The notes beneath the pieces are model-generated. The model saw only the letters and a list, made by a program, of their open reading frames with translations. It had not been told where the DNA came from and did no database searches. A DNA stretch of 63,922 nucleotides, counting the filler, from Acidimicrobiia bacterium (GTDB lineage Bacteria; Actinomycetota; Acidimicrobiia; Spongiisociales; CAZKJJ01), in NCBI GenBank assembly GCA_046759765.1. It is 9 parts of 9 records of this genome, joined end to end, with 100 filler letters (N's around TTAATTAATTAA, not from the genome) between each part and the next. Parts side by side here need not be neighbours in the genome. Positions count along the whole stretch, not along the records: positions 23,808 to 31,586 come from JBHICV010000121.1; 8 more parts are not named here. The stretch is one strand, 5' to 3'. Numbering within the stretch: position 1 is the first letter of the stretch; every line of letters begins with the position of its first letter. Made by a program: the position numbers and the translations under genes. Below, piece after piece: positions 1 to 63,922 of this stretch.

Positions 1-1
1 G

Positions 2-74
2 TGGTCAGGGGCAGAATCGAACTGCCGACCTCTGGTTTTTCAGACCAGCGCTCTACCGACTGAGCTACCTGACC
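2..74 (-). tRNA. tRNA-Phe(GAA)
   Basis: Reverse complement GGTCAGG-TAGCTCAGTCGGTAGAGC-G-CTGGT-CT-GAA-AA-ACCAG-AGGTC-GGCAG-TTCGATT-CTGCC-CCTGACC-A folds as a cloverleaf with anticodon GAA. Confidence 0.96.
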
Positions 75-78
75 AGAG

Positions 79-153
79 CGGGGACGACGGGATTTGAACC
101 CGCGACCTCCGGCTTGACAGGCCGGCGTGAACTCCTGACTTCACCACGCCCCC
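79..153 (-). tRNA. tRNA-Asp(GTC)
   Basis: Acceptor GGGGGCG/CGTCCCC, anticodon arm CCGGC-CT-GTC-AA-GCCGG, T-loop GTTCAAATC. CCA is not encoded. Tandem with tRNA-Phe. Confidence 0.96.
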
Positions 154-225
154 GCGGGCGTTGCCGAGGTTACTCCCGGCGACACGAGACCACGCCGTTG
201 TGGCGCGGTCGGAACGGATTCTACG

Positions 226-1239
226 TCAGTGACGAACGACGAGCTTCCCGAACTGCTCTCCCGCATCCATCCGAGCCAGCGCCTTCGGCAGCTCTTCGAA
301 CTCGTAGGTGGAGTCGACCAAGACCGGCACCTGACCGCGGGTGACGAGTTCGGTGACCTCATCGAACTCGCGGTGGTCGAACATGCTGGATCCGATGACC
401 TCTATCTGTCGGAAGAACAGATAGGGGACCTTGATCGTCACCTCAGTACCCGAGGTCCCGCCGGACACAAGCAGCCGACCTCCCCGAACCAGCGATCGAA
501 AAGACTGATCGAACGTAGCCGGTCCGACATTGTCGAGCACTACGTCCACACCACTGACGTCTTCCTTGATCGATTTCGAGAACTCGCTACTCGACTCGTA
601 TCCTGCTGCGGCTCCGAGTTCGAGCGCCCGGCTGATCTTCTGCGGGTCGCGAGACGTGACAAATACTTTTGCGCCCAGAGCCACACCGAGCGCCAGACCG
701 GCTGCCGCCACCCCACCTCCGATACCGGCGATGAGCAGCCGGTCGCCTGCCTCTAACCCCGCTTTTCGAAGCATGCGGTAGGCCGTGCCGTAAGCCAGTG
801 CATAAGCACCCGCTTCGTCCCAACTCAATCTTTCGGGCTTGGCAGTCACGTTTCGGGCCGGCAGCACTACGTAGTCGGCCAAGGTACCCCAGCGGTTTTC
901 ACCCAGAACCTGATAGCGGATGCAGAAAGGGGTATCTCCGGCGAGGCAGGCATCACAGACTCCGCACCCGATCGACGGATTGATTATCACGTCTTCGCCG
1001 GGGGCTATATCGGAAACACCGTCGCCAACGGACTCGACCACACCGGCGCCATCTCCTCCCGCGATGTGAGGGAAGGACTTGGGCGCGGGAAGCCCCATGG
1101 AGACCCAGACGTCGAGGTGGTTCAAGGCAGAAGTGCGAAGCTCGACGCGGACCTCACCCGGACTCGGGTCCGGAGCCTCGATCTCGCTGAGATCGAACGA
1201 GTCGATGCCAGCCGTGTCATGAAGGAGCCACGCCCGCAT
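226..1239 (-). CDS. Zinc-binding medium-chain dehydrogenase/quinone reductase family oxidoreductase
   Basis: LNHLD, GGDGAGVV, structural Zn cluster CGVCDAC..C, GIGGGV nucleotide-binding loop, C-terminal GKLVV. Confidence 0.9.
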   Translation of the reverse strand: MRAWLLHDTAGIDSFDLSEIEAPDPSPGEVRVELRTSALNHLDVWVSMGLPAPKSFPHIAGGDGAGVVESVGDGVSDIAPGEDVIINPSIGCGVCDACLAGDTPFCIRYQVLGENRWGTLADYVVLPARNVTAKPERLSWDEAGAYALAYGTAYRMLRKAGLEAGDRLLIAGIGGGVAAAGLALGVALGAKVFVTSRDPQKISRALELGAAAGYESSSEFSKSIKEDVSGVDVVLDNVGPATFDQSFRSLVRGGRLLVSGGTSGTEVTIKVPYLFFRQIEVIGSSMFDHREFDEVTELVTRGQVPVLVDSTYEFEELPKALARMDAGEQFGKLVVRH

Positions 1240-1304
1240 GTCCGGCAGCGTAGCGGGAGGGCTCGCCGGCCTGATTGGCTCGGGCTAGAGCTAACTTTCA
1301 CTAC

Positions 1305-2162
1305 ATGCGCGCTCGATTACTGACTGGCGCGGCCCTGATCGGAGGTCTCGTAGTGGGGATAGCCTCCTTGCCGCGTCTGGCCACCAAGAAGCTCAAGCCG
1401 CCACTGCTGCCGGTTGCGGCCACTCCCGACGATCTCGATCTCCCTCATGAGCAGATCTGGCTACGCAGCCCGACCGGCACCAGGGTTCATGCCTGGTTCA
1501 TTCCCTCGCAGCAGACAGGCCCGGCGGTGGTGGTGATGCACGGTTGGACGGCAAACTCGGGCTGGATGCTCCCGATGGCCGGGCCACTACGGACGGCCGG
1601 GTTTCATGTGCTGTTCATCGATGGGCGAGGACACGGATTCAGCGAGCCGGATGAGTTCACCGGCGCGCTTCAGTTCTCGGAGGACATCGAGGCGGGGTTG
1701 GATTGGCTGCGGTCTGACCCGCGAGTCACCACCCTTGGGGTGCTTGGTCACTCAGCCGGCGGAAGCGCTGCCATCCTCGCTGCCTCCCGTCGGCGGTACG
1801 TTGGAGCCGTCGTCGCCGCGGCAGCCGTCGCCGATCCCAGACTCATCCGATGGGGCTGGCTGCCACAAGGCACCCAGGAGGCCTTCATGCGCTACGTGTC
1901 ACGGCGGACCGGTTATCGCACGGAGGAGATGATCCCGACCGAGCGGATCCCATTGATTCGAGCGCCCATATTGCTGATCCACGGTGAAGCCGACGATATG
2001 GTGCCGGTCCGGCACAGTCGACTCCTGGGAGAGGCTGCCCTCGACGCGGAGCTGTTGATTCTGCCCGAGGGAGATCACTCGTCGATTGACAAGTTCGCCC
2101 CGGCCGGGCCGAGGGTGGTGGAGTTCTTTAGGCAGCACCTGATGGCCGGCGAAGCGGGTTAA
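1305..2162 (+). CDS. Alpha/beta hydrolase with N-terminal membrane anchor
   Basis: VVMHGW, DGRGHG, nucleophile GHSAG, HGEADD acid, GDH His. ATG at 1305 preferred over TTG at 1275. Confidence 0.88.
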   Translation: MRARLLTGAALIGGLVVGIASLPRLATKKLKPPLLPVAATPDDLDLPHEQIWLRSPTGTRVHAWFIPSQQTGPAVVVMHGWTANSGWMLPMAGPLRTAGFHVLFIDGRGHGFSEPDEFTGALQFSEDIEAGLDWLRSDPRVTTLGVLGHSAGGSAAILAASRRRYVGAVVAAAAVADPRLIRWGWLPQGTQEAFMRYVSRRTGYRTEEMIPTERIPLIRAPILLIHGEADDMVPVRHSRLLGEAALDAELLILPEGDHSSIDKFAPAGPRVVEFFRQHLMAGEAG

Positions 2163-2851
2163 CTCTCCAGCTCCCGTGCGATTGCCATCTCCCGGCTGTA
2201 TCGCATCCAATCGGAGGTCTTGGTTGACCAGACGGCGTCGCTAACGAACTGACCGAAGCCGATCACCAGTAGGACGATCCACGTCCAGGAAGGCGCTCCG
2301 GAGGCCAGCGCGGGACCCAGCATCAAAAAGGGCACCAGCTTCGTAACGATGGCTCCGGCGGCATGCATCCAAGCCCTCGGTCGAGCGGCGGTGCGAACGT
2401 AAGAGGCCTTGTCAGTTTTCAGCCCCGGCTGGGGACTGCGGATCGAAGCGACAAACCACGAGATGAACCGGATCCCGACCAGGCCTCCGACGACCACATG
2501 CCCCAACCCGTGGGTCGTTCCCAGGAGGACACCCACGCCGGCCAGGATCGCCACACCATTCCATGGATCCGTCAGGTAGTAGCCCGCGGCGACGAGCCCC
2601 AGCCCGGCTGCTGTTCCTACCACGGCCAGGACGGTGCCCAGTGACGCACCCACCCTGACCAGCGGCTCCCAACGCTCAAAGATGAGCTTGTCGATCACGC
2701 CTATCTGATCCGCGTGGCGTTGGACGAGCTCAGGGTCGCGCTTGACGACTCCGACCGCGTTCCAGAAAGCCTTGAGGTCGGCCCCCTCCGATTGCTTCAA
2801 AGCCTTCTCGGTTTCGTTCAGAACCGCGGCTATCGCGGGCCGGTCCGACAC
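2159..2851 (-). CDS. Hypothetical multi-pass membrane protein
   Basis: 230-aa ORF with about 4 hydrophobic segments and an HGLGH motif (HExxH-like but with G in place of E). Confidence 0.7.
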   Translation of the reverse strand: MSDRPAIAAVLNETEKALKQSEGADLKAFWNAVGVVKRDPELVQRHADQIGVIDKLIFERWEPLVRVGASLGTVLAVVGTAAGLGLVAAGYYLTDPWNGVAILAGVGVLLGTTHGLGHVVVGGLVGIRFISWFVASIRSPQPGLKTDKASYVRTAARPRAWMHAAGAIVTKLVPFLMLGPALASGAPSWTWIVLLVIGFGQFVSDAVWSTKTSDWMRYSREMAIARELES

Positions 2852-2889
2852 TGAGCTGCACGTTAGCCCCAGGGCTACTCTCCCGATCC

Positions 2890-3285
2890 ATGCCTCACCG
2901 ATTCCGGGTCAAGGTTCGATTCGCGGAGCTCGACCCGTACGACCATGTCAACCATGCGGTCTACTTCACCTACTGCGAGACGGCTCGCATCGAGCTGCTC
3001 GACGAAATCGGTTGGGGGATGGACAAGCTCGCGGAAATGGATCGGCACATCGTTGTTTCGGAGGTCAGCGCCCGGTTCCTAGCCGCCGCCGAACTCGGTG
3101 ACGAACTAGTGGTGGAAACCATTGTCGACGTAAAGCGGATCACTTCGCGCTGGAGCCAGCGCATTCTTCGCAATGGTGAGCCGATCGTGGAAGCGGAGCT
3201 CACCGGGGCTGTTACCGACCTCGCAGGGCGACCTCTGCGCATCCCTGCCGGCTTGGCCGAGGCCTTGGAGACCTACAGGGAATAG
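2890..3285 (+). CDS. Acyl-CoA thioesterase (4HBT/YbgC hotdog family)
   Basis: VRFAELDPYDHVNHAVYFTYCETAR signature. Confidence 0.92.
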   Translation: MPHRFRVKVRFAELDPYDHVNHAVYFTYCETARIELLDEIGWGMDKLAEMDRHIVVSEVSARFLAAAELGDELVVETIVDVKRITSRWSQRILRNGEPIVEAELTGAVTDLAGRPLRIPAGLAEALETYRE

Positions 3286-3734
3286 CTAGATCGTCGCCAG
3301 GTCGTCCAGAAGCGGCTTCCTGTATTCCTCGGAGCCGACATCGGCGGCCTCCCTGCGGGCGGCCTCCGTGTAACGCTTCTTGAGATCGTCATTCCCGGCG
3401 CCGGCCTCTGCTCGAGCGAGCGCCTCGAAGCCGTAGCCGACGTAGAACGGTCCGAGGTCGTTGTCGCGAGCCAGGTCCAGACTCTGCTGGCCGTAGTGGC
3501 GCGCTCGCTCCGGTAAGCCCGCAAGGGCGTAGACGCGGGCCAGCTGCCACGCACCGACCGAGAGGTTCGTGGGCGTGTGGTGCTCCACTTGCTGCCAATG
3601 CCAAGCGGAGGCATGGACATGTGGATCATCTCCTCGGTCTGTTCGGCCGTCCGGTCCTGGGTATCAATCAACTTCCAAGCTCCGTTGAACGTGTCGACCG
3701 CCATCTGGCGATGGGGAATCGGCTGGTTGTCCAC
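3286..3734 (-). pseudogene. Conserved hypothetical helical protein split by an apparent 1-nt deletion at 3615-3616
   Basis: GTG start at 3734 after GAAGGAGG. Frame A reads ...FNGAWKLI..DRT..EEMIHMS; frame B continues HASAWHWQQV...GAWQLARVYA to the stop at 3286. One extra base joins them. Could be a sequencing error. Confidence 0.7.
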
Positions 3735-3760
3735 GGTCCCTCCTTCAAAGGAGGGCAACC

Positions 3761-4756
3761 TTAACGAACAGTGGTGACCTGCTCCGGATCGATATTGAGC
3801 CGCACCCGGCCGTCCTTCGGTGGGCTCTGGGTCTCGACTGTCACAGGAGTTGGTCCGCCCAGGTCGACCGTCACCTGCCAGCGTCCTGCCAGGAATCGGA
3901 AGTCGATGACCTCCCCGACCAGCGGCCCATCGGATTGAAACCGTAAGGCCCCCGGCCGCACCAGGAGACGGTGCCTGCCGTCGGCGATATCGGGCACGGG
4001 GAATCGGCCCCACGATGTCGTCGCGCCGCCGTCTCGGACGTCCGCGTCGATCCAGGTGGTCTGACCCAAGAAGGTGGCGACCCACTCACTTCCGGGATCT
4101 GTCCAGATCTGCTCAGGTGTGCCCGACTGAACGATCCGACCCCGCCTGAGAACCATTATTCGGTGACCGAGAGCGAACGCCTCCTCCTGGTCGTGGGTGA
4201 CGTAGAGGGCGGTGACGCCGACCTGTGACAGCAGCTGGCGCAGCTCGGTGGCGAGCTGTTCACGAAGTGCTCGGTCGAGCGCTCCGAGAGGCTCGTCCAG
4301 CATCAGCATGACGGGCTGCGGTGCCAGAGTTCTGGCTAGGGCCACCCGCTGCTGCTCTCCTCCGGATAAGCTCCCTACTCCGCGTTTCTCGAATCCCGCC
4401 ATGCCCACCATCTCGAGAACTTCGGCGACCCGTGTTGCGATATCGGGATGCTTCTGCATCCGCAGGCCGAACGCCACGTTCTCACTGACCGTCCGATGGG
4501 GGAAGAGGGCGTAGTCCTGGAACATCAACCCGAACCCGCGCTTGTGAGTGGGAAGGTCGATCACCGAATGTCCGTCCCACGTGACGTCGCCGTTGGCGAT
4601 GGGCTGGAGCCCGGCGATTGCCCGCAGCAACGTTGTCTTACCCGATCCACTGGGACCGAGCACCGACAGGACCTCGCCGTCGCCGACTTCGAAACTGATG
4701 TCGGTGAGCAGAGTTTCACCGGCCACCGACAAAGATAGCTCTCGTACCTCGAGCAT
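3761..4756 (-). CDS. thiQ: Thiamine ABC transporter ATP-binding subunit
   Basis: Walker A GPSGSGKT, LSGGEQQ signature, MLDEP Walker B. Third gene of the TPP-riboswitch operon; 1-nt stop/start overlap with thiP. Confidence 0.88.
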   Translation of the reverse strand: MLEVRELSLSVAGETLLTDISFEVGDGEVLSVLGPSGSGKTTLLRAIAGLQPIANGDVTWDGHSVIDLPTHKRGFGLMFQDYALFPHRTVSENVAFGLRMQKHPDIATRVAEVLEMVGMAGFEKRGVGSLSGGEQQRVALARTLAPQPVMLMLDEPLGALDRALREQLATELRQLLSQVGVTALYVTHDQEEAFALGHRIMVLRRGRIVQSGTPEQIWTDPGSEWVATFLGQTTWIDADVRDGGATTSWGRFPVPDIADGRHRLLVRPGALRFQSDGPLVGEVIDFRFLAGRWQVTVDLGGPTPVTVETQSPPKDGRVRLNIDPEQVTTVR

Positions 4757-6408
4757 CAGAACTCCGATCCCACTCGGTACCTGTCGATGATCAGAATCGC
4801 GGCTCCGGTCAGGATCACGAGAAAGGTGCTCATGGCCATTGCCTGGCCGAAATTGGCCGCACCTGGCTGGCTCAGAAGGCGGAAGATCGCAATCGGGAGA
4901 GTGGGGCTGTCGGGTCGGACAATGAATGACGTGGCGCCGAACTCGCCCAGCGACACGGCCAGCGCGAAGCCGGCGCCGACCGCGGCGGCCCGCCCGATGA
5001 GCGGCAGGTCAACCTCGCGCCACGCCTGAGCTGGAGAAGCGCCCAGCACCGCCGCCGCCTCTCGCAAGCGAGTCTGCACCGAGCGCATCACCGGAACGGC
5101 GGTTCTCACCACGAGCGGGATGGCGACTAGAGCGTGGGCGATCGGTATCAGCCAAGCCGACGCTCGCAGGTCTATCGGCTGGTCGAGGGCGATGAGGAAT
5201 CCAAAGCCGATTGTCACCGCGGACGTGCCCAGAGGGAGCATCAGGAACGTGTCGAATCCCCGGGAGAGACGGCCCTTTCGGTAGGCAACGACGGCTGCGG
5301 CCATGAGCCCAACCGTCACAGCCAACACGGTGGCGACGGTGCCAAAGGCCAAGCTGTTGCTAATTGCTTCAGTGGGGGTTACAAACAGCGCCGAGGCGCC
5401 ACCCTCGGCAAGAGATCCATAGTGATCGAGTCCCCAGCCGACTGGTGTCCGGAATGAGCGTCCCACCAAAACCGCGATCGGCGCGCCCAGCAGGACTGCC
5501 GTTCCTCCGAGCGTGGCCGCCACCAGGCCGCGTTCGGTAAGCGTCGTCGGCGCGCGCGCGGTCAGCCCGGGCGGCTTTAGCGGCTGCTCGATGGCCCTCC
5601 GTTGTTGATACCGGGCATAGGCAACGAGGATTCCGGCCACTCCCACGAGCTGAAGGACGGCCAGCGCGGCAGCCACATCGAGATTCAGGAATGAAGTCGT
5701 CTGTCGCCAGATCTCGACCTCCAGAGTGCGGAACTCGAGGCCACCCAAAATCAGGATCACGCCAAACGACGTGAAGGTGAAAAGGAACACAAGGGAAGAG
5801 GCTGCCGCGATGGCCGGCCGGAGCAAGGGGAGGGAAACCTCCTTGAAGGTCTGCCAGCGGCTCGCTCCCAACGCTCGAGCCGCTTCTTCGAGACGGGGAT
5901 CGAGCTGCTCCCACAACGTCCCGACGGTCCGGACAACGATGGCGTAGTTGTAGAAAACGTGGGCCGCCAAAATCGCCCAGATTGTTCGGCTCAGGTCGAC
6001 GCCGAGGGCACCGTTCGGACCGATCAACGCCAGGAAGGCCGTCCCCACTACCACGGTGGGAAGGACAAAGGGGATGGTGACCGCGGCCCGGAAGAGGCTG
6101 CGCCCCCGGAAGCGAAAGCGGGCGAATACGTAGGCGGCCGGAAGCCCGGCCAGAACCGTCAGCAGCGTGGAGACTGTCGCCTGCCAGATGGTGAAAAACG
6201 CCGTTCCGCGAAGCGTGGGCCGGGTCAGGACGTCACCGAAGGCCGACAGATCCAGGCTGCCGTCGGTGGTGAAGCTCGTCGTCAGGATCGATATCAGCGG
6301 GTAAAGGAAGAAATAGCCGAGGAAGACCGTAGGAACGACCGCGATCAGCGTCCGTCCCCCGCGTCCCACCGTCGGCTGCGCCCCTACGGCAACACCACGT
6401 CGGTCCAT
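4756..6408 (-). CDS. thiP: Thiamine ABC transporter permease
   Basis: Two EAA loops (LEEAARALGAS, LREAAAVLGAS), about 12 TM segments, lies between thiB and thiQ. Confidence 0.9.
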   Translation of the reverse strand: MDRRGVAVGAQPTVGRGGRTLIAVVPTVFLGYFFLYPLISILTTSFTTDGSLDLSAFGDVLTRPTLRGTAFFTIWQATVSTLLTVLAGLPAAYVFARFRFRGRSLFRAAVTIPFVLPTVVVGTAFLALIGPNGALGVDLSRTIWAILAAHVFYNYAIVVRTVGTLWEQLDPRLEEAARALGASRWQTFKEVSLPLLRPAIAAASSLVFLFTFTSFGVILILGGLEFRTLEVEIWRQTTSFLNLDVAAALAVLQLVGVAGILVAYARYQQRRAIEQPLKPPGLTARAPTTLTERGLVAATLGGTAVLLGAPIAVLVGRSFRTPVGWGLDHYGSLAEGGASALFVTPTEAISNSLAFGTVATVLAVTVGLMAAAVVAYRKGRLSRGFDTFLMLPLGTSAVTIGFGFLIALDQPIDLRASAWLIPIAHALVAIPLVVRTAVPVMRSVQTRLREAAAVLGASPAQAWREVDLPLIGRAAAVGAGFALAVSLGEFGATSFIVRPDSPTLPIAIFRLLSQPGAANFGQAMAMSTFLVILTGAAILIIDRYRVGSEF

Positions 6409-7529
6409 GCCTCGATCCAGATCTCGCGATTCTCATCGATCGTGTGGGGGTCGAGCGTCACCGGTTCCGAAGGGACCACGGTGTGCTGTACCCACTCCGC
6501 GGGCAATTTGGCCCGCTCATGGGCCGGGAACACGAACATGTTGAGGGGGATGTCCTCCTGGAACCTCAGAGTGAGGAGGAAGTCCATGAACAGCTCCGCT
6601 CCGGCCCTACGCTCCGTCCCGACGAGGATCCCGGCGAACTCGATCTGGCGGAAGCAGCCCGCCTCAATCACACCGGTAGGGGCCTCAGCCAGGGGGTCCT
6701 CGACCTCGAACGGCGGCGAGGATGCGTAGGAGACGACAAGGGGTCTGTCGCCGCCCCACTTGCTGAACGCCGTGAAGTATGCCTCTTCCCATCCGGAGGT
6801 AACGAGCACATCGTTCGCCTTCAGGTCTTGCCAGAAGTCGAGCCACGTATAGGTGCCGGTCTCTCCAAAGGTGCCGACAGTGGCCATCAGAAAGGCGAGC
6901 CCTGGAGAAGACGTGGCGGGGTTCTCGACTACCAAAAGGCCCTGGTACTCCGGGCGGGCCAGGTCCCGGAGCGCGGTCGGCACGGGAAGACCGATTTTGG
7001 CGAAGGCCGCTTTCTCGTAGTTGAGGCAGACGTCCCCGAAGTCGATCGGCGTGACCCGTCCCTCGGGATCGAGCTGCAGGGCTTCAGGCACGAACTCCAG
7101 TCCGACCGGACGGTACGGCTCGAAGATTCCCTCCTCGAGCGCTCGAGATACGAAGGTGTTATCCACTCCGAAGAGGACATCCGCCAGCGGGTTGTCCTTG
7201 GTCAGGATCGCCTGGTTGACCATCGTCCCTGCGTCCCCGCCCCTCAGGATGCTGACTTCGATGCCCGTTTCGACCGTGAACGTGTCGAGCACGTTCTCGG
7301 AGACCGCGAAGGAGTCGTGCGTGAGGAGAGTGAGTTCCGGGTCGACTACATCGGCGGGGCTCGTCGGCGGTGGTTCAGTGGTGCCGGGAGTTGCCGGTGA
7401 GTCAGTGGTGACGGGCGATGGCGTTGTAACCGGTGGTTCGGTCGTGGTGCTCTCACCCGCGCATGAAACTGCGATGAGGGCGACGAGGACTGCAACAAGG
7501 AGAGCTCTCCGGGACACACTGACTCCCAT
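6384..7529 (-). CDS. thiB: Thiamine ABC transporter substrate-binding lipoprotein
   Basis: Lipobox IAVSC, P/T-rich linker, THDSF, GDAG, NPATSSPGLAF, VSYASSP, CFRQIEFAG. Directly downstream of the TPP riboswitch. Confidence 0.94.
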   Translation of the reverse strand: MGVSVSRRALLVAVLVALIAVSCAGESTTTEPPVTTPSPVTTDSPATPGTTEPPPTSPADVVDPELTLLTHDSFAVSENVLDTFTVETGIEVSILRGGDAGTMVNQAILTKDNPLADVLFGVDNTFVSRALEEGIFEPYRPVGLEFVPEALQLDPEGRVTPIDFGDVCLNYEKAAFAKIGLPVPTALRDLARPEYQGLLVVENPATSSPGLAFLMATVGTFGETGTYTWLDFWQDLKANDVLVTSGWEEAYFTAFSKWGGDRPLVVSYASSPPFEVEDPLAEAPTGVIEAGCFRQIEFAGILVGTERRAGAELFMDFLLTLRFQEDIPLNMFVFPAHERAKLPAEWVQHTVVPSEPVTLDPHTIDENREIWIEAWTDVVLP

Positions 7530-7555
7530 CTCTCGTGGGGAGCCGGAGCGACGAG

Positions 7556-7646
7556 CCTCCCTACGCCGGCATTATCCGGAGCAGGTTCTGGCGGTCGGAG
7601 GCTTCGAGCCTCCCTCTCAGCCCGGTCTCACCGAGCTCCCGCGTAT
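7556..7646 (-). ncRNA. TPP (thi-box) riboswitch
   Basis: Reverse complement CGCGGGAGCTCGG...GGGCTGAGAGG...GACCG.CAGAACCTGCTCCGGATAATGCCGGCGTAGGGAG carries the CUGAGA, ACCUG, UAAUGCCGGCGUAGGGA core. Sits upstream of thiB. Confidence 0.96.
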
Positions 7647-7652
7647 ACCTCC

Positions 7653-7660
7653 ATCATAAT
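7653..7660. promoter_or_regulatory. Overlapping divergent -10 boxes (TATGAT on minus, CATAAT on plus)
   Basis: ATCATAAT lies about 7 nt upstream of the riboswitch 5' end on the minus strand and about 100 nt upstream of thiI on the plus strand. Confidence 0.5.
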
Positions 7661-7761
7661 GTGCGGCTCGCTGACACTCAGGAGACCGGCCCGGCGGGCG
7701 GTAAGCTCCTTAGTTGGCGGATTCCCGCCGACCACGCTCTCCGCCGATAGGAGGTCTCCTA

Positions 7762-7882
7762 ATGGCCGAATACCTTCGGGTGACTCCATCCGGCGAGATA
7801 TACCTCAAGTCACCCCAAACGAGGTCTCGTTTCATCGAGCGGCTGCAGGACAACCTGGCCGAAGGGATCAAGCATCGGGGCT
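7762..7882 (+). CDS. thiI: tRNA 4-thiouridine synthase ThiI, N-terminal fragment (cut by contig end)
   Basis: AGGAGG SD, then MAEYLRVTPSGEIYLKSPQTRSRFIERLQDNL, matching the ThiI N-terminal GEIxLKSxxxRxxFxxxLxxN pattern. Confidence 0.78.
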
Positions 7883-7982
7883 NNNNNNNNNNNNNNNNNN
7901 NNNNNNNNNNNNNNNNNNNNNNNNNNTTAATTAATTAANNNNNNNNNNNNNNNNNNNNNNNNNNNNNNNNNNNNNNNNNNNN
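7883..7982. other. Artificial contig linker
   Basis: 44 N + TTAATTAATTAA (stops in all six frames) + 44 N. Confidence 0.99.
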
Positions 7983-8092
7983 TGATGATCGAGGGCGCGG
8001 ATCACAACGACTTCGAGTTAACGGCCGGTAACCAGCTGGTGACTGAGGTCGTGGACTTCCTCGACAATGTGATTCTTGCCGGCTCCAGCTGA
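7983..8092 (+). CDS. C-terminal end of an alpha/beta hydrolase (5' part off contig)
   Basis: IEGADHNDFELTAGNQLVTEVVDFL: catalytic-His GADHND followed by the terminal helix; TGA at 8090-8092. Confidence 0.65.
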
Positions 8093-8235
8093 ACGGCCGT
8101 GCAGATTGGGTAACCGCTGGAGAGCGGCACACATCGAGCTTCGATCACGAACCGCGGATAGGCAGTTCTGGCAGCCCATATCGGCACATATGCGCTACCT
8201 GAGATGGTCGTTGGGGGCCCCACCAATGTTGCCGG

Positions 8236-8406
8236 TTATTGGCCGCTCAAGAGGGGGGCGTCTGCCTGTCTCTTGCCGATTTGTGCTGCCAGGGGCATGA
8301 GGATGACCAGTCCGACCATGCCGGCGACGATCACGAGGGTGAGGACATCAGGGTTGTCGGAGAAGTTTTGCAGGGCTACTACGAATGCCGGTGAGAGGTT
8401 TCTTTG
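8236..8406 (-). pseudogene. 3' remnant of a bile acid:sodium symporter (BASS) family gene
   Basis: QRNLSPAFVVALQNFSDNPDVLTLVIVAGMVGLVILMPLAAQIGKR resembles the BASS C-terminus. An in-frame TAA lies just upstream with no start codon in between. Not in the ORF track. Confidence 0.65.
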
Positions 8407-8482
8407 GAGGCGGCGAGTCGGTTGCGTCAGTTAACCGAGCCATGCGCCTTATGCCGATAGCTGTTCGTACACTCTGGAGACG

Positions 8483-8674
8483 GTGACAGGTGGACAGGTC
8501 TTCTTGGCGTACGTCCGTGAGGACTCAGAAAGAGTCGATCGTCTTCAGGCCCAGCTTGAAGGAGTCGGGCTCCAGGTATGGCGTGACGTCAAGGACCTAT
8601 GGCCTGGTGACGTCTGGAAGCTGAAAATCCAGGAGATGATCGAATCTGGCACGGGTGATGGGAACCCGTTCTGA
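8483..8674 (+). pseudogene. Truncated TIR (TIR_2-like) domain gene
   Basis: VFLAYVREDSERVDRL...GLQVWRD..DLWPGD.W..KI..MI is the first half of a TIR fold. Stops at 63 aa, before the catalytic-Glu helix. Confidence 0.72.
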
Positions 8675-8722
8675 CCTCAGCCTTCGTCCTCGGCCACCCT
8701 CTCGTGAACTGAGGGAAGGTGC

Positions 8723-9289
8723 CTACTGCGTGCCGAACAGACGCTTGAAGAAGCGGGCGAGAGCGGCAGCGAGACTGGAGAAGAAAAGCGAGAACCCCCT
8801 CACCTGTCCGGCTGCGATGGCGTCGGCCTCGGCCTCAGTCCCGGCACCGAGCTTCGCCTCCAAGCAGTCGATGAACTCCTGGATCAGCAGGCTGGACATC
8901 TCCCTGATGAGCCCGGTCCTCCCGAACTGGGCGGCGGCCCCGTAGAGGGTGATGTCGGCGTCAACAGTCACCCCGGTGGCGCCGCCGTCAGTGGCCACCA
9001 GGCGGTAGTCGGCCGTCATCTGGCCGCGGCTGCCTCCCCGCCGGTCGACGCCTTGGCCTTCCATGTGCACCGACCTCGAGGCCTCGTCCGGCGAGACCTT
9101 GGCGTCGCCCTCGAACGAGGCCGTCATCGGACCCATCTTCACCGAGACCTTGCCAGCGAAGGTGCCGTTGCTCCTATCCTCGGTCAGCTCCGCCCCGGGC
9201 AGGCACTGAGAGACAGCGGGCACGTCCTGGAAGAAGTCCCATACCTCGTCGATGCCGCGTTGGACCTCGAACTCCTGGGTGATTTTCAT
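8723..9289 (-). CDS. coxG: SRPBCC/CoxG (carbon monoxide dehydrogenase subunit G-like) protein
   Basis: VWDFFQDVPAVSQCLPGAELT, KVSVKMGP, GAAAQFGRTG. ATG at 9289. Confidence 0.88.
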   Translation of the reverse strand: MKITQEFEVQRGIDEVWDFFQDVPAVSQCLPGAELTEDRSNGTFAGKVSVKMGPMTASFEGDAKVSPDEASRSVHMEGQGVDRRGGSRGQMTADYRLVATDGGATGVTVDADITLYGAAAQFGRTGLIREMSSLLIQEFIDCLEAKLGAGTEAEADAIAAGQVRGFSLFFSSLAAALARFFKRLFGTQ

Positions 9290-9511
9290 GCCCTTGCTGC
9301 CCAATCAGTCATAAGGACTCGCGGTGACCCTACACGTCACCTTTTTCCTCGGTTCGCTGCGCGTGGATGCAGCCCTCCCCACCGTGTAAGTCTGGCCCCC
9401 AACGCGCCCGGATGGGTATAGGACTCGTTCCGTTGCGATCCGCCGACACAGCCGACGCCGCTGCCGATCCCTAGCGAGGTTCGACGCGATATTGATCTCG
9501 ATGGCTGGCGC

Positions 9512-10186
9512 TCATTTGTTGAAAGTCCCGAGCTCTTCGATTTCATAGCCTTCTGGATAGGTGGGCCGTCTCACCTTGGTTAACAGGCGGGGCTGGCGGC
9601 GTTCGGGTAACCATCTGATGAGCCGGCCGCGCAGCTTTAGGGCACCTGTCATCATCTGCCGCACGAGGGCCGGGGGCTCCGCGAATCCCATCGCCTTGAG
9701 CAGGGGTTCGTCCATAAGCGCATGCGCGAAGGGTCGTGTTATCGGAATCAAGAACCAGGGCACGTAAAAGCTCAGGAGGAGATCCCGTGTGATCCCGCCA
9801 ATATGGCCGTTGGTTTCCGCAAAGCGAAAACGGTTACGCTCGAATTCGCGGTTGTATCGCTCGAGCGCGGCAAAGTCCTCGGGGATATCGGCGATGTTCA
9901 TGCGCCGTCCGAGCTCGCGGTAATAGTTGAATATCGCCCGCTTTTCGTTTTCAGTCAGCGCGCGCCAGCCGAAACGCTCGATCCAGCGAATCGGCTCGAA
10001 CACGAACGTCGTCAGTACGTATATGAAATCCCTGTTGGCGATCGGGAACCGGCCGTGCATGTTGTTGATGCGCTGCAGAGCAGCACGACCTAGCTTGCTG
10101 TCGAATCCGTTTTCCAGGATCTCGGCCAGCAGCAGCTCCGTATCGTCGTAGCGCTTGCGGGGACGCCTGTCGAACTCGGCGGTTCC
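9512..10186 (-). pseudogene. 5'-truncated MpaB/DUF2236 (rubber-oxygenase-like) heme oxygenase family gene
   Basis: The frame extends upstream of the called Met as TAEFDRRPRKRYDDTELLL...RINNMHGRFPIAN.DF.YVLTTF. It reaches TGA at 10223-10225 with no ATG/GTG/TTG, so the N-terminus is missing. Confidence 0.78.
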
Positions 10187-10386
10187 CAGTCCTGGTGATC
10201 GCAGGTGATGAAGACCATCTCTTCACGATCGAAGAACAGGAAGCGACCGCGCGCCCTTACGGAACCAGCGCAGTGATATTCACCGGCTTTGGCCACGACT
10301 TGATGTTGGAGCCGGGCTGGGAGGAACCCGCGACCTATGTGGCCGACTGGCTCGATGAGGTCTCGGTGAGCCGACCTCGACACTAG
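10186..10386 (+). pseudogene. 3' remnant of an alpha/beta hydrolase
   Basis: PVLVIAGDEDHLF...IFTGFGHDLMLEPGW...VADWL has only the acid and His part of the triad; no nucleophile elbow. Confidence 0.75.
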
Positions 10387-10520
10387 GGCGCTCCTTCCTC
10401 AGGGAGGTTCCGACCACAAAGCGAATTGTCGGCCCGAACAGAGCGGGTTTCGTACGTGACTCGCCTTTGCCCGGGAAGGGGTAGAGGGTAGGTTTCCGGC
10501 GTTTCACTCTGGGAGTAGCT

Positions 10521-11234
10521 ATGTCGATACCTGCGGTCAAGTCGAGCGGTCTGAGCAAGACCTACGGGGAAGGGGACAGCGAGGTGCACGCTCTTCGGAG
10601 TGCGACCTTCGAGGTTCCAAAGGGCGAATTCGTGGTTCTTTTGGGGCCGTCGGGATCCGGCAAGACCACTCTTCTCAACCAGGTAGGGGCTCTGGAATCT
10701 CCGACTTCAGGCGACATAGAGGCGATCGGGGTGTCGCTCGGTGACCTGGACGAGTCGGGCCGGACACAGTATCGGCTGGACTCCGTAGGGTTCGTTTTTC
10801 AGTTTTACAACCTGGTTCCGACGCTGACCGCCCGGGAGAACGTGGAGCTCGTCGCGGAGCTGACAGGAGAAGGCCCCGCTGCTCGCACCGAGTCGGTGCT
10901 CAGTGACGTGGGCCTGGGCGATCGCCTCGACCACTTCCCGGCGCAGATGTCTGGAGGTGAGCAACAGCGTGTCTCGATCGCGCGAGGATTGGTGAAGGAT
11001 CCCCCCTTGCTGCTCTGTGACGAGCCGACCGGTGCCCTCGACGTTGCCACTGGGAAACAGATTCTTGGCCTCTTGCGGTCCACGACTGAGGGAGAAGACC
11101 GCAGCGTCTTCCTTGTCACACACAACACGGAGATCGCCCGCATGGCCGACCGGGTTATCCGGCTGAGGGACGGCGAGATCATCGACGATTCGCCCAACCC
11201 GGCACCTGTGCTGCCCGAGCACCTCGACTGGTGA
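10521..11234 (+). CDS. ABC transporter ATP-binding protein (LolD/MacB-type)
   Basis: GPSGSGKT, GFVFQFYNL, MSGGEQQR, LCDEPTGALD. Confidence 0.94.
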   Translation: MSIPAVKSSGLSKTYGEGDSEVHALRSATFEVPKGEFVVLLGPSGSGKTTLLNQVGALESPTSGDIEAIGVSLGDLDESGRTQYRLDSVGFVFQFYNLVPTLTARENVELVAELTGEGPAARTESVLSDVGLGDRLDHFPAQMSGGEQQRVSIARGLVKDPPLLLCDEPTGALDVATGKQILGLLRSTTEGEDRSVFLVTHNTEIARMADRVIRLRDGEIIDDSPNPAPVLPEHLDW

Positions 11235-13612
11235 GCACACTTTCGGTCAAGCGACGAAGGGACTTCCGGCAACGCCGCTGGCAGTTCTTGGCGGTCGGCC
11301 TGACGATCGCTCTCGGTGTGATGATGTTCGCGGCGAGCTACAGCGCCTACCTCAACCTCGAGTCCTCCTACAACGGGACCTATGACCGCCTGGCGTTCGC
11401 GGACATGACGGTCACCGGCGCCGAGGAAAACTTGGCAGCGACGGCGGCGGGCCTCGAAGGGGTAGCAAGCGTCGAGGAACGGCGCCAGGCCGACCTGCCT
11501 TTCCGAGTGGTGGACGGCATCCTCGGGGGCCGGGCGATCGGTATGCCTCCCGATAGCCAACCGACGATTAACCAGATCGACGTCACCGAGGGTACGTACC
11601 TCGACTCGGAGCGTCCGGACGGCGTCGTCGTCGAGACCCACATGGCGGACGACTTCGAGCTGTCGGTCGGCGAGACGATCGAGGTATTTGCGGGTACTGA
11701 CTTCGTCGAGGTGGAGGTGATCGGTATTGCAGTCTCGGCCGAGTACCTGTGGCCTGCTCGTAGCCGGCAAGAGATCTTCACAGCTCCGGGAACCTTCGGC
11801 GTCATCTTCGTATCCGAGGAGTTGCTGAAGCCGTTCCCGGCCAATGCGGTCGCGGAGCAGACGCTCGTCCTCTACGGAGCCGACGCCGATACGGAAGCGA
11901 CGGATCAACGGGTCTCCGACGCGGCTCGCGCCGCCGGTGCGACCGACGTTGAAACCCAGGCGGACCAACCCTCCAACGCAGTGCTCCAGCTGGATGTCGA
12001 CGGCTTCCAGCAGCTGGCAATCGCTTTTCCCGTTCTCTTCTTGGTCGCGGCCGGCATGGCCGCCTTCATCCTCCTCACCCGGATCGTCTATGCGCAGCGA
12101 GCCCAGATCGGAACGCTGCGTGCCTCAGGCGTGACCCGACGCTCGCTCAGCCGTCACTATCTTTCCTATGGCATCATCCTGGGAATCATCGGGGCCGTCG
12201 CCGGCACAGTCTTGGGCGCGTCTATCGGATTTGCTCTCACTGGCGTCTACACGGCCGAGCTGGGGATCCCGGACACGGTGCGGGAGGTCCATCTCATCAC
12301 GGTCGTCGGGGGCCTGGCCTTCGGACTTATAACAGGGTTGGTGTCTGCGTGGCTGCCGGCCCGGGCGGCATTTCGAACGAGCCCCGCCGAGGCCATGCGA
12401 GGCGAAGTACCGCTGCCCGACGGCCGGCCAAGCCTTTTCGAACATCTACTTCCGCCCTTACGCCGCGCCCCCGTGCGGTGGAGGATGGTCTTACGGGGCG
12501 TGGGGCGGGACAAGCGCCGCAGCCTGTCGACGGTCATAGGAGTAGTGCTGGCTCTGGTGCTGATTCTTGCGTCGTGGGGGATGATCGACACGGTTGTGGT
12601 CCTGATGGACCGCCAGTTCAACGAGGTGAACCTCGAGGATGCTTCAGCTGTGTTCACTACTCCTATCACAGAGGACCAGGTGGCCGTGGTGCAAGACGCG
12701 ACCGGAGTGGAGATCGCCGAGGATGTCGCTTCTCTCAGCGTTTCGATCCGAGCCAATGGCGGAGCCTATGCCACTGAGCTGCGAGCCTTTCGTCAGGGAA
12801 CCCAGCTCCACGGCTTCCTGAGTGCGTCGGGCGGCCTTCCCAACTCAGGCATTGTCGGGGGTGTAGCGCTGGGAGATGTCCTGGGTGTCTTACCCGGGGA
12901 CCCGGTCGAGCTCTCCTTCTCCACTTTGGAGACCTCGCTTGAGACCACCCTGGTCGAGTTCGTCGACGAGCCGATGGGAACGCTCGTGTACATGGAGCGG
13001 ACCGCGCTCGAGGATGCTCTGAGCGAGGCCGATCCCGGGATTCCAGCTGAGGTGTTGATGGAGCCGCTGATCTCGACCGTCGGAACCGTATTCGTCGACG
13101 GCGCCGACCGTGGGACCGTGATCTCGAGCATCGAGGACATACAGACCACGGCCGCAGTTATCGACAAAAGGGCCTTCTACAACCTCGCGCAAGACTTCCT
13201 GGGCTTCTTCTACGTATTCGTGGGCGTGATGCTGCTCTTCGGAGGCCTGATGGCATTCGCTCTGATCTTCAACACCATCTCGGTCAACGTGGCCGAGCGA
13301 AGCACCGAGTACGCCACCATGCGCGCCAACGGGCTGTCGCAGAGAAAGATCGCGGCTCTGATGACGGGCGAGAACATGCTGCTCACTGCGATCGGCATCA
13401 TCCCCGGGCTGATCGTCGGCTCTGCGATCGCGGCGTTGTTCATGAGCTACTACTCGAGTGACATGTTCCAGTTCAACCTGGAGATGAGCTGGACCACCCT
13501 GGCGCTCTCATCACTCTTCATGCTCATTGTCGCCGGCTTCTCCCTATGGCCCGGCATTCGAACAGTGAGACGCCTCGACATCGGCGCCGTGGTGCGTGAG
13601 CGGGCTCTGTGA
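11231..13612 (+). CDS. ABC transporter permease (FtsX/MacB-type, duplicated)
   Basis: Two repeats of TM + large extracytoplasmic domain + 3 TM; QIGTLRASG and ERSTEYATMRANG. GTGA overlap with the ATPase. Confidence 0.92.
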   Translation: MSTLSVKRRRDFRQRRWQFLAVGLTIALGVMMFAASYSAYLNLESSYNGTYDRLAFADMTVTGAEENLAATAAGLEGVASVEERRQADLPFRVVDGILGGRAIGMPPDSQPTINQIDVTEGTYLDSERPDGVVVETHMADDFELSVGETIEVFAGTDFVEVEVIGIAVSAEYLWPARSRQEIFTAPGTFGVIFVSEELLKPFPANAVAEQTLVLYGADADTEATDQRVSDAARAAGATDVETQADQPSNAVLQLDVDGFQQLAIAFPVLFLVAAGMAAFILLTRIVYAQRAQIGTLRASGVTRRSLSRHYLSYGIILGIIGAVAGTVLGASIGFALTGVYTAELGIPDTVREVHLITVVGGLAFGLITGLVSAWLPARAAFRTSPAEAMRGEVPLPDGRPSLFEHLLPPLRRAPVRWRMVLRGVGRDKRRSLSTVIGVVLALVLILASWGMIDTVVVLMDRQFNEVNLEDASAVFTTPITEDQVAVVQDATGVEIAEDVASLSVSIRANGGAYATELRAFRQGTQLHGFLSASGGLPNSGIVGGVALGDVLGVLPGDPVELSFSTLETSLETTLVEFVDEPMGTLVYMERTALEDALSEADPGIPAEVLMEPLISTVGTVFVDGADRGTVISSIEDIQTTAAVIDKRAFYNLAQDFLGFFYVFVGVMLLFGGLMAFALIFNTISVNVAERSTEYATMRANGLSQRKIAALMTGENMLLTAIGIIPGLIVGSAIAALFMSYYSSDMFQFNLEMSWTTLALSSLFMLIVAGFSLWPGIRTVRRLDIGAVVRERAL

Positions 13613-13621
13613 CTCGTCTAG

Positions 13622-14026
13622 TCAGCTCTCGGCGAGCCGAGTTTGCACCAACTCGCGTAATCGCTGGGCGTGATGCGGGTTCTCCTCCATATGGACGTCG
13701 AGCGCGTCCCTGGGGACGAACACCAGCTCGCTGCGTTCGGTGACCCGAGCCGATTTGGTATGGGCGGTGCCGAAGATGGCGGAGATCTCGCCGAAGATCT
13801 GGCCTGGTTCGAGTTGGGCTACAAGGGCTCCATCAGGCTCGATGATGTCAACGCTTCCCCCCACAATGATGAAGATCCCCTCGGAGGGCTGGCCGGCTTC
13901 AAACACGAAGGAGTCCTTCTCCCACACCAAGTAGGAACTGGCGGCTCCTAGCGTCATGAGGCCTTCCTCCGAAGCCTGCTCTAACCCGTAGATACCTCGA
14001 AGAACATCAGCCAGTTGATGCGACAT
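13622..14026 (-). CDS. Stand-alone cyclic nucleotide-binding domain protein
   Basis: VFEAGQPSEGIFIIVGGSV...LEPGQIFGEISA....HTKSARV; no HTH. Confidence 0.88.
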   Translation of the reverse strand: MSHQLADVLRGIYGLEQASEEGLMTLGAASSYLVWEKDSFVFEAGQPSEGIFIIVGGSVDIIEPDGALVAQLEPGQIFGEISAIFGTAHTKSARVTERSELVFVPRDALDVHMEENPHHAQRLRELVQTRLAES

Positions 14027-14061
14027 GTCGGCAGGCAGGTTACTGATTAGCCTCCGGCTTC

Positions 14062-14916
14062 GTGCCTTCGCTCGAATCGGCTCCGCTGCGCATCGCTCAG
14101 CTGAGCGACATCCACTGCGGCCATAGCCGCTTCGATGAGGACTTGATGGAAGACACGATCGCGGGCATCAACGATCTGGAGCCGGACGTTGTGGTGGTGG
14201 CGGGCGACCTAACCGCCAACGCCTATGACGACGAGTTCGAGGAAGCAGCCCGTTGGCTGGACCAGATCGAAGGGCCCAAATTGACCGTGATGGGCAATCA
14301 CGACGCCAAGAACGTCGGCCATGTGTTATTTGAACGCCATTTCGGCACGCGCTATCCGGTGGTCCACATTCCCTTCGACGACGAACGATCTGCGCGGATC
14401 GAGGCGACCGGAGTGACTTTGGTGGGTGTCGACTCCACCGAGCCAGACGTAACCGAAGGGCGGGTTGGGTCGGATCGCTTCGGATGGATGGCGGAGCAGT
14501 TCGCCCGCGAGTCGGACATCAACGTGTTCGTCCTGCATCACCATTTGGTGCCGCTGCCGGGAACAGGCCGTGAGCGCAACACGGCCATTGACGCCGGCGA
14601 TGTGCTCGCGTTGCTCACCCGGCTGGATGTCGACATAGTTCTCGCTGGACACAAGCACACCCCCTGGTTCTGGAGTCTCAATGGAGTGTTGTTCTCCAAC
14701 TCGGCGACGGCCTCGACTGGTCGCCTCCGCGGACTGACGCCGGCGTCCTGGCACGAGCTTCGAGTCGACGCGGCGATGATCAAGGTCTTCACTCACTACC
14801 CGGGAGAGGGCCGTGATCTCTCCCTGATAGTCGACCGCACCAACCGGGACCGAAGCCAACGAATGTTCTACATCACAGACAGCTTCCTATCGCACAATCA
14901 GCTCGAAGCTATCTGA
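14062..14916 (+). CDS. Calcineurin-like metallophosphoesterase (Icc/CpdA-like)
   Basis: SDIH, GDLT, GNHD, HHH and GHKH metal motifs are all present. Confidence 0.9.
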   Translation: MPSLESAPLRIAQLSDIHCGHSRFDEDLMEDTIAGINDLEPDVVVVAGDLTANAYDDEFEEAARWLDQIEGPKLTVMGNHDAKNVGHVLFERHFGTRYPVVHIPFDDERSARIEATGVTLVGVDSTEPDVTEGRVGSDRFGWMAEQFARESDINVFVLHHHLVPLPGTGRERNTAIDAGDVLALLTRLDVDIVLAGHKHTPWFWSLNGVLFSNSATASTGRLRGLTPASWHELRVDAAMIKVFTHYPGEGRDLSLIVDRTNRDRSQRMFYITDSFLSHNQLEAI

Positions 14917-14927
14917 GCTGGTTGGGT

Positions 14928-15614
14928 TTAGGACGTGTCGCCGGTTGGGCGAGCCCTTCGCCAGCCCCCGGCGTATTGCGAGACGATCCGGGCGATTATC
15001 ACGACGAGAAAGATCTGACCTATTACCGCTTCAATCGTTGCCAGGGCTCGACCTGGTTCGGAGACGGGCGCCAAGTCCCCGTAGCCCAGAGTCGTGATGG
15101 TTACCAGCGAGAAATAGGGGAATGCGGTCGAAGGCTCCCGGCTGCCGAACAGCGACGAACCGGGTGAGTCCATCAACAAATAGAAGAAGGAGAAGGCCAG
15201 CGCGATCAGTAGAAACGCTGCAATAGCTCCGAGGATGCTTTCGTTGGTTACCACGTCGTGGGCGAAGATTCGTCGCACGATCATGACCGGAGCAATGGCG
15301 AGAAGAAGCACCCACAGGATCGGAGGGTCGTAAGCAGTGTCTGTCACCGCCGCGATCGCGCCGGTGACCACCGCTAGCCCTCCGAGAATCATCGCTAACC
15401 GGACAGACCTGGGCTTTGCGCCTGACGTCCATAGCGCGGCGACCAGCATCCCTGCCGAGAGCAGTGTTACGCCGATGAGGGCCACATCTCTACGTAATGA
15501 CTCGAGTTCATCGAAGTCGACAAGCATGAGCAGCACCAGAGTGATGATGATCAAACCAAGCAGCGTGAGATAGCGGTCCAGGCGTCGGTCGGTTCCTTGC
15601 GTTTCTGTGGTCAT
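14928..15614 (-). CDS. Potassium channel family protein (4 extra TM + pore, no cytoplasmic gating domain)
   Basis: YFSLVTITTLGYGD selectivity filter; ATG at 15614 after GGAAGGAG. Confidence 0.9.
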   Translation of the reverse strand: MTTETQGTDRRLDRYLTLLGLIIITLVLLMLVDFDELESLRRDVALIGVTLLSAGMLVAALWTSGAKPRSVRLAMILGGLAVVTGAIAAVTDTAYDPPILWVLLLAIAPVMIVRRIFAHDVVTNESILGAIAAFLLIALAFSFFYLLMDSPGSSLFGSREPSTAFPYFSLVTITTLGYGDLAPVSEPGRALATIEAVIGQIFLVVIIARIVSQYAGGWRRARPTGDTS

Positions 15615-15800
15615 GGCGCTCCTTCCAAGCCGGCTGGCCGACACTACCGAAGCCGGAGCCGGTGATACCTAGGCTTCTCAACCTCCACGGAGAGTCGAAG
15701 CTTTGAGCCAGCAAGAACGGAAGTCCTGGGGAAAGAGTCGCCGTGAGGTGTCCACGAGATTCAGCCACGGTGGGTGGACCGCCAGCCCCGGACGTGATGC

Positions 15801-15900
15801 NNNNNNNNNNNNNNNNNNNNNNNNNNNNNNNNNNNNNNNNNNNNTTAATTAATTAANNNNNNNNNNNNNNNNNNNNNNNNNNNNNNNNNNNNNNNNNNNN
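15801..15900. other. Artificial contig linker
   Basis: N44-TTAATTAATTAA-N44. Confidence 0.99.
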
Positions 15901-15912
15901 AATGAGGTCTTG

Positions 15913-16353
15913 ATGGATCGGGGGGCCTTGGCGAGGATCGACCGCAGGATTCTCTCCGAACTTGGCCGCGATGAGAGCTACCGGATGGTCAGAGTGCCGT
16001 CCTCGGAAGCGCTCTGGTCCACCTGGCGCCGGTACTGCGGGGTTCTGGGGATGTCGATGGGACGCGCCATCGCCGGCCTTATCGTCCACGAGCTCGGCAC
16101 CGCGAGCGGCCCAGGGACTGACAGCGGCCCGTTATTCGCCTCAGAGCTGCAGCGGCAGATGTTGGCGCGGGCTGAGGACCTCGACGCTCGAGAACGCCGC
16201 CTCGACGAACGAGAGCGAGCGCTGGGATCCGCTCAGCTCCGGCTACAGGCACGCAGCGCGCCGTTAGACCCCTCGGCTCATGCGAAGACCAGTCGTAACG
16301 ATCGCTGTCCGTGCGGCTCCGGCCTCAAGTACAAGCGGTGCCACGGGAGCTGA
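15913..16353 (+). CDS. Small SEC-C motif protein with coiled coil
   Basis: C-terminal [34 protein letters not shown] coiled coil; GAGG upstream of the start. Confidence 0.82.
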
Positions 16354-16738
16354 AGATCAATTTGTGCTGGAAGGGAGGACAGGCCGGTCCACTCAGGACG
16401 AACACAGAGTGGCTTATAGATTGTCCTGACGGTTCCCGAGCGATTCTGAAGGGTCTAGTGGCGGATGTTGGACGCTGATATGCGGCTCTCGGAGACTGGA
16501 CCCCCGGGTCAGGCCAGGGTCGGGAGGTGACCACCCGGCCGGCTCAAGAAGTTGGAGCGGGAGAGCCGTGAGCTGCAGAAGGACACGCGTCCGGTGATGG
16601 GACGGTCGACTTCACTGCACCGTGGGTAGGTCGCCGTTGACGCGGGTCTGTATGCGGCCACATCACGAGTGGGTCAGTGGACTGGTATATGTCTGTTTGG
16701 TGATCGATGTTGAGGACGCGAGCTGCGTGCTGGGCTGA

Positions 16739-17164
16739 TCAACTGTCTGCGGGAGCCTCGAAACCACATTCGACCAGAGCATGTTCCTCAGCTACTCCGC
16801 CGTATTCCACGCGCTCGAAGGCCGCCACGGCTGCGATTTCCTCCGCTTCGAGGACTCCATCCTGGGAAGGCATGCCTCCTTTGAGCGGCTTGGGCGTCGC
16901 GCCGTAGGTATTGCCGACCTCTGTTTTCCAGCGGTCGGATCCAAGCGTGATCCACCTGATATGGTCGCCGCACGACGGCCAGGTACCCGCGACATCCGTC
17001 AGCGCGGGCCCGGTTCCGCCTTCGCCCAGAGCTCCGTGGCACACCGAGCAGGTGTCTGCGTATACGTTCTTCCCGAGACTCAACGGTGTGAGCTCCACGG
17101 GCCCGCTGCTGCACGCCGCCGAGACCGCGGCGAGCAGCAGTACGACGATGAAGAGCGGGCGCAT
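16739..17164 (-). CDS. Monoheme cytochrome c lipoprotein
   Basis: AAGAGGA SD, signal peptide with lipobox SAAC, CSVCHG heme motif, distal GGMP Met ligand, extra Cys pair. Confidence 0.88.
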   Translation of the reverse strand: MRPLFIVVLLLAAVSAACSSGPVELTPLSLGKNVYADTCSVCHGALGEGGTGPALTDVAGTWPSCGDHIRWITLGSDRWKTEVGNTYGATPKPLKGGMPSQDGVLEAEEIAAVAAFERVEYGGVAEEHALVECGFEAPADS

Positions 17165-17249
17165 TTGCGGATCAGTCCTCTTGGGGGATGTGGAATGAAA
17201 TGAGCACCGCTGCCACCCTACGGTACGTCTCAGAGTCCTCGGGGCTCGA

Positions 17250-17573
17250 TCCGTGTTGCTTCTCCTCTGCCGATCCTCCGAGATGTACAGCGCGTCGGCC
17301 ACAGCTGCGGTCGACTGGTGCCCTGGGCCACCTCCGCCAATACCTCCAGCGCCCATTGAGCGCCGGCGCAGCGACAGAGCCACCCATTCTCAGGTGGCAA
17401 CGCGTCTCACCCCCTGCTGGGCGTCGCTAGTGCAGTCCGCCAGGAGGTCTACCAGAGCCACATCGTGGAGCCAGCCTCACTGCGCAGTTGGGAGGCCTGC
17501 GGGGTTCCACATCTCCTGTTGTGGGCATGAGCAGGTCGAGGGAGTCGAGTGTCAGGGTTGGAGATGGCGCCAT
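17250..17573 (-). pseudogene. Heavily degraded NarL/LuxR-type response regulator remnant
   Basis: Across frameshifts: NPD..L/LDLLMP (receiver motif, 17559-17523), then LEVLAEVAQG and QSTAAVADALYISE (LuxR HTH, 17349-17276), in the expected order. Confidence 0.5.
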
Positions 17574-17746
17574 TGAGCGGTGACCTGGTTAGCGGGGTAC
17601 TGGCCTTAGGTTCACCTTCAAAAGGGTGGGCTCAGCCTGGTGTAGGTGGCGGCTCTAGCCGGGGCGATCCAAGAAAAGGTGCCATCCCGTAACGGAACCG
17701 TAACGATGGGTGGGTACGGTTTGGTGAGGAGCTTGGAGGGAGAACC

Positions 17747-19039
17747 ATGGCCGTGATCGCGGCGCGTACACAGTCGGAGCTCTGGCCGGTTGCGCGCATT
17801 ACCTTCGTCGCCGCGCTATTGCTGTTCATCATCACCATCGTCATAGGCATCCTCAACGGTGTCGACCTTGTGGAGTTCGAGCGTGACCAGACGGTGACTC
17901 ATCTGCACGCCGGGACGTTGGGCTGGATCACACTGGCATTGAGCGGCACCGCGTTCTTGATGTTCACCGGCCGCCGAGCGTTGAGCGTGGGCGACGTGAG
18001 CCATGCAAGAGCGCTCGCGTATTCGATGATTGGCGCGGTGGCGTTGTACGTCGCTGCCTTCTATGCAGGCGACAGCATCTTCGACGATCGAATCCAGCGC
18101 CCTTTCGGAGGGACTCTGCTGTTCCTTGTGGTCGTTTGGTTCCTGGTATGGCTCGTGCGCAACAACCGTGCGGCACCCAGCAGCAGCATCGCTCGTCTCG
18201 GAGTCATCCTCGCTTGGATCTCGCTCCTGATCGGCGCTGTGTTCGGCATCATCCTCGGGCTCTTCACCGCCCGCGGTGAGGTGCCGGGCCTCGACGCAGA
18301 GACCGCCACCGCGGTCGCCGATGCGCACCCGCCGGCGATGGTGATCGGATACCTGATCCTGGCGGCGATGGCCGTGATCGAATGGACGATCAGGGACGAG
18401 AGAACCTGGGGGGAGAGTCGCTGGGGCGCCGCGCAGATGTGGATCCTTTTCACCGCCGGAGTCATAGTGAACGTGGGATTCATCTCGGGTCTCGAGCAGG
18501 AGCTGCTCGGTCCGGCGAACCTGCTGATGATTGCCGGCGTGGTCATCCTCGTCCTGCGGTCGAGGCACGAACTGGTGCCTTCGGCGTGGCGCGGTGCGGG
18601 TACCGCGGTCTACCCGCGAGTCAGCATCATGTTCCTGGTGGTGTACCTCGTCCTGGGGACAATTCTGATCGGCCGAGTCGTCTCCGGCTCCCTGGACTTC
18701 GATGCGATGTCCGAGGCCGATAGGGGCTTTGTTCTCACCTTCGATCATGTGATGTTCATCGGTGTGATGACGAATGCCCTTTTCGGTGTCGTGGCGGCAC
18801 GCCTCCACCGCGGGGCCTTGCAGACCGTAGACCGTGTGCTGCTGTGGGGCGTGAACCTGGGGATCGTGGGGTTCGCTATCGGACTGACGACTGTTAGTCC
18901 GGTGTGGAAGCGGATCTCGACCCCGGTGATGGGTACCGCCTTGTTGATCGGTATCGCGGCATACGTCACAGAGCTCAGCAAGACCAGAGAAGAGGTACCG
19001 ACGGAGACGATGGTATTACCACAGCCGGGATCGTCCTAG
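17747..19039 (+). CDS. About 12-TM hypothetical membrane protein with heme-copper-oxidase-like His motifs
   Basis: GGAGGGAG SD; THLHAGTLGWITL, AHPPAMVIG, DHVMFIG; very hydrophobic. Confidence 0.75.
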   Translation: MAVIAARTQSELWPVARITFVAALLLFIITIVIGILNGVDLVEFERDQTVTHLHAGTLGWITLALSGTAFLMFTGRRALSVGDVSHARALAYSMIGAVALYVAAFYAGDSIFDDRIQRPFGGTLLFLVVVWFLVWLVRNNRAAPSSSIARLGVILAWISLLIGAVFGIILGLFTARGEVPGLDAETATAVADAHPPAMVIGYLILAAMAVIEWTIRDERTWGESRWGAAQMWILFTAGVIVNVGFISGLEQELLGPANLLMIAGVVILVLRSRHELVPSAWRGAGTAVYPRVSIMFLVVYLVLGTILIGRVVSGSLDFDAMSEADRGFVLTFDHVMFIGVMTNALFGVVAARLHRGALQTVDRVLLWGVNLGIVGFAIGLTTVSPVWKRISTPVMGTALLIGIAAYVTELSKTREEVPTETMVLPQPGSS

Positions 19040-19536
19040 TTGGCCCTATCCCGCTGCTGGTAATCGAGGCAGGTACCTTTCCCAAAGCCGGGGGATGGCG
19101 AGTGAATTCTGGCGCTGGCCGTCCGATGACAGCTCGAATCATCGGCAACCACCTGAGGCTTTAGTAGATGCTCGGCATCTTTGGGTGGCGATGCTGGCGA
19201 TGACGCTGGGCGGAATGACGGGGCTCGCCGGGCGGCTGGTTGACCAAAGCCGCTCCGAGACTGACCCGCTCCACCCACCCCGAGAGGACTTGACACCGGC
19301 TAGGTATTCATAACACCCGATCGGCTCGACAACGATCTCGTCACCCAGTAGCGCCGAGCGGCACTTCGTGCTCGCTTCGATGTGTGCCTTCTGTCACGGA
19401 CCGTGACGATCGATGGTTGTCACTGGCGGTGGCGGCTGTCTTGCTCGGTATTGAATCTCGGTTCTCGTGCGGTGCGTTGGACGTGGGAACCGGCTGTGGG
19501 ACCGCCGTTATGTGCGGGGCGCTGATGTGGGCCTGT

Positions 19537-19749
19537 CTAGGCGAATGCTCTTTCGGCCAAGGCGAGCGACTCGGAGCCTTGGGCCATTCCGGGGGTGAGG
19601 TCGAATCCGTAGACAACGATTATGCCGATTGCCATGACGGCAACAGCCAGGATGATGCCGGCGACGAGGAGTCTTCGGGACTCCCGACGGTATTTCTGAG
19701 CGACTTGCTCGGCCGGGCTGAGGATGTGTTGGTTCTGGTCGGGGGTCAT
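19537..19749 (-). CDS. Small single-TM protein at the end of the metal ATPase operon
   Basis: ATGA overlap with the ATPase stop; [25 protein letters not shown] segment. Confidence 0.6.
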
Positions 19750-22367
19750 GCAATGTCCGTGTCGGTTGAGGGTTCATAACCAAGGTCTTTGAGGCGTTCG
19801 GTCACGTCATTACGGGTGATCCGTTGGGGGTCGTAGCGCACGGAAACCTGCTTGGTGTCGACATCGACGCTCGCTTCGAGTACGCCGTCAGTGTGCTTGA
19901 GGCCGCCTTGGATCCTGGTTGCGCACTCGGCGCAGTGGATATCAGGGACCGACAGCGTGACCGTCTGTGGGCTTCCAGTGACTCGATGCGGGGGATCGGG
20001 CTCGGCGTCGTAGTGGAGTGCGTGCCGGTGCCGCCGCTGCTCGGCTAGCTGATCGGCCACGTCAGCCCGGCCCGATGTGACCCGTTCGCCTCGCAGAAGG
20101 CGCCCAGCGAAGGAGTTGGTAAGCACCCCGGTGACCGAGAGGATCATGGCAAGCATCGCAAACACCGGACTGACCAGACCGGTCGCCGCTGCCAGCACGC
20201 CCACCCCGTTGAAGACGAACGCGATCGCCAGGTTCTGTTTGGTTTTGCGGTAGCTGTTGACGGCGATCTCGTACGAGTCGGGCACAGCTCCGAGTCGGTC
20301 ACCCATGATCACCACGTCGGAGGACTCTATGGCGATGTCGGTACCGGCACCGATAGCGATACCCACGTCGGCCTGCATGAGTGCGGGGGCATCGTTGATG
20401 CCGTCGCCGACCATGCCCACCCGGGAACCCGTGTCCTGGAGTTCCCGGATGCGAAGGGCCTTCTCGTCGGGGAGAACATGGGCCCGGATCTCTTCGATAC
20501 CGACTTGGGCAGCCACGGTGCGGGCGGTGCGCTCGTTGTCACCAGTGAGCATGACAGGAGTCATTCCGAGTCGTTTGAGCCAAGCGACCGCTGCAGCTCC
20601 ATCGGGCTTGAGGGCGTCAGATATTGCGACAAGTCCGGCCAGTGCGCCGTCCACCGACACTCCGATCACCGTGTTCCCCGCTTCCTCGAGGACCCGTCGC
20701 TGATCCCCGAACCGGTCGAGCTGGTCGTTTTGGGCTACAACGAAGGACATCTTGCCGACCAGAACACGGTGGCCGTCGACAGACGCTTCGACACCTTCTC
20801 CGGTGTGAGACTCGAACGCTGCCGCATCGGGAACCGGGATCCCTCGTTCCCGGGCTGCGTCGAATATCGCTCTGCCAAGGGGGTGCTCTGAGGCCGCCTC
20901 GGCGGCAGCGGCCATAGCTAGCACCTCATCCGGGTCGTCAGCGACCACCTCGACCACCACAGGGCGGCCCTCGGTGAGGGTCCCGGTCTTGTCGAACAGC
21001 ATGTAGGTGAGCTCACCGAACACCTGGAACGCCTCACCCGAGCGCATCAAGATCCCACGCTCGGCGGCAATCCCACCACCTCTGATGAGCGCCAGGGGAG
21101 TGGCCATACCCAAGGCACATGGGTAGCCCATCACCCCCACCGCCAGGGCGGCGAACAGCGCCCGGGCCCACTCCGGCTCTCCGAACAGGAGCCAACCTCC
21201 CACGGTCCAGAAGAGGAAAGACCCAGCGGCGATAATGAGCACCGTCGGCACGTAGACCTCGAGGATCCGGTCCACCAGCTGGAGGATGCTGGGTTTGAGG
21301 GCTCGGGCCTCCTCCACGTGACGGGCCACCTGGTTCAAGAACGAGTCCTCGCTGACCCGGGCGACCTCCACGACCAGGGTGCCGGACTGGTTGATCGAGC
21401 CGCCGACCACCTCATCGCCTGGCACTTTCTCGGCCGGGATGGGCTCTCCGGTGACCAGCGACTCATCAACGGTGGAGGCTCCGCTGACCACCACGCCGTC
21501 CACTGGGATCGATTCCCCGGGGCGGATCCGCACCTGGGCCGCCACCTCCACCTCTTCCGTGGGGGTGTCGACTTCTTGGCCGTTGATGACTACCCGGGCG
21601 GTGTCGGGCCGCAGCTCGAGCAGCTGCCGGACCGCCTGGGAGGTACGGGTCCGCAGCCGCAAGCTCGTGTATCCAGACAGCAAGTGGTAGGTGGTGATGA
21701 GAATGGCCGCCCCGAAGAACTCGGCCACCCCGGTCATCGGACCGAAGATCTCATACAGAGTGAAAGCCTCCGGGAAGATCATCGCCAAGATTCCGCCGGC
21801 CAACGCTCCGATGGCCCCGAACTCCAGCAGCACATGTTGGTTGAGGATGCGGTTGCGGAGACTCGTCCAGGCCATAGAAACGATGTGCCAGCCGGCGATG
21901 AACACGGTCTCCAGCGCCATCGTCAACAGCACGAGGGGAAGCAGCTGGAAGCGAACCAATCCGGCGGCCATGGCCACCATCAGCACCAACACCGCTGCGC
22001 TGAAGGCAGCCGCAACCAGCAGCCGGTTGCGAGCCGACCGCAGCTCCGCTTCTTCCTGTGCGAAGCGGATCAGTTTGTCCGGGTCCCGGATGCTGTAGCC
22101 GATATCCAGCAGCCGGTCCCGCAGCTCGGTTTCGGTCACCAAGTCGGGGTCGTAAGTGATCAGCCCCTCCTGATGGGAGAGGCTCACCGACACTTTCTCC
22201 ACCCCGGGAGTCCGTCTGTAGGCCTTCTCGATCGACCCGACGCAGAACGAGCACGACATGCCGCCGATCCCAAGCTGAAGCTTGCTCCTATCCTTGCTAG
22301 CGCCGGGCTCAGCATCGGAGCTGATATCAGAGCTGTCGATCGGTATGCCTCGTTCGTGGGGATTCAT
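19746..22367 (-). CDS. Heavy-metal P1B-type ATPase (CopA-like, YPC motif), N- and C-terminal HMA domains
   Basis: [39 protein letters not shown]-terminal DIHCAEC. Confidence 0.94.
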
Positions 22368-22435
22368 CGTCGATATATATCCTTGAGCGCGGACGCTTCG
22401 CCGAAGCTCCCGGGCTCAGACTGCGTGCCAGGGTC

Positions 22436-22648
22436 TCAGGTGGCGGCTAGTGGAAACCCGGCATCAGCGAGGCCTGCAGCGATGGCCTCTGAGTCGAGCT
22501 GGGTCTCGTCGAAGGTCACCCGCACCTCATCGGTCCTCTGATCGGGTTCCACCTCGGTCACGCCGTCAAGGCGGCCCAGGGAACTGCTGATCGCCTTCTC
22601 GCAGCCTCCACAGTGAATCTGTCGTACACGGAAGGTTTCCTCACGCAT
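22436..22648 (-). CDS. copZ: CopZ-like HMA metallochaperone
   Basis: 70 aa with IHCGGC; AGGAG SD; directly upstream of the ATPase. Confidence 0.88.
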   Translation of the reverse strand: MREETFRVRQIHCGGCEKAISSSLGRLDGVTEVEPDQRTDEVRVTFDETQLDSEAIAAGLADAGFPLAAT

Positions 22649-22725
22649 GCGGTACTCCTATGCAATCAATCGCTTCTCTTCCACTCATATCAACTGTTTG
22701 CTATTCCAGATAGTCGTCCGCCTGG

Positions 22726-23154
22726 CTAGGCCTTGTCCCCAGGTGGCACAGGTTCGGACGCATGCTGAACGATGTCGCAAACGTAGGGGGCATCAGCTGG
22801 GGTATCAGGAAGTGTTGCTGCGACCTGTGTGAGTCGCTGCACCTCGGCCTGAAGACGTTGCAGCTCCAAAATGCGCTGCTCGATCGCGTCCGCTTGCTCA
22901 GTAAGGACTCGCCGGACATATCCGCACGGCGGCTCACCGCGATCTCGTAAGGCCAGGACCTCTCGGATGTCGCCCATACTTAAGCCCAGCGAACGCGCCA
23001 AGCTCACGAATCGCAGCCGGTCGGCATCCTCTTCGTCATAGTCCCGGTAGCCCGCCGGCGTCCTGGCTGGTTCGGGCAGCACCTGCACCGATTCGTAGTA
23101 CCGGATCGTGGGCGGATCGACCCCCACCCTTCGGCCCAATTCGCTAATTCTCAT
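22726..23154 (-). CDS. MerR-family heavy-metal-responsive regulator
   Basis: MRISELGRRVGVDPPTIRYYE..GYRDY HTH; PPC and VC cysteines. Confidence 0.93.
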   Translation of the reverse strand: MRISELGRRVGVDPPTIRYYESVQVLPEPARTPAGYRDYDEEDADRLRFVSLARSLGLSMGDIREVLALRDRGEPPCGYVRRVLTEQADAIEQRILELQRLQAEVQRLTQVAATLPDTPADAPYVCDIVQHASEPVPPGDKA

Positions 23155-23232
23155 GTCCCACCATCCGCTATCCGGTTCTCCTTATCCGTCAGGCTCGGCT
23201 GCATCGCAGCCGGCTAATCTCGCCTACCGATC

Positions 23233-23263
23233 ACCGTACACCTTAAAGTCACTTGAAGGTCAA
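23233..23263 (-). promoter_or_regulatory. MerR-type promoter/operator
   Basis: TTGACC-19 bp-TACGGT with dyad ACCTTcAAGT-G-ACTTtAAGGT (23240-23260) spanning the spacer, upstream of merR-copZ-ATPase. Confidence 0.9.
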
Positions 23264-23707
23264 CCTCTGTTCTCCAACGATGTCAAAAGCGCGACGTTCT
23301 CTGGGAGAATCACCCGGCGCCGCCGCTGGATCAAGGCTCAACCGGTGTCGCTTCAGGCCCAGGTTCAGGATGCAAGTGGGGCCAGAGCGGATTAGGTCGG
23401 GTCGGGCCGATCACCGCTCTGGAGCAGGACACAGCCTCGATGAGCCTGCGGGAGTGATCTGAGATAGCCGACGGTACCTGTGCCCCAGCGCTCACTCGTC
23501 AGCGCGGTAAACCGACATGGGCTCGATGGGAGACCAAAGAGGAGCGGATCACGCCCAGACATAGATACTTGCCATCGATCCCGGCAACACCACAGGAGCG
23601 GTAGACGACCAGCTAACCGATCCTGCGGCGTCCCTCAGCCGTCAGTCTTGGGGCGCATGATCCGGTACATGGTCGTGACGTTCTCCACGTACCGGTCCAT
23701 CAACGCC

Positions 23708-23807
23708 NNNNNNNNNNNNNNNNNNNNNNNNNNNNNNNNNNNNNNNNNNNNTTAATTAATTAANNNNNNNNNNNNNNNNNNNNNNNNNNNNNNNNNNNNN
23801 NNNNNNN
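23708..23807. other. Artificial contig linker
   Basis: N44-TTAATTAATTAA-N44. Confidence 0.99.
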
Positions 23808-24178
23808 CCCCAGCCGAACTCACCGTCGGTGACCACCGGCACAATCCGAGTCGCCTCCTTGTGGGCCAGCCAGTACTCCACTTCCCGGTTCACCCACGGC
23901 GAGGAGGCAGCCTCAGGTGACAACAACAACACAAACCAGTCCGAGCGGTCCAAGGCTTCAGTTATCGAAGACCACAGATGCGGATTGGCAGACAACGAGG
24001 CTTCATCCCGGAAGATCTTCAGCGCCCTCCGCTTCCACCAGGGCTTCGCGAACCGCTGCAACCCCGTCTGCAAACGGGGCGCCAGAAGATCATCCGCCCC
24101 ATGGCTATACGACATGAACCCGTCGTAGGCCGGCGCCTCCGGCTCCGGAACCGCAGTCCGAGCCTTCGCTGTATCCAC
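23808..24178 (-). CDS. TIR domain protein, N-terminal part (cut by contig end)
   Basis: YDGFMSYSH, IFRD, SDWFVLLLSPEAASSPWVNREV with the catalytic Glu retained. GTG overlaps the upstream TAG (TAGTG). Confidence 0.92.
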
Positions 24179-27033
24179 TACAGCCGTCGTCTCAACGCGA
24201 ACAGTGGCAACGACCCGTATCCCTTGGCAGTGGGCAGCGTCCCCACGTACTGGGTGTCGAACGACTGATCCCCCACCAGCACCGCGAGCGCTGCAAACGG
24301 ATAAGTCGTGTAGATCTCCCCTTCCGGGGTTCTGGGCTCGATCCGAGCCGTCTGTGTGACACCGGCGCCGAAGAACAAGCGGGTGCCGGAGATAGGGTCA
24401 CGGCCGTCGAACACCGGCGTGGCGTGTGCTGCCACCCGCATGCTTCTCAGCGTGGGCAGCCCCAGTTGGTCGAAGTCCATCTCGCGGATCGTGTCCTGAA
24501 TCGTGAGCGTGCAGGCGGCCGCGGCAGCGATGTCGTCGAACACCAGATAAAGGCTGTCGCCCCACGTTCGGCCTGAGAGAACATGCGGCTGGAAAGGCTC
24601 GATTGCCTTGGCCAATCCTCCCATCACGCGTTCTTGAAAGACGATCAGCTGCCCGTCGGACAGCGTGGAGAAACCGGCGAAGTCGCCAAAGACGATGCCC
24701 CTGATGTGGCGTACGGGCTCGACCGATTCTGTCGGTTGAGGGTCGGACGTAGGCTCGATCGATATGACCGTCGAGGTGCGCCCCGTGCCGTGCCAACGGG
24801 CGACATCGACCGCCGTCCCGGCGGTTCCACCGGTGGGAATTCCGTCCCACACCGCCACCTGGTGGGCCTCTGACTCCAGAGACCGCGCCCGCATCAGCGC
24901 ATCGCCCATCGCGATCTGAGAGCAGAAGTCGAACAGCACCGGATCGTCCAGGTACTCACCCGTGATGGCCGTCGTCACCCCTTCGGCCGCGCCCAGGCAA
25001 CGTTCGAATCGCGTAACCCAATCGGCCCCGGCGGGCGCTACGGAAGTGCGAACGAACTCGTCCCGGTCGAAGGGGAGCACGACTCGGAGCTCGGCGCCTC
25101 TTTCAGCCAGGGCCTCCGCGGCGAGGATGTCGGCCCCGGCTGCCAAGGAGCCAAACCCGAACCCGACTCTGAGCCGATCAAATGCCTCCTTGAGCTCGGC
25201 GGCCACTCTGGGTTCCTGATCAGGTGGGAATCTCCCATTCTCCCCCGGTGCGAGCACCCGATGGCCACAGAAGTGAACAACTGCCGCATTGGCTATCGGA
25301 GCGAGGATTGACGGGTCGATGTCCAGAAGCCCGCACACCATCTTTAGCTGGTGGAGAGTCGTCGCCCGGGAGGCGTGGTTACCTTCGCTGACCTCCCCCG
25401 CCCGAGTCAGCGCCTCGGCGGCCCGATCCATCTCACCGAGAGCTATCGCCGCCTCTGCCTCGGAGGCCGCCTCCCAATACCGATCGTCCTCACCGAGCTG
25501 GTCCCAATCAACCAGGGCGTTGAGTGCGTCTCGAGCTGCTTTTTGAGCTCTCTCGCGATCCTCGGCGACCAGCCACATGGTGGCCGCGTTGGCAGCGAGG
25601 TAAGCGGATGGGAAGCGGGCAAATGCCGACTCGTATCCCTCGGCCGAACGCCGCGCCCACCCTGGCCCTTCGCCGCCCGGGCGGCTGAGCGCCATATCCT
25701 TGTCGAGACCGGGAGCTAGCGCGGCGATGTCCTCGGCCAAGCGTGGCGACACCGCGCTTGGGTCCACGGAAGCCAAACCAAGGCCTTCATACCTGCGCCG
25801 GGCGTGTTCCGTAGCTCTCGACCTTTTGAGCGCCAGGACCGCGAGATATCGAATCTCAGGATCAACAACACCGCTTTCGAGCATCGAAGTCGCCTGGTCG
25901 TAGGCCTCCAGGTTCTGAACGTCCCTGATCAGCTCACGAATCGCCTCTGCTGGCACTGCGTCAGCGGCATCTTTCGCTCGCTCAGCACCAAGACGGGAGC
26001 GGAAACTATCGGCCGTGTGGACTGAAACTGTTGTCGCCGTGGCCGCTCGGACCGAGGCAGTTCGGCCCGTGCCGAGCAGCGATGCCAGTTCGCCGAAGTA
26101 GCGGCCGGGCCCCAGCTCAGCAAGGACCACCGTCTGCCCGTCGGAGGTGGTCTTGGTCACCTCAACCTGGCCGGTCTCGATCCAATAGACAGAGTCGGCG
26201 GGCGCTCCCTCGGAAACGATGACTTCTCCGGTCGTGAAGTTGAGCAGCTCGGGCTCCTCTGTCCACTCTCGAGCAGCCGGTTCGCGCAGGTCTTCGAGCG
26301 CCGGGTCATGAAGAAGGATTCGTTCCTCTAGGTCCACCAGCTCCCGTTCCGGCTCAATGCCAAGGTCCTCGCCTAGGAGGGCCTTGACCCGGGTGAAGGT
26401 GCGAAGCGCTTCGGCCTGGCGCCCTGAGCGATAGAGGGCAAGCATGAGGTGCGCCCAGAGTCTCTCTCGATAAGGGAACGATTCCACCAGCCCGCTCAGC
26501 TCCCCAATAACCAGCTCGTGGTTGCCAGCCGCCAACTCGGCTTCCATCAACCTCTCTACGACTCCGAGGCGTTCTTCCTCCAGCTGCCGGGCCGCCTGTT
26601 CGGCAAACTCGAACTTTCGTAAGTCCGATAGTGGGTCACCGTGCCACTGAGCGAGAGCGTGGCGGAATCCCTCCGCCGCCTTGGCCGGGTGGCCGAGCGT
26701 GAGAAGCTGGCGGCCCCTCTGTGTGTGTCGGCGAAAGCGCTCGATGTCACAGTTGGCGACCGGGATCCCAAGCCGGTATCCGCCTGCCATAGTCTCGACC
26801 GAGTCCTCTCCAATGGCACTCCGCAGTCGAGATACCGCGACATGCAGCGCCGATTCAGGGTTCTGAACCGGCTCGTCTCCCCATAGCGCTTCGATGATGC
26901 GATCGACCGAGATGGCTTCAGGAGCGTGAAGGGCGAGGAGTGCAAGGAGGGCACGGGGTCGCGTGCCGGGGACGCTGACTTCGAGATCGGCAGCGTCAAC
27001 GACCTCGAGCGGCCCCAGCAACCGAACGTCCAC
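24178..27033 (-). CDS. Multidomain protein: SARP wHTH + BTAD + cNMP-binding + TPR-like + SLOG-like + class III nucleotide cyclase
   Basis: VRLLGPLEV, PYRERLWAHLMLALYRSGRQAEAL (BTAD); FGELA..RTASV (cNMP); YLAANAATM, DDRYWEAASEAEA (TPR-like); FCGH, GSLAAGADIL, VVLPF (SLOG-like); FGDFAGFS, TWGDS, TARIEP, GEIY (cyclase). Start uncertain: GTG at 27033, ORF open to 27120. Confidence 0.88.
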   Translation of the reverse strand: MDVRLLGPLEVVDAADLEVSVPGTRPRALLALLALHAPEAISVDRIIEALWGDEPVQNPESALHVAVSRLRSAIGEDSVETMAGGYRLGIPVANCDIERFRRHTQRGRQLLTLGHPAKAAEGFRHALAQWHGDPLSDLRKFEFAEQAARQLEEERLGVVERLMEAELAAGNHELVIGELSGLVESFPYRERLWAHLMLALYRSGRQAEALRTFTRVKALLGEDLGIEPERELVDLEERILLHDPALEDLREPAAREWTEEPELLNFTTGEVIVSEGAPADSVYWIETGQVEVTKTTSDGQTVVLAELGPGRYFGELASLLGTGRTASVRAATATTVSVHTADSFRSRLGAERAKDAADAVPAEAIRELIRDVQNLEAYDQATSMLESGVVDPEIRYLAVLALKRSRATEHARRRYEGLGLASVDPSAVSPRLAEDIAALAPGLDKDMALSRPGGEGPGWARRSAEGYESAFARFPSAYLAANAATMWLVAEDRERAQKAARDALNALVDWDQLGEDDRYWEAASEAEAAIALGEMDRAAEALTRAGEVSEGNHASRATTLHQLKMVCGLLDIDPSILAPIANAAVVHFCGHRVLAPGENGRFPPDQEPRVAAELKEAFDRLRVGFGFGSLAAGADILAAEALAERGAELRVVLPFDRDEFVRTSVAPAGADWVTRFERCLGAAEGVTTAITGEYLDDPVLFDFCSQIAMGDALMRARSLESEAHQVAVWDGIPTGGTAGTAVDVARWHGTGRTSTVISIEPTSDPQPTESVEPVRHIRGIVFGDFAGFSTLSDGQLIVFQERVMGGLAKAIEPFQPHVLSGRTWGDSLYLVFDDIAAAAACTLTIQDTIREMDFDQLGLPTLRSMRVAAHATPVFDGRDPISGTRLFFGAGVTQTARIEPRTPEGEIYTTYPFAALAVLVGDQSFDTQYVGTLPTAKGYGSLPLFALRRRL

Positions 27034-27259
27034 TACTGCGAGGACTCTACTGAGGTCGCCTGAGTCGGTTCCCGACGCGGCGTCAGATGTAAGTGCCAAG
27101 CGCTTCTGACTCACCTCCAACTGGAGTCTGCCTAAGGCTCCTTACGAGCCGCTTTCGACCCGTTCCTGTCAATCGACGCGTCGCTTTTCGACGCGTGCAT
27201 TGCCACGAAACCGAACTTCGTAAGACATCAGAAAGAGCAAGTCCCTAAGTTCCCTGGAT

Positions 27260-28048
27260 GTGGAAAGTGTTCCTGGGAGACGAATCGTTCTCGCTGGACT
27301 GTTAACCCTCCTAGTAGCTGTCCTAGCGACGGGAGCCTTCCTGACAGCGCGTGGCTTAGCCGGCCAGGCGGGTCGAGCACCCACACCCCCGGAGCTCACA
27401 AAGGAGTCGCAGGCTCTTGTTCTGCAGGCGGAGGGTCCCATCCATGAAGGGCTTCTGGCCAACTATCTGGTAAGCACCGACTCTCCACCGAGCGGACTGC
27501 TTACTCGGGAACAAGAGGAGCTGGTCCGTTGGGCCTTATGGAGGTTCTCCGCCGCAGGGCTCGAGCTACCAGAGGTAGACATCTTCTTCCAGAACGACAC
27601 AATGAGCTGCGGGGGCCGACAGGGGCTTTATCACACCGAGACGGCCACTCTCTATCTATGCACGCCACGTAAGCAGACCATCCTCCATGAGCTGGCTCAC
27701 GCCTGGACGGAAGCGCAGCTGTCAGAAGAGCGCCGTACGGGATTCGTGGAGTTCAGAGGAGTAAGGAGCTGGGACAGCCGAAGTGACCCCTGGGAGCTCC
27801 GCGCAACCGAACATGCTTCCGAGATCATCACCTGGGCCCTGATGGACCGACCGATCCACGTCCCAACCCAGCCCGCGGGACCGGGTGGAGAAACGATCTT
27901 TCAGCTGTTGTCCATCCCGAAGAGCGATGTCGACGCGCTCGCACTGGGCTATGAGTTCCTAACCGGAACTCTCCCGCCCTTTCGCCATGCCTCGGAGTGG
28001 GAGGAAATCCTCCAGATAGGAAACCCGGAGCTGCGCTACGCCCGGTGA
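27260..28048 (+). CDS. Secreted/membrane-anchored HExxH zincin-like protein
   Basis: N-terminal hydrophobic segment; ILHELAHAW and downstream EHASE; divergent from the SARP-cyclase gene. Confidence 0.7.
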   Translation: MESVPGRRIVLAGLLTLLVAVLATGAFLTARGLAGQAGRAPTPPELTKESQALVLQAEGPIHEGLLANYLVSTDSPPSGLLTREQEELVRWALWRFSAAGLELPEVDIFFQNDTMSCGGRQGLYHTETATLYLCTPRKQTILHELAHAWTEAQLSEERRTGFVEFRGVRSWDSRSDPWELRATEHASEIITWALMDRPIHVPTQPAGPGGETIFQLLSIPKSDVDALALGYEFLTGTLPPFRHASEWEEILQIGNPELRYAR

Positions 28049-28112
28049 ATCTGTTTCCGTGACGTCTACTCGTCGGTACGACTAAGAGTCGTCACAAGAA
28101 TGAAGGCGCTTG

Positions 28113-28721
28113 TCAATCGCCCCAGTACCGCTCTTCAGTCCACGGATCGCCGCGCATGTGATAGCCGTTTCGCTCCCAGAATCCGGGCTCGTCCTCGCTG
28201 AGCACCGTGAAGCCTCGCACCCACTTGACCGACTTCCAGAAGTAGAGGTGCGGTACGACCAGTCGTAGCGGCCACCCATGGTCCGGCGTCAGCTCGCCAC
28301 CGCGGAAGCCCCAGGCAAAGAGATTCTCCGGCTGGGCGAAGTCTTCGAGCGGGAGGTTGGCAGTGAAGCCGTGCTCGGCGTTCACGAGAACATACTCGGC
28401 TCCCGGCAGCAGCTCGATGTGGTCGAGCACTGTCTCCGTCGGCACGCCCTCGAATTCCGCATCGAACAGGGACCACTTGGTGACGCAGTGGACGTCTGCG
28501 ACGCGGGTCTCTGCACCCAGAGCGCGAAACTCGTCATAGGTCCAGCTCTTCCGCTCCGCCACGAGGCCATCGACTGTGAAATCCCACGTAGCCAGGTCTA
28601 CTTCGGGAACGACGCCGGCGTGAAGAACCGGCCACCGCTCTGTGTGGTATTGACCCGGTGGAAGCCGAGCGGGATCGATCCCCAAGGCGGCGAGCTCTTC
28701 TCGTTTACGGTCGAATGTCAT
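28113..28721 (-). CDS. Sulfite oxidase-like molybdopterin oxidoreductase (YuiH/MsrP-like)
   Basis: RLPPGQ, DVHCVTKWS, HGWPLRLVVPHLYFWKSVKW, GFWERNGYH. Confidence 0.93.
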   Translation of the reverse strand: MTFDRKREELAALGIDPARLPPGQYHTERWPVLHAGVVPEVDLATWDFTVDGLVAERKSWTYDEFRALGAETRVADVHCVTKWSLFDAEFEGVPTETVLDHIELLPGAEYVLVNAEHGFTANLPLEDFAQPENLFAWGFRGGELTPDHGWPLRLVVPHLYFWKSVKWVRGFTVLSEDEPGFWERNGYHMRGDPWTEERYWGD

Positions 28722-28761
28722 GCCATCCCGGCCTAGCTAGCAACCGGCGGTACGCTACCTC

Positions 28762-29412
28762 GTGAAACCCGGCATGACCGAGACCGAAACCGTTCCCACC
28801 GAGCCCGAAGCCCTACCGCCCCGCGGCGGCCGCCTGGCGTTGATCTTCGTAGCAGTGATCGTCGTGGGAGCAGGAATCGGGTTTGCCGTACGATCCGCCT
28901 TCCGGAATGCAGAGGAGCTCAGGCAGCCGCCGACACTTGACCAATCGCTGAGTGCCTTCCCGCCAGGACCCAACGCAGGGCAGCCGGCACCTGACTTCAC
29001 GCTCGAGCTCTTCGACCTGTCGACCTTTACGCTGTCGGAACATCTTGCTAACGACGGCCGACCCGTCTTGCTCTACTTCTGGTTCCCTTCCTGTCCCCCA
29101 TGCAGGGCTGAGATGCCGGAAATCAACCGAGTCGCCGACACAACCCCCGGCGTCATCTTCGTCGGCGTAGGTCTTCCCGTGATCGATACTCGTGAGCAGG
29201 CAGCCGCCTTTGCGGAGGAAATGAACGTCAAATACCCGATCGGGTGGGACGAAACGGAGTCAATCGCCGCTGCGTACGGCGTCGCCCGACTTCCACAAAC
29301 ATGGGTGATCGGCTCCGATGGAAGGATCGTTCGCACGTACATAGGTGCCGTCACCGAACAGTGGCTGCGCGGGCTGATCTGGGACGATCTCGGAGTCGTC
29401 TCCGAAGCGTAG
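28762..29412 (+). CDS. TlpA/ResA-like membrane-anchored thiol-disulfide oxidoreductase
   Basis: N-terminal TM, GQPAPDFTL, CPPCRAEMP, cis-Pro LPQT. Confidence 0.9.
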   Translation: MKPGMTETETVPTEPEALPPRGGRLALIFVAVIVVGAGIGFAVRSAFRNAEELRQPPTLDQSLSAFPPGPNAGQPAPDFTLELFDLSTFTLSEHLANDGRPVLLYFWFPSCPPCRAEMPEINRVADTTPGVIFVGVGLPVIDTREQAAAFAEEMNVKYPIGWDETESIAAAYGVARLPQTWVIGSDGRIVRTYIGAVTEQWLRGLIWDDLGVVSEA

Positions 29413-29421
29413 GAGAGCGGC

Positions 29422-30567
29422 TCAGGCTCCAGTCCCCCGGAATCCCCACAGACCGACGACCCTGCCATCGACACCGAATTCGGAGAAGTTGCCGGTGGCC
29501 ACGTTCAACGCCATCACGTACGAGCTCCCCATCATCTCGCTGGGCATGAGCACGAACCCATCAAACGTCCAATCCATCGGCGCCGCGAGCGGTCGACTCT
29601 GCTCGGCAGCTCCGAGCTCCCATGAGCGCTCAGCGGGTTCCCCAACCGGCGCGATCCGAAGGAAGGTTCCATCCGCGCTGCGCTCGAGATATGCCACTCT
29701 GTCGCCGTCGGGTGAAAAGGCCACTCCACGGGGAACGAACCCGGCCGGAGTGAGGTCTTCCAAGTTGGGATCGGTAAGAACGAACTCGTCACCGGCGTAC
29801 AACAACAGGGCTCCGGATGGCCCGGCGGCGGCGAATTCGTGCAGGGTTGATCCGAGAACCCCACCCTGTTCATCGAGCGTCACGAGCCCATCTGGCCCCT
29901 GGAGTAGGTACCAGCCTTCCCCGAAGGCCCGTACGAATGTCCCGTCGGGAACCTCTGTGACTTCTCGAGTGTCTGCATCGGGCCGGGAGGTGCCGGTCGG
30001 ATTCCGTACGACGCCTGGGGACGCAGATACCAATACCGTCCGACCATCACCCTGCTTCTGCGTCCAGGCCATCCCCGACGGATCCACCAAATGCCATGCA
30101 AACGACGTGATTCCCTCCTGGTAGGGCTCGAGGGGAAACGGGGTCTGAATGCTGCCCAGGTGCAGAAAAGAACTAGCCCCGGAGGTGCTCCGGGCCGCGG
30201 CCCAGACCCGCGTCGAGTTCAGATCGAGCGAGTTGAACAGCTCGGCTCCCATGACTATGCGCTCGGGCTTGGTGGCGTAGGGACCCCAGACCGCTAGCTC
30301 TAGGTTCCCCCCGCTCATCAAAAGAGCCGCCAGGAGTCCCTGGTATCCGGGAATCAGGATTCGATCACGCTCCTCACCGCCACTTGCTGCCTCGTTGGCC
30401 GTCAGCTCCTCATTAGTTAGCGGGGGACTCGGGGCGACGCCCGTATTGGCGCCTAACAGGTAACCGAGGGCCACGCCGCCGATCACCAAGGCCAGCACCA
30501 ACAGCCACGGAAGACGGGGCTTCTCGGGCTCGGGCGGCTGATCCGGCCCGACGGTCACCTCATTCAC
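29422..30567 (-). CDS. Membrane-anchored hypothetical protein, probable beta-propeller (TolB-like)
   Basis: Single N-terminal TM; AFSPDGDRVAY blade-like motif. Confidence 0.65.
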   Translation of the reverse strand: MNEVTVGPDQPPEPEKPRLPWLLVLALVIGGVALGYLLGANTGVAPSPPLTNEELTANEAASGGEERDRILIPGYQGLLAALLMSGGNLELAVWGPYATKPERIVMGAELFNSLDLNSTRVWAAARSTSGASSFLHLGSIQTPFPLEPYQEGITSFAWHLVDPSGMAWTQKQGDGRTVLVSASPGVVRNPTGTSRPDADTREVTEVPDGTFVRAFGEGWYLLQGPDGLVTLDEQGGVLGSTLHEFAAAGPSGALLLYAGDEFVLTDPNLEDLTPAGFVPRGVAFSPDGDRVAYLERSADGTFLRIAPVGEPAERSWELGAAEQSRPLAAPMDWTFDGFVLMPSEMMGSSYVMALNVATGNFSEFGVDGRVVGLWGFRGTGA

Positions 30568-30622
30568 AGCGCTTCCCGGGATGGGCCCCTCAGGCTAAGG
30601 GGGGTCCTCGCTATAAGCGGCC

Positions 30623-30766
30623 CTAAGGCCCGACAACGCCTCCAGTGTCGATTATTCCTCCGGCGGTTTCGAACAGCAGCACGAGGCCGAGCAGCGCCAC
30701 AAAGGTGATAACCAGATAAAGGAGCCAACGAAATACGCGTGGGATGGAATCGAGGAAGCTACGCAT
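30623..30766 (-). CDS. Small single-TM protein (47 aa)
   Basis: TAATG overlap with the sortase stop; MRSFLDSIPRVFRWLLYLVITFVALLGLVLLFETAGGIIDTGGVVGP. Confidence 0.6.
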   Translation of the reverse strand: MRSFLDSIPRVFRWLLYLVITFVALLGLVLLFETAGGIIDTGGVVGP

Positions 30767-31479
30767 TAGACCTCGGGATTCTCGTCGACCTGCTGCTGTG
30801 CCTGGATGAAGTCGTAGTTGGGTCCCTCGACCAACTCGGCAACCACGATCAGCCGCTGCCTCGCTGAGAACCTCGGATTGCAGGTCGTCAGCGTGAGCCA
30901 CGAGCCCGGGCGAAACTCGGTGACCCAAACGTCGGAGGGCGCCACGATGAGGGTCTCACGCACCTGGAACGTGTGCTGTCCCCGCAATGTCTCCACAGTG
31001 ATCAGATCGCCCAGGCTTACCTGATCCAGGTCGAAGAACGGAGCCCCATAAGTGGTTCGGTGGCCGCTGATCACCGCGTTCCCCGGCTGGCCGGGCAACG
31101 GCGTCCAGGGCATATGTCCCGGTCCCGCCTTCAGGGTGGAACGGTCAACGCCTTCCATAAGAACATGATCAACGCCGATTCCGCCGATGGTTAGCCGTCC
31201 TACCGGCTCACCGACGTCGGGCGCCTCCTCGGGATAGAGCGAGGGCAACGTGACCATCGGCTGATCCGGAGCCGAACCGATCGTGGGGTCGTCCTGCTCG
31301 AACGGAATCGGCTCCGCCAGGTCCGAAGCCGCGGCCAGCCGAGCCTCAAAGGCGGCCTCGGCATTGCTCTGCGCGCGCGCGGTGATGAAGTTTGTGCCGA
31401 CCAGCTGATAGGCCAGGAAGGCGACAATAAGGGTGCCGCTCCAGACCATGGTCCAGCCAAGGATCCTCAAAGCCCGCAT
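30766..31479 (-). CDS. Class E sortase
   Basis: N-terminal TM, GPGH..TPLPGQPGN.VISGHRTTYGAPF, LTLTTCNPRFSARQR (His/Cys/Arg triad). Confidence 0.93.
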   Translation of the reverse strand: MRALRILGWTMVWSGTLIVAFLAYQLVGTNFITARAQSNAEAAFEARLAAASDLAEPIPFEQDDPTIGSAPDQPMVTLPSLYPEEAPDVGEPVGRLTIGGIGVDHVLMEGVDRSTLKAGPGHMPWTPLPGQPGNAVISGHRTTYGAPFFDLDQVSLGDLITVETLRGQHTFQVRETLIVAPSDVWVTEFRPGSWLTLTTCNPRFSARQRLIVVAELVEGPNYDFIQAQQQVDENPEV

Positions 31480-31586
31480 TTGCCCGCTGCCAGGCTAACG
31501 GTATCTAGCCATCACGGAAAGTGGCAAAGCCAACACTCTCTGTCAAACTTCCGACAAAGGGCTAACGCCGAGCTCAGGCCCATTTG

Positions 31587-31686
31587 NNNNNNNNNNNNNN
31601 NNNNNNNNNNNNNNNNNNNNNNNNNNNNNNTTAATTAATTAANNNNNNNNNNNNNNNNNNNNNNNNNNNNNNNNNNNNNNNNNNNN
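31587..31686. other. Artificial contig linker
   Basis: N44-TTAATTAATTAA-N44. Confidence 0.99.
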
Positions 31687-32705
31687 GTTTCGCTCAACAG
31701 AGCCTCCAGCCTCGTCACCGCGAGCTCCCAGTCGAACTTCTGGGTGATCAGAGCCATTCCTTCCTGGGAGATCTTCGCTCTGAGGCGAGGGTCCGCCGCC
31801 GCCAACTCCAGCTTCTCGGCCAGATCGGCCACATCTCGCCGCCTGGCCACCAACGCCGTTCGACCATCCCATGCATAGTCACGACAGCCGCCGTTGTCGT
31901 AGGTCACGAGCGCCGCGCCGCAGGCCATCGCCTCCATGGCCGGCATCCCGAGCCCTTCATCCCAGGACGGGCAGAGGTAAATCGGACAGCGACTGTAGAG
32001 CCAGGCGAGCTGCCGTTGTGGGAGGTTTTCGTGATACTCATCGTAGGCTTCGCCCCGTCTCGGTCGTTTCAGGCCGAACCCGACCAGCCGGAGGTCCCGA
32101 TACTTGGTTTTGACGCGGCGCACTGCTTCAAGACCGTCCACGACGCCCTTCCACGCATAGTCGTGATGCAGCATTAACACGCGGAGCACACCCGCATCGG
32201 GCTCAACCTCCACCCGAGAGAAGAGGGCCGGGTCCACCGGCGTCACAAGGAGCTCGGCATCGGCGCCGAACTTCTCCCGCATGATCCCCTTGAGCCAGGT
32301 GGAGATGACGATTTTTCTCAGGGGGTAGGCATACGTCCGATCCACTTGCTCGGAGCCGCCGTGATAGAGGCTTTCGTAGTGCTGGACCAGATAGAATTTC
32401 TGACCGCAGCGGCCTGGCGCGCTCTCCGCGAGGCCGGCGGTCTGCCAGGCCGTCGCGACCACCACATCCGCGCTCGGAAGAGTCTCGCCCGACAGCTCAG
32501 GCACCCAAAGCATTCCCGGGCGGAAGTCCCCGACCCAATCGGGGCTCTCGGCCCTCAGATTCTTCCACCACGCCTTGATAAAGTTCCGGACCGGCACGAC
32601 CACTACGACCTGGTGGCCGCGCCGTGCCAGCCGGTCGGCGTACGTCAGGATCGCGCGAACGCCGCCGGCAATCCTCACGTGCGGACAAACAAACGTAATC
32701 CTCAT
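31687..32705 (-). CDS. Glycosyltransferase family 4 (stop codon off contig)
   Basis: GGVR, ATAWQT, YLVQHYE, EGLGMPAMEAMACG (EX7E). Confidence 0.92.
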
Positions 32706-32709
32706 CCAT

Positions 32710-32737
32710 TCGGAGGGGGCCCAGTGGCCCCCTCCGA
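32710..32737. repeat. Perfect 12-bp GC-rich inverted repeat (REP-like)
   Basis: TCGGAGGGGGCC-CAGT-GGCCCCCTCCGA, followed by TACCTCCCCCC. Confidence 0.7.
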
Positions 32738-32776
32738 TACCTCCCCCCTAAAGGACCCGCCGCCCATTCAGAATAC

Positions 32777-34429
32777 TCATATCGCGAGGGAGACCTGGCC
32801 GGTCCGACGATAGGCAGCGGGGTCCAGGATCACGTTCAAGCACCAGACCTCATCGGACGCCAGGGCCTTTTCCAGCGCGGGGCGGATTTCGTGAGGCTCG
32901 GTGATCAAAAGGCCGCGGCCGCCCAGAGCCTCGACCATCCGGTCAAAGCGGGTAAACGGCAGTGACGTTCCGACGGCACGCGCCTCGCCCCAGAACGAGA
33001 TCTGAGGATTCCGGATCTGCCCCCACCCGCCATCGTTGCCGATGATGCAGGTCATGGGCAGGTGAAAGCGCACCGCGGTCTCGAGCTCCATGCCATTCAG
33101 GCCGAAGGACCCATCGCCCGAGATCAGCAGGACGCGTCGATTGGGCTCGAGGAGCTTGGCGGCGATCGCAAAGGAGGGCCCGACCCCGAGGCATCCGAAC
33201 TGGCCCGTATCAAGCCACTGACCTGGCCGCTGGAGCGGCACGAATTTGGAGGCACACCCGACCACGTCGCCGCCGTCGCCCACGACGGTCGTCTCAGGGT
33301 CCACCAGTTGAGCAATTTCGTGGGCGAACCGGTAGTGGCTGATCGGTACCTGGCCCGAGCGGGCCTCCGCGTTGAGCATTTCCCGGCCCTCCCGATCCTT
33401 CTCCCTCACCTGCTCAGCCCACCTGGCAAACCGCACCGCCAATCCCGACGGAAGGGCCTCCCGAACCTGACGGAGGACCAGCCCGGTATGACCCACCAGC
33501 CCGAGGGCCAGCGGCCGGTTGCGCCCAAGCTCATTGGGGTCCGAGTCCACCATCACCACTCTCGCGTCCTCGGCGAACGCAGGCGGACGACCGTACCCCA
33601 GTCTGAAGTCCAGGGGAGCCCCGAGGACGATCACGAGGTCGGCGCGCGAGAGGGCGAAGCCGCGCGCCTGGAGAAAGCCCAGCGGGTGGTGGAACGGGAG
33701 GCATCCGCGTCCGGCACCGTTCATGAATGTCGGTACGCCGGCTCCTTCGACGAACCGCGTCAGGTCGTTGGCGGCGTCATCCCAGTAGACGCCGCTTCCC
33801 GCGATCAACAGTGGCCGCTCGGCACTGCCCAGCAAATCGGCGAATCGCATTACGGAGTCCGGGTCCGCCGCCTGTGGATTGCGATGGAGGTACCCGGTCG
33901 GAATCGGAGCCAGACGGTCTTCCATCTGGTTGACCAGCAGGTCCACAGGAATCTCGACGAAAACGGGACCGGGACGACCGGTGAGCGCGGCCCGCATGGC
34001 CGTGGTCAGCATCTCGGGGATGAGACGGGTCTCGGGAACACTCCACGTCCCCTTCGTGATCGCGCCAAAGAGGGGAAGCTGGGGCATCTCCTGAAGAGCG
34101 CCCATTCCCTTGAGCCCAACCATCGCCGCGCCACCGATCAAGACCAGCGGGCTCCTGGCCGCATAGGCGTTCGCCACTCCCGTCACGGCGTCGGTCACCC
34201 CGGGTCCGGCGGTCACAATCGCGACGCCGACGTTGCGAGTGAGACGCGCATAGGCGTCGGCCGCGTGGGTGGCGGCCTGCTCGTGGCGCACGTCGATGAT
34301 CTGAATCCCTTCGGTGAGACAACCGTCATAGATGGGCAGGATATGGCCACCGCAGAGGGTGAAGATATGCCGGACCCCTGCGTGTTTCAGCGTCTTCGCA
34401 ACCAGCTCCCCGCCTGTCAGATCCGCCAT
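32777..34429 (-). CDS. ThDP-dependent enzyme (acetolactate synthase-like / 2-hydroxyacyl-CoA lyase family)
   Basis: LCGGHI, DVRHEQAA, TAGPG, GDGSFG...GND ThDP motif. Confidence 0.92.
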   Translation of the reverse strand: MADLTGGELVAKTLKHAGVRHIFTLCGGHILPIYDGCLTEGIQIIDVRHEQAATHAADAYARLTRNVGVAIVTAGPGVTDAVTGVANAYAARSPLVLIGGAAMVGLKGMGALQEMPQLPLFGAITKGTWSVPETRLIPEMLTTAMRAALTGRPGPVFVEIPVDLLVNQMEDRLAPIPTGYLHRNPQAADPDSVMRFADLLGSAERPLLIAGSGVYWDDAANDLTRFVEGAGVPTFMNGAGRGCLPFHHPLGFLQARGFALSRADLVIVLGAPLDFRLGYGRPPAFAEDARVVMVDSDPNELGRNRPLALGLVGHTGLVLRQVREALPSGLAVRFARWAEQVREKDREGREMLNAEARSGQVPISHYRFAHEIAQLVDPETTVVGDGGDVVGCASKFVPLQRPGQWLDTGQFGCLGVGPSFAIAAKLLEPNRRVLLISGDGSFGLNGMELETAVRFHLPMTCIIGNDGGWGQIRNPQISFWGEARAVGTSLPFTRFDRMVEALGGRGLLITEPHEIRPALEKALASDEVWCLNVILDPAAYRRTGQVSLAI

Positions 34430-34525
34430 GCGCCGCCTAAAGCTGCCGACCCCCCCTCCCTACGGCTTCCGATCCATCCGAAGCTCGACTGAACCCAGTC
34501 GACGATCCGGGTGAGCCGCACCGCG

Positions 34526-35467
34526 CTACAGACAGGCGTGGTCGCCTCGGGCCCCGCGCAGGCGTTCCATCCCGTCCAGCATCTGCCGCAGATCCATCGG
34601 CAGGTGCATCTCGTTGCCGAACTCCTGATAGCATCGCATGATGTTGGGCAAGATTCGCTCCGCCTCCCGCCAGGACGCGTACACACCCAGCTTGATATCA
34701 CGCGCGGCATCCTCGGCGGACATGCCTGCGTCGAAGCGCTCTTTGGCCTCTTGGCGAACCAGCGCGAGATAGTCGCGCATGTGTTTCAGGTCCGTCTTGG
34801 TCCCAATCGGGCCGTGACCAGGCACAAGTACGTCAGCTTCGTACGTCATGAGGCGATCGGCCGCCGTGATCCAGCTGCCGATGTGCCCCTGGAACGCGAG
34901 CGGGGTCACGTAGTGAAACGCGAGGTCACCCGTGAACAGGATACGCTCCTTCGGCAAGAACGCGATGGCGTCCCCCACCGTGTGGGCGGCGGTGCCCGGA
35001 TGCCACAGGTGAATCTCGTGGTCACCGTCCTGGATTACCATGCGGTCCGGGAAGGTCGCCGTCGGCAGCACGACCTTCAGCATCCTGAACTCCCTGGCAT
35101 ACTTCGGCATAAAGCGCTGGAGCAGCGCCAGCGGCGGGAAGCCTGGCGCCAGCGCCTCGCGACACTTCTCAGACGAGATGATGGTCGCGCTGCGGAAGAA
35201 CCGATTGCCACCGGCGTGATCAACGTGGTGGTGGGTGTTGATCAGCTGCCGGATCGGCTTGCGGGTCGTCTTCTTCATCGCCGCGACGAGCCTTCGAGTC
35301 ATCGACGGCACCATGAGCGCGTCGACGGCGAGGGCGGCCTCCTGGCCGACGATCAGCCCTGAGTTTGAAATTCCGGTCTCTCCGGTCGCCTGCACATAGG
35401 CGAAGATCTTCGGCCCGATCTCGATCATGCCTGTCTTCCAACGTGACGGCACCTGGTGTTCCGACAT
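34526..35467 (-). CDS. MBL-fold metallohydrolase (cyclase-like)
   Basis: GGAGGA SD, ATG at 35467; THHHVDHAGGN, AHTVGD, FTGDL, PGHG. Confidence 0.9.
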   Translation of the reverse strand: MSEHQVPSRWKTGMIEIGPKIFAYVQATGETGISNSGLIVGQEAALAVDALMVPSMTRRLVAAMKKTTRKPIRQLINTHHHVDHAGGNRFFRSATIISSEKCREALAPGFPPLALLQRFMPKYAREFRMLKVVLPTATFPDRMVIQDGDHEIHLWHPGTAAHTVGDAIAFLPKERILFTGDLAFHYVTPLAFQGHIGSWITAADRLMTYEADVLVPGHGPIGTKTDLKHMRDYLALVRQEAKERFDAGMSAEDAARDIKLGVYASWREAERILPNIMRCYQEFGNEMHLPMDLRQMLDGMERLRGARGDHACL

Positions 35468-35487
35468 CGTCGTCCTCCGTCCGCGCC

Positions 35488-36366
35488 CTACCGGCCGCGG
35501 GTGAGTCCGCGATACCAGTCGAGAATCTCCTCGCCCTTCCAGAAGAGCACTCCCGGTTTCTTCTTCATGTAGGCGTAGATCTTCTCGAAGTACTTGATGC
35601 GGTGCGGCACCCCGCTGATGTACGGGTGGACGGCGAGAGCCATGACCCGCGCTGTCTGCCGGCCTTCCTCGTAGAGCCGATCGAACTGATCCCGTGCCCG
35701 ATCGAAAAGTTCTCGGGCCTCGTGGTGCTGGACCATCATGATCGGGATGTCGTTGAGCTCGACGGTGTACGGGACCATGACGAGAGGCCTGGCGGTCGTC
35801 TTGATCTCGTATGGCTGATCGTCGTTGACCCAGTCCGAAACGTACTCGATCCCCTCCTCGGCCAGAATATCCAGGGTATCCCACGTCTCGGTGAGGCCGG
35901 GGCCCAGCCACCCGCGTGGCGGCTTGCCGGTAAACTTGCGGATTGTGTCGATGGACCTGCGGATGACCTCACGTTGGTCCTCGACCAGGTGAAGCGGCTT
36001 CTGGATGTAGCCGTGGCCCAGGAACTCCCAGTCGGCCGCTCGGGCGGCCTCGGCGACGCGCGGGCAGGAGTGACACACGGACGCATTGACCGACATCGTC
36101 GCCTTGATCTTGTACCTGTCGAGCGCAGCCTTGAGCCGCCAGAAACCCACGCGCATGCCGTACTCGTGCCATGCATAGTTGGGAACATCGGGAATCACGC
36201 TGGCTCCGCCCGGCACGGGCAGCACGGTACGGGGCATCGGCCCCTGGATATCCCACTCTTCCACGTTCACGATGGTCCACACGACAACCCGCGCCCCCTT
36301 GGGGAGCTTGAGGGGCTTCCGGTCGACAATGGCCGAGTAGTCGAAGCGTTCCTTCGGCAGTTTCAT
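35488..36366 (-). CDS. Polysaccharide deacetylase family protein (PuuE/allantoinase-like)
   Basis: NVEEW, EYGMRVG, GHGY, GWLGPG, PYT.ELND, HPYISG.PHR. Confidence 0.9.
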   Translation of the reverse strand: MKLPKERFDYSAIVDRKPLKLPKGARVVVWTIVNVEEWDIQGPMPRTVLPVPGGASVIPDVPNYAWHEYGMRVGFWRLKAALDRYKIKATMSVNASVCHSCPRVAEAARAADWEFLGHGYIQKPLHLVEDQREVIRRSIDTIRKFTGKPPRGWLGPGLTETWDTLDILAEEGIEYVSDWVNDDQPYEIKTTARPLVMVPYTVELNDIPIMMVQHHEARELFDRARDQFDRLYEEGRQTARVMALAVHPYISGVPHRIKYFEKIYAYMKKKPGVLFWKGEEILDWYRGLTRGR

Positions 36367-36425
36367 GGCGTCCTCCGTGACGAAGCAGGCGTCAAGAATG
36401 ATGCCGGCGACTACATCAGGACGTG

Positions 36426-36454
36426 ATCATAGCCCGTTCGCGCGGCAAGGGCAA
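36426..36454 (-). promoter_or_regulatory. Sigma70-type promoter
   Basis: TTGCCC-17 bp-TATGAT, 60 nt upstream of the deacetylase start. Confidence 0.55.
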
Positions 36455-36526
36455 CGCGGCGGCGCTCATCTGGATGGTTTCGGCATTGACACGCACAGGG
36501 GCTTATAGTATCCACGTTCCGTGGCC

Positions 36527-37519
36527 ATGGCCTCTGCCGTTGATATTCATGCGCATTTCTTCCCCGAAGCATACCTTAAGCTGATTGCTGAGGACGGCGG
36601 ACGCTGTGGGGCGCGCCTCTCGCGTTCGGATCCCAAGGGGCCGGTGATCGAGCTCGGGGCTCTCCGGAGCGGCCCGCTCCGGGCAGCCTTCAGCGACCTC
36701 GACCTCCGCCGCAGGGAGATGGATCGGCAGAAGGTGGGAGTGCACGCCCTCTCCCTGACCCTGCCGATGGTCTACTGGGCCGATGGTGAGCTGGGGCTGC
36801 GCCTGGCCCGGGCCTTCAACAACGCCCTGGGGGAGGCCCACACGGCGTTCCCTGACCGGTTCGTCGGCTTGGCGACGCTGCCGATGCAGGAACCTCGACT
36901 CGCTCTCGAGGAACTGGAACGGGCGCGGGCGCTTCCAGGAATCCGCGGTGTTTACTTGGGAACCAACATCTGGGGACGGGAACTTTCCGACCTCGATTTC
37001 TTTCCGGTCTACGAACGGATGGCCGCCCTTGGACTGCCACTCTTCTTGCATCCCGTCACTGTCGTCGGGGCCGAGCACTTGGAGTCGTATTACCTGAAGA
37101 ATCTTCTCGGCAACCCGTTCGACTCGGCGGTGGCCGCGGCTCACCTGATCTTCGGTGGCGTGCTCGACCGCGTGACGCGCCTTCAGGTCTGTCTGCCTCA
37201 TGCCGGCGGCGCCTTCCCGTATCTCGCCGGACGACTCACTCGAGGCTGGAAGGTTCGGAGCGAGTGCCAGCATCTCAAGCGCCCGCCGACGGCCTATCTC
37301 CGCCGCTTCACGTATGACACCATCAGCCACTCGGACGAGGCGCTGCGCTATTTGATTCGCATCGTCGGCGCCGATCGCGTCCTGCTCGGAAGCGACTACT
37401 GCTTCGACATGGGGTACGAGCGACCCGTGGACGTAATCACCCGCCTCCGCTTCCTCAAGGCGGCGGACCGAGCGCGCATCCTGAGAAGCAATGCCGCGCG
37501 TCTGCTGCGTCTGACCTAG
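36527..37519 (+). CDS. Amidohydrolase_2 family (ACMSD-like decarboxylase/hydratase)
   Basis: DIHAH, LFLHP, HAGGAFP, YDT, LLGSDY. Confidence 0.9.
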   Translation: MASAVDIHAHFFPEAYLKLIAEDGGRCGARLSRSDPKGPVIELGALRSGPLRAAFSDLDLRRREMDRQKVGVHALSLTLPMVYWADGELGLRLARAFNNALGEAHTAFPDRFVGLATLPMQEPRLALEELERARALPGIRGVYLGTNIWGRELSDLDFFPVYERMAALGLPLFLHPVTVVGAEHLESYYLKNLLGNPFDSAVAAAHLIFGGVLDRVTRLQVCLPHAGGAFPYLAGRLTRGWKVRSECQHLKRPPTAYLRRFTYDTISHSDEALRYLIRIVGADRVLLGSDYCFDMGYERPVDVITRLRFLKAADRARILRSNAARLLRLT

Positions 37520-37600
37520 GTCGATGACCTTCTGGATCCTCCAGAGCTTCAACGGCATCTCCTGCGGTGCGCAGCCGAGCTATGAAATGCGTCATAAGGG

Positions 37601-38653
37601 GTGGCGGTGAGAGCGATGGTCCTTCGCGAACTGGGGGGCCCGGTGCGGCTGGAAGAGGTGCCGGTCCCGAAGATCGGTCCCAACGATGTCCTCATCCGGG
37701 TTCGGGCGACGGGCGTCGGCCTCACCGTCGTCATCATGACCGCGAACCCAGGGTTGGTGACGGCGTACCCCAGGATTCCGGGTCACGAGGTGGCCGGCGA
37801 GGTTGTAGAGCTGGGCTCGGAGGTGGAGACTGTCAAGCAGGGAGAGCGGGTCACCTGCCACTTTTACCTGACCTGCAAGGTCTGTCCCTACTGTCGGAGC
37901 GGTCGCGAGACCCTCTGCCCCGACTTCCGAGGCTATGTGGGGATGGCGTGTGACGGTGGCTATGCCGAATACATGGCGATTCCCGCGGCCAACCTCTGTC
38001 GGATCCCCGCCGGCGTCTCGAATCTCGAGGCGGCCATAGGGGCGGACGCCATCTGCACGCCCCTTCATGCCTGCCGGGAGGAGGCCCGGGTCGGCCCTGG
38101 CGATCACGTGCTGATCGTTGGCGCTGGCGGCGGGGTCGGGATCCACGCGGTCCAGATGGCCAAGCTGTGCGGCGGGTACGTTTTGGCGGCCGATCTGAGC
38201 GACGCCAAGCTCGAGATGGCCAAGGCGGTGGGGGCGGACGAACTGATCGATGTCCGGAAGGCGGAGTTGTCAAAGCAGGTGCTCGCTAAGACCGATGGGA
38301 GAGGCGTGGACGCGGCGATCGATTGCGTGGCCTCGAGTGAGACGCTGGAGGGGTGTCTCCCGTCCCTCGCACGGGCTGGCCGGCTGGTCATCATCGGCTC
38401 CCGCCCCTCAGCGGTGTTCCAGGCCGATCCCACCTTCCGCGTGGACCCGCAGTGGGTGCTGAACCGCATGCTCGAGATCCACGGCTCGCGCTACGTCTCC
38501 CTGGCAGAGCTGGCCCAGACTCTGGAGCTTCTCCGCCAGAAACGGATCAGGGCCATCGTCACGCGGAAATTCCCTCTGGAGGCCGCCGAGGAGGCCCACC
38601 GTCTCCTCAGGGAGAACGCGCTCGTCGGCCGCGCAGCGCTGATCCAGGAATAA
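37601..38653 (+). CDS. Zinc-dependent alcohol dehydrogenase family protein
   Basis: GHEVAG, CKVCPYC..C, GAGGGVG. The usual catalytic Cys (GxC) is replaced by GVG. Confidence 0.9.
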   Translation: MAVRAMVLRELGGPVRLEEVPVPKIGPNDVLIRVRATGVGLTVVIMTANPGLVTAYPRIPGHEVAGEVVELGSEVETVKQGERVTCHFYLTCKVCPYCRSGRETLCPDFRGYVGMACDGGYAEYMAIPAANLCRIPAGVSNLEAAIGADAICTPLHACREEARVGPGDHVLIVGAGGGVGIHAVQMAKLCGGYVLAADLSDAKLEMAKAVGADELIDVRKAELSKQVLAKTDGRGVDAAIDCVASSETLEGCLPSLARAGRLVIIGSRPSAVFQADPTFRVDPQWVLNRMLEIHGSRYVSLAELAQTLELLRQKRIRAIVTRKFPLEAAEEAHRLLRENALVGRAALIQE

Positions 38654-38757
38654 AGACTGGCTGCCACTCGGGGAGAGAAGCATCTTTAACCACATGCCCG
38701 GCGGGAGTTGGGACAGACCCTCGTCCACCCTCCGGCGGCTATCCTTCTGGGGAGCGT

Positions 38758-38985
38758 ATGCCATCTCCAAAGCGCGCAAAGCTGGACGCCGATCATTCCT
38801 TCCACGCCATCTACGACAAGGACGTCAAGTGGGAAGACGGGCTGGCGATGGAGCTCCTCACGCTGCCGAAGGGTGTCAAGGTGAAGGTCTTCACCCACGA
38901 CCCGATCACCCAGCGGATCGATATGAAGATTAAATTCCCGAAGGGCTACGTTGAGCCGGTTGTCGTCGGTCCACGACAACCGTAA
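38758..38985 (+). pseudogene. Probable truncated cupin (ChrR-like) gene
   Basis: GGAG SD; W....LPKGVKVKVF..DP...RIDMKIKFPKGYVEP, then divergence and a stop where HxH would be expected. Confidence 0.5.
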
Positions 38986-39003
38986 ATCCTGTCAGAGGCG
39001 CCC

Positions 39004-39328
39004 GTGGCTCGCTTCAAGGTGGTGGTGACCGATACCGTCTTCCCGTCCCTGGACCCAGAGCGCGAGACTCTGCGCCCGCTGGACGCCGAGCTCGTGGTCG
39101 GCCAGTGCCACAGCGAGGAGGACGTCATCGCCCTGACCCGTGATGCCGATGTGGTCCTCGTGACCTACGCGCCTATCACCGCGAGTGTCATCGAGTCCCT
39201 TGGAAAGGCCCGAGCCGTGATCCGCTGCGGCATCGGCGTGGACAACGTGGACATCAACGCCGCCACCCGGCGAGGCATCATGGTGGCCAACACCACCAAC
39301 TACTGCATCGAAGAGGTGGCCGACCATG
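39004..39328 (+). CDS. D-2-hydroxyacid dehydrogenase (CtBP/SerA-like), N-terminal part
   Basis: RCGIGVDNVDINAATRRGIMVAN...YCIEEVADH; cut by contig end. Confidence 0.9.
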
Positions 39329-39428
39329 NNNNNNNNNNNNNNNNNNNNNNNNNNNNNNNNNNNNNNNNNNNNTTAATTAATTAANNNNNNNNNNNNNNNN
39401 NNNNNNNNNNNNNNNNNNNNNNNNNNNN
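39329..39428. other. Artificial contig linker
   Basis: N44-TTAATTAATTAA-N44. Confidence 0.99.
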
Positions 39429-39561
39429 CCCTATCTCCGGCCCGGCGTGATTCGGCAGATGTTGCGAGAGCTAGAGGACAAGATCGACTTTGTCTGGGTG
39501 CCGATAGTCAGGGTGGTGGGGCGGAAGGCCGTGCCGTGACGAGGCGTCTCAGAGTCCGCCC

Positions 39562-40860
39562 TTGATCTCCCGCTACTCACTTCCGGAGATGGCTGCCGTC
39601 TGGTCTTCGGAGCGGAAGCTCTCGCTATGGCGGCAGATCGAGTCTCTGGCCGCGGAGGCCTGGGAAGCGCTAGGCCGTGCTCCGGCCGGAACTGGCGCGG
39701 CTATCGCCTCCGCCGCTCCCATTACGCCTGAGGAGCTCGCCAAGCGAGAGATGACGACGCAGCATGACCTCGCCGCCTTCGTCGATCTTCTGGCCGAGCG
39801 TTCGGGCCCGGCTGCTGAATGGGTGCACTACGGCCTTACGTCATCGGATGTCCTGGATACGGCCACCGCGGTTCAGCTGACCGAAAGCACCGATCTCCTT
39901 CTCGCGCGCACTGCGGAGCTCTTCCAGCTGGTGAAAGACCGCGCCCTCGAAAATCAGGACTCCGTCATGGTGGGGCGGACTCACGGCATCTGGGCAGAGC
40001 CCACGACGTTTGGCCTCAAGCTGGCCGGCTGGGCCTTTGAACTGGCGAGAGATCACCAACGGTTACAGCGAACGCGCGCCACGGTGGCAGTGGGCAAGGT
40101 CAGCGGCGCGGTCGGAACCTATAGCCAGGCTCCACCCCAAGTGGAGGAGCTCGTATGCGAGCGTTTGGGGTTGAGTATCGAGCCGGCACCGACGCAAGTC
40201 ACGGCTCGGGATCGCCATGCCGAGTACCTCCAGACGCTGGCGATTTGCGGAGCATCGATCGAGCGGTTCGCCACTGAAATCAGGCATCTCGCCCGGAGCG
40301 AGGTGGCGGAGGTGGCGGAGGCTTTCTCCACCGGCCAGAAGGGCTCGTCGGCCATGCCTCACAAGCGCAACCCGGTGACCTCGGAGCGAACGACCGGATT
40401 GGCGCGGCTGCTTCGTGGCTATGCCGGCGTCGGGCTCGAGAACATGGCCCTGTGGCACGAACGCGACATCAGTCACTCATCGGCGGAACGGGTGGTGCTC
40501 CCCGACGCCTCCCTCGTTCTTCATTACATACTGGTGAAGTTCCGAGACGTCGTAGCTGATCTGGTCATCGACGCCTCCCGCATGCGCCAGAACTTGGAAG
40601 CGACGAGCGGCTTGGTCTACAGCCAGACGGTGCTATACGCGCTGATCGACTCCGGCCTTTCCCGGGAGGCTGCGTACCGAACTGTCCAAGAAAAAGCGGC
40701 CACTGTCATAGATGAGGGAATCTCGCTCCGGGATGCACTCGTCACCGACCCGGCTACCCCGCTGTCTGATGACCAATTGGATCGCCTGTTTTCTTGGGAG
40801 CCTCTACTGGATAACTCAGCAGTGATATGGAAGAGGCTCGAAGAACTGGAGCTGAGCTAG
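39562..40860 (+). CDS. purB: Adenylosuccinate lyase
   Basis: [29 protein letters not shown] fumarase-family signature, [10 protein letters not shown]. Confidence 0.97.
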
Positions 40861-41900
40861 GCGTCTTCAGGTTCGTTTGAGGACCGCAGCTGGACAGCCG
40901 CTAGGACGATCGCTACTACTGCCACGACCAAAGCCAGCAGCAAGAAGGTCGCCCGTAGGCTGTTACCGACCGTGGCCACCACCGAACCCACTGCCTCTGC
41001 TCCCCGGCCGGCAACCACCGAGTCAACCAGTGCATCCTCCGCCGCACTCACGAGCAACCATGCGAGGAGAGCTGAGATTCCCCCTCCGATTGCCAGTGTG
41101 ATGCCGAAGCGAGACCGCTCTCGGGCGAAGGCCGCCGCACCGGCGAACAACAGGACCGTGATCAATGGAAACAGCCAGAAGAGCGTGTCGAGCACCTTCA
41201 CCAACTGCTGGGCTGCGGCCAGCTGCTCCGAGGAGTAGACCACCACTTGACCGAAGTCATCCGGCACGTCGACCCCGAGCCGCTCCTCTAGCGCCGCGAT
41301 CAACTCGCCCTCTCCGATGCCGGAGAGGTCCACACCTAGGAGGTCGCCGACTCGTTCCCCGAGGCCGGAAATGACGGCGAGAATCATGCCGCTCACGTCG
41401 AGGGTGACGACTCCCTCATCTACCAACACAGGTCCGGCACCTCCTCGGAGAATGGTCACCACGGTGGAATGGGTGATCCGATTGGCTTCCTCCCAGATTG
41501 GACGGAACCGCTCACCGGTCACCAGGTCATCCACCCTCTCGGCGATGAAGTCTTCGGCGAACCCGGCCAGGGGGATAGCCAGGAGGTCGAGGGGCGGGCT
41601 CAATCGGGAGGCGATCCTGTCCTCGAGGTCTAGGACTCCAGTTATCTCCTCGGTGATTCGATCGGCAACGGCTCCAGTCACGGCCTCATCGGTCGCAATG
41701 GGCCCGACCAGATCCACCCATCCTTCGGTGTCAAGCAGAGTCTGGTGCACCCACCAAGCCGCGCCGCTGGCGATTACACCCACCCACGCGAGGATCGCAA
41801 AGACGATTGCAAGCGCCTGGATTCGGGGGAAACGCTCCCACCAGCTCACTTGGCTCGCGGGCGCGTCGGGCGACGAATCCACTGGTGCGTTCTCAACCAA
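40857..41900 (-). CDS. Integral membrane protein (actinobacterial hypothetical)
   Basis: 1 N-terminal TM, helical extracytoplasmic region with F..IWEEANR..H, 3 C-terminal TMs. Confidence 0.75.
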   Translation of the reverse strand: MVENAPVDSSPDAPASQVSWWERFPRIQALAIVFAILAWVGVIASGAAWWVHQTLLDTEGWVDLVGPIATDEAVTGAVADRITEEITGVLDLEDRIASRLSPPLDLLAIPLAGFAEDFIAERVDDLVTGERFRPIWEEANRITHSTVVTILRGGAGPVLVDEGVVTLDVSGMILAVISGLGERVGDLLGVDLSGIGEGELIAALEERLGVDVPDDFGQVVVYSSEQLAAAQQLVKVLDTLFWLFPLITVLLFAGAAAFARERSRFGITLAIGGGISALLAWLLVSAAEDALVDSVVAGRGAEAVGSVVATVGNSLRATFLLLALVVAVVAIVLAAVQLRSSNEPEDA

Positions 41901-42031
41901 GGCCGCGGGATCTTAGAGGGGGCTGCGTGAGCTGAGAAAACGAGTCAGGCCGATCCCTCAGTCCGCCAAATGGTGCGAACCCGAGATGACTCATCGAGGT
42001 TGGATCCTTGGGTTGGTAGCTTGCCGCCTGA

Positions 42032-43729
42032 TTGAACAGCGAAACGACTAGTCCGACCGAGGCCGGCGGACAGCGACGCCGGATAGCTCGAGGTGCCCGA
42101 TGGCTGCTCTGGCGGCATCTCGCCTTTGGCGGGTTGGCCGGCGCGGTTGTCTTCCTCTGCCTGTCGCTGACGCCGTCACTACTTCCCCGGCCATGGTTTC
42201 TGCAAGGCGCGGTGAGTGGCATCACAGCCGCCATCGGCTATGGGCTGGGCAGCCTGATGTCAACTGCCATACGTGGTTTCACTCGCGACGAGCCGGCTGC
42301 TCGAACCAAGCGGAGGGCATGGCGCGTACTGGTCGTCGTCTCGGTGCTGTTGATTGCCTTGTTCTTGTACCTGGGCAACCAGTGGCAGCAGGTGGTTAGG
42401 GGCCTGCAGGACCTAGATCCACTGACGCCCAACGAATGGCTCGGGATCATCCTGGTAGCAGCGATCGTCTTCTATCTGGTGCTGATCGTCTCTCGTGTGA
42501 TCCGTGGAGCCACCATCGGTCTCATTTCGGTCGCTTCTCGCTTTCTGTCCCCGGGCTGGGCAAGGTCGGTCGGCGTGGTGGCGTCGGTCGTGGTGTTCAG
42601 CTTCCTAGCCTTCGGTTGGCTGCTCGACGGTGTCTACGACGTATTCGACTCGATCAGCGCCGTGAGAGCCGCCGGCCACCCCGCAAGGAGTGGTCGCGCC
42701 GACCACGCCGTTGCGGTCGGGCAATCCGGTTTCTCTAGTGCCTTGGGACACACTCGGCTCGAAGGGAAGGGAGTTCGTGGGAACAGGCCCCACGGTCGAG
42801 GAAATAACCGCGGTAACGGGTCGGCCGGCAACAGAGCCGATCCGTGTGTATGTAGGGCTCCAGTCTGCCGACTCACTCGACGCCCGTGTCGACGTGGCGA
42901 TGCGAGAGTTAGACCGAACGGGCGCGTTTGAACGCGCCGTGATTCTCGTTCACACCCCGTCGGGCAACGGAGAGATCATCCGGGAGGCCGCCGAGTCGCT
43001 CGAGTACATGTTTGGGGGTGACACAGCCCAGGTGGCCATCCAGTACTCCTATCTGCCGAGCTGGGTGACGATGTTCGCCAAGCCGGACGATGCGGTAGAT
43101 CACTCAAAGAAGCTGATCGAAGGACTGAACACTCGCCTTGGCCAGATTTCGGAGGCAGAACGACCCAAGCTCCTGCTCTACGGCGAGAGCCTGGGATCGT
43201 TTGGTACCGAGGCCGCCTTCGAGGGGCTCGACGACATGGCGCAGCGTATGGACGGCGCCCTGCTAGTAGGTCCCTCCTTCCTCAACCCCATGCGAGAGAC
43301 AGTCATCCAAGGGCGTGACCCGGCCAGTCCGGTGTGGCTTGCGGTCTATCAGGACGGTAGGACGGTTCGTTTTGCCGTGATGCCTTCAAATCTCGAGGAG
43401 GTCGGTTCTGACTGGCCTTTTCCTCGAGTTGTCTATCTCCAGAACTCGAGCGACGCAGTCAGCTGGTGGGTTCCCGAACTCCTTTTCTGCCGCCCGAATG
43501 GCTCGAGGATCCCCGAGGCCCCGACGTGTCGCCCGATATGACCTGGATTCCGGTGATCACGTTCTGGCAAACCCTTGTAGACCTGATCATGGGCTCGGGT
43601 GCCGAGCCGGGTCATGGTCACCGGTACGGGGTCAACGTGGTCGATGGCATGGTTGCCATTGCGGACCCCCCCGACTGGTCGACCAGCCTCACCGCGCAAC
43701 TGCGCGACCTCCTGCGGGAAGAGAACTGA
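42032..43729 (+). pseudogene. Membrane alpha/beta-hydrolase (Abhydrolase_9-like) with two frameshifts
   Basis: SLTPSLLPR N-terminal TM part; +1 near 42676; LG.KGREFV, PIRVYVG, QYSYLPSW, YGESLG; -1 near 43483-43487; WL..PRGPDV, W.P.ITFWQ..DL, GHGH.Y. Confidence 0.85.
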
Positions 43730-43742
43730 CGGGCCTATGAGA

Positions 43743-43766
43743 ACGCCGGGCCATCAGGCCCGGCGT
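43743..43766. terminator. Hairpin between convergent genes
   Basis: ACGCCGGGCC-ATCA-GGCCCGGCGT perfect 10-bp stem; no clear U-tract. Confidence 0.55.
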
Positions 43767-43791
43767 CTCGATTTGCCCTGCGAGGTATGCC

Positions 43792-44235
43792 TCACATGGC
43801 CTTTCGCTTCATCTCCTCGAATTCGGCGTCGGAAATCACGCCGTCGTTATGCAGCTGCTTCAACTTGGCAATCTCGTCGGCAGAGCTATAACCCTCCAAC
43901 TGGCGCTGCCGCGTCTGGGCCTCTTCCATCATGCGCTGGTCCTGCTCAGTCATCCGAGGACGAGCGATCAGATAGATCAGGATCCCCAGGAAGGGCAGGA
44001 AGATGATCAACACCGTCCAGCCCGCCTTGCCCCAACCGGAGATGTCATCCCTCCGGAAGATGTCGGCGAAGATCGTTATCAACAGCCAGAAGAAGATCAC
44101 CAGGAGGAAGAACCAGAGCATCCAAAGGACCACGTCCCAGAATTGAGTTCCTTCTCCGGATACACCACCGGCACAAGAAGCGATGACTAGCGGCAGGGCA
44201 CCGACCGCCAACAGCCGCCATTTATGAGAGCGCAT
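43792..44235 (-). CDS. SHOCT + PLDc_N-type small membrane protein
   Basis: DIFRRDDISGWGKAGW....LPFLG.LIYLIAR and ADEIAKLKQL...G.ISDAEFEEMK; GGGAGGAG SD. Confidence 0.9.
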   Translation of the reverse strand: MRSHKWRLLAVGALPLVIASCAGGVSGEGTQFWDVVLWMLWFFLLVIFFWLLITIFADIFRRDDISGWGKAGWTVLIIFLPFLGILIYLIARPRMTEQDQRMMEEAQTRQRQLEGYSSADEIAKLKQLHNDGVISDAEFEEMKRKAM

Positions 44236-44343
44236 GCTCCTCCCTTGTCTCGAATCGGGAGCACCCTAGCCACGGCCAAAGGTGCCTGCATTTCGCGTTC
44301 TCGCCGTCTGAGCGTGGCATTTCTTGACCCGCCCTAGGGTGCA

Positions 44344-46806
44344 ATGCCAACCTTCCGGCCGATTCCTCGACGGGTTGGACTGATGGCGCTTGATGGCGAA
44401 GAACCTGACCTAGCCACCGAACCCGATCCGACGAAGAAGGAGAAGCGCCTCTCCGCCTACCGGACCCGCTGGTTTGTGACCACCTTCGACAGCCCCCGCA
44501 TACGCAGGCCGGCCGATGTCATCACGGTCGTAGCAGGCGCCCTACTCATCCTCCTGGGCATTCTGGGCGCCAACAAGGTGAGTGGACTTGAGGACTCGGT
44601 TACCAGCTTGCTCTCTTCGCTCCCCAACTGGAGCCGCTCCCTTTTCAAGCTTGCCTACGCAATCGGCGCCCTGTACGCCCTCCTTCTGGTCGCCATAGCG
44701 CTCCTCAATCGGAGAGCCCGCCAGGCCGTGCTCCGAGATCTGCTGGCGGTGTTGGTGCTCGCCGCGCTAATGGCAGTGCTGTTGGCGCGATGGGTCGAGG
44801 GCGAGTGGCCGAACCTCTTTCCCGAGTTCAGCTCGACGGATCCCATCACCCAGTTTCCCGTTTTCCGCGTCGTCATGGTGACCGCGATTCTCGCCACCGC
44901 CGCACCGCATCTGATCAGGCCGCTTCGACGCTTGGGATGGGCGGTGATAGCCCTGGTGACCATCTCCGGCATTGGGCTGGGTTACGGCTACACGAGCGAT
45001 GCGATGGGCGCGAATGGCCTTGGCCTCGCCGCAGCGGGCACCGTCCTGCTCGTGTTCGGATCACCACGCGGCTATCCAGACAAGGAGGAAATCGCGGCAG
45101 CATTGCGCGGTCTCGGTGTGGCGACCAACGGACTGAGAATCGCACCCAACCAAGACTGGGGTGCCCGCCTACTGCTGGCAGACGGCCCGGACGGCCAACC
45201 GCTCGCCATCAAGGCCTACGGTCGGGACGCCACCGACTCTCAGCTCTTCGCCAAACTCTGGCGGTCGATCTGGTTCCGCGACACCGGACCGGCACTCTCC
45301 TACTCCCGACTGCATGGTGTCGAGCACGAGGCATTGATCACTCTCCTGGCCGCTCGGCAAGGGGTCTCCACAGCACAGCTCATTGCCGCCGGAGAGCCGG
45401 GCGAGGACGTAGCCCTCTTGGTGGTGGCCCAGCCGGGCCGGCCTATCTTCGACCTCGGCGCAGAAGGCATCTCTGACCGGGCGCTGGCTTCGGTCTGGGC
45501 GGATGTGGCGAAGCTTCATGAGGCATCCATGGCCCACGGGCGGCTCTCGGCCTCCAATGTCCACCTGAATAGAGACGAGCACGTACTGACCGACTTCTCG
45601 GCCGGTTCCTTCGGGGCCCCGGACATCCGAATCCAGTCGGACGTCGCCGAACTGCTGTTCTCTCTCGCCACGGTCGTCGGCATCGAGAGGGCCACGCGAT
45701 CTGCCTTAATTGGCCTGGGCCAAGACAAGCTCACAGCAGCGCTGCCATATCTCCAGCTGCCCAGCGTGAGCACGCGCTCCAGGAACGCGGCAGACGACCC
45801 CAAGCAGCTCATCACAGACCTGCAGCAAGAGGCGGGCCGGCTGACCAACACGGACTTACCGGAGCCCGCTCAAGTGCGGCGCGTCTCAACCCGGCAGATC
45901 GTCATGACCGTCCTGACATTGGTGGCTGCCTACGCGCTCATCTCGATGCTGGCCGGCCTCGACTGGGTAGCGGTATGGAATGAGATTCAGGATGCCCGCT
46001 GGGGATGGGTGGTCGTGGCGCTCATTGTCGGGCAGGCCGCGTTCGTATTTGAAGCCACCGCCATGATGGCGGCCGTGGGCGATCCGCTTCCGTTCCGCCC
46101 GGTCCTCGTTTTGCAGCTGGCGTCGAAGTACATCGGGCTTGCCATCCCCGGGGTGGCCGGTCGGGTAGCCACCAATACGGCTTTCCTCCGCAAGTTCGGT
46201 GTGTCTCCGGCCATTGCGGTGACCCAGGGCGCGCTCGACAGCCTGTCCGGTTTCATCGTCGAGGCCGCCATCCTCGTGTTGGTACTGCTGTTCGGTGAGC
46301 TGACTATCGGTGTGGACTCAGGGGATCAGGACTGGGGACTGGTCATGGCCATCGTGCTGCTCGTCATCATCGGCGGCGTACTGCTCGTGTGGAGAGTGCA
46401 GAAGTTTCACGACAGAGTCGTTCCGGTTCTGAAACAGGTGGGAGGCGCCCTCAGATCTCTCTTCGAGTCGCCCCGGCGGGCTTTCAGGCTGCTCGGCAGC
46501 AACGTCGCGTCTCGACTCATCCTGGCCATCACCCTGTCCCTCATTCTCATCGCACTAGACAGTCCGATCGGCGTTGCCACCGCGCTGGTCGTCGTAGTGG
46601 CCACCAACCTGCTAGCGGGACTTGCTCCCGTCCCCGGTGGGATCGGAGTGGCAGAGGCCGTGTTGACCGCCGGTCTCGTCGCGGTTGGGGTGGATGACAA
46701 CACCGCGTTTGCCGCCGCCGTCGTTTACCGAATCATCACCTTCTACCTTCCCTCGGTAGCAGGCTGGTATGCCGTGAAGTGGGAGGAGGCCAGGGGCTAC
46801 TTGTAA
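44344..46806 (+). CDS. Lysylphosphatidylglycerol synthase TM (flippase-like) protein with central kinase-like domain
   Basis: N-terminal TMs, HEAL / LH...AHG.L / DF kinase-like core, C-terminal PVPGGIGVAEA..YRIITFYLP. Start may be ATG at 44383. Confidence 0.85.
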   Translation: MPTFRPIPRRVGLMALDGEEPDLATEPDPTKKEKRLSAYRTRWFVTTFDSPRIRRPADVITVVAGALLILLGILGANKVSGLEDSVTSLLSSLPNWSRSLFKLAYAIGALYALLLVAIALLNRRARQAVLRDLLAVLVLAALMAVLLARWVEGEWPNLFPEFSSTDPITQFPVFRVVMVTAILATAAPHLIRPLRRLGWAVIALVTISGIGLGYGYTSDAMGANGLGLAAAGTVLLVFGSPRGYPDKEEIAAALRGLGVATNGLRIAPNQDWGARLLLADGPDGQPLAIKAYGRDATDSQLFAKLWRSIWFRDTGPALSYSRLHGVEHEALITLLAARQGVSTAQLIAAGEPGEDVALLVVAQPGRPIFDLGAEGISDRALASVWADVAKLHEASMAHGRLSASNVHLNRDEHVLTDFSAGSFGAPDIRIQSDVAELLFSLATVVGIERATRSALIGLGQDKLTAALPYLQLPSVSTRSRNAADDPKQLITDLQQEAGRLTNTDLPEPAQVRRVSTRQIVMTVLTLVAAYALISMLAGLDWVAVWNEIQDARWGWVVVALIVGQAAFVFEATAMMAAVGDPLPFRPVLVLQLASKYIGLAIPGVAGRVATNTAFLRKFGVSPAIAVTQGALDSLSGFIVEAAILVLVLLFGELTIGVDSGDQDWGLVMAIVLLVIIGGVLLVWRVQKFHDRVVPVLKQVGGALRSLFESPRRAFRLLGSNVASRLILAITLSLILIALDSPIGVATALVVVVATNLLAGLAPVPGGIGVAEAVLTAGLVAVGVDDNTAFAAAVVYRIITFYLPSVAGWYAVKWEEARGYL

Positions 46807-46848
46807 ACGACTTCGAGGCCCCGATCTTCCCCCTGGCAGAATGCTCGG

Positions 46849-47053
46849 ATGCCGCACATCGAACTGATCCCGCCAGAGCAAGCCCGCGGCGAACTGAAGC
46901 GTGAGTACGACGCCGCGATTCGCCGAGCCGGCCGGATCTGGAACATCGTCTCGGTTCAGTGCCAGACCCCGGAGATGCTCAAAGCCAGCATGCGTCTGTA
47001 TCAGGCCATCATGTACGGAGCTTCTCCGTTGTCCCGAGCGCAGAGAGAAATGA
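46849..47053 (+). CDS. AhpD/carboxymuconolactone decarboxylase-like protein, N-terminal part
   Basis: A.GEL...YD....RAG...NI......P.......Y..IM.G.S.LSRAQREM; cut by contig end. Confidence 0.8.
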
Positions 47054-47153
47054 NNNNNNNNNNNNNNNNNNNNNNNNNNNNNNNNNNNNNNNNNNNNTTA
47101 ATTAATTAANNNNNNNNNNNNNNNNNNNNNNNNNNNNNNNNNNNNNNNNNNNN
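47054..47153. other. Artificial contig linker
   Basis: N44-TTAATTAATTAA-N44. Confidence 0.99.
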
Positions 47154-47449
47154 AGCCTTTCCCGCATATTTGGACCACTTGCCTTGGAAACGCATGGAGA
47201 AACCGCGAAGAGAATCCAGTGACGGCAGCGGCGGTCGCTCTTCTCAGCCTGTCAGACGGGGGGCACCCCATATTGCCTCTCGATCTTCTGTCAATCCCGT
47301 AGGAGGATGTACGGACGGATCCGACGAAAAACCATAAGCCCGCTCCATGGAAACGCGCGACCGCGCCAAGCTAACTTTGGGAGGAGGAGACGGCAAAACC
47401 ATGTCCGTGGCACTAGTAAACCTCGGGCGATGCCTCATGAGGAGAAAAC

Positions 47450-47857
47450 ATGAAGGCGAAAGACGTCATGACACGGGACGTCAGATTCATACACTCTGAT
47501 GCCTCCGTCGAGGAGGCGGCCAGCATGATGATGCGACACGACGTCGGTGCCCTTCCTGTATTTCGTGAGGGGCTCGTCGTCGGCATCGTCTCGGACGGGG
47601 ACATCGTGAGACGCGGTTTGGGACAAGGGCGGGATCCTCGACGCACGCGGATCGCGGATGTCATGTCCGACCGAGTGCCCTGTTGTTACGAACACCAGGA
47701 CGTCGAGGAAGCCGCCAACATCATGAGCAATAAAGGGGTGCGGGTGCTGCTGGTCGTGGACGAAAGGCGACGACCGGTCGGCATCCTCACTCTTCAGGAT
47801 CTGGCGCGAGGCTCGAGAGACGGCCGACTCGCCCTGACCGTCCTCAGTTCGTCCTGA
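47450..47857 (+). CDS. CBS-pair protein
   Basis: GAGGAG SD; KDVMT, VGALPV, VGIVSDGDI, IADVMS, VGILT..DL. Confidence 0.93.
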   Translation: MKAKDVMTRDVRFIHSDASVEEAASMMMRHDVGALPVFREGLVVGIVSDGDIVRRGLGQGRDPRRTRIADVMSDRVPCCYEHQDVEEAANIMSNKGVRVLLVVDERRRPVGILTLQDLARGSRDGRLALTVLSSS

Positions 47858-47997
47858 GCCTGGAGCCCGGCCGGTACGGGGTTTCGATTGCGGTGTCTTA
47901 CAGGGATTATGCCAGACAGGAAAACCGGCGGCTCTCCACCGGGTCCCCGGGACGAAGCGGCAGGACGGGTTTTTCAGCTGCCGCGGCGCACGACATC

Positions 47998-49116
47998 ATG
48001 CTGACCCTTGACGAGCTGAAGCGGATCGCTAGTCTGAGCAGTCCCGAGGGTATTGTCAGCCTTTATCTCACTATCGATCCCGTTCGGGGCGCAACGCGAG
48101 GACAGCTCCTTAGGAACTTCAAGAGTGCACTGAAGCGGTTCGATCGGCGGTCGGATAGTGACAGCTGGCGGGCGGCCGCCGAGCGTGAGCGGAAGCGCAT
48201 AGAGGCCTATCTGAAGAAGAGTACGACTCGCGGACTCGCGCTCTTCTCTTGTGAACCGGAAGATATCTGGGAGGTAGTCGAGCTACAGACACCCGTTTCT
48301 AACTTCCTCGATGTTGGTTCGACGACTCGGACGGCCCTCCTGGCTCAAATACTGGACCAGTATCCGCGGCTGGTCGTCGCCGTCGTCCAGCGCGACCGAG
48401 CCCTAATCTATGTCACGGAGCAGCGCCGGAGCGGTAAGCGGGCCGAGCTTGAGACGGACGTGCCCGGTCAGCACCGCGCCGGAGGTTGGTCTCAGAGCCG
48501 CTTCGAGCGGCACATCGAGGTGCACTTTGGTAACCATTTGAAGGAGCTTGTATACCGGCTGGAGGGACTTCACAAACAGTATCCCTTTAACCGTCTGGCT
48601 TTCGGTGGAGCCGACGAAGTGACGTCGGAGCTAATCAGACACCTCCCCGGGCAATTGTCACAGAGCGTCATCGGCACGTTTCCGGTTGATTTCAAGCATG
48701 AAAGCGAAGAGGAGATCATCGAACGAGCTCGCCGTCTGCGCGAAGAGGACAAGCGCAAGAAGGAGTTGAAGCTCGTGAACCAGGTGATCGATGGATCGGA
48801 AAGCGAGAGCGCGAAGTCAGCAGTCTCGGGATTGGACGACACACTCGAGGCTCTCAACCTGCGTGCGGTTCGCGCTCTGGTGCTGGTCGATGGTCTGCTG
48901 GTCGAGGGCGCGGAGTGTCCGACTTGCGGCTACCTCGCTACTGCGAGCTCGGAACCATGTCCGGGCTGCGGCGGGTTGATGGAGTCATCGTCGAACATCG
49001 TCGACAGAGCCGTGGAGCATGCGTGCCTGTCGGACGCGAAGGTGGATGTCGTCTTCGGAGTGGCACGCGAGCGGCTTCTCGCGAAGGACGGGATTGGTGG
49101 TTTGCTTCGGTTTTGA
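47998..49116 (+). CDS. Bacterial archaeo-eukaryotic release factor-like protein (baeRF10-like) with Zn ribbon
   Basis: VSLYL, GLALF, GGWSQSRFERH catalytic loop, CPTC..CPGC, terminal GIGGLLRF. ATG at 47998 preferred. Confidence 0.85.
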   Translation: MLTLDELKRIASLSSPEGIVSLYLTIDPVRGATRGQLLRNFKSALKRFDRRSDSDSWRAAAERERKRIEAYLKKSTTRGLALFSCEPEDIWEVVELQTPVSNFLDVGSTTRTALLAQILDQYPRLVVAVVQRDRALIYVTEQRRSGKRAELETDVPGQHRAGGWSQSRFERHIEVHFGNHLKELVYRLEGLHKQYPFNRLAFGGADEVTSELIRHLPGQLSQSVIGTFPVDFKHESEEEIIERARRLREEDKRKKELKLVNQVIDGSESESAKSAVSGLDDTLEALNLRAVRALVLVDGLLVEGAECPTCGYLATASSEPCPGCGGLMESSSNIVDRAVEHACLSDAKVDVVFGVARERLLAKDGIGGLLRF

Positions 49117-49796
49117 GGTGCCTGAAATGTCCGAATGCCCTTGAACGTGGGTAAAAGCGGATCGGAAGTCCTCTGGTCGAAGGTGAGGACTTTCTCGAAC
49201 CAGGGAGTTTGAGCTCACCGCGGCTGAGCCAGATGATTTCTTCCTCGAGCCGATCCCGCTCGACCGGCCGAATATCGCGGATCCCGTCCGCTTGTAGGAG
49301 GAGCTTGTGAATTCCCATAGTCCTGGCGAGCTCGAACCCGCCCGAACCAGCTGGCGGGACTCCACATGCTCGCGACGCTCACTCGTCGTTGGTGGACCGA
49401 CACTGCTCGACAATGGACCATTACTATCTACCGGATGTCAGCCCGGTGAGCATGGTCGTCGTTTGACTCTCAACCGCGAACGCCCCCTGAGGGATATTGG
49501 CCGGGAGTCAATATCAAGGCCTCTACGTTTCAGAGTGGCCATATTGGCGAGCCCCCCACTTCGACGAAGGCACGAGTGGGATTTTTCGACACCTCTCCTT
49601 CTTCGATGGCGATGAACAGCCGGCTGTGGTGCTCTTAGGCACGGCGCCAACCTGGCGATACCAGGAATCACGAAGTACTCTAGCGACAATGCTGGGCGTC
49701 GTGGACTGCCTAGAGGTCCTGATGCGCCGAACTTCGTCCTTGGCCACGGCGTCATGGCCACCTTTGGCTAATCTGAACGCGGGGAATCGCCGTTTT

Positions 49797-50027
49797 CTAT
49801 CGTTCTGGGAGCCAGCGCCAAAGCGCCCACCACGGAGCGCGGAGTAAGCGAAGGCGCGCTCGCTCGCCCGGCTCCAGCCGGTCCGGGGTCGAAGCTGCTT
49901 TCATTGCGAGGACGTACCTCTCCCTCTCGACACTCTTTTGCCATCGCCGGTGCGCGTAGTATGTCCAACCGATGAGCAGGGCCCCAATGATCCCAACCGT
50001 GAAGATCCATCCGGGGAGAGATTCCAT
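49797..50027 (-). CDS. Small single-TM hypothetical protein
   Basis: MESLPGWIFTVGIIGALLIGWTYYAHRRW...; starts 8 nt after the upstream gene's stop. Confidence 0.45.
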   Translation of the reverse strand: MESLPGWIFTVGIIGALLIGWTYYAHRRWQKSVERERYVLAMKAASTPDRLEPGERARLRLLRAPWWALWRWLPER

Positions 50028-50035
50028 CAGGTGTT

Positions 50036-50383
50036 TCAATGCCCCCCTGATCGGGATTCCTCCTCGATAATAGGCTGCCTGAGCCTCACCACGTAGACCT
50101 CGTCCTGTTTGGTTACGACCACAACCACCGCTTCGGATGACGGTTGGTATACCGAGACGGCTCGCTGGATATCGTTGCCTGCCAAGGCGAACTCGGGCTC
50201 GGAAGCAGCAACGTAGAAGGGTGTCGCTTGCGGAATGGTTCCCGTCCACATTTCACTATAGAAAACGGCGCCCCTTCCATGCTGGGCGTTTCCTATACGC
50301 GCGCAAGCCCACAGCATTTCACTCTTTCGAGCCACTAGGTCAACGATGCGTTCGTATTCTCCGAGTTTGCTGTCGGGCTTCAT
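50036..50383 (-). CDS. Hypothetical protein
   Basis: GAGG 4 nt before ATG at 50383; globular alpha/beta-looking sequence (A..G...HGRGAV...Y.P..E.VVVV); promoter upstream. Confidence 0.55.
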   Translation of the reverse strand: MKPDSKLGEYERIVDLVARKSEMLWACARIGNAQHGRGAVFYSEMWTGTIPQATPFYVAASEPEFALAGNDIQRAVSVYQPSSEAVVVVVTKQDEVYVVRLRQPIIEEESRSGGH

Positions 50384-50600
50384 CAGGCCTCGTGCCGTTG
50401 CCGGGTCGAGAAGCGAGGTCAAAGATAGCTCGCGTTTGAATTGGACCCGTGGTCGCCCCAACGTCAGGGCTATAGGGGTCGCTCAGGTGCAGTCCAGCGG
50501 TGGGGGAGGACGGTCGAGGGGCTCGATCGGGAGGTAGAACAGCAGGCGGGTCAGGGTGCCCCCACCCGGGGTAAGCTGGTGCCACACATCCATCGTACTC

Positions 50601-50629
50601 AAACTACAGCCTTGCAGAACGCCTGTCAA
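50601..50629 (-). promoter_or_regulatory. Sigma70-type promoter
   Basis: TTGACA-17 bp-TAGTTT. Confidence 0.6.
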
Positions 50630-50697
50630 CCTCTTTCACAAATACCGTTAATTAGGCGGTTTACATGGACTTCCGGGACCACCCCACGAACAAACCA

Positions 50698-50727
50698 TTG
50701 AAAATCTATACGTGGTCGATGTATCAT
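50698..50727 (+). promoter_or_regulatory. Sigma70-type promoter for the methyltransferase-ABC-asnB operon
   Basis: TTGAAA-18 bp-TATCAT, about 50 nt upstream of the start. Confidence 0.55.
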
Positions 50728-50779
50728 CTCAGCGATTCTGGAAACCGTCATTTCGGGCCACGGGAAAGGAACGCGCTTG

Positions 50780-51613
50780 ATGACCATGACCGCGGAGCCA
50801 GTTTGGAAGGAACGACTTTCGACGATGGAAACAAACATCGAGGCGATCCAGCTCCCCTCAGAGAGCGATCGGAAGCTATCGCAAGATGAGGAGTGGTGCG
50901 TCGTAACCGCCGACGGTAGCCGGAAGCGGATTCGCTTTCACGATTACGCCTCTATCTACGAGATTCCGGGGCTCTACGAACAACTCTTCTACGACCGTCT
51001 CAAATGCAGCTCTCCGTTCCGGGTGAGCCGGCTCCTTGCCGACGTTATGCGAGAACACCGTCTGGCGCCGGAGGATTTGAGGGTGCTGGATCTGGGGGCC
51101 GGCAACGGAATGGTCGGCGACGAGCTCCATGCCCTCGGTGTGAAGACCGTCGTGGGAGTCGATATCATCCCTGAAGCCCGTTCCGCGGCCCTTCGCGACC
51201 GAAAAGGGATCTACCAGGAGTACCTGGTTACGGACATGACCGATTTGCCGGAGGACAAGGCCCGGCGACTAGTCTCCATGCACCTCAACTGCCTGACCAC
51301 GGTGGCGACGCTGGGCTTTGGCGACATCCCTCCCAAGGCCTTCGCAACTGCCCTTTCTCTGGTCTCGACTCCGGGTTGGCTCGCTTTCAACATCAAGGAG
51401 GACTTCCTGTACGAGCGGGATGACTCGGGGTTCGCGCGCCTGGTCCGGGAGCTCAGCCGCAGCGAAGTGATTCGGATCGAGGCGTATCGACGTTACCGAC
51501 ATCGGCTGGCGATCGACGGCCGACCCATCTACTACGTCGCCATGATCGCGAGCAAGCAGAAGAAGAGTCCTCTTTCTTCACACGAAGGGGCGGATCTACC
51601 GCGCCTGCAGTGA
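50780..51613 (+). CDS. Class I SAM-dependent methyltransferase with distinctive N-terminal extension
   Basis: VLDLGAGNG motif I, VGVDI motif II; N-terminal QDEEW...RFHDY..IY.IPGLYEQLFYDRLKC.SP. Confidence 0.9.
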   Translation: MTMTAEPVWKERLSTMETNIEAIQLPSESDRKLSQDEEWCVVTADGSRKRIRFHDYASIYEIPGLYEQLFYDRLKCSSPFRVSRLLADVMREHRLAPEDLRVLDLGAGNGMVGDELHALGVKTVVGVDIIPEARSAALRDRKGIYQEYLVTDMTDLPEDKARRLVSMHLNCLTTVATLGFGDIPPKAFATALSLVSTPGWLAFNIKEDFLYERDDSGFARLVRELSRSEVIRIEAYRRYRHRLAIDGRPIYYVAMIASKQKKSPLSSHEGADLPRLQ

Positions 51614-52371
51614 TCGCCTTTCAGGACATCTCAAAATCTTTCGACGGAGGGCACAGTTTTGCCGTCCATACCCTCAGCCTCGAGGTTCCGGATGGTGAAA
51701 CCCTCGTGCTGTTGGGGTCCTCCGGGTCCGGGAAGACCACGCTCCTCAAGATGGTGAATGGACTGGTCCAACCAACGAGCGGCACCGTCTCCGTCGACGG
51801 TGAGGAAACCGCCCACACGGACCCTGTCGCTCTACGCCGTTCCCTCGGGTACGTCTTCCAGGGTATCGGCCTCTTTCCGCACCTGACCGTGGAGCAAAAT
51901 GTCGGCATCGTTCCGAGGCTTCTGGGATTCCAGGCGAACGAGCAGCGACGTCGGGCCCAGGAAATGCTGGAGCTCGTGGGCCTTGAACCTTCCGTCTACG
52001 GAGAGCGGTTTCCGGAGGAGCTCTCGGGAGGTCAACAGCAAAGAGTCGGGGTTGCGCGCGCCCTCGCCGCCGAGCCAGCGCACTTGCTTATGGACGAGCC
52101 CTTTGGTGCTCTCGATGCCGTGACCCGAGACGAGCTTCAACAAGAGCTACTGTCCCTCAAGAAGAGGCTTCACAAGACCATCTTGTTCGTAACCCACGAC
52201 GTCTTCGAAGCGATTCGGCTTGGAGATCGTATCGCCGTCCTGCACGAGGGCCGGCTCGAACAGGTGGGCGCTCCCCGAGAGGTTCTTCGACAGCCCGCGA
52301 CCCCATACGTCGAGCAACTCGTCGGAAGAATCCAGGAGCAGTTGCACGTAATCGCCGAGCTGCTCACCTGA
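51610..52371 (+). CDS. Osmoprotectant (OpuCA/ProV-like) ABC ATP-binding protein, no CBS domains
   Basis: GSSGSGKT, LRRSLGYVFQGIGLFPH, LSGGQQQR, LMDEPFGALD. Confidence 0.93.
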   Translation: MIAFQDISKSFDGGHSFAVHTLSLEVPDGETLVLLGSSGSGKTTLLKMVNGLVQPTSGTVSVDGEETAHTDPVALRRSLGYVFQGIGLFPHLTVEQNVGIVPRLLGFQANEQRRRAQEMLELVGLEPSVYGERFPEELSGGQQQRVGVARALAAEPAHLLMDEPFGALDAVTRDELQQELLSLKKRLHKTILFVTHDVFEAIRLGDRIAVLHEGRLEQVGAPREVLRQPATPYVEQLVGRIQEQLHVIAELLT

Positions 52372-53930
52372 TGGAAGCCTCACGTTGGGCCGAGCTTTGG
52401 CTGAGGATAGGCGAGCACCTCATCCTCACCGGCGCTTCGACCGTGTTCGCTATCGTGGTCGGGATCCCTCTGGGTATTTTGGCCGCGCGGCATGGTGCGT
52501 TGCGGGGAGTGGTGCTGAGCATTGTCGGCATTCTCCAGACGATTCCAAGCCTCGCCATGCTCGCGCTTCTTCTCGTCCTGTTCCGGCAGATCGGGGCTCT
52601 ACCCGCCATTACCGCCCTATCCCTCTACGCGCTCTTGCCGATCGTGCGCAACACTCTGGCGGGTTTCGAGAACATCGCGCCCTCGATTGGCGAGGCCGCC
52701 GACGGAGTCGGGATGAGCTCGCCCCAGCGTCTTCTCATCGTGGAGCTTCCGCTGGCTGCTCCGATCATCGTTGCTGGGATACGAACGGCGGCAGTGGTCG
52801 GCGTCGGCATCGCGACGCTTTTGGCCTTCATTGGAGCCGGTGGGTTAGGTCAGTTCATCAACCGGGGCTTGGCACTCGCGCGCTACGATCTCATCCTTCT
52901 CGGCGCCATACCGGCGGCCATCCTTGCGCTCGCGGTCGACTTCAGCTTGGGAGCGGCCGCGTGGGGACTTCGAGCCCCCCGGCGGCGAGAAAGAGCCCGG
53001 TGGAAAGCGCGCCTCAAACCCGTCGCCGCATGGTCACCAACGCTCCTGGTGCTGCTCGCTGCGCTTTCGCTTCATCTTGGCGACTCGACGGGCGGACCTG
53101 GGTCCGCGCACCGGCAGGGAGTGATCCGCATCGGGAGCAAGAATTTCACCGAACAGCTTCTTTTGGCGGAGCTCATCGCGCAGCTCGTAGAAGCGCGCAC
53201 CAACCTGCGGGTGGAGCGATACCCGAACCTCGGCGGCACGATGATCTGCCACAAGGCGCTCGTATCGGGTGAGCTCGATCTGTACGTGGAATATTCGGGC
53301 ACGGCGCTCTCGGCGGTCTTGAATCTGCAGATGCCGGAATCCCCGCACAGAGTCTGGGCTATGGTGACCAAAGAGTATCGTGAACGCTTCGATTTGGAGT
53401 GGCTGGAACCACTGGGATTCAACAATAGCTACACCATCGCGGTACGCCGCGACGATGCGCGACGGCACGGATGGAATACCGTCTCCGATCTCGGCCGGGA
53501 CGCGCCACGCCTGCGGGGAGGGTTTACCGCCGAGTTCGCCGAGCGCGCCGACGGCTACCCGGGCTTGAGCCGCACCTATGGTTTCGAGTTCGCCGAGGTG
53601 CGCGACTTGGACCCGGCGTTGATGTACCGCGCCCTCGCCAGAGAGGAAGTCGACGCCATCGCGGCCTTCGCGACCGATGGACGCATCGAGGCCTACGACC
53701 TCCAGACTTTGGAGGACGATGCGTCCTACTTCCCTCCGTACCAAGCCGCGCCCGTGGCTCGTCGGCAAGTGCTAGAACGCTGGCCAAGGCTCCGTCCGAC
53801 CCTGGCGGATTTGGCTGGTCGTATCGACGACACCGCGATGCGCCGACTCAATGCCGCGGTGGACGAGGGGAAACGTTCGCCGGAGTCCGTCGCCAGTGAG
53901 TTTCTCCGACAACAAGGGCTTATGCCGTAA
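52371..53930 (+). CDS. Fused permease + substrate-binding protein, glycine betaine/choline (OpuBC-type) ABC family
   Basis: QTIPSLA, LPIVRNT, VELPLA, GAGGLG; binding domain IGSKNFTEQ, YVEYSGT, GFNNSY, FATDGRI, YFPPY. Confidence 0.93.
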   Translation: MEASRWAELWLRIGEHLILTGASTVFAIVVGIPLGILAARHGALRGVVLSIVGILQTIPSLAMLALLLVLFRQIGALPAITALSLYALLPIVRNTLAGFENIAPSIGEAADGVGMSSPQRLLIVELPLAAPIIVAGIRTAAVVGVGIATLLAFIGAGGLGQFINRGLALARYDLILLGAIPAAILALAVDFSLGAAAWGLRAPRRRERARWKARLKPVAAWSPTLLVLLAALSLHLGDSTGGPGSAHRQGVIRIGSKNFTEQLLLAELIAQLVEARTNLRVERYPNLGGTMICHKALVSGELDLYVEYSGTALSAVLNLQMPESPHRVWAMVTKEYRERFDLEWLEPLGFNNSYTIAVRRDDARRHGWNTVSDLGRDAPRLRGGFTAEFAERADGYPGLSRTYGFEFAEVRDLDPALMYRALAREEVDAIAAFATDGRIEAYDLQTLEDDASYFPPYQAAPVARRQVLERWPRLRPTLADLAGRIDDTAMRRLNAAVDEGKRSPESVASEFLRQQGLMP

Positions 53931-54644
53931 TGTGTGGCATCGTTGGCGTATGGGGAACTCCGGCGACGGCAGAAGATGCGAAGCTCGTCGATCGCATGAT
54001 GGGCACTCTCGTTCACCGGGGCCCAGATGCGGCCGGCAAGCTGAGGAGCGCGCACGGCACCTTAGGGCACCGTCGCCTTTCCATCATGGATCCCGCAGGG
54101 GGTGATCAACCGATCCGATCGGACACGGGGAGGGCCATCGTCGGCAATGGCGAGATCTACAACTTCCCTGAGATTAGGCGCAGTTTAGCCGGGCGCTGCT
54201 GCTTCCACACCGGAAGCGACACGGAAGCTGCTCTTCACCTGTACGACGTGGAGGGGGTCGCGCTACCGACAAGCCTGGATGGGATGTTCGCCTTCGTGAT
54301 TGCTGACGGCGAGCAATTGTACGCGGCGCGCGATCCACTGGGCATCAAGCCTCTCTATCTAGCAGAGAAGGATGGTCGGCTCTTGTTCGCTTCCGAGCTG
54401 AAGGCCTTTCCTTCGAATATATCCGAGGCGAAGGAGTTTCCACCAGGCGCGTGGTTCCACTCTGAGACAGGTTTCCAGAGTTACTACGAGCTCCCGAAGC
54501 ATCGACCGAGTCCGCAGAGTCAAACCGACCCAGGCGCGCTGGCCTTAGCGGTGAGATCCACCATCGAAGACGCCGTCCAAAAGCGTCTTATGAGCGATGT
54601 TCCCGTCGGCGCGTTCCTTTCTGGAGGACTTGACAGCGGCATCG
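53930..54644 (+). CDS. asnB: Asparagine synthetase-like glutamine amidotransferase, N-terminal part
   Basis: MCGI (Ntn Cys), HRGPD, GHRRLSI, NGEIYN, RDPLGIKPLY, SDVPVGAFLSGGLDS. TAATG overlap; cut by contig end. Confidence 0.93.
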
Positions 54645-54744
54645 NNNNNNNNNNNNNNNNNNNNNNNNNNNNNNNNNNNNNNNNNNNNTTAATTAATTAA
54701 NNNNNNNNNNNNNNNNNNNNNNNNNNNNNNNNNNNNNNNNNNNN
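54645..54744. other. Artificial contig linker
   Basis: N44-TTAATTAATTAA-N44. Confidence 0.99.
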
Positions 54745-54746
54745 AT

Positions 54747-55307
54747 CCCTTCAGCTTCTCAGGCGAGCACTACACGATTACGGAACTCGACGGTCTTCCC
54801 AAACCGCTGCAGCAGCCTCATCCTGCGATCTTCATCGGGAGCGGCGGTCGACGCCTTCTTTCCTTCGCAGCCAACGAGGCTGACATTGTGGGTATTACGT
54901 TGCGTGCGCGCCGTGAAGGCGGAACTGAGACCCGAGAGGCGACCAAGGAAAAGCTGTCCGAGAAGGTGGGCTGGGTCAAGGACGCGGCCGGAGAACGATT
55001 CGGAGACCTGGAACTCAACATTCTGCTCTTCAAGACAATCGTCACCGACAACCCGGAGGCGGCAGCCGAGCAGATTGCCGGAATGCCCCTCTCCGCCACC
55101 GAGCGGTACCGCAAAGACGCGAAACGGTCCGCCGCGCTCACTCCGGAATTGATACTGGCCTCGCCCCACTTCCAACTTGGATCAGTTCAACAGATCGTCG
55201 AGAACCTGCAGGCTCTCCGAGAGCAATACGGCGTCTCTAACTTCGGGATCTATCCCGAAGATGTGGAGACCTTTAGCCCGGTCGTTGAGCAACTGGCAGG
55301 GCGTTAG
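54747..55307 (+). CDS. LLM-class (probably F420-dependent) oxidoreductase, C-terminal part
   Basis: Frame open from the contig start: FSFSGEHY...PKPLQQPHPAIFIGSGGRRLLSFAANEADIVG...SPH...GS..QIVE.L...RE.YGVS. Confidence 0.88.
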   Translation, partial: PFSFSGEHYTITELDGLPKPLQQPHPAIFIGSGGRRLLSFAANEADIVGITLRARREGGTETREATKEKLSEKVGWVKDAAGERFGDLELNILLFKTIVTDNPEAAAEQIAGMPLSATERYRKDAKRSAALTPELILASPHFQLGSVQQIVENLQALREQYGVSNFGIYPEDVETFSPVVEQLAGR

Positions 55308-55407
55308 GGGCATCGGACTCCAGCCAAGTCTCCGTAAGCCACAAGCAGGGCTGCTCATGGGAACGGTGGAGGCCGCCTCCGGGTCGGGGGTCGCTATGGT
55401 CCGATAA

Positions 55408-56211
55408 GTGGGACGCTCGTCTGTCGTCCTCGTGACCCTTCTGCTCGCCCAGGCCTGTGGCCAAGGAGCGACGCCAACCACCACAACACCGGCGGCCCTG
55501 CCCCCGCCGGCCGACGCCACCACCGTCGCTCCCGCCCCGACAACGGTTCCACCGGTGGAAACGACCGAGGTTTCGCCCACCACCACTGTGGCCGCGGTGG
55601 CTCAACGAGACGTGACGTTCGTGACGTCCGACGATTTCACACTGGAAGGAACGGTGTTCGACGGAGGTCCGGATTGGGTGATCCTGGCGCACATGTTCCC
55701 GAGCACTCAGACAGGATGGTTTGGCTTCGCCAGAAACGCCGCCCGGGACGGCTTCACGGCCCTAACGTTCAACTTCCGCGGCTACGGGAACTCTGACGGA
55801 CCCAAGGAGCCCTTCCGGGTTGACGTCGATGTTGTAGCCGCCATCGACTTCGCCGAGTCTCAGGGAGCTCAGCGTGTCTGGCTCATTGGAGCGTCGATGG
55901 GTGGCGCCGGATCGTTGGCCGCGGCACCTGACCGGACTTCCGTCGTGGGCGTGGCCACACTGTCGGCTCCGACCGGTTGGATGGGGACCGACGCGTTGGG
56001 CGCAGTTCCTCAGATCACGGTTCCCAAACTGTTCATCGCCGCCGAGGGTGACGGAGGATTCGCCGCCTCCGTTTCGGAGTTCGTCGCCGCCTCGGCGGAG
56101 CCCGTGGACTCGAAGATGTTTACGGGATCGCGCCACGGCACCGAGCTCTTCGCTGAGCATGGTGAGGAGCTGACGGCGCTATTGCTCGACTTCCTCATGA
56201 GCCCCCGATAG
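55408..56211 (+). CDS. Alpha/beta hydrolase lipoprotein
   Basis: Lipobox AQAC, P/T linker, FNFRGYG, GASMG, AEGD, RHG. Confidence 0.88.
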   Translation: MGRSSVVLVTLLLAQACGQGATPTTTTPAALPPPADATTVAPAPTTVPPVETTEVSPTTTVAAVAQRDVTFVTSDDFTLEGTVFDGGPDWVILAHMFPSTQTGWFGFARNAARDGFTALTFNFRGYGNSDGPKEPFRVDVDVVAAIDFAESQGAQRVWLIGASMGGAGSLAAAPDRTSVVGVATLSAPTGWMGTDALGAVPQITVPKLFIAAEGDGGFAASVSEFVAASAEPVDSKMFTGSRHGTELFAEHGEELTALLLDFLMSPR

Positions 56212-56272
56212 ACGACAAGAGAGGCGCTCGCGCAACCGACCGCCGCTAACGGAGCTCGAGCACTGGAACGGG

Positions 56273-56734
56273 TTAGGCGGTTTGGGTGCCGAGGCGATCG
56301 TAGATGCGGAGCAGGAGCTGCTTGGCGACGATCATCGCCACGATCAGGCTCACGATCTCGACGAGGCCACGGAGCTCGACGTGGTCCCCGAAGACGATGT
56401 CGACCGCTTCGAGGATCACGAACTTGCTCCCAAAGAGTATGGCCCACATCGAAAGGGGCCCCAGAATCCGGTAGACGGCGCCCTGGCGGGCCTGGAAGAA
56501 GGCGTGAACTCGGTGTTCGAATCCGAAGACGACATCCAGCAATGCTTTTAGCAAAACAGCGGTGAAGATCGAGATCGTGAACGAGTCGATCACGATGGAG
56601 TCCACGTACTCGACGAACAGGTTGAGAACCACGGTGTAGACCAGCACGTCGAGCATCCAGGACGCGAACCGCTGTTGGGCCGTGGTGGTCGTCCTCAGCC
56701 TTGTCTCTTCCGAACGTCGCTTGTCCGATGCCAT
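56273..56734 (-). CDS. Hypothetical 4-TM membrane protein
   Basis: GAGGAG SD; DVLVY.VVLNLFVEY, IDSF, W.ILF.SKF.ILE. Confidence 0.8.
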   Translation of the reverse strand: MASDKRRSEETRLRTTTTAQQRFASWMLDVLVYTVVLNLFVEYVDSIVIDSFTISIFTAVLLKALLDVVFGFEHRVHAFFQARQGAVYRILGPLSMWAILFGSKFVILEAVDIVFGDHVELRGLVEIVSLIVAMIVAKQLLLRIYDRLGTQTA

Positions 56735-56969
56735 TGCTCTCCTCGCCGAAACCGCAAGCTAGCGGTGGTAGGACTCGTCCGAGCCTCCTCGCTCTACTGT
56801 CTTCGAGGTCTGGTCTGGATCATCACATCAGATTGATCATCTGCATCATCAACCGGAACGGCGGCTAGGACTATCGGATTGGTTGACCGTTCGCGCTAAG
56901 AAGAGGGCAACGAGCTCAATGCCGCCAGTGATCGGTTAGGTCCCAAAGAAGCAACCTATTGCGTGCTTC

Positions 56970-59900
56970 TCAGGACCCTCCGACGGTCAGTTCGGTGGCG
57001 GGGACGAAATTATCGACCGGGAAGCCAGTCGGCAGGCAGCTGACGTCGTGAGTACCGGTGTCCAGCACCGCGTACCAGGGCGCCTCGTCGTTGCCTTGCG
57101 CGTGCACAAAGCCCGAGAGATACTCACCGTCCACGTTGAAAGTACCTGCGCCTGCGAGCTGTGACGAGGTATTGACAAAGTCGAATTGGACCACCGTGCC
57201 ATCCGCGAAGCTGCTAGCTCCGTCGTAGTGGCACGTGACTCCATCCCACGTCACCGTGGCAACTGCGGAAACATCAGCGACGTCGATGAAGAACGGCGAA
57301 GGAGGCGGCTCGTCCGGCACCTGCGGAACCACGATGTCCCCGGAGATGATCTGGCTCTTGTAACCATTCACGACTTCGATGGTACGCGGAGCGAGGTGGC
57401 CTCCCTCGGTTGAGAAATCGACCCCTTCGTCAGCGAGGTTCAACAACCGGATGCCGGGTGTGAAGCCGTCTTCGACAAAGTCCTTGATGACCTCGTAAAG
57501 GGCGGTGTCATACCGCTTGATCATCGAAGTCAGGATGTAGGGCTTGAGATGATCGGGTTGAAGTAGGTACTCGTCCGCATCGACGCCGATCGCCCATTGC
57601 CCGTGGTCGCTGGCTGCCTCCACGACCCCGAGTCCGGAGAAACCCGCGGCGTGAAACACCACACCCGCCCCCTGTTCGAAGAGTTCGCTTGCTGCCGCGC
57701 GACCGCGCTCGGGGGATGTGAAGCCATCGAACCAGTACGAGAGGTAAGCCGTGCGGACCTCGATTTCCGGATCGACTTCTCTCGCCCCGGCTATGTACCC
57801 GGCTCGGAATGCCTCGATCTGGGCAAACGCCGACATCCCACCGACGAAGCCGATGGTGCCGGTCTGCGACTCGAGCGCGGCGGCTGCTCCCACGAGATAG
57901 GAGCCCTCCTCTACGGCGAAGACGACGGAGGCCACATTTGGCTGGACGATCGGGGCGTCGATAACCACGTACTTCGCATCCGGAAACTCAGGCGCGATGC
58001 TCTCCACGTTGAACTGAAAGTCGAGGCCGGTGACGATCAGATCGGCGCCCCCGTCGGACAGGTCGCGCAAGACACCCTCCGGGTCCGCCAGCACCGGTTC
58101 CTCTACGGGATCGAACGCAAAATCGCGCGTCGCCCTGTCGATTCCGATGGCCATAAGATCGTCGATCGGGCCCCTTCCCCGATCGATCCCCACGATGGCT
58201 ACGGTGGGCCGGAGGGCTCCTACCAACAGCACTCCCCCGATGACCGCCAGCGCCACGACCGCGGCCACGGCCGCCCAGAGGCCGCGTCGGGCCCGCCGTC
58301 GCAGCCGAATCTCCTGCGCGTCTCTAGCTTCCTCGGCCTCTCGCTCAGCCTCCCGTCGCTCGAGCGCCGCCTCGAGGTACTCACGCTCGGTTTCGGTGAG
58401 CCTCAGCGCCGTTTCGTCACGCCATTGCTGGTATTGATCGAGTCGGGCTCCGGTCAACAGGTAGTCAGGATCTCGGTCCGCGGCAAGCCACTCGTCGACC
58501 GCGACGGCGTAGGTCGCATGTCGGCGGAGGTCCTCCCGGCTCTGATCGATCCACTCCCGCAGTCGTTCCCACTCCCGCAGGAGCGCCTCGTGGGCCACCT
58601 CCACCGTTGGAGCTCCGGAGGCCTGGTCACGGTCGAACGTCAAGAGCCGGTGCTCCCCAAAGATAGCGATGGCCGCCTGCATCGCCACCTTGTCCACCTC
58701 CAGGGCGGTGATCTCGGACGCCAGGACCCTTCGCCGGCTGTCCTCGGCCTCTTCCGTGACCGCCACGAGCCTGAGCAAAAGCTGCCGGGCAGCTTCCTGC
58801 TCTTCCGGTTCGAGCTGGTGGTAGAGCTCATCGGCTCGCCTGGTCAAGGAGCCGCGCAGGCCGCCGATCGTCCGATAAGTCGAGATCGTCAGCGTGTCAC
58901 CCTCGCGCCGGTCGAAGAGATCCGCCAGGGTGTATTGGAACAGGGGGAGCGCCCCGGGCTCATCGGCGACGTCGGTGATGAGCTCGGCGAGCAAGGCGGA
59001 CTCCAGGGACACACCACTCTTCCGGGCCGGTTGCACTGCGGCAGCTTCCAGCTCCTCTGCGGAGAGTGGCATCACGTTGATCACATTCGACGTGAGCAGC
59101 TCTCCGAACTCCGGATAGAGCAACGGTCGTCCATAGAAATCGGCACGCAGCGTTAGGACGACGTCGATGCGGCCCCGCGGGTCCTCGACTGCGGTGGCGA
59201 GGTTGGTGAGAAACCGCCGCCGCTCGTGTTCATCCTCGACGAGGGTGAAGAGCTCCTCGAATTGGTCGATCACCAGCACCACGTGGGAATCTTCTGAGGG
59301 AAGAACCCGCAACGCCGCTCGCAGTAGGCCAGTCGTCTCTTGTTGGAGCTGGTCGCTCAGACTCTGAGGAGGATCGAGGGTGGAACGGAGAAGCGCGGCC
59401 TCCAGCTCGGCGAAGGGATGGGCGCCGGGCAGCATTTGGGCGACCAGCCACAGGTCCGATCCGGGAAGAGCCGCCTTGCGGAGCTCTGGAAGCAGACCTG
59501 CTCGGACGACGCTCGATTTGCCGGAGCCGCTCGGTCCGATCAGAGCCAAGAGCCGATCCTGGCCTGAGAGCTTCTCAAGCAACGCGGCCACCAGGCGCTC
59601 TCGCCCGAAGAAGTCCTCGGCGTCGTCTTCTCGGAAGGGGCGCAACCCCTTGTACGGGTTGGGAGGTCCGACGGCCAGACTCAGCGCTCCCTCTTCCACC
59701 TCGGTGGGCCGGAGCTCCGGAAAGTCTGAGAGAAGGCCTTCGATCACGAGCTGAAAGACCCGCTCGGGTTCGGGAATGCCCTTGAACGTGTATTCGCCGA
59801 GGTCGATCAGTTCCGCGGAGGAGCCGGATTCGCTCACCTCGGTCTGAGCCATAGAGGACAGCAGGACCTGTCCGCCGTGGCCCGCGGCCACCATGCGTGC

Positions 59901-61010
59901 CGCCCGGTTCAGCGCCGGACCGAAGTAGTCGGTGCCTCGTCGACGGGTTTCACCCACATAGATCGCCATCCTTGCCCGGAGCTCTCCCAGATGTCCCCAG
60001 TCCTCGGCGGCTAAACGCCGCTGAGCCGACTCGGCGGCCGAGACGGCCGACGACGGATCAGGCAGGTTGGCGAGAAGACCATCGCCGGTCCCCTTGAAGA
60101 CAGCCCCTCCGGCCTCCATGACGGCCGTCCGGATGATCTCGTCGTGCCGTTCCAGGGCCGGAGCCATGGCATCCGCATCGAGCTCCCAGAGAGCCGTGCT
60201 GCCTTCGAGGTCGGTGATCAGGATGGTCGCCTCCACGACCTCCTCGAGGTCCAGCTCGAGTGTCGGATCCTGAAGCAGGATCCGCTCCTCGAGGCGACGC
60301 AACTCAGCGGACGGCTCGATCCCGAGCTCGGAGGCGAGAGTGCTTCGCGACCGGTCGTACGCTCGGAGGGCGTCAGCGTGGCGGCCTGACCGGTACAAAG
60401 CAACCATCAGCTGGGAAACCAGGCGTTCCCGCGTCGGGTGCTCCCCGGATAAGGACTCGAGCTCGCTGACCAGCTCCTCGGACTGTCCTCGCTTCAAGTC
60501 GGCTTCGATCCGGTATTCGACCGCCCCCAAACGCAGCTCTTCGAGTCGGGCGATCTCGGACTGTGTAAACGACTCGCGGGCGAAGTCCTCAAATGCGGAG
60601 CCTCGCCACAACTCCAAGGCTTTCAGGAGTGTTCCCGATGCCGCGTCGGGATCTCTGTCGACCAGTTCCCTGCCTTCCGTGGTCATCTGCTCGAACCGGA
60701 ACGCGTCGATCTCCTCCGGATTGATCGACAGGAGATACCCGGACTCCCTCGTGAGCAGAATCGTGCTTTCGGCTTGTTCGGTGCGATCCGGCTCCAGCGC
60801 GGTCCGAAGGCGGGAGACGTGCGCGAACAGCGTGTCCCGCTTGCCTTCGGCTCCTTCTCCCCATAGCTCTTCGAGGACCCGTTCAGTGGATACGACCTGG
60901 TTGGCATGGATGAGCAAGAGGGCCAACAGTGCCCTCTGCTTTAGCGGTCCGAGATCGATCGAGCGGCCCTCGGCCGAGACCTCAAGTGGCCCGAGAACGC
61001 GAAAATCCAA
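56970..61010 (-). CDS. SARP wHTH + BTAD + class III cyclase + nSTAND1 NTPase + TM + BMP-family ligand-binding domain
   Basis: FRVLGPLEV; PTRERL...LM.ALYRSGR; TDLEGST, GTGDG, NRAAR; NPYKGL, GPSGSGKSS, IDQFEELF, LRADF; TM GLWAAVAAVVALAVIGGVLLVGAL; BMP EEGSYLVG, GFVGG, IGVDAD, LTSMIKR. TTG at 61010 follows GAGGG. Confidence 0.9.
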   Translation of the reverse strand: MDFRVLGPLEVSAEGRSIDLGPLKQRALLALLLIHANQVVSTERVLEELWGEGAEGKRDTLFAHVSRLRTALEPDRTEQAESTILLTRESGYLLSINPEEIDAFRFEQMTTEGRELVDRDPDAASGTLLKALELWRGSAFEDFARESFTQSEIARLEELRLGAVEYRIEADLKRGQSEELVSELESLSGEHPTRERLVSQLMVALYRSGRHADALRAYDRSRSTLASELGIEPSAELRRLEERILLQDPTLELDLEEVVEATILITDLEGSTALWELDADAMAPALERHDEIIRTAVMEAGGAVFKGTGDGLLANLPDPSSAVSAAESAQRRLAAEDWGHLGELRARMAIYVGETRRRGTDYFGPALNRAARMVAAGHGGQVLLSSMAQTEVSESGSSAELIDLGEYTFKGIPEPERVFQLVIEGLLSDFPELRPTEVEEGALSLAVGPPNPYKGLRPFREDDAEDFFGRERLVAALLEKLSGQDRLLALIGPSGSGKSSVVRAGLLPELRKAALPGSDLWLVAQMLPGAHPFAELEAALLRSTLDPPQSLSDQLQQETTGLLRAALRVLPSEDSHVVLVIDQFEELFTLVEDEHERRRFLTNLATAVEDPRGRIDVVLTLRADFYGRPLLYPEFGELLTSNVINVMPLSAEELEAAAVQPARKSGVSLESALLAELITDVADEPGALPLFQYTLADLFDRREGDTLTISTYRTIGGLRGSLTRRADELYHQLEPEEQEAARQLLLRLVAVTEEAEDSRRRVLASEITALEVDKVAMQAAIAIFGEHRLLTFDRDQASGAPTVEVAHEALLREWERLREWIDQSREDLRRHATYAVAVDEWLAADRDPDYLLTGARLDQYQQWRDETALRLTETEREYLEAALERREAEREAEEARDAQEIRLRRRARRGLWAAVAAVVALAVIGGVLLVGALRPTVAIVGIDRGRGPIDDLMAIGIDRATRDFAFDPVEEPVLADPEGVLRDLSDGGADLIVTGLDFQFNVESIAPEFPDAKYVVIDAPIVQPNVASVVFAVEEGSYLVGAAAALESQTGTIGFVGGMSAFAQIEAFRAGYIAGAREVDPEIEVRTAYLSYWFDGFTSPERGRAAASELFEQGAGVVFHAAGFSGLGVVEAASDHGQWAIGVDADEYLLQPDHLKPYILTSMIKRYDTALYEVIKDFVEDGFTPGIRLLNLADEGVDFSTEGGHLAPRTIEVVNGYKSQIISGDIVVPQVPDEPPPSPFFIDVADVSAVATVTWDGVTCHYDGASSFADGTVVQFDFVNTSSQLAGAGTFNVDGEYLSGFVHAQGNDEAPWYAVLDTGTHDVSCLPTGFPVDNFVPATELTVGGS

Positions 61011-61136
61011 CTGGCGACCCTCTGTAGCCTCGCGCAAGGCTAGGAGCTACACGACCCCGCCGACTCCGAAATAGGTCCGCAGCGACTGCGTGACTCAGTG
61101 GTTCCTTCCCGTCGACAAATGCGCTGGCTGAGCGGT

Positions 61137-61676
61137 TCAGGTCTGTGCATCGGCGACGCTGACGTCTGTCTCGGCGGTTTCGTCGCCGACCGTGACGCTG
61201 ACGGTGTAGGTGCCGTCGGCTAGGTAAAGGTTGTCGCCGAAGTGGGGTTCCCTTACCCGGTGATTGGTAAGCAGACATGCCGTCACATAGGGAATCTCGC
61301 CGCTGGCATGCGGCTCAGCGGCGAACTCTCTGAAGGTCCCGGTAGCAGGGTCGGTGATCCCCACAGTGGGCACCAGGTCCTTTATCTCGGCTCCGCTGCT
61401 CTTATCGAAGACATGGACTTCGAGATGATGATTGACCGGCTGTCCCTGATCCACGAAAGTCATGGTCGCCCCCTCCATCATCACCTCCAGCTCCACCGCA
61501 GGCCCAGTCCTCACCAGAATCCGATACGAGGCCGTCTCAGTGGTGTGATCCGCCCACTCCGTCAAGGCTTCTTCCACCATCGCCGCGGTTGTAACGGTGG
61601 GCTGTGCGGTGTCAGGGGCTCCGCCGCAGGCAGCTGCCACCAAGATCACCGCGGGGACTAAAGCCGCTTTGCGCAT
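61137..61676 (-). CDS. Lipoprotein, possible p19/FetP-like metal-binding protein
   Basis: Lipobox AAAC; HHLEVH and PHFGDNLYL.DGTY resemble HLE..H and PHYGxN of the p19 family. Confidence 0.55.
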   Translation of the reverse strand: MRKAALVPAVILVAAACGGAPDTAQPTVTTAAMVEEALTEWADHTTETASYRILVRTGPAVELEVMMEGATMTFVDQGQPVNHHLEVHVFDKSSGAEIKDLVPTVGITDPATGTFREFAAEPHASGEIPYVTACLLTNHRVREPHFGDNLYLADGTYTVSVTVGDETAETDVSVADAQT

Positions 61677-61971
61677 CGTCTCGCCCCCATGAGCTTGGCC
61701 ATACAGGGACGCCGGCCCATTGTGTCACTACTCGGATCAGCTAGCCAGGATGATTCTCCCAGCTCGCCGGCGCCGATCGGCTAAGAACCACCCACGCTGA
61801 GATGGGCGCGCCTCGGGCGCACACGGCATGAGAAAGCGGTCCCACGTCAACACCTGAATCCCGCTCAGAGGTGATGCGACGAAACCCCGTCAGACGAAGC
61901 AGGTTGGGGAGATCGAGCACATGATTCCCAAGATCGGCACTCAGGCGGGAGTTTGAATTGCGACGAGACTG

Positions 61972-62018
61972 TGGAGGTAACGGGATTTGAACCCGTGGCC
62001 TCTTGCATGCCATGCAAG
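61972..62018 (-). mobile_element. 3' fragment of tRNA-Ala(GGC), probable att direct repeat
   Basis: CTTGC-AT-GGC-AT-GCAAG-AGGCC-ACGGG-TTCAAAT-CCCGT-TACCTCC-A. The 7 nt upstream (CCCAGAT) do not resemble a tRNA-Ala D-arm 3' strand. Confidence 0.65.
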
Positions 62019-62025
62019 ATCTGGG

Positions 62026-62125
62026 NNNNNNNNNNNNNNNNNNNNNNNNNNNNNNNNNNNNNNNNNNNNTTAATTAATTAANNNNNNNNNNNNNNNNNNN
62101 NNNNNNNNNNNNNNNNNNNNNNNNN
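62026..62125. other. Artificial contig linker
   Basis: N44-TTAATTAATTAA-N44. Confidence 0.99.
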
Positions 62126-63905
62126 CTGATCGGCTGATGACCTTGAGCACCTCGGCGGTGGCGGTCTGCTGCTCCAGGGCCTCGGTGAGGTCGCGGTTCC
62201 GAGCCTCGAGCTCCTGGAACAGGCGGACGTTCTCGATAGCGATGACCGCCTGATCGGCGAAGGTCTTGAGAAGGGCGATCTGCTTGTCCGAGAAAGGGCC
62301 CGGCTCACGTCTCGCTACGACGATAGTGCCGACGGGCTTCTCTTCTCGAAGCATCGGTACGGAGAGCATGCTTCGCCAGCCTCCGGCGATCGCGCCCTCG
62401 CGCCGGTACTCGGGATCACTCAGAACGTCATCAACTTGGACAACCGTGCGACTGAGGATTGCTCGCCCCGACATTTGGGCGCGGCTCGGACGCATGGGAT
62501 AGATGCGTTGGAAGAACTCTCGCGCCTCAGGCGTAAAGTTGTGGTGGGCTACCATGTGCACGAGCTCGCCATCAAACCGCTGGAGCGCGCTGAAGACAGC
62601 GCCGCAGAGCCTCACGGCGTTCCGCACGATGGTGTCGAAGACGGGCTGTACGTCGGTCGGCGAGCTGCTGATGACACCGAGAATGTCGCTGGTGGCAGTC
62701 TGCTGGCCAAGGGCCTCCGTGAGGTCGCGGTTCCGGACCTGGAGCTCCTGGAACAGGCGGACATTCTCAATGGCGATGACTGCCTGATCCGCGAAGGTCT
62801 TGAGTAGCTCGATCTGCCTATCCGGGAACGGCCCAGGTTCGGGCCCGGCGACAGCGATCACCCCGATGGCGGTGCCCTCGCGGAGCATGGGGACGACCAG
62901 GAAGCTCTGGTACCCTCCCAGCCGCGCGTGAGCGACAGCCACCTCCGAGAGCCGTGAGTCGTTCTCGGTGTCCGAAACGTGGTAGATGACACCCTCGAGG
63001 ATGCTCCACCCGATCAATCCGGCCCGACGGGCCGGCCGGGGATAGAGCTGTACCCACGGAAACTTCGAGTCTTCTAGCAGCCCTTCCCCCGACGTGCCCG
63101 CCGCGAGGTGCACACGCTCGCCGTCGTAGAGGCCAACCATGCCCAGCACCGCGCCGCACAGCTTGGCCGCGCTCCGCGCGATGCCGTCGAAGACCGGCTG
63201 GGTTTCCGTCGGTGACTGACTGATGACCCGCAGGATCTCGCTCGTGGCCGTCTGCTGCTCCAGGGCTTCGGTGAGGTCGCGGTTGCGGGCCTGCAGTTCC
63301 TGAAAGAGACGCACGTTCTCGATGGCAATGACGGCCTGATCGGCAAAGGTCGTCACCAGCTCGATCTGCTTATCGGTGAACGGCTCCACTTCCGCCCTAA
63401 AGATGACGAATACTCCGAGGACGGCGTTCCCTCTGAGCATGGGAATTCCGAGCACGGTCCGGTAGGGAAACGCCTGGCGTGCCGCAAATGTATACTCGGG
63501 GTCGGCCAGGACGTCGGGAATATGGACCGGCCGCCGCTCCAGGACGGCCCTGCCCGCCGTGCTGTGCCGTCCCGGGGAGATTGGGTGACGCTCCAGGAAA
63601 TCGATCAGCTCCGCAGGGACATTGTAGTAGGCCGCCGCTCTGATAAGGACACCGTCGAATCGATGGATGAGTCCCATCTCGGCCGCGCAGAGTCTGACCG
63701 CGTTTTCGGTCAGGGTGTCGAGCACAGGCTGCAGGTCGAAGGCTGATCGACTGATGACCTTGAGCACCTCGGCGGTGGCGGTCTGCTGCTCCAGCGCTTC
63801 GGTCAGCTTCTTCTCGAGCCGGGCACTCTTCGCCATCTCCTGGTCGAGAGATTTCCGCAACGCCTGAACTTGGGCGGCGAGCTCAGCTTTGGTGGTCGGC
63901 GCCAT
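62126..63905 (-). CDS. Tandem multi-GAF sensor protein, N-terminal part (output domain off contig)
   Basis: Three full GAF units plus the start of a fourth, joined by LTEALEQQTAT..(I/V)L..IS and F.D.QI.L..TFADQAVIAIENVRLFQEL repeats. Confidence 0.93.
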
Positions 63906-63922
63906 CGCTCAACCTCGGGGAG

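Follow-up and report, generated by a model that had tools for sequence, protein, structure and literature searches.

A single open reading frame of an Acidimicrobiia bacterium encodes a protein made of six parts, namely a SARP-type winged helix (wHTH) and BTAD, a cNMP-binding domain, TPR-S repeats, a YpsA-like SLOG fold and a divergent class III cyclase, and its stop codon overlaps the start codon of a TIR gene. A two-repeat promoter box with an 11-bp period, reported here for the first time, precedes the regulator gene and TIR genes, including unlinked TIR paralogs. The reading we prefer, to which we give about an even chance, is a relay built on this one polypeptide and on proteins that combine TIR with a β-propeller: a Thoeris-like TIR signal would act on TPR-S/SLOG and cause synthesis of a cyclic nucleotide, which would be read in cis and lead to transcription of the regulator gene as well as the TIR genes.

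The regulator gene and its six-part product

The window, that is the whole 63,922-nt stretch of DNA analysed here, consists of separate contigs strung together with N44-TTAATTAATTAA-N44 linkers. At this locus only positions 23808-31586 are contiguous DNA; the DNA to the left of 23808 is part of another contig. The features are as follows.

23708..23807, no strand: artificial contig joint (N44 + TTAATTAATTAA + N44), non-biological, read from the sequence
23808..24178, minus strand: 5′ part of the TIR gene, 122 codons; its GTG overlaps the upstream stop codon and the gene is cut by the contig end
24178..27120, minus strand: SARP-cNMP-TPR-S-SLOG-cyclase gene, 980 codons; TTG start at 27120, alternative GTG at 27114, TAG stop at 24180-24178
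26773..26955, minus strand: winged-helix Trans_reg_C, residues 56-116 (Pfam E 6e-9)
26314..26751, minus strand: BTAD, residues 124-269, forming the SARP module with the wHTH (Pfam E 2.5e-44)
25996..26241, minus strand: cNMP_binding (PF00027), residues 294-375, with an FGE...RTA phosphate-binding cassette (Pfam E 3.2e-21)
25321..25920, minus strand: TPR-S helical repeats, residues ~401-600 (PF20308 E 7.7e-8; outer limits approximate, from alignments)
24754..25290, minus strand: SLOG-fold Rossmannoid domain of YpsA type, residues ~611-789 (predicted structure, pLDDT 95)
24181..24711, minus strand: divergent class III cyclase, residues ~804-980 (family profile against PDB cyclases, 1.1e-8)

Starting from the alternative GTG the ORF has 978 codons, and a 978-aa database protein identical to the regulator (P0003) is the window's own product. 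The initial annotation had placed the start of the regulator near 27033, a position that turns out to lie about 29 codons inside the ORF. Its claim that the two genes overlap is confirmed, the TAG and the TIR gene's GTG (24178-24176) having one base in common in the reading TAGTG. The C-terminus of the TIR gene is missing, as had been stated: at 23808 the gene runs into the artificial joint between two contigs. The motifs FCGH, GSLAAGADIL, FGE..RTA and WVNRE that had been listed are all found in the translations, and all domain calls could be verified, including SLOG and cyclase, which no Pfam model detects in this protein.

In the N-terminal half, Trans_reg_C is followed by BTAD, each above its Pfam cut-off, as in SARP-type proteins; the NCBIfam AfsR and BagI/FevR models give partial matches at E ~5e-41, far under their full-length cut-offs. 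The cNMP-binding cassette FGELASLLGTGRTA is present in the translation and kept in the 24-row alignment A1. Within the TPR-S region, Pfam's own match spans residues 407-515 (25576-25902); searched as a whole, the protein scores 33.3 bits, the cut-off being 27.6. PF20308 matches all of 26 relatives and PF13281 (MAP3K_TRAF_bd) 20 of them, with a best E of 1.7e-8.

With residues 520-980 as query, Pfam gave no family at E≤10, and a single-sequence search of the PDB was likewise negative. For the SLOG region neither the single sequence nor the family profile had a PDB sequence match, and no Pfam SLOG-family model matched it. The predicted structure (pLDDT 95) has a SLOG-type Rossmannoid fold with YpsA (2nx2) as best structural match, and residues G662 and D664 are invariant in A1 and occur in at least 90% of the 127-row alignment A4. 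The cyclase domain is identified through its family: a profile of the 26 relatives matches solved class III cyclases at 1.1e-8 to 1e-4 (3et6, 1.1e-8; 3mr7, 3.3e-8), and PF00211 matches 22 of the 26 relatives at E≤0.1 and fails to match the window's own cyclase domain at E≤10. For the roles of individual residues (two metal Asp, transition-state Asn and Arg, base-specifying pair) we used what we take to be the canonical list. Both metal Asp are present, D855 in all and D813 in at least 90% of 127 diverse family members, where R926 is likewise found in at least 90%; the ARIEP..TPEG segment is nearly invariant in the alignments. The usual transition-state Asn is Thr922 in the window protein, and R851 and L915, which align to the base-specifying positions, vary among relatives. 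Judged from these sequence features (the PF00211 miss, Thr922 and the variable R851/L915) the cyclase appears atypical, which counts against the relay; it probably acts as a dimer. It also counts against the relay that SLOG domains can be enzymes and not sensors, a view found in the portion of PMC6459960 that was consulted.

Distribution of the family and its TIR partners

The SARP fusion proteins are a genuine family, a single clade within the very large group of TPR-S-SLOG-cyclase proteins of ~600 aa. An architecture search, as the initial annotation had proposed, found BTAD and cNMP_binding together in 95 of the best 120 matches to residues 520-980. At E≤1e-3 the ~600-aa core has 4355 cluster representatives, a number that drops to 1249 at E≤1e-30. 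In the tree the short forms enclose a single clade (SH-like support 100) that holds all 17 of the long forms sampled.

The TIR fragment is recognised in Pfam by TIR_2 (E 2.3e-11) and by ThsB_TIR (29.5 bits against a cut-off of 21.2), and at its N-terminus it lines up with the beginnings of paralogs from contigs C125 and C286. All 52 TIR domains of the family have S93, W95, V96, E99 and W103. E99, the Glu of SxWVxxE, is presumably the catalytic one, to go by the SxWCxxE motif. The suspicion that the TIR partner is a WD40 fusion is borne out, since the partners in this family are mostly TIR + WD40 β-propeller proteins of ~990-1025 aa. The N-terminal ~290 residues of the TIR paralogs are 68-74% identical and their propellers 28-38%; across genera the TIR domains are 70-80% identical.

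Using our own iterated HMM we found a TIR domain in 43 of 63 related loci, and in 16 of the 63 this domain starts at most 300 nt downstream on the same strand. The gene junctions of L018, L019, L021 and L022 have a 2-nt gap, and in L025 the TPR-S...cyclase part, TIR and WD40 form a single 1548-aa ORF. Co-occurrence also extends to whole genomes: among 151 sampled from the class, SLOG-cyclase occurs in six, the TIR family in seven and both in five. Where a long-form locus has no adjacent TIR, four of the five genomes carry 2-5 TIR paralogs elsewhere. In 42 of 63 loci there is a cNMP-binding domain, as part of a fusion in 21 of them and in a neighbouring gene in the other 21; the neighbours checked against Pfam are Crp-type regulators (L033, L045 and L057), a cNMP + patatin protein (L043), an ABC ATPase + cNMP protein (L028) and a 337-aa cNMP protein (L032). 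The interpretation in the initial annotation is upheld in part: the functional link between regulator and TIR protein that it suggested is supported by conserved adjacency, co-occurrence, the one cyclase-TIR fusion, the linkage to cNMP proteins and the common SARP-type box described below.

Several observations count against the relay. There is no TIR domain in 20 of the 63 loci, several of them on short contigs, and none downstream in L002, the closest relative with common upstream genes. No TIR of the window's TIR family occurs in G153, a complete 1.7-Mb chromosome with a long form, or in G048, which has a short form. The neighbours of the locus are housekeeping-type genes, not a defence island. 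Moreover, an output at the level of transcription and the degree of TIR identity across genera are unusual in defence genes.

A two-repeat box before regulator and TIR genes

A candidate promoter box sits just upstream of the TTG/GTG start of the regulator.

27125..27158, minus strand: candidate SARP-dependent promoter; direct repeats DR1 (27158-27148) and DR2 (27147-27137), a 6-nt spacer and a -10-like CAGACT (27130-27125)

Of 18 regions upstream of orthologous genes, 14 contain the two-repeat pattern, located at -80 to -123 relative to a conserved codon, against a background of 40 matches in 1.42 Mb on both strands. This first count was made in the very orthologous regions that had served to define the pattern. 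A PWM trained solely on the 14 regulator-upstream sites gave, at a score of at least 10, 23 other matches in the 63 loci, and 10 of these lie at most 250 nt upstream of a same-strand TIR domain, a zone that makes up 1.05% of the search space. Long-type loci hold 21 of the 23 matches; for the 31 TIR domains of short-type loci, the 250 nt upstream on the same strand contain none. Scored over all positions of the window's own genome, the sites that precede the TIR genes on C286 and C125 come 5th and 8th; in other genomes four of eight unlinked TIR genes show a match 58-155 nt upstream. The presence of the box before TIR genes makes these genes likely regulon outputs, and the regulator probably switches on the adjacent TIR genes, whose enzymes resemble those of immune systems.

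The afs box of AfsR consists of two 11-bp direct repeats (22 bp) with an adjacent weak -10, according to the part of PMC10936776 consulted, and the candidate box described here has this geometry. We infer that the window SARP binds the box at the regulator promoter. The genome encodes at least six BTAD proteins, and the box can therefore not be assigned to this SARP by exclusion.

The proposed relay, its alternatives and related systems

In the relay, the TIR + β-propeller protein would recognise a trigger through its variable propellers and its TIR domain, with the catalytic-type Glu kept, would make an NAD-derived small molecule. Binding of this molecule to TPR-S/SLOG would switch on the C-terminal cyclase, whose product would bind the cNMP-binding domain of the same protein family and thereby free or activate the N-terminal SARP domain. 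SARP would then bind the two-repeat box overlapping the -35 region and activate its own operon and the TIR + β-propeller genes; the outcome would be a self-amplifying loop. The direction of signal flow, the choice of TPR-S or SLOG as receiver, both messengers, every biochemical step and the biological role are what we infer, conflict or defence being the most likely role. A more far-reaching version, possible but on the doubtful side, would be a two-messenger immune-like cascade in which variable TIR + β-propeller receptors send an NAD-derived signal to a TPR-S/SLOG-gated cyclase, and the cis-acting cNMP-SARP part induces all TIR receptor genes and itself. If true, this would be a positive-feedback regulon instead of a direct killing effector, with a logic closer to plant TIR-triggered transcriptional reprogramming than to any characterised Thoeris type.

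TIR proteins can act as NAD+-depleting effectors, and the same wiring could work with another input, TPR-S/SLOG sensing a different nucleotide or metabolite (e.g. NAD+/ADPR status or a phage- or stress-derived nucleotide) while cyclase and cNMP domain drive SARP to induce NAD+-consuming TIR + β-propeller proteins that are only downstream targets or effectors. We regard this as unlikely: the box marks the TIR genes as likely outputs and G153 and G048 have regulators without any TIR, but the propellers of the TIR proteins are large, variable and sensor-like, and the tight operon together with the L025 fusion is a better fit to partners acting on the same small molecule than to a mere regulator-target pair. 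In the literature, too, there are arguments on both sides. The portions of PMC6459960 and PMC12162218 consulted tie YpsA-clade SLOGs to NAD/ADP-ribose and state that TIR effectors can deplete NAD+, respectively; in every Thoeris type covered by the part of bioRxiv 10.64898/2025.12.03.692087 consulted, however, the signal is made by TIR and received by SLOG or TPR. Ordinary physiological signalling in Acidimicrobiia, such as redox/NAD or nutrient sensing outside any anti-phage or conflict role, with the TIR proteins as metabolic or signalling enzymes, is in our judgement distinctly unlikely. The patchy distribution (six of 151 genomes of the class), the 2-5 TIR paralogs per genome with divergent propellers, the cNMP + patatin neighbour in one locus and the recurrence of TIR, SLOG and TPR-S in predicted or proven conflict systems all speak against it, even though a transcription factor (SARP here, a Crp-type protein in those short-form loci that were checked) forms the output, the neighbours are of housekeeping type with no mobile-element genes in the contig, the AhpC/TSA and molybdopterin-oxidoreductase genes upstream are common to L002, the TIR domains are well conserved across genera, and YpsA is tied to oxidative stress and cell division (PMC6459960, in part).

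It is improbable that the cyclase-like domain is dead and only a dimerisation or nucleotide-binding module, with the cNMP domain reading cNMP from other cyclases. Separate canonical cyclase genes do lie near the locus in L013, L018 and L021, and inactive cNMP cyclase domains are reported from other conflict systems (PMC7159879, in part). The missing PF00211 match, Thr922 and the variable base-specifying positions point the same way; the conservation of D855, D813, R926 and the ARIEP..TPEG segment argues for activity, as does the fact that 42 of 63 loci pair the cyclase gene with a cNMP-binding protein.

The relay shares elements with several known systems. In type I Thoeris (ThsB TIR + ThsA SIR2-SLOG) SLOG senses 3'cADPR, and in type VIII (TIR + ThsI, a CMP-hydrolase-TPR effector) the TPR is proposed to perceive cADPR, according to the part of bioRxiv 10.64898/2025.12.03.692087 consulted. 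The window likewise pairs a TIR having a catalytic-type Glu with a SLOG- and TPR-bearing protein, ThsI TPR and TPR-S being compared here as TPR in general and not by Pfam family, and its TIR passes the Pfam ThsB_TIR cut-off. However, the receiver is a cyclase + cNMP-binding + SARP protein in place of a killing effector (SIR2, TM, Macro, SLATT or hydrolase), and TIR proteins of the window type are ~1000-aa WD40 fusions with several paralogs. The PADLOC search that had been suggested matched no Thoeris effector model and called no defence system, giving only single-domain matches for the regulator and the TIR protein. With Pycsar the locus has in common a class III-type cyclase paired with a cNMP-binding receiver. 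PADLOC PycTIR and Pycsar effector models match only the cNMP-binding domain (residues 280-374, E 1.9e-7), and one relative weakly matches PycC (E 5e-4); in contrast to Pycsar, the cNMP receiver is fused to a transcription activator and not to a TIR or TM effector, and the cyclase is fused to TPR-S-SLOG.

Besides the structural match to YpsA, G662-x-D664 recalls the GxD/E signature of the YpsA clade (PMC6459960, in part), a likeness of motif and not a residue-level alignment. TIR-Tpr and YpsA-Tpr assemblies from Burroughs and Aravind 2020 are mentioned in the part of preprint 10.1101/2023.05.26.542521 consulted; the window SLOG domain differs from the YpsA family and the nucleotide-centred conflict systems predicted by the Aravind group in matching no Pfam SLOG-family model. 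Like AfsR, the regulator has an N-terminal wHTH + BTAD, a large C-terminal regulatory part and a candidate box of AfsR-type geometry (22 bp, two 11-bp repeats), but its regulatory part is cNMP-binding + TPR-S + SLOG + cyclase where AfsR has NOD + TPR, the NCBIfam AfsR score is 140.8 bits against a cut-off of 1430, and no antibiotic gene cluster is in sight in the host, a MAG of Acidimicrobiia. A resemblance to the central regulatory TPR of ASK1/MAP3K5, seen through PF13281 on the TPR-S region in 20 of 26 relatives, is one at the Pfam level only, ASK1 in the PDB having no sequence match to the family profile at E≤10. The initial annotation knew of no characterised system with this fusion. This stands to the extent that we found no description of the SARP-cNMP-TPR-S-SLOG-cyclase architecture, in a comparison to which the NAR 2015 and J Bacteriol 2020 surveys, likeliest to depict it, did not belong; it must be qualified for one pair of domains, since adenylyl/guanylyl cyclase is listed among YpsA-family contexts in the Figure 1 legend of PMC6459960, the part of that paper concerned.

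In the characterised bacterial TIR systems of the literature reviewed, which was consulted in part, the TIR product goes directly to a growth-arresting or killing effector. The locus suggests another wiring, in which the presumed receiver TPR-S/SLOG is fused to a messenger synthase, a messenger receptor and a transcription activator that probably targets the TIR genes themselves. The set of parts that it offers to experimenters is small: a regulator, a 22-bp box and a TIR domain. If the relay is true, two nucleotide messengers can be linked in series in bacteria, gene regulation can be the end point of a TIR pathway, and the uncharacterised TPR-S-SLOG-cyclase family, with its thousands of clusters, would gain a testable function.

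Domains of the regulator and its junction with the TIR gene

The nine pieces of the window, each about 7.8 kb long, map to contigs C118-C124, C126 and C294 of the source genome, whose assembly comprises 2.73 Mb in 308 contigs. The pieces are separate contigs, and genes flanking a joint are not neighbours. The regulator, a SARP-cNMP-TPR-S-SLOG-cyclase protein, and the TIR gene fragment lie on a single contig. C125, a contig bearing a complete TIR-WD40 paralog, is absent from the chain.

Features of the regulator-TIR locus (window positions, or residues of the regulator)
7883-7982, 15801-15900, 23708-23807, 31587-31686 and five more: artificial joints, N44-TTAATTAATTAA-N44
23808-31586: contig C121, with the regulator and the TIR fragment
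24178-27120, minus strand: regulator ORF, TTG 27120 (or GTG 27114) to TAG 24180-24178, 980 codons
GTG start to contig end, minus strand: TIR ORF fragment, 122 codons, cut by the contig end
Residues 56-116: Trans_reg_C (Pfam, above cut-off)
Residues 124-269: BTAD (Pfam, above cut-off)
Residues 294-375: cNMP_binding (Pfam, above cut-off)
Residues 407-515: TPR-S (Pfam, above cut-off)

Direct Pfam and PDB sequence searches with residues 520-980 gave no match and a family profile and predicted structure were therefore used. The profile, built from 26 relatives, matches solved class III cyclases over the equivalents of residues ~804-980 (3et6 at 1.1e-8), and PF00211 is found in 22 of these relatives. 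The domain retains the metal Asp residues D813 and D855 as well as Arg926, which bears out the class III cyclase with both metal Asp proposed in the initial annotation. The middle domain is a predicted SLOG fold of the YpsA kind. Its residues G662 and D664 are invariant in a family alignment of 24 rows and present in at least 90% of a larger one of 127 rows; the pair resembles, and may correspond to, the GxD/E signature that an excerpt of PMC6459960 gives for the YpsA clade.

The TIR fragment scores above the Pfam cut-offs for TIR_2 and ThsB_TIR. As had been noted, the regulator and the TIR gene overlap, the regulator stop codon and the TIR GTG having one base in common, an arrangement suggesting that the two genes are translationally coupled. 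This GTG is likely the true start, since the N-terminus it gives lines up with the beginnings of paralogs from other parts of the genome. The C-terminus is indeed missing, and candidate sources of the lost part are C288, which carries a propeller part, and C286, where a propeller tail is followed by another TIR gene. Upstream of the regulator, an AhpC/TSA-type redoxin gene and a molybdopterin-oxidoreductase-domain gene are common to the window (28113-29412) and the closest relative (L002, 3790-5100), which is probably plain synteny.

Matches to the SARP and cNMP models of NCBIfam were no more than partial and scored far under the cut-offs. A DefenseFinder or PADLOC search had been suggested; its PADLOC part returned single-domain matches and no known system, and PADLOC (2023) holds no model for the regulator-TIR architecture. 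Full-text literature searches turned up no account of the architecture, in agreement with the earlier statement that no characterised system with this fusion was known, with the proviso that comparative papers from the Aravind group may bear on its novelty. The component theme is already known from comparative work: PMC6459960 places YpsA-family SLOG domains in nucleotide-centred conflict systems, and a figure legend there on their contexts names an adenylyl/guanylyl cyclase; TIR-Tpr and YpsA-Tpr assemblies, from Burroughs and Aravind 2020, appear in a passage of 10.1101/2023.05.26.542521. Another giant SARP protein, 1355 aa in length, is encoded in the window at 56970-61037 (minus strand). 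Besides Trans_reg_C and BTAD it carries a stretch weakly resembling a cyclase (PF00211, E 5.6e-5), an nSTAND1 NTPase (E 1.3e-117) and, at its C-terminus, a substrate-binding domain of the Bmp/PnrA-like kind, and it may be one more SARP that senses a ligand.

Family spread and linkage to TIR and cNMP-binding genes

The family built on the ~600-aa core of TPR-S, SLOG and cyclase is far larger than the set with the full fusion: a cut-off of E<=1e-3 gave 4355 cluster representatives, and one of E<=1e-30 gave 1249. BTAD and cNMP_binding are also present in 95 of the 120 best-listed matches to residues 520-980, and those among the 120 with a named source are labelled Acidimicrobiia MAGs. In a FastTree tree of 63 rows, from which 80 of 120 additional short-form rows were left out, all 17 long forms fall into one clade (support 100) nested among short forms, that is, cores lacking the SARP and cNMP-binding parts. 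Two short rows, P0015 and P0025, lie inside this clade. The topology fits one fusion event followed by later loss, a split or a mis-called start. The bin labels of four related loci (L004, L030, L032 and L058) read Kiloniellales, Proteobacteria, Burkholderiales or Acidobacteria, likely through mis-binning; L017 is labelled just 'bacterium' and the remaining related contigs of the 63 are Acidimicrobiia or other Actinomycetota.

When the window TIR fragment was compared by tblastn with the 63 related loci, copies sharing 50-81% identity with it were found, frequently as sets of two or three spaced about 3 kb apart. The ORFs concerned encode TIR + WD40 beta-propeller proteins of ~990-1025 aa, as the initial annotation had suspected. 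An own-built HMM iterated three times detects a TIR domain in 43 of the 63 loci (L059 being a weak match; L008, L030 and L038 confirmed by Pfam), and in 16 of the 63 it begins no more than 300 nt downstream of the cyclase gene, on the same strand. The Glu of SxWVxxE is invariant in all 52 TIR domains. In L025 (5821-10467, plus strand), TPR-S, SLOG, cyclase, TIR and WD40 propellers occupy a single 1548-aa ORF. The system's two genes may be naturally fused here, or a stop codon may have been lost through an assembly error. Among 151 sampled genomes of the class, 6 have the SLOG-cyclase, which is thus an accessory gene, 7 have the TIR family and 5 have both, a count in which related genomes are not independent; the suggested co-occurrence check is borne out to this extent, and in G114 and G124 the two genes lie side by side. 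Where a long-form gene has no adjacent TIR gene, 2-5 paralogs are found elsewhere in four of five such genomes and none in the fifth, a complete 1.7-Mb chromosome. The source genome has four TIR copies. The first ~290 residues of the paralogs are 68-74% identical, the propellers 28-38%.

Short forms have no fused SARP and cNMP-binding domains, and the receiver is encoded by neighbours. In 21 loci the cNMP-binding domain is part of a fusion, and in 21 more it belongs to a neighbouring gene (42 of 63 in all), usually an ORF of ~215-260 aa convergent with and abutting the cyclase gene. Neighbours checked with Pfam include Crp-type regulators in L033, L045 and L057, a protein joining ABC ATPase and cNMP domains in L028, and a cNMP protein of 337 aa in L032. 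The sole checked neighbour resembling a killing effector is a cNMP-binding + patatin phospholipase gene directly upstream of the short-form gene of L043 (5908-7617, plus strand). An E. coli-type CRP palindrome was sought near short-form loci with Crp-type neighbours and set aside, as 15 matches in 712 kb gave no usable signal; one or two lie between crp-like and TIR genes (L057, L042). Canonical class III cyclase genes also occur less than 6 kb from the long-form gene in L013 (2476-3780), L018 (1411-5371) and L021 (1-2435), one being an NB-ARC/AAA + TPR fusion and one a double zinc ribbon + AAA_16 fusion.

A candidate box common to regulator and TIR genes

The long-form upstream regions are unalignable save for one element, a pair of direct repeats of 11 bp each with a CAnnnT hexamer 6 nt beyond them. 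This geometry matches that of the AfsR afs box, described in an excerpt of PMC10936776 as 22 bp with two 11-bp repeats at -40 to -19 beside a weak -10 CACTGT.

Box in the window
27158-27148, minus strand: first direct repeat (DR1)
27147-27137, minus strand: second direct repeat (DR2)
27130-27125, minus strand: CAGACT

A loose pattern, derived from the same upstream regions where it was first counted, occurs at a consistent position in 14 of 18 of them, against 40 matches in 1.42 Mb on both strands. A weight matrix trained solely on the 14 regulator-upstream sites gave 23 further matches scoring at least 10 in the loci, 21 of them in long-type loci. Ten are same-strand matches no more than 250 nt upstream of a TIR domain, a zone making up 1.05% of the space, and three more precede other regulator genes. 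Of the 31 TIR domains in short-type loci, not one has a same-strand match in the 250 nt before it. In the source genome, the TIR genes of C286 and C125 are preceded at 60-62 nt by sites that take ranks 5 and 8 among all positions, and four of eight unlinked TIR genes of other genomes have a match 58-155 nt upstream. A candidate SARP-type box common to the regulator and TIR genes would be new here, with the caveat for its assignment to the regulator's SARP that the genome encodes at least six BTAD proteins.

Three other high-scoring matrix matches in the source genome were not counted as targets: one inside a methyltransferase gene (C1), one upstream of an integrase (C214) and the second-best match genome-wide (C32, ~3869, plus strand), ~150 nt upstream of a 154-aa sigma-70 region 4 (ECF-type) protein gene that is followed by a 493-aa ORF without Pfam family. 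The C32 site is possibly an extra target or a chance match. At L018 11988 (plus strand), a box and ~60 nt beyond it, nearly identical to the upstream region of the regulator of that locus, precede a second TIR gene and look like a duplicated promoter segment. Upstream of the window box, 27163-27209 contains a second TCGA-containing repeat pair at a distance of ~32-33 nt, an imperfect inverted repeat of 21 nt and a TTGACA without mismatch, which might serve as additional binding sites or as another promoter. A sigma-70 promoter and terminator scan of 23808-27500 gave no sites, and Rfam no matches at E<=1.

A proposed route from TIR to SARP

The best-supported reading is a chain of five steps, in which the TIR + propeller protein would sense a trigger and make an NAD-derived signal, TPR-S/SLOG would receive it, the cyclase would make a cNMP, the cNMP-binding domain would read this, and the SARP would switch on its own operon and the TIR genes through their box-bearing promoters. 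Casting SLOG and a TPR as receivers follows Thoeris types I and VIII as presented in part of a preprint (bioRxiv 10.64898/2025.12.03.692087). We assume that the TPR of ThsI corresponds to TPR-S, on account of a remark in that text that the Aravind group had predicted its participation in TIR signalling.

There are three rival readings. The TIR proteins could be outputs only, or the pathway could be physiological and non-defence. The regulator's cyclase could also be dead: Thr922 stands at the position of the usual Asn and the usual base-selecting positions are variable, next to the retained metal Asp and Arg of the canonical class III set. The linkage to cNMP receptors is the strongest indirect argument for a cyclic nucleotide as the cyclase product, sensed locally and with transcription as the usual output.
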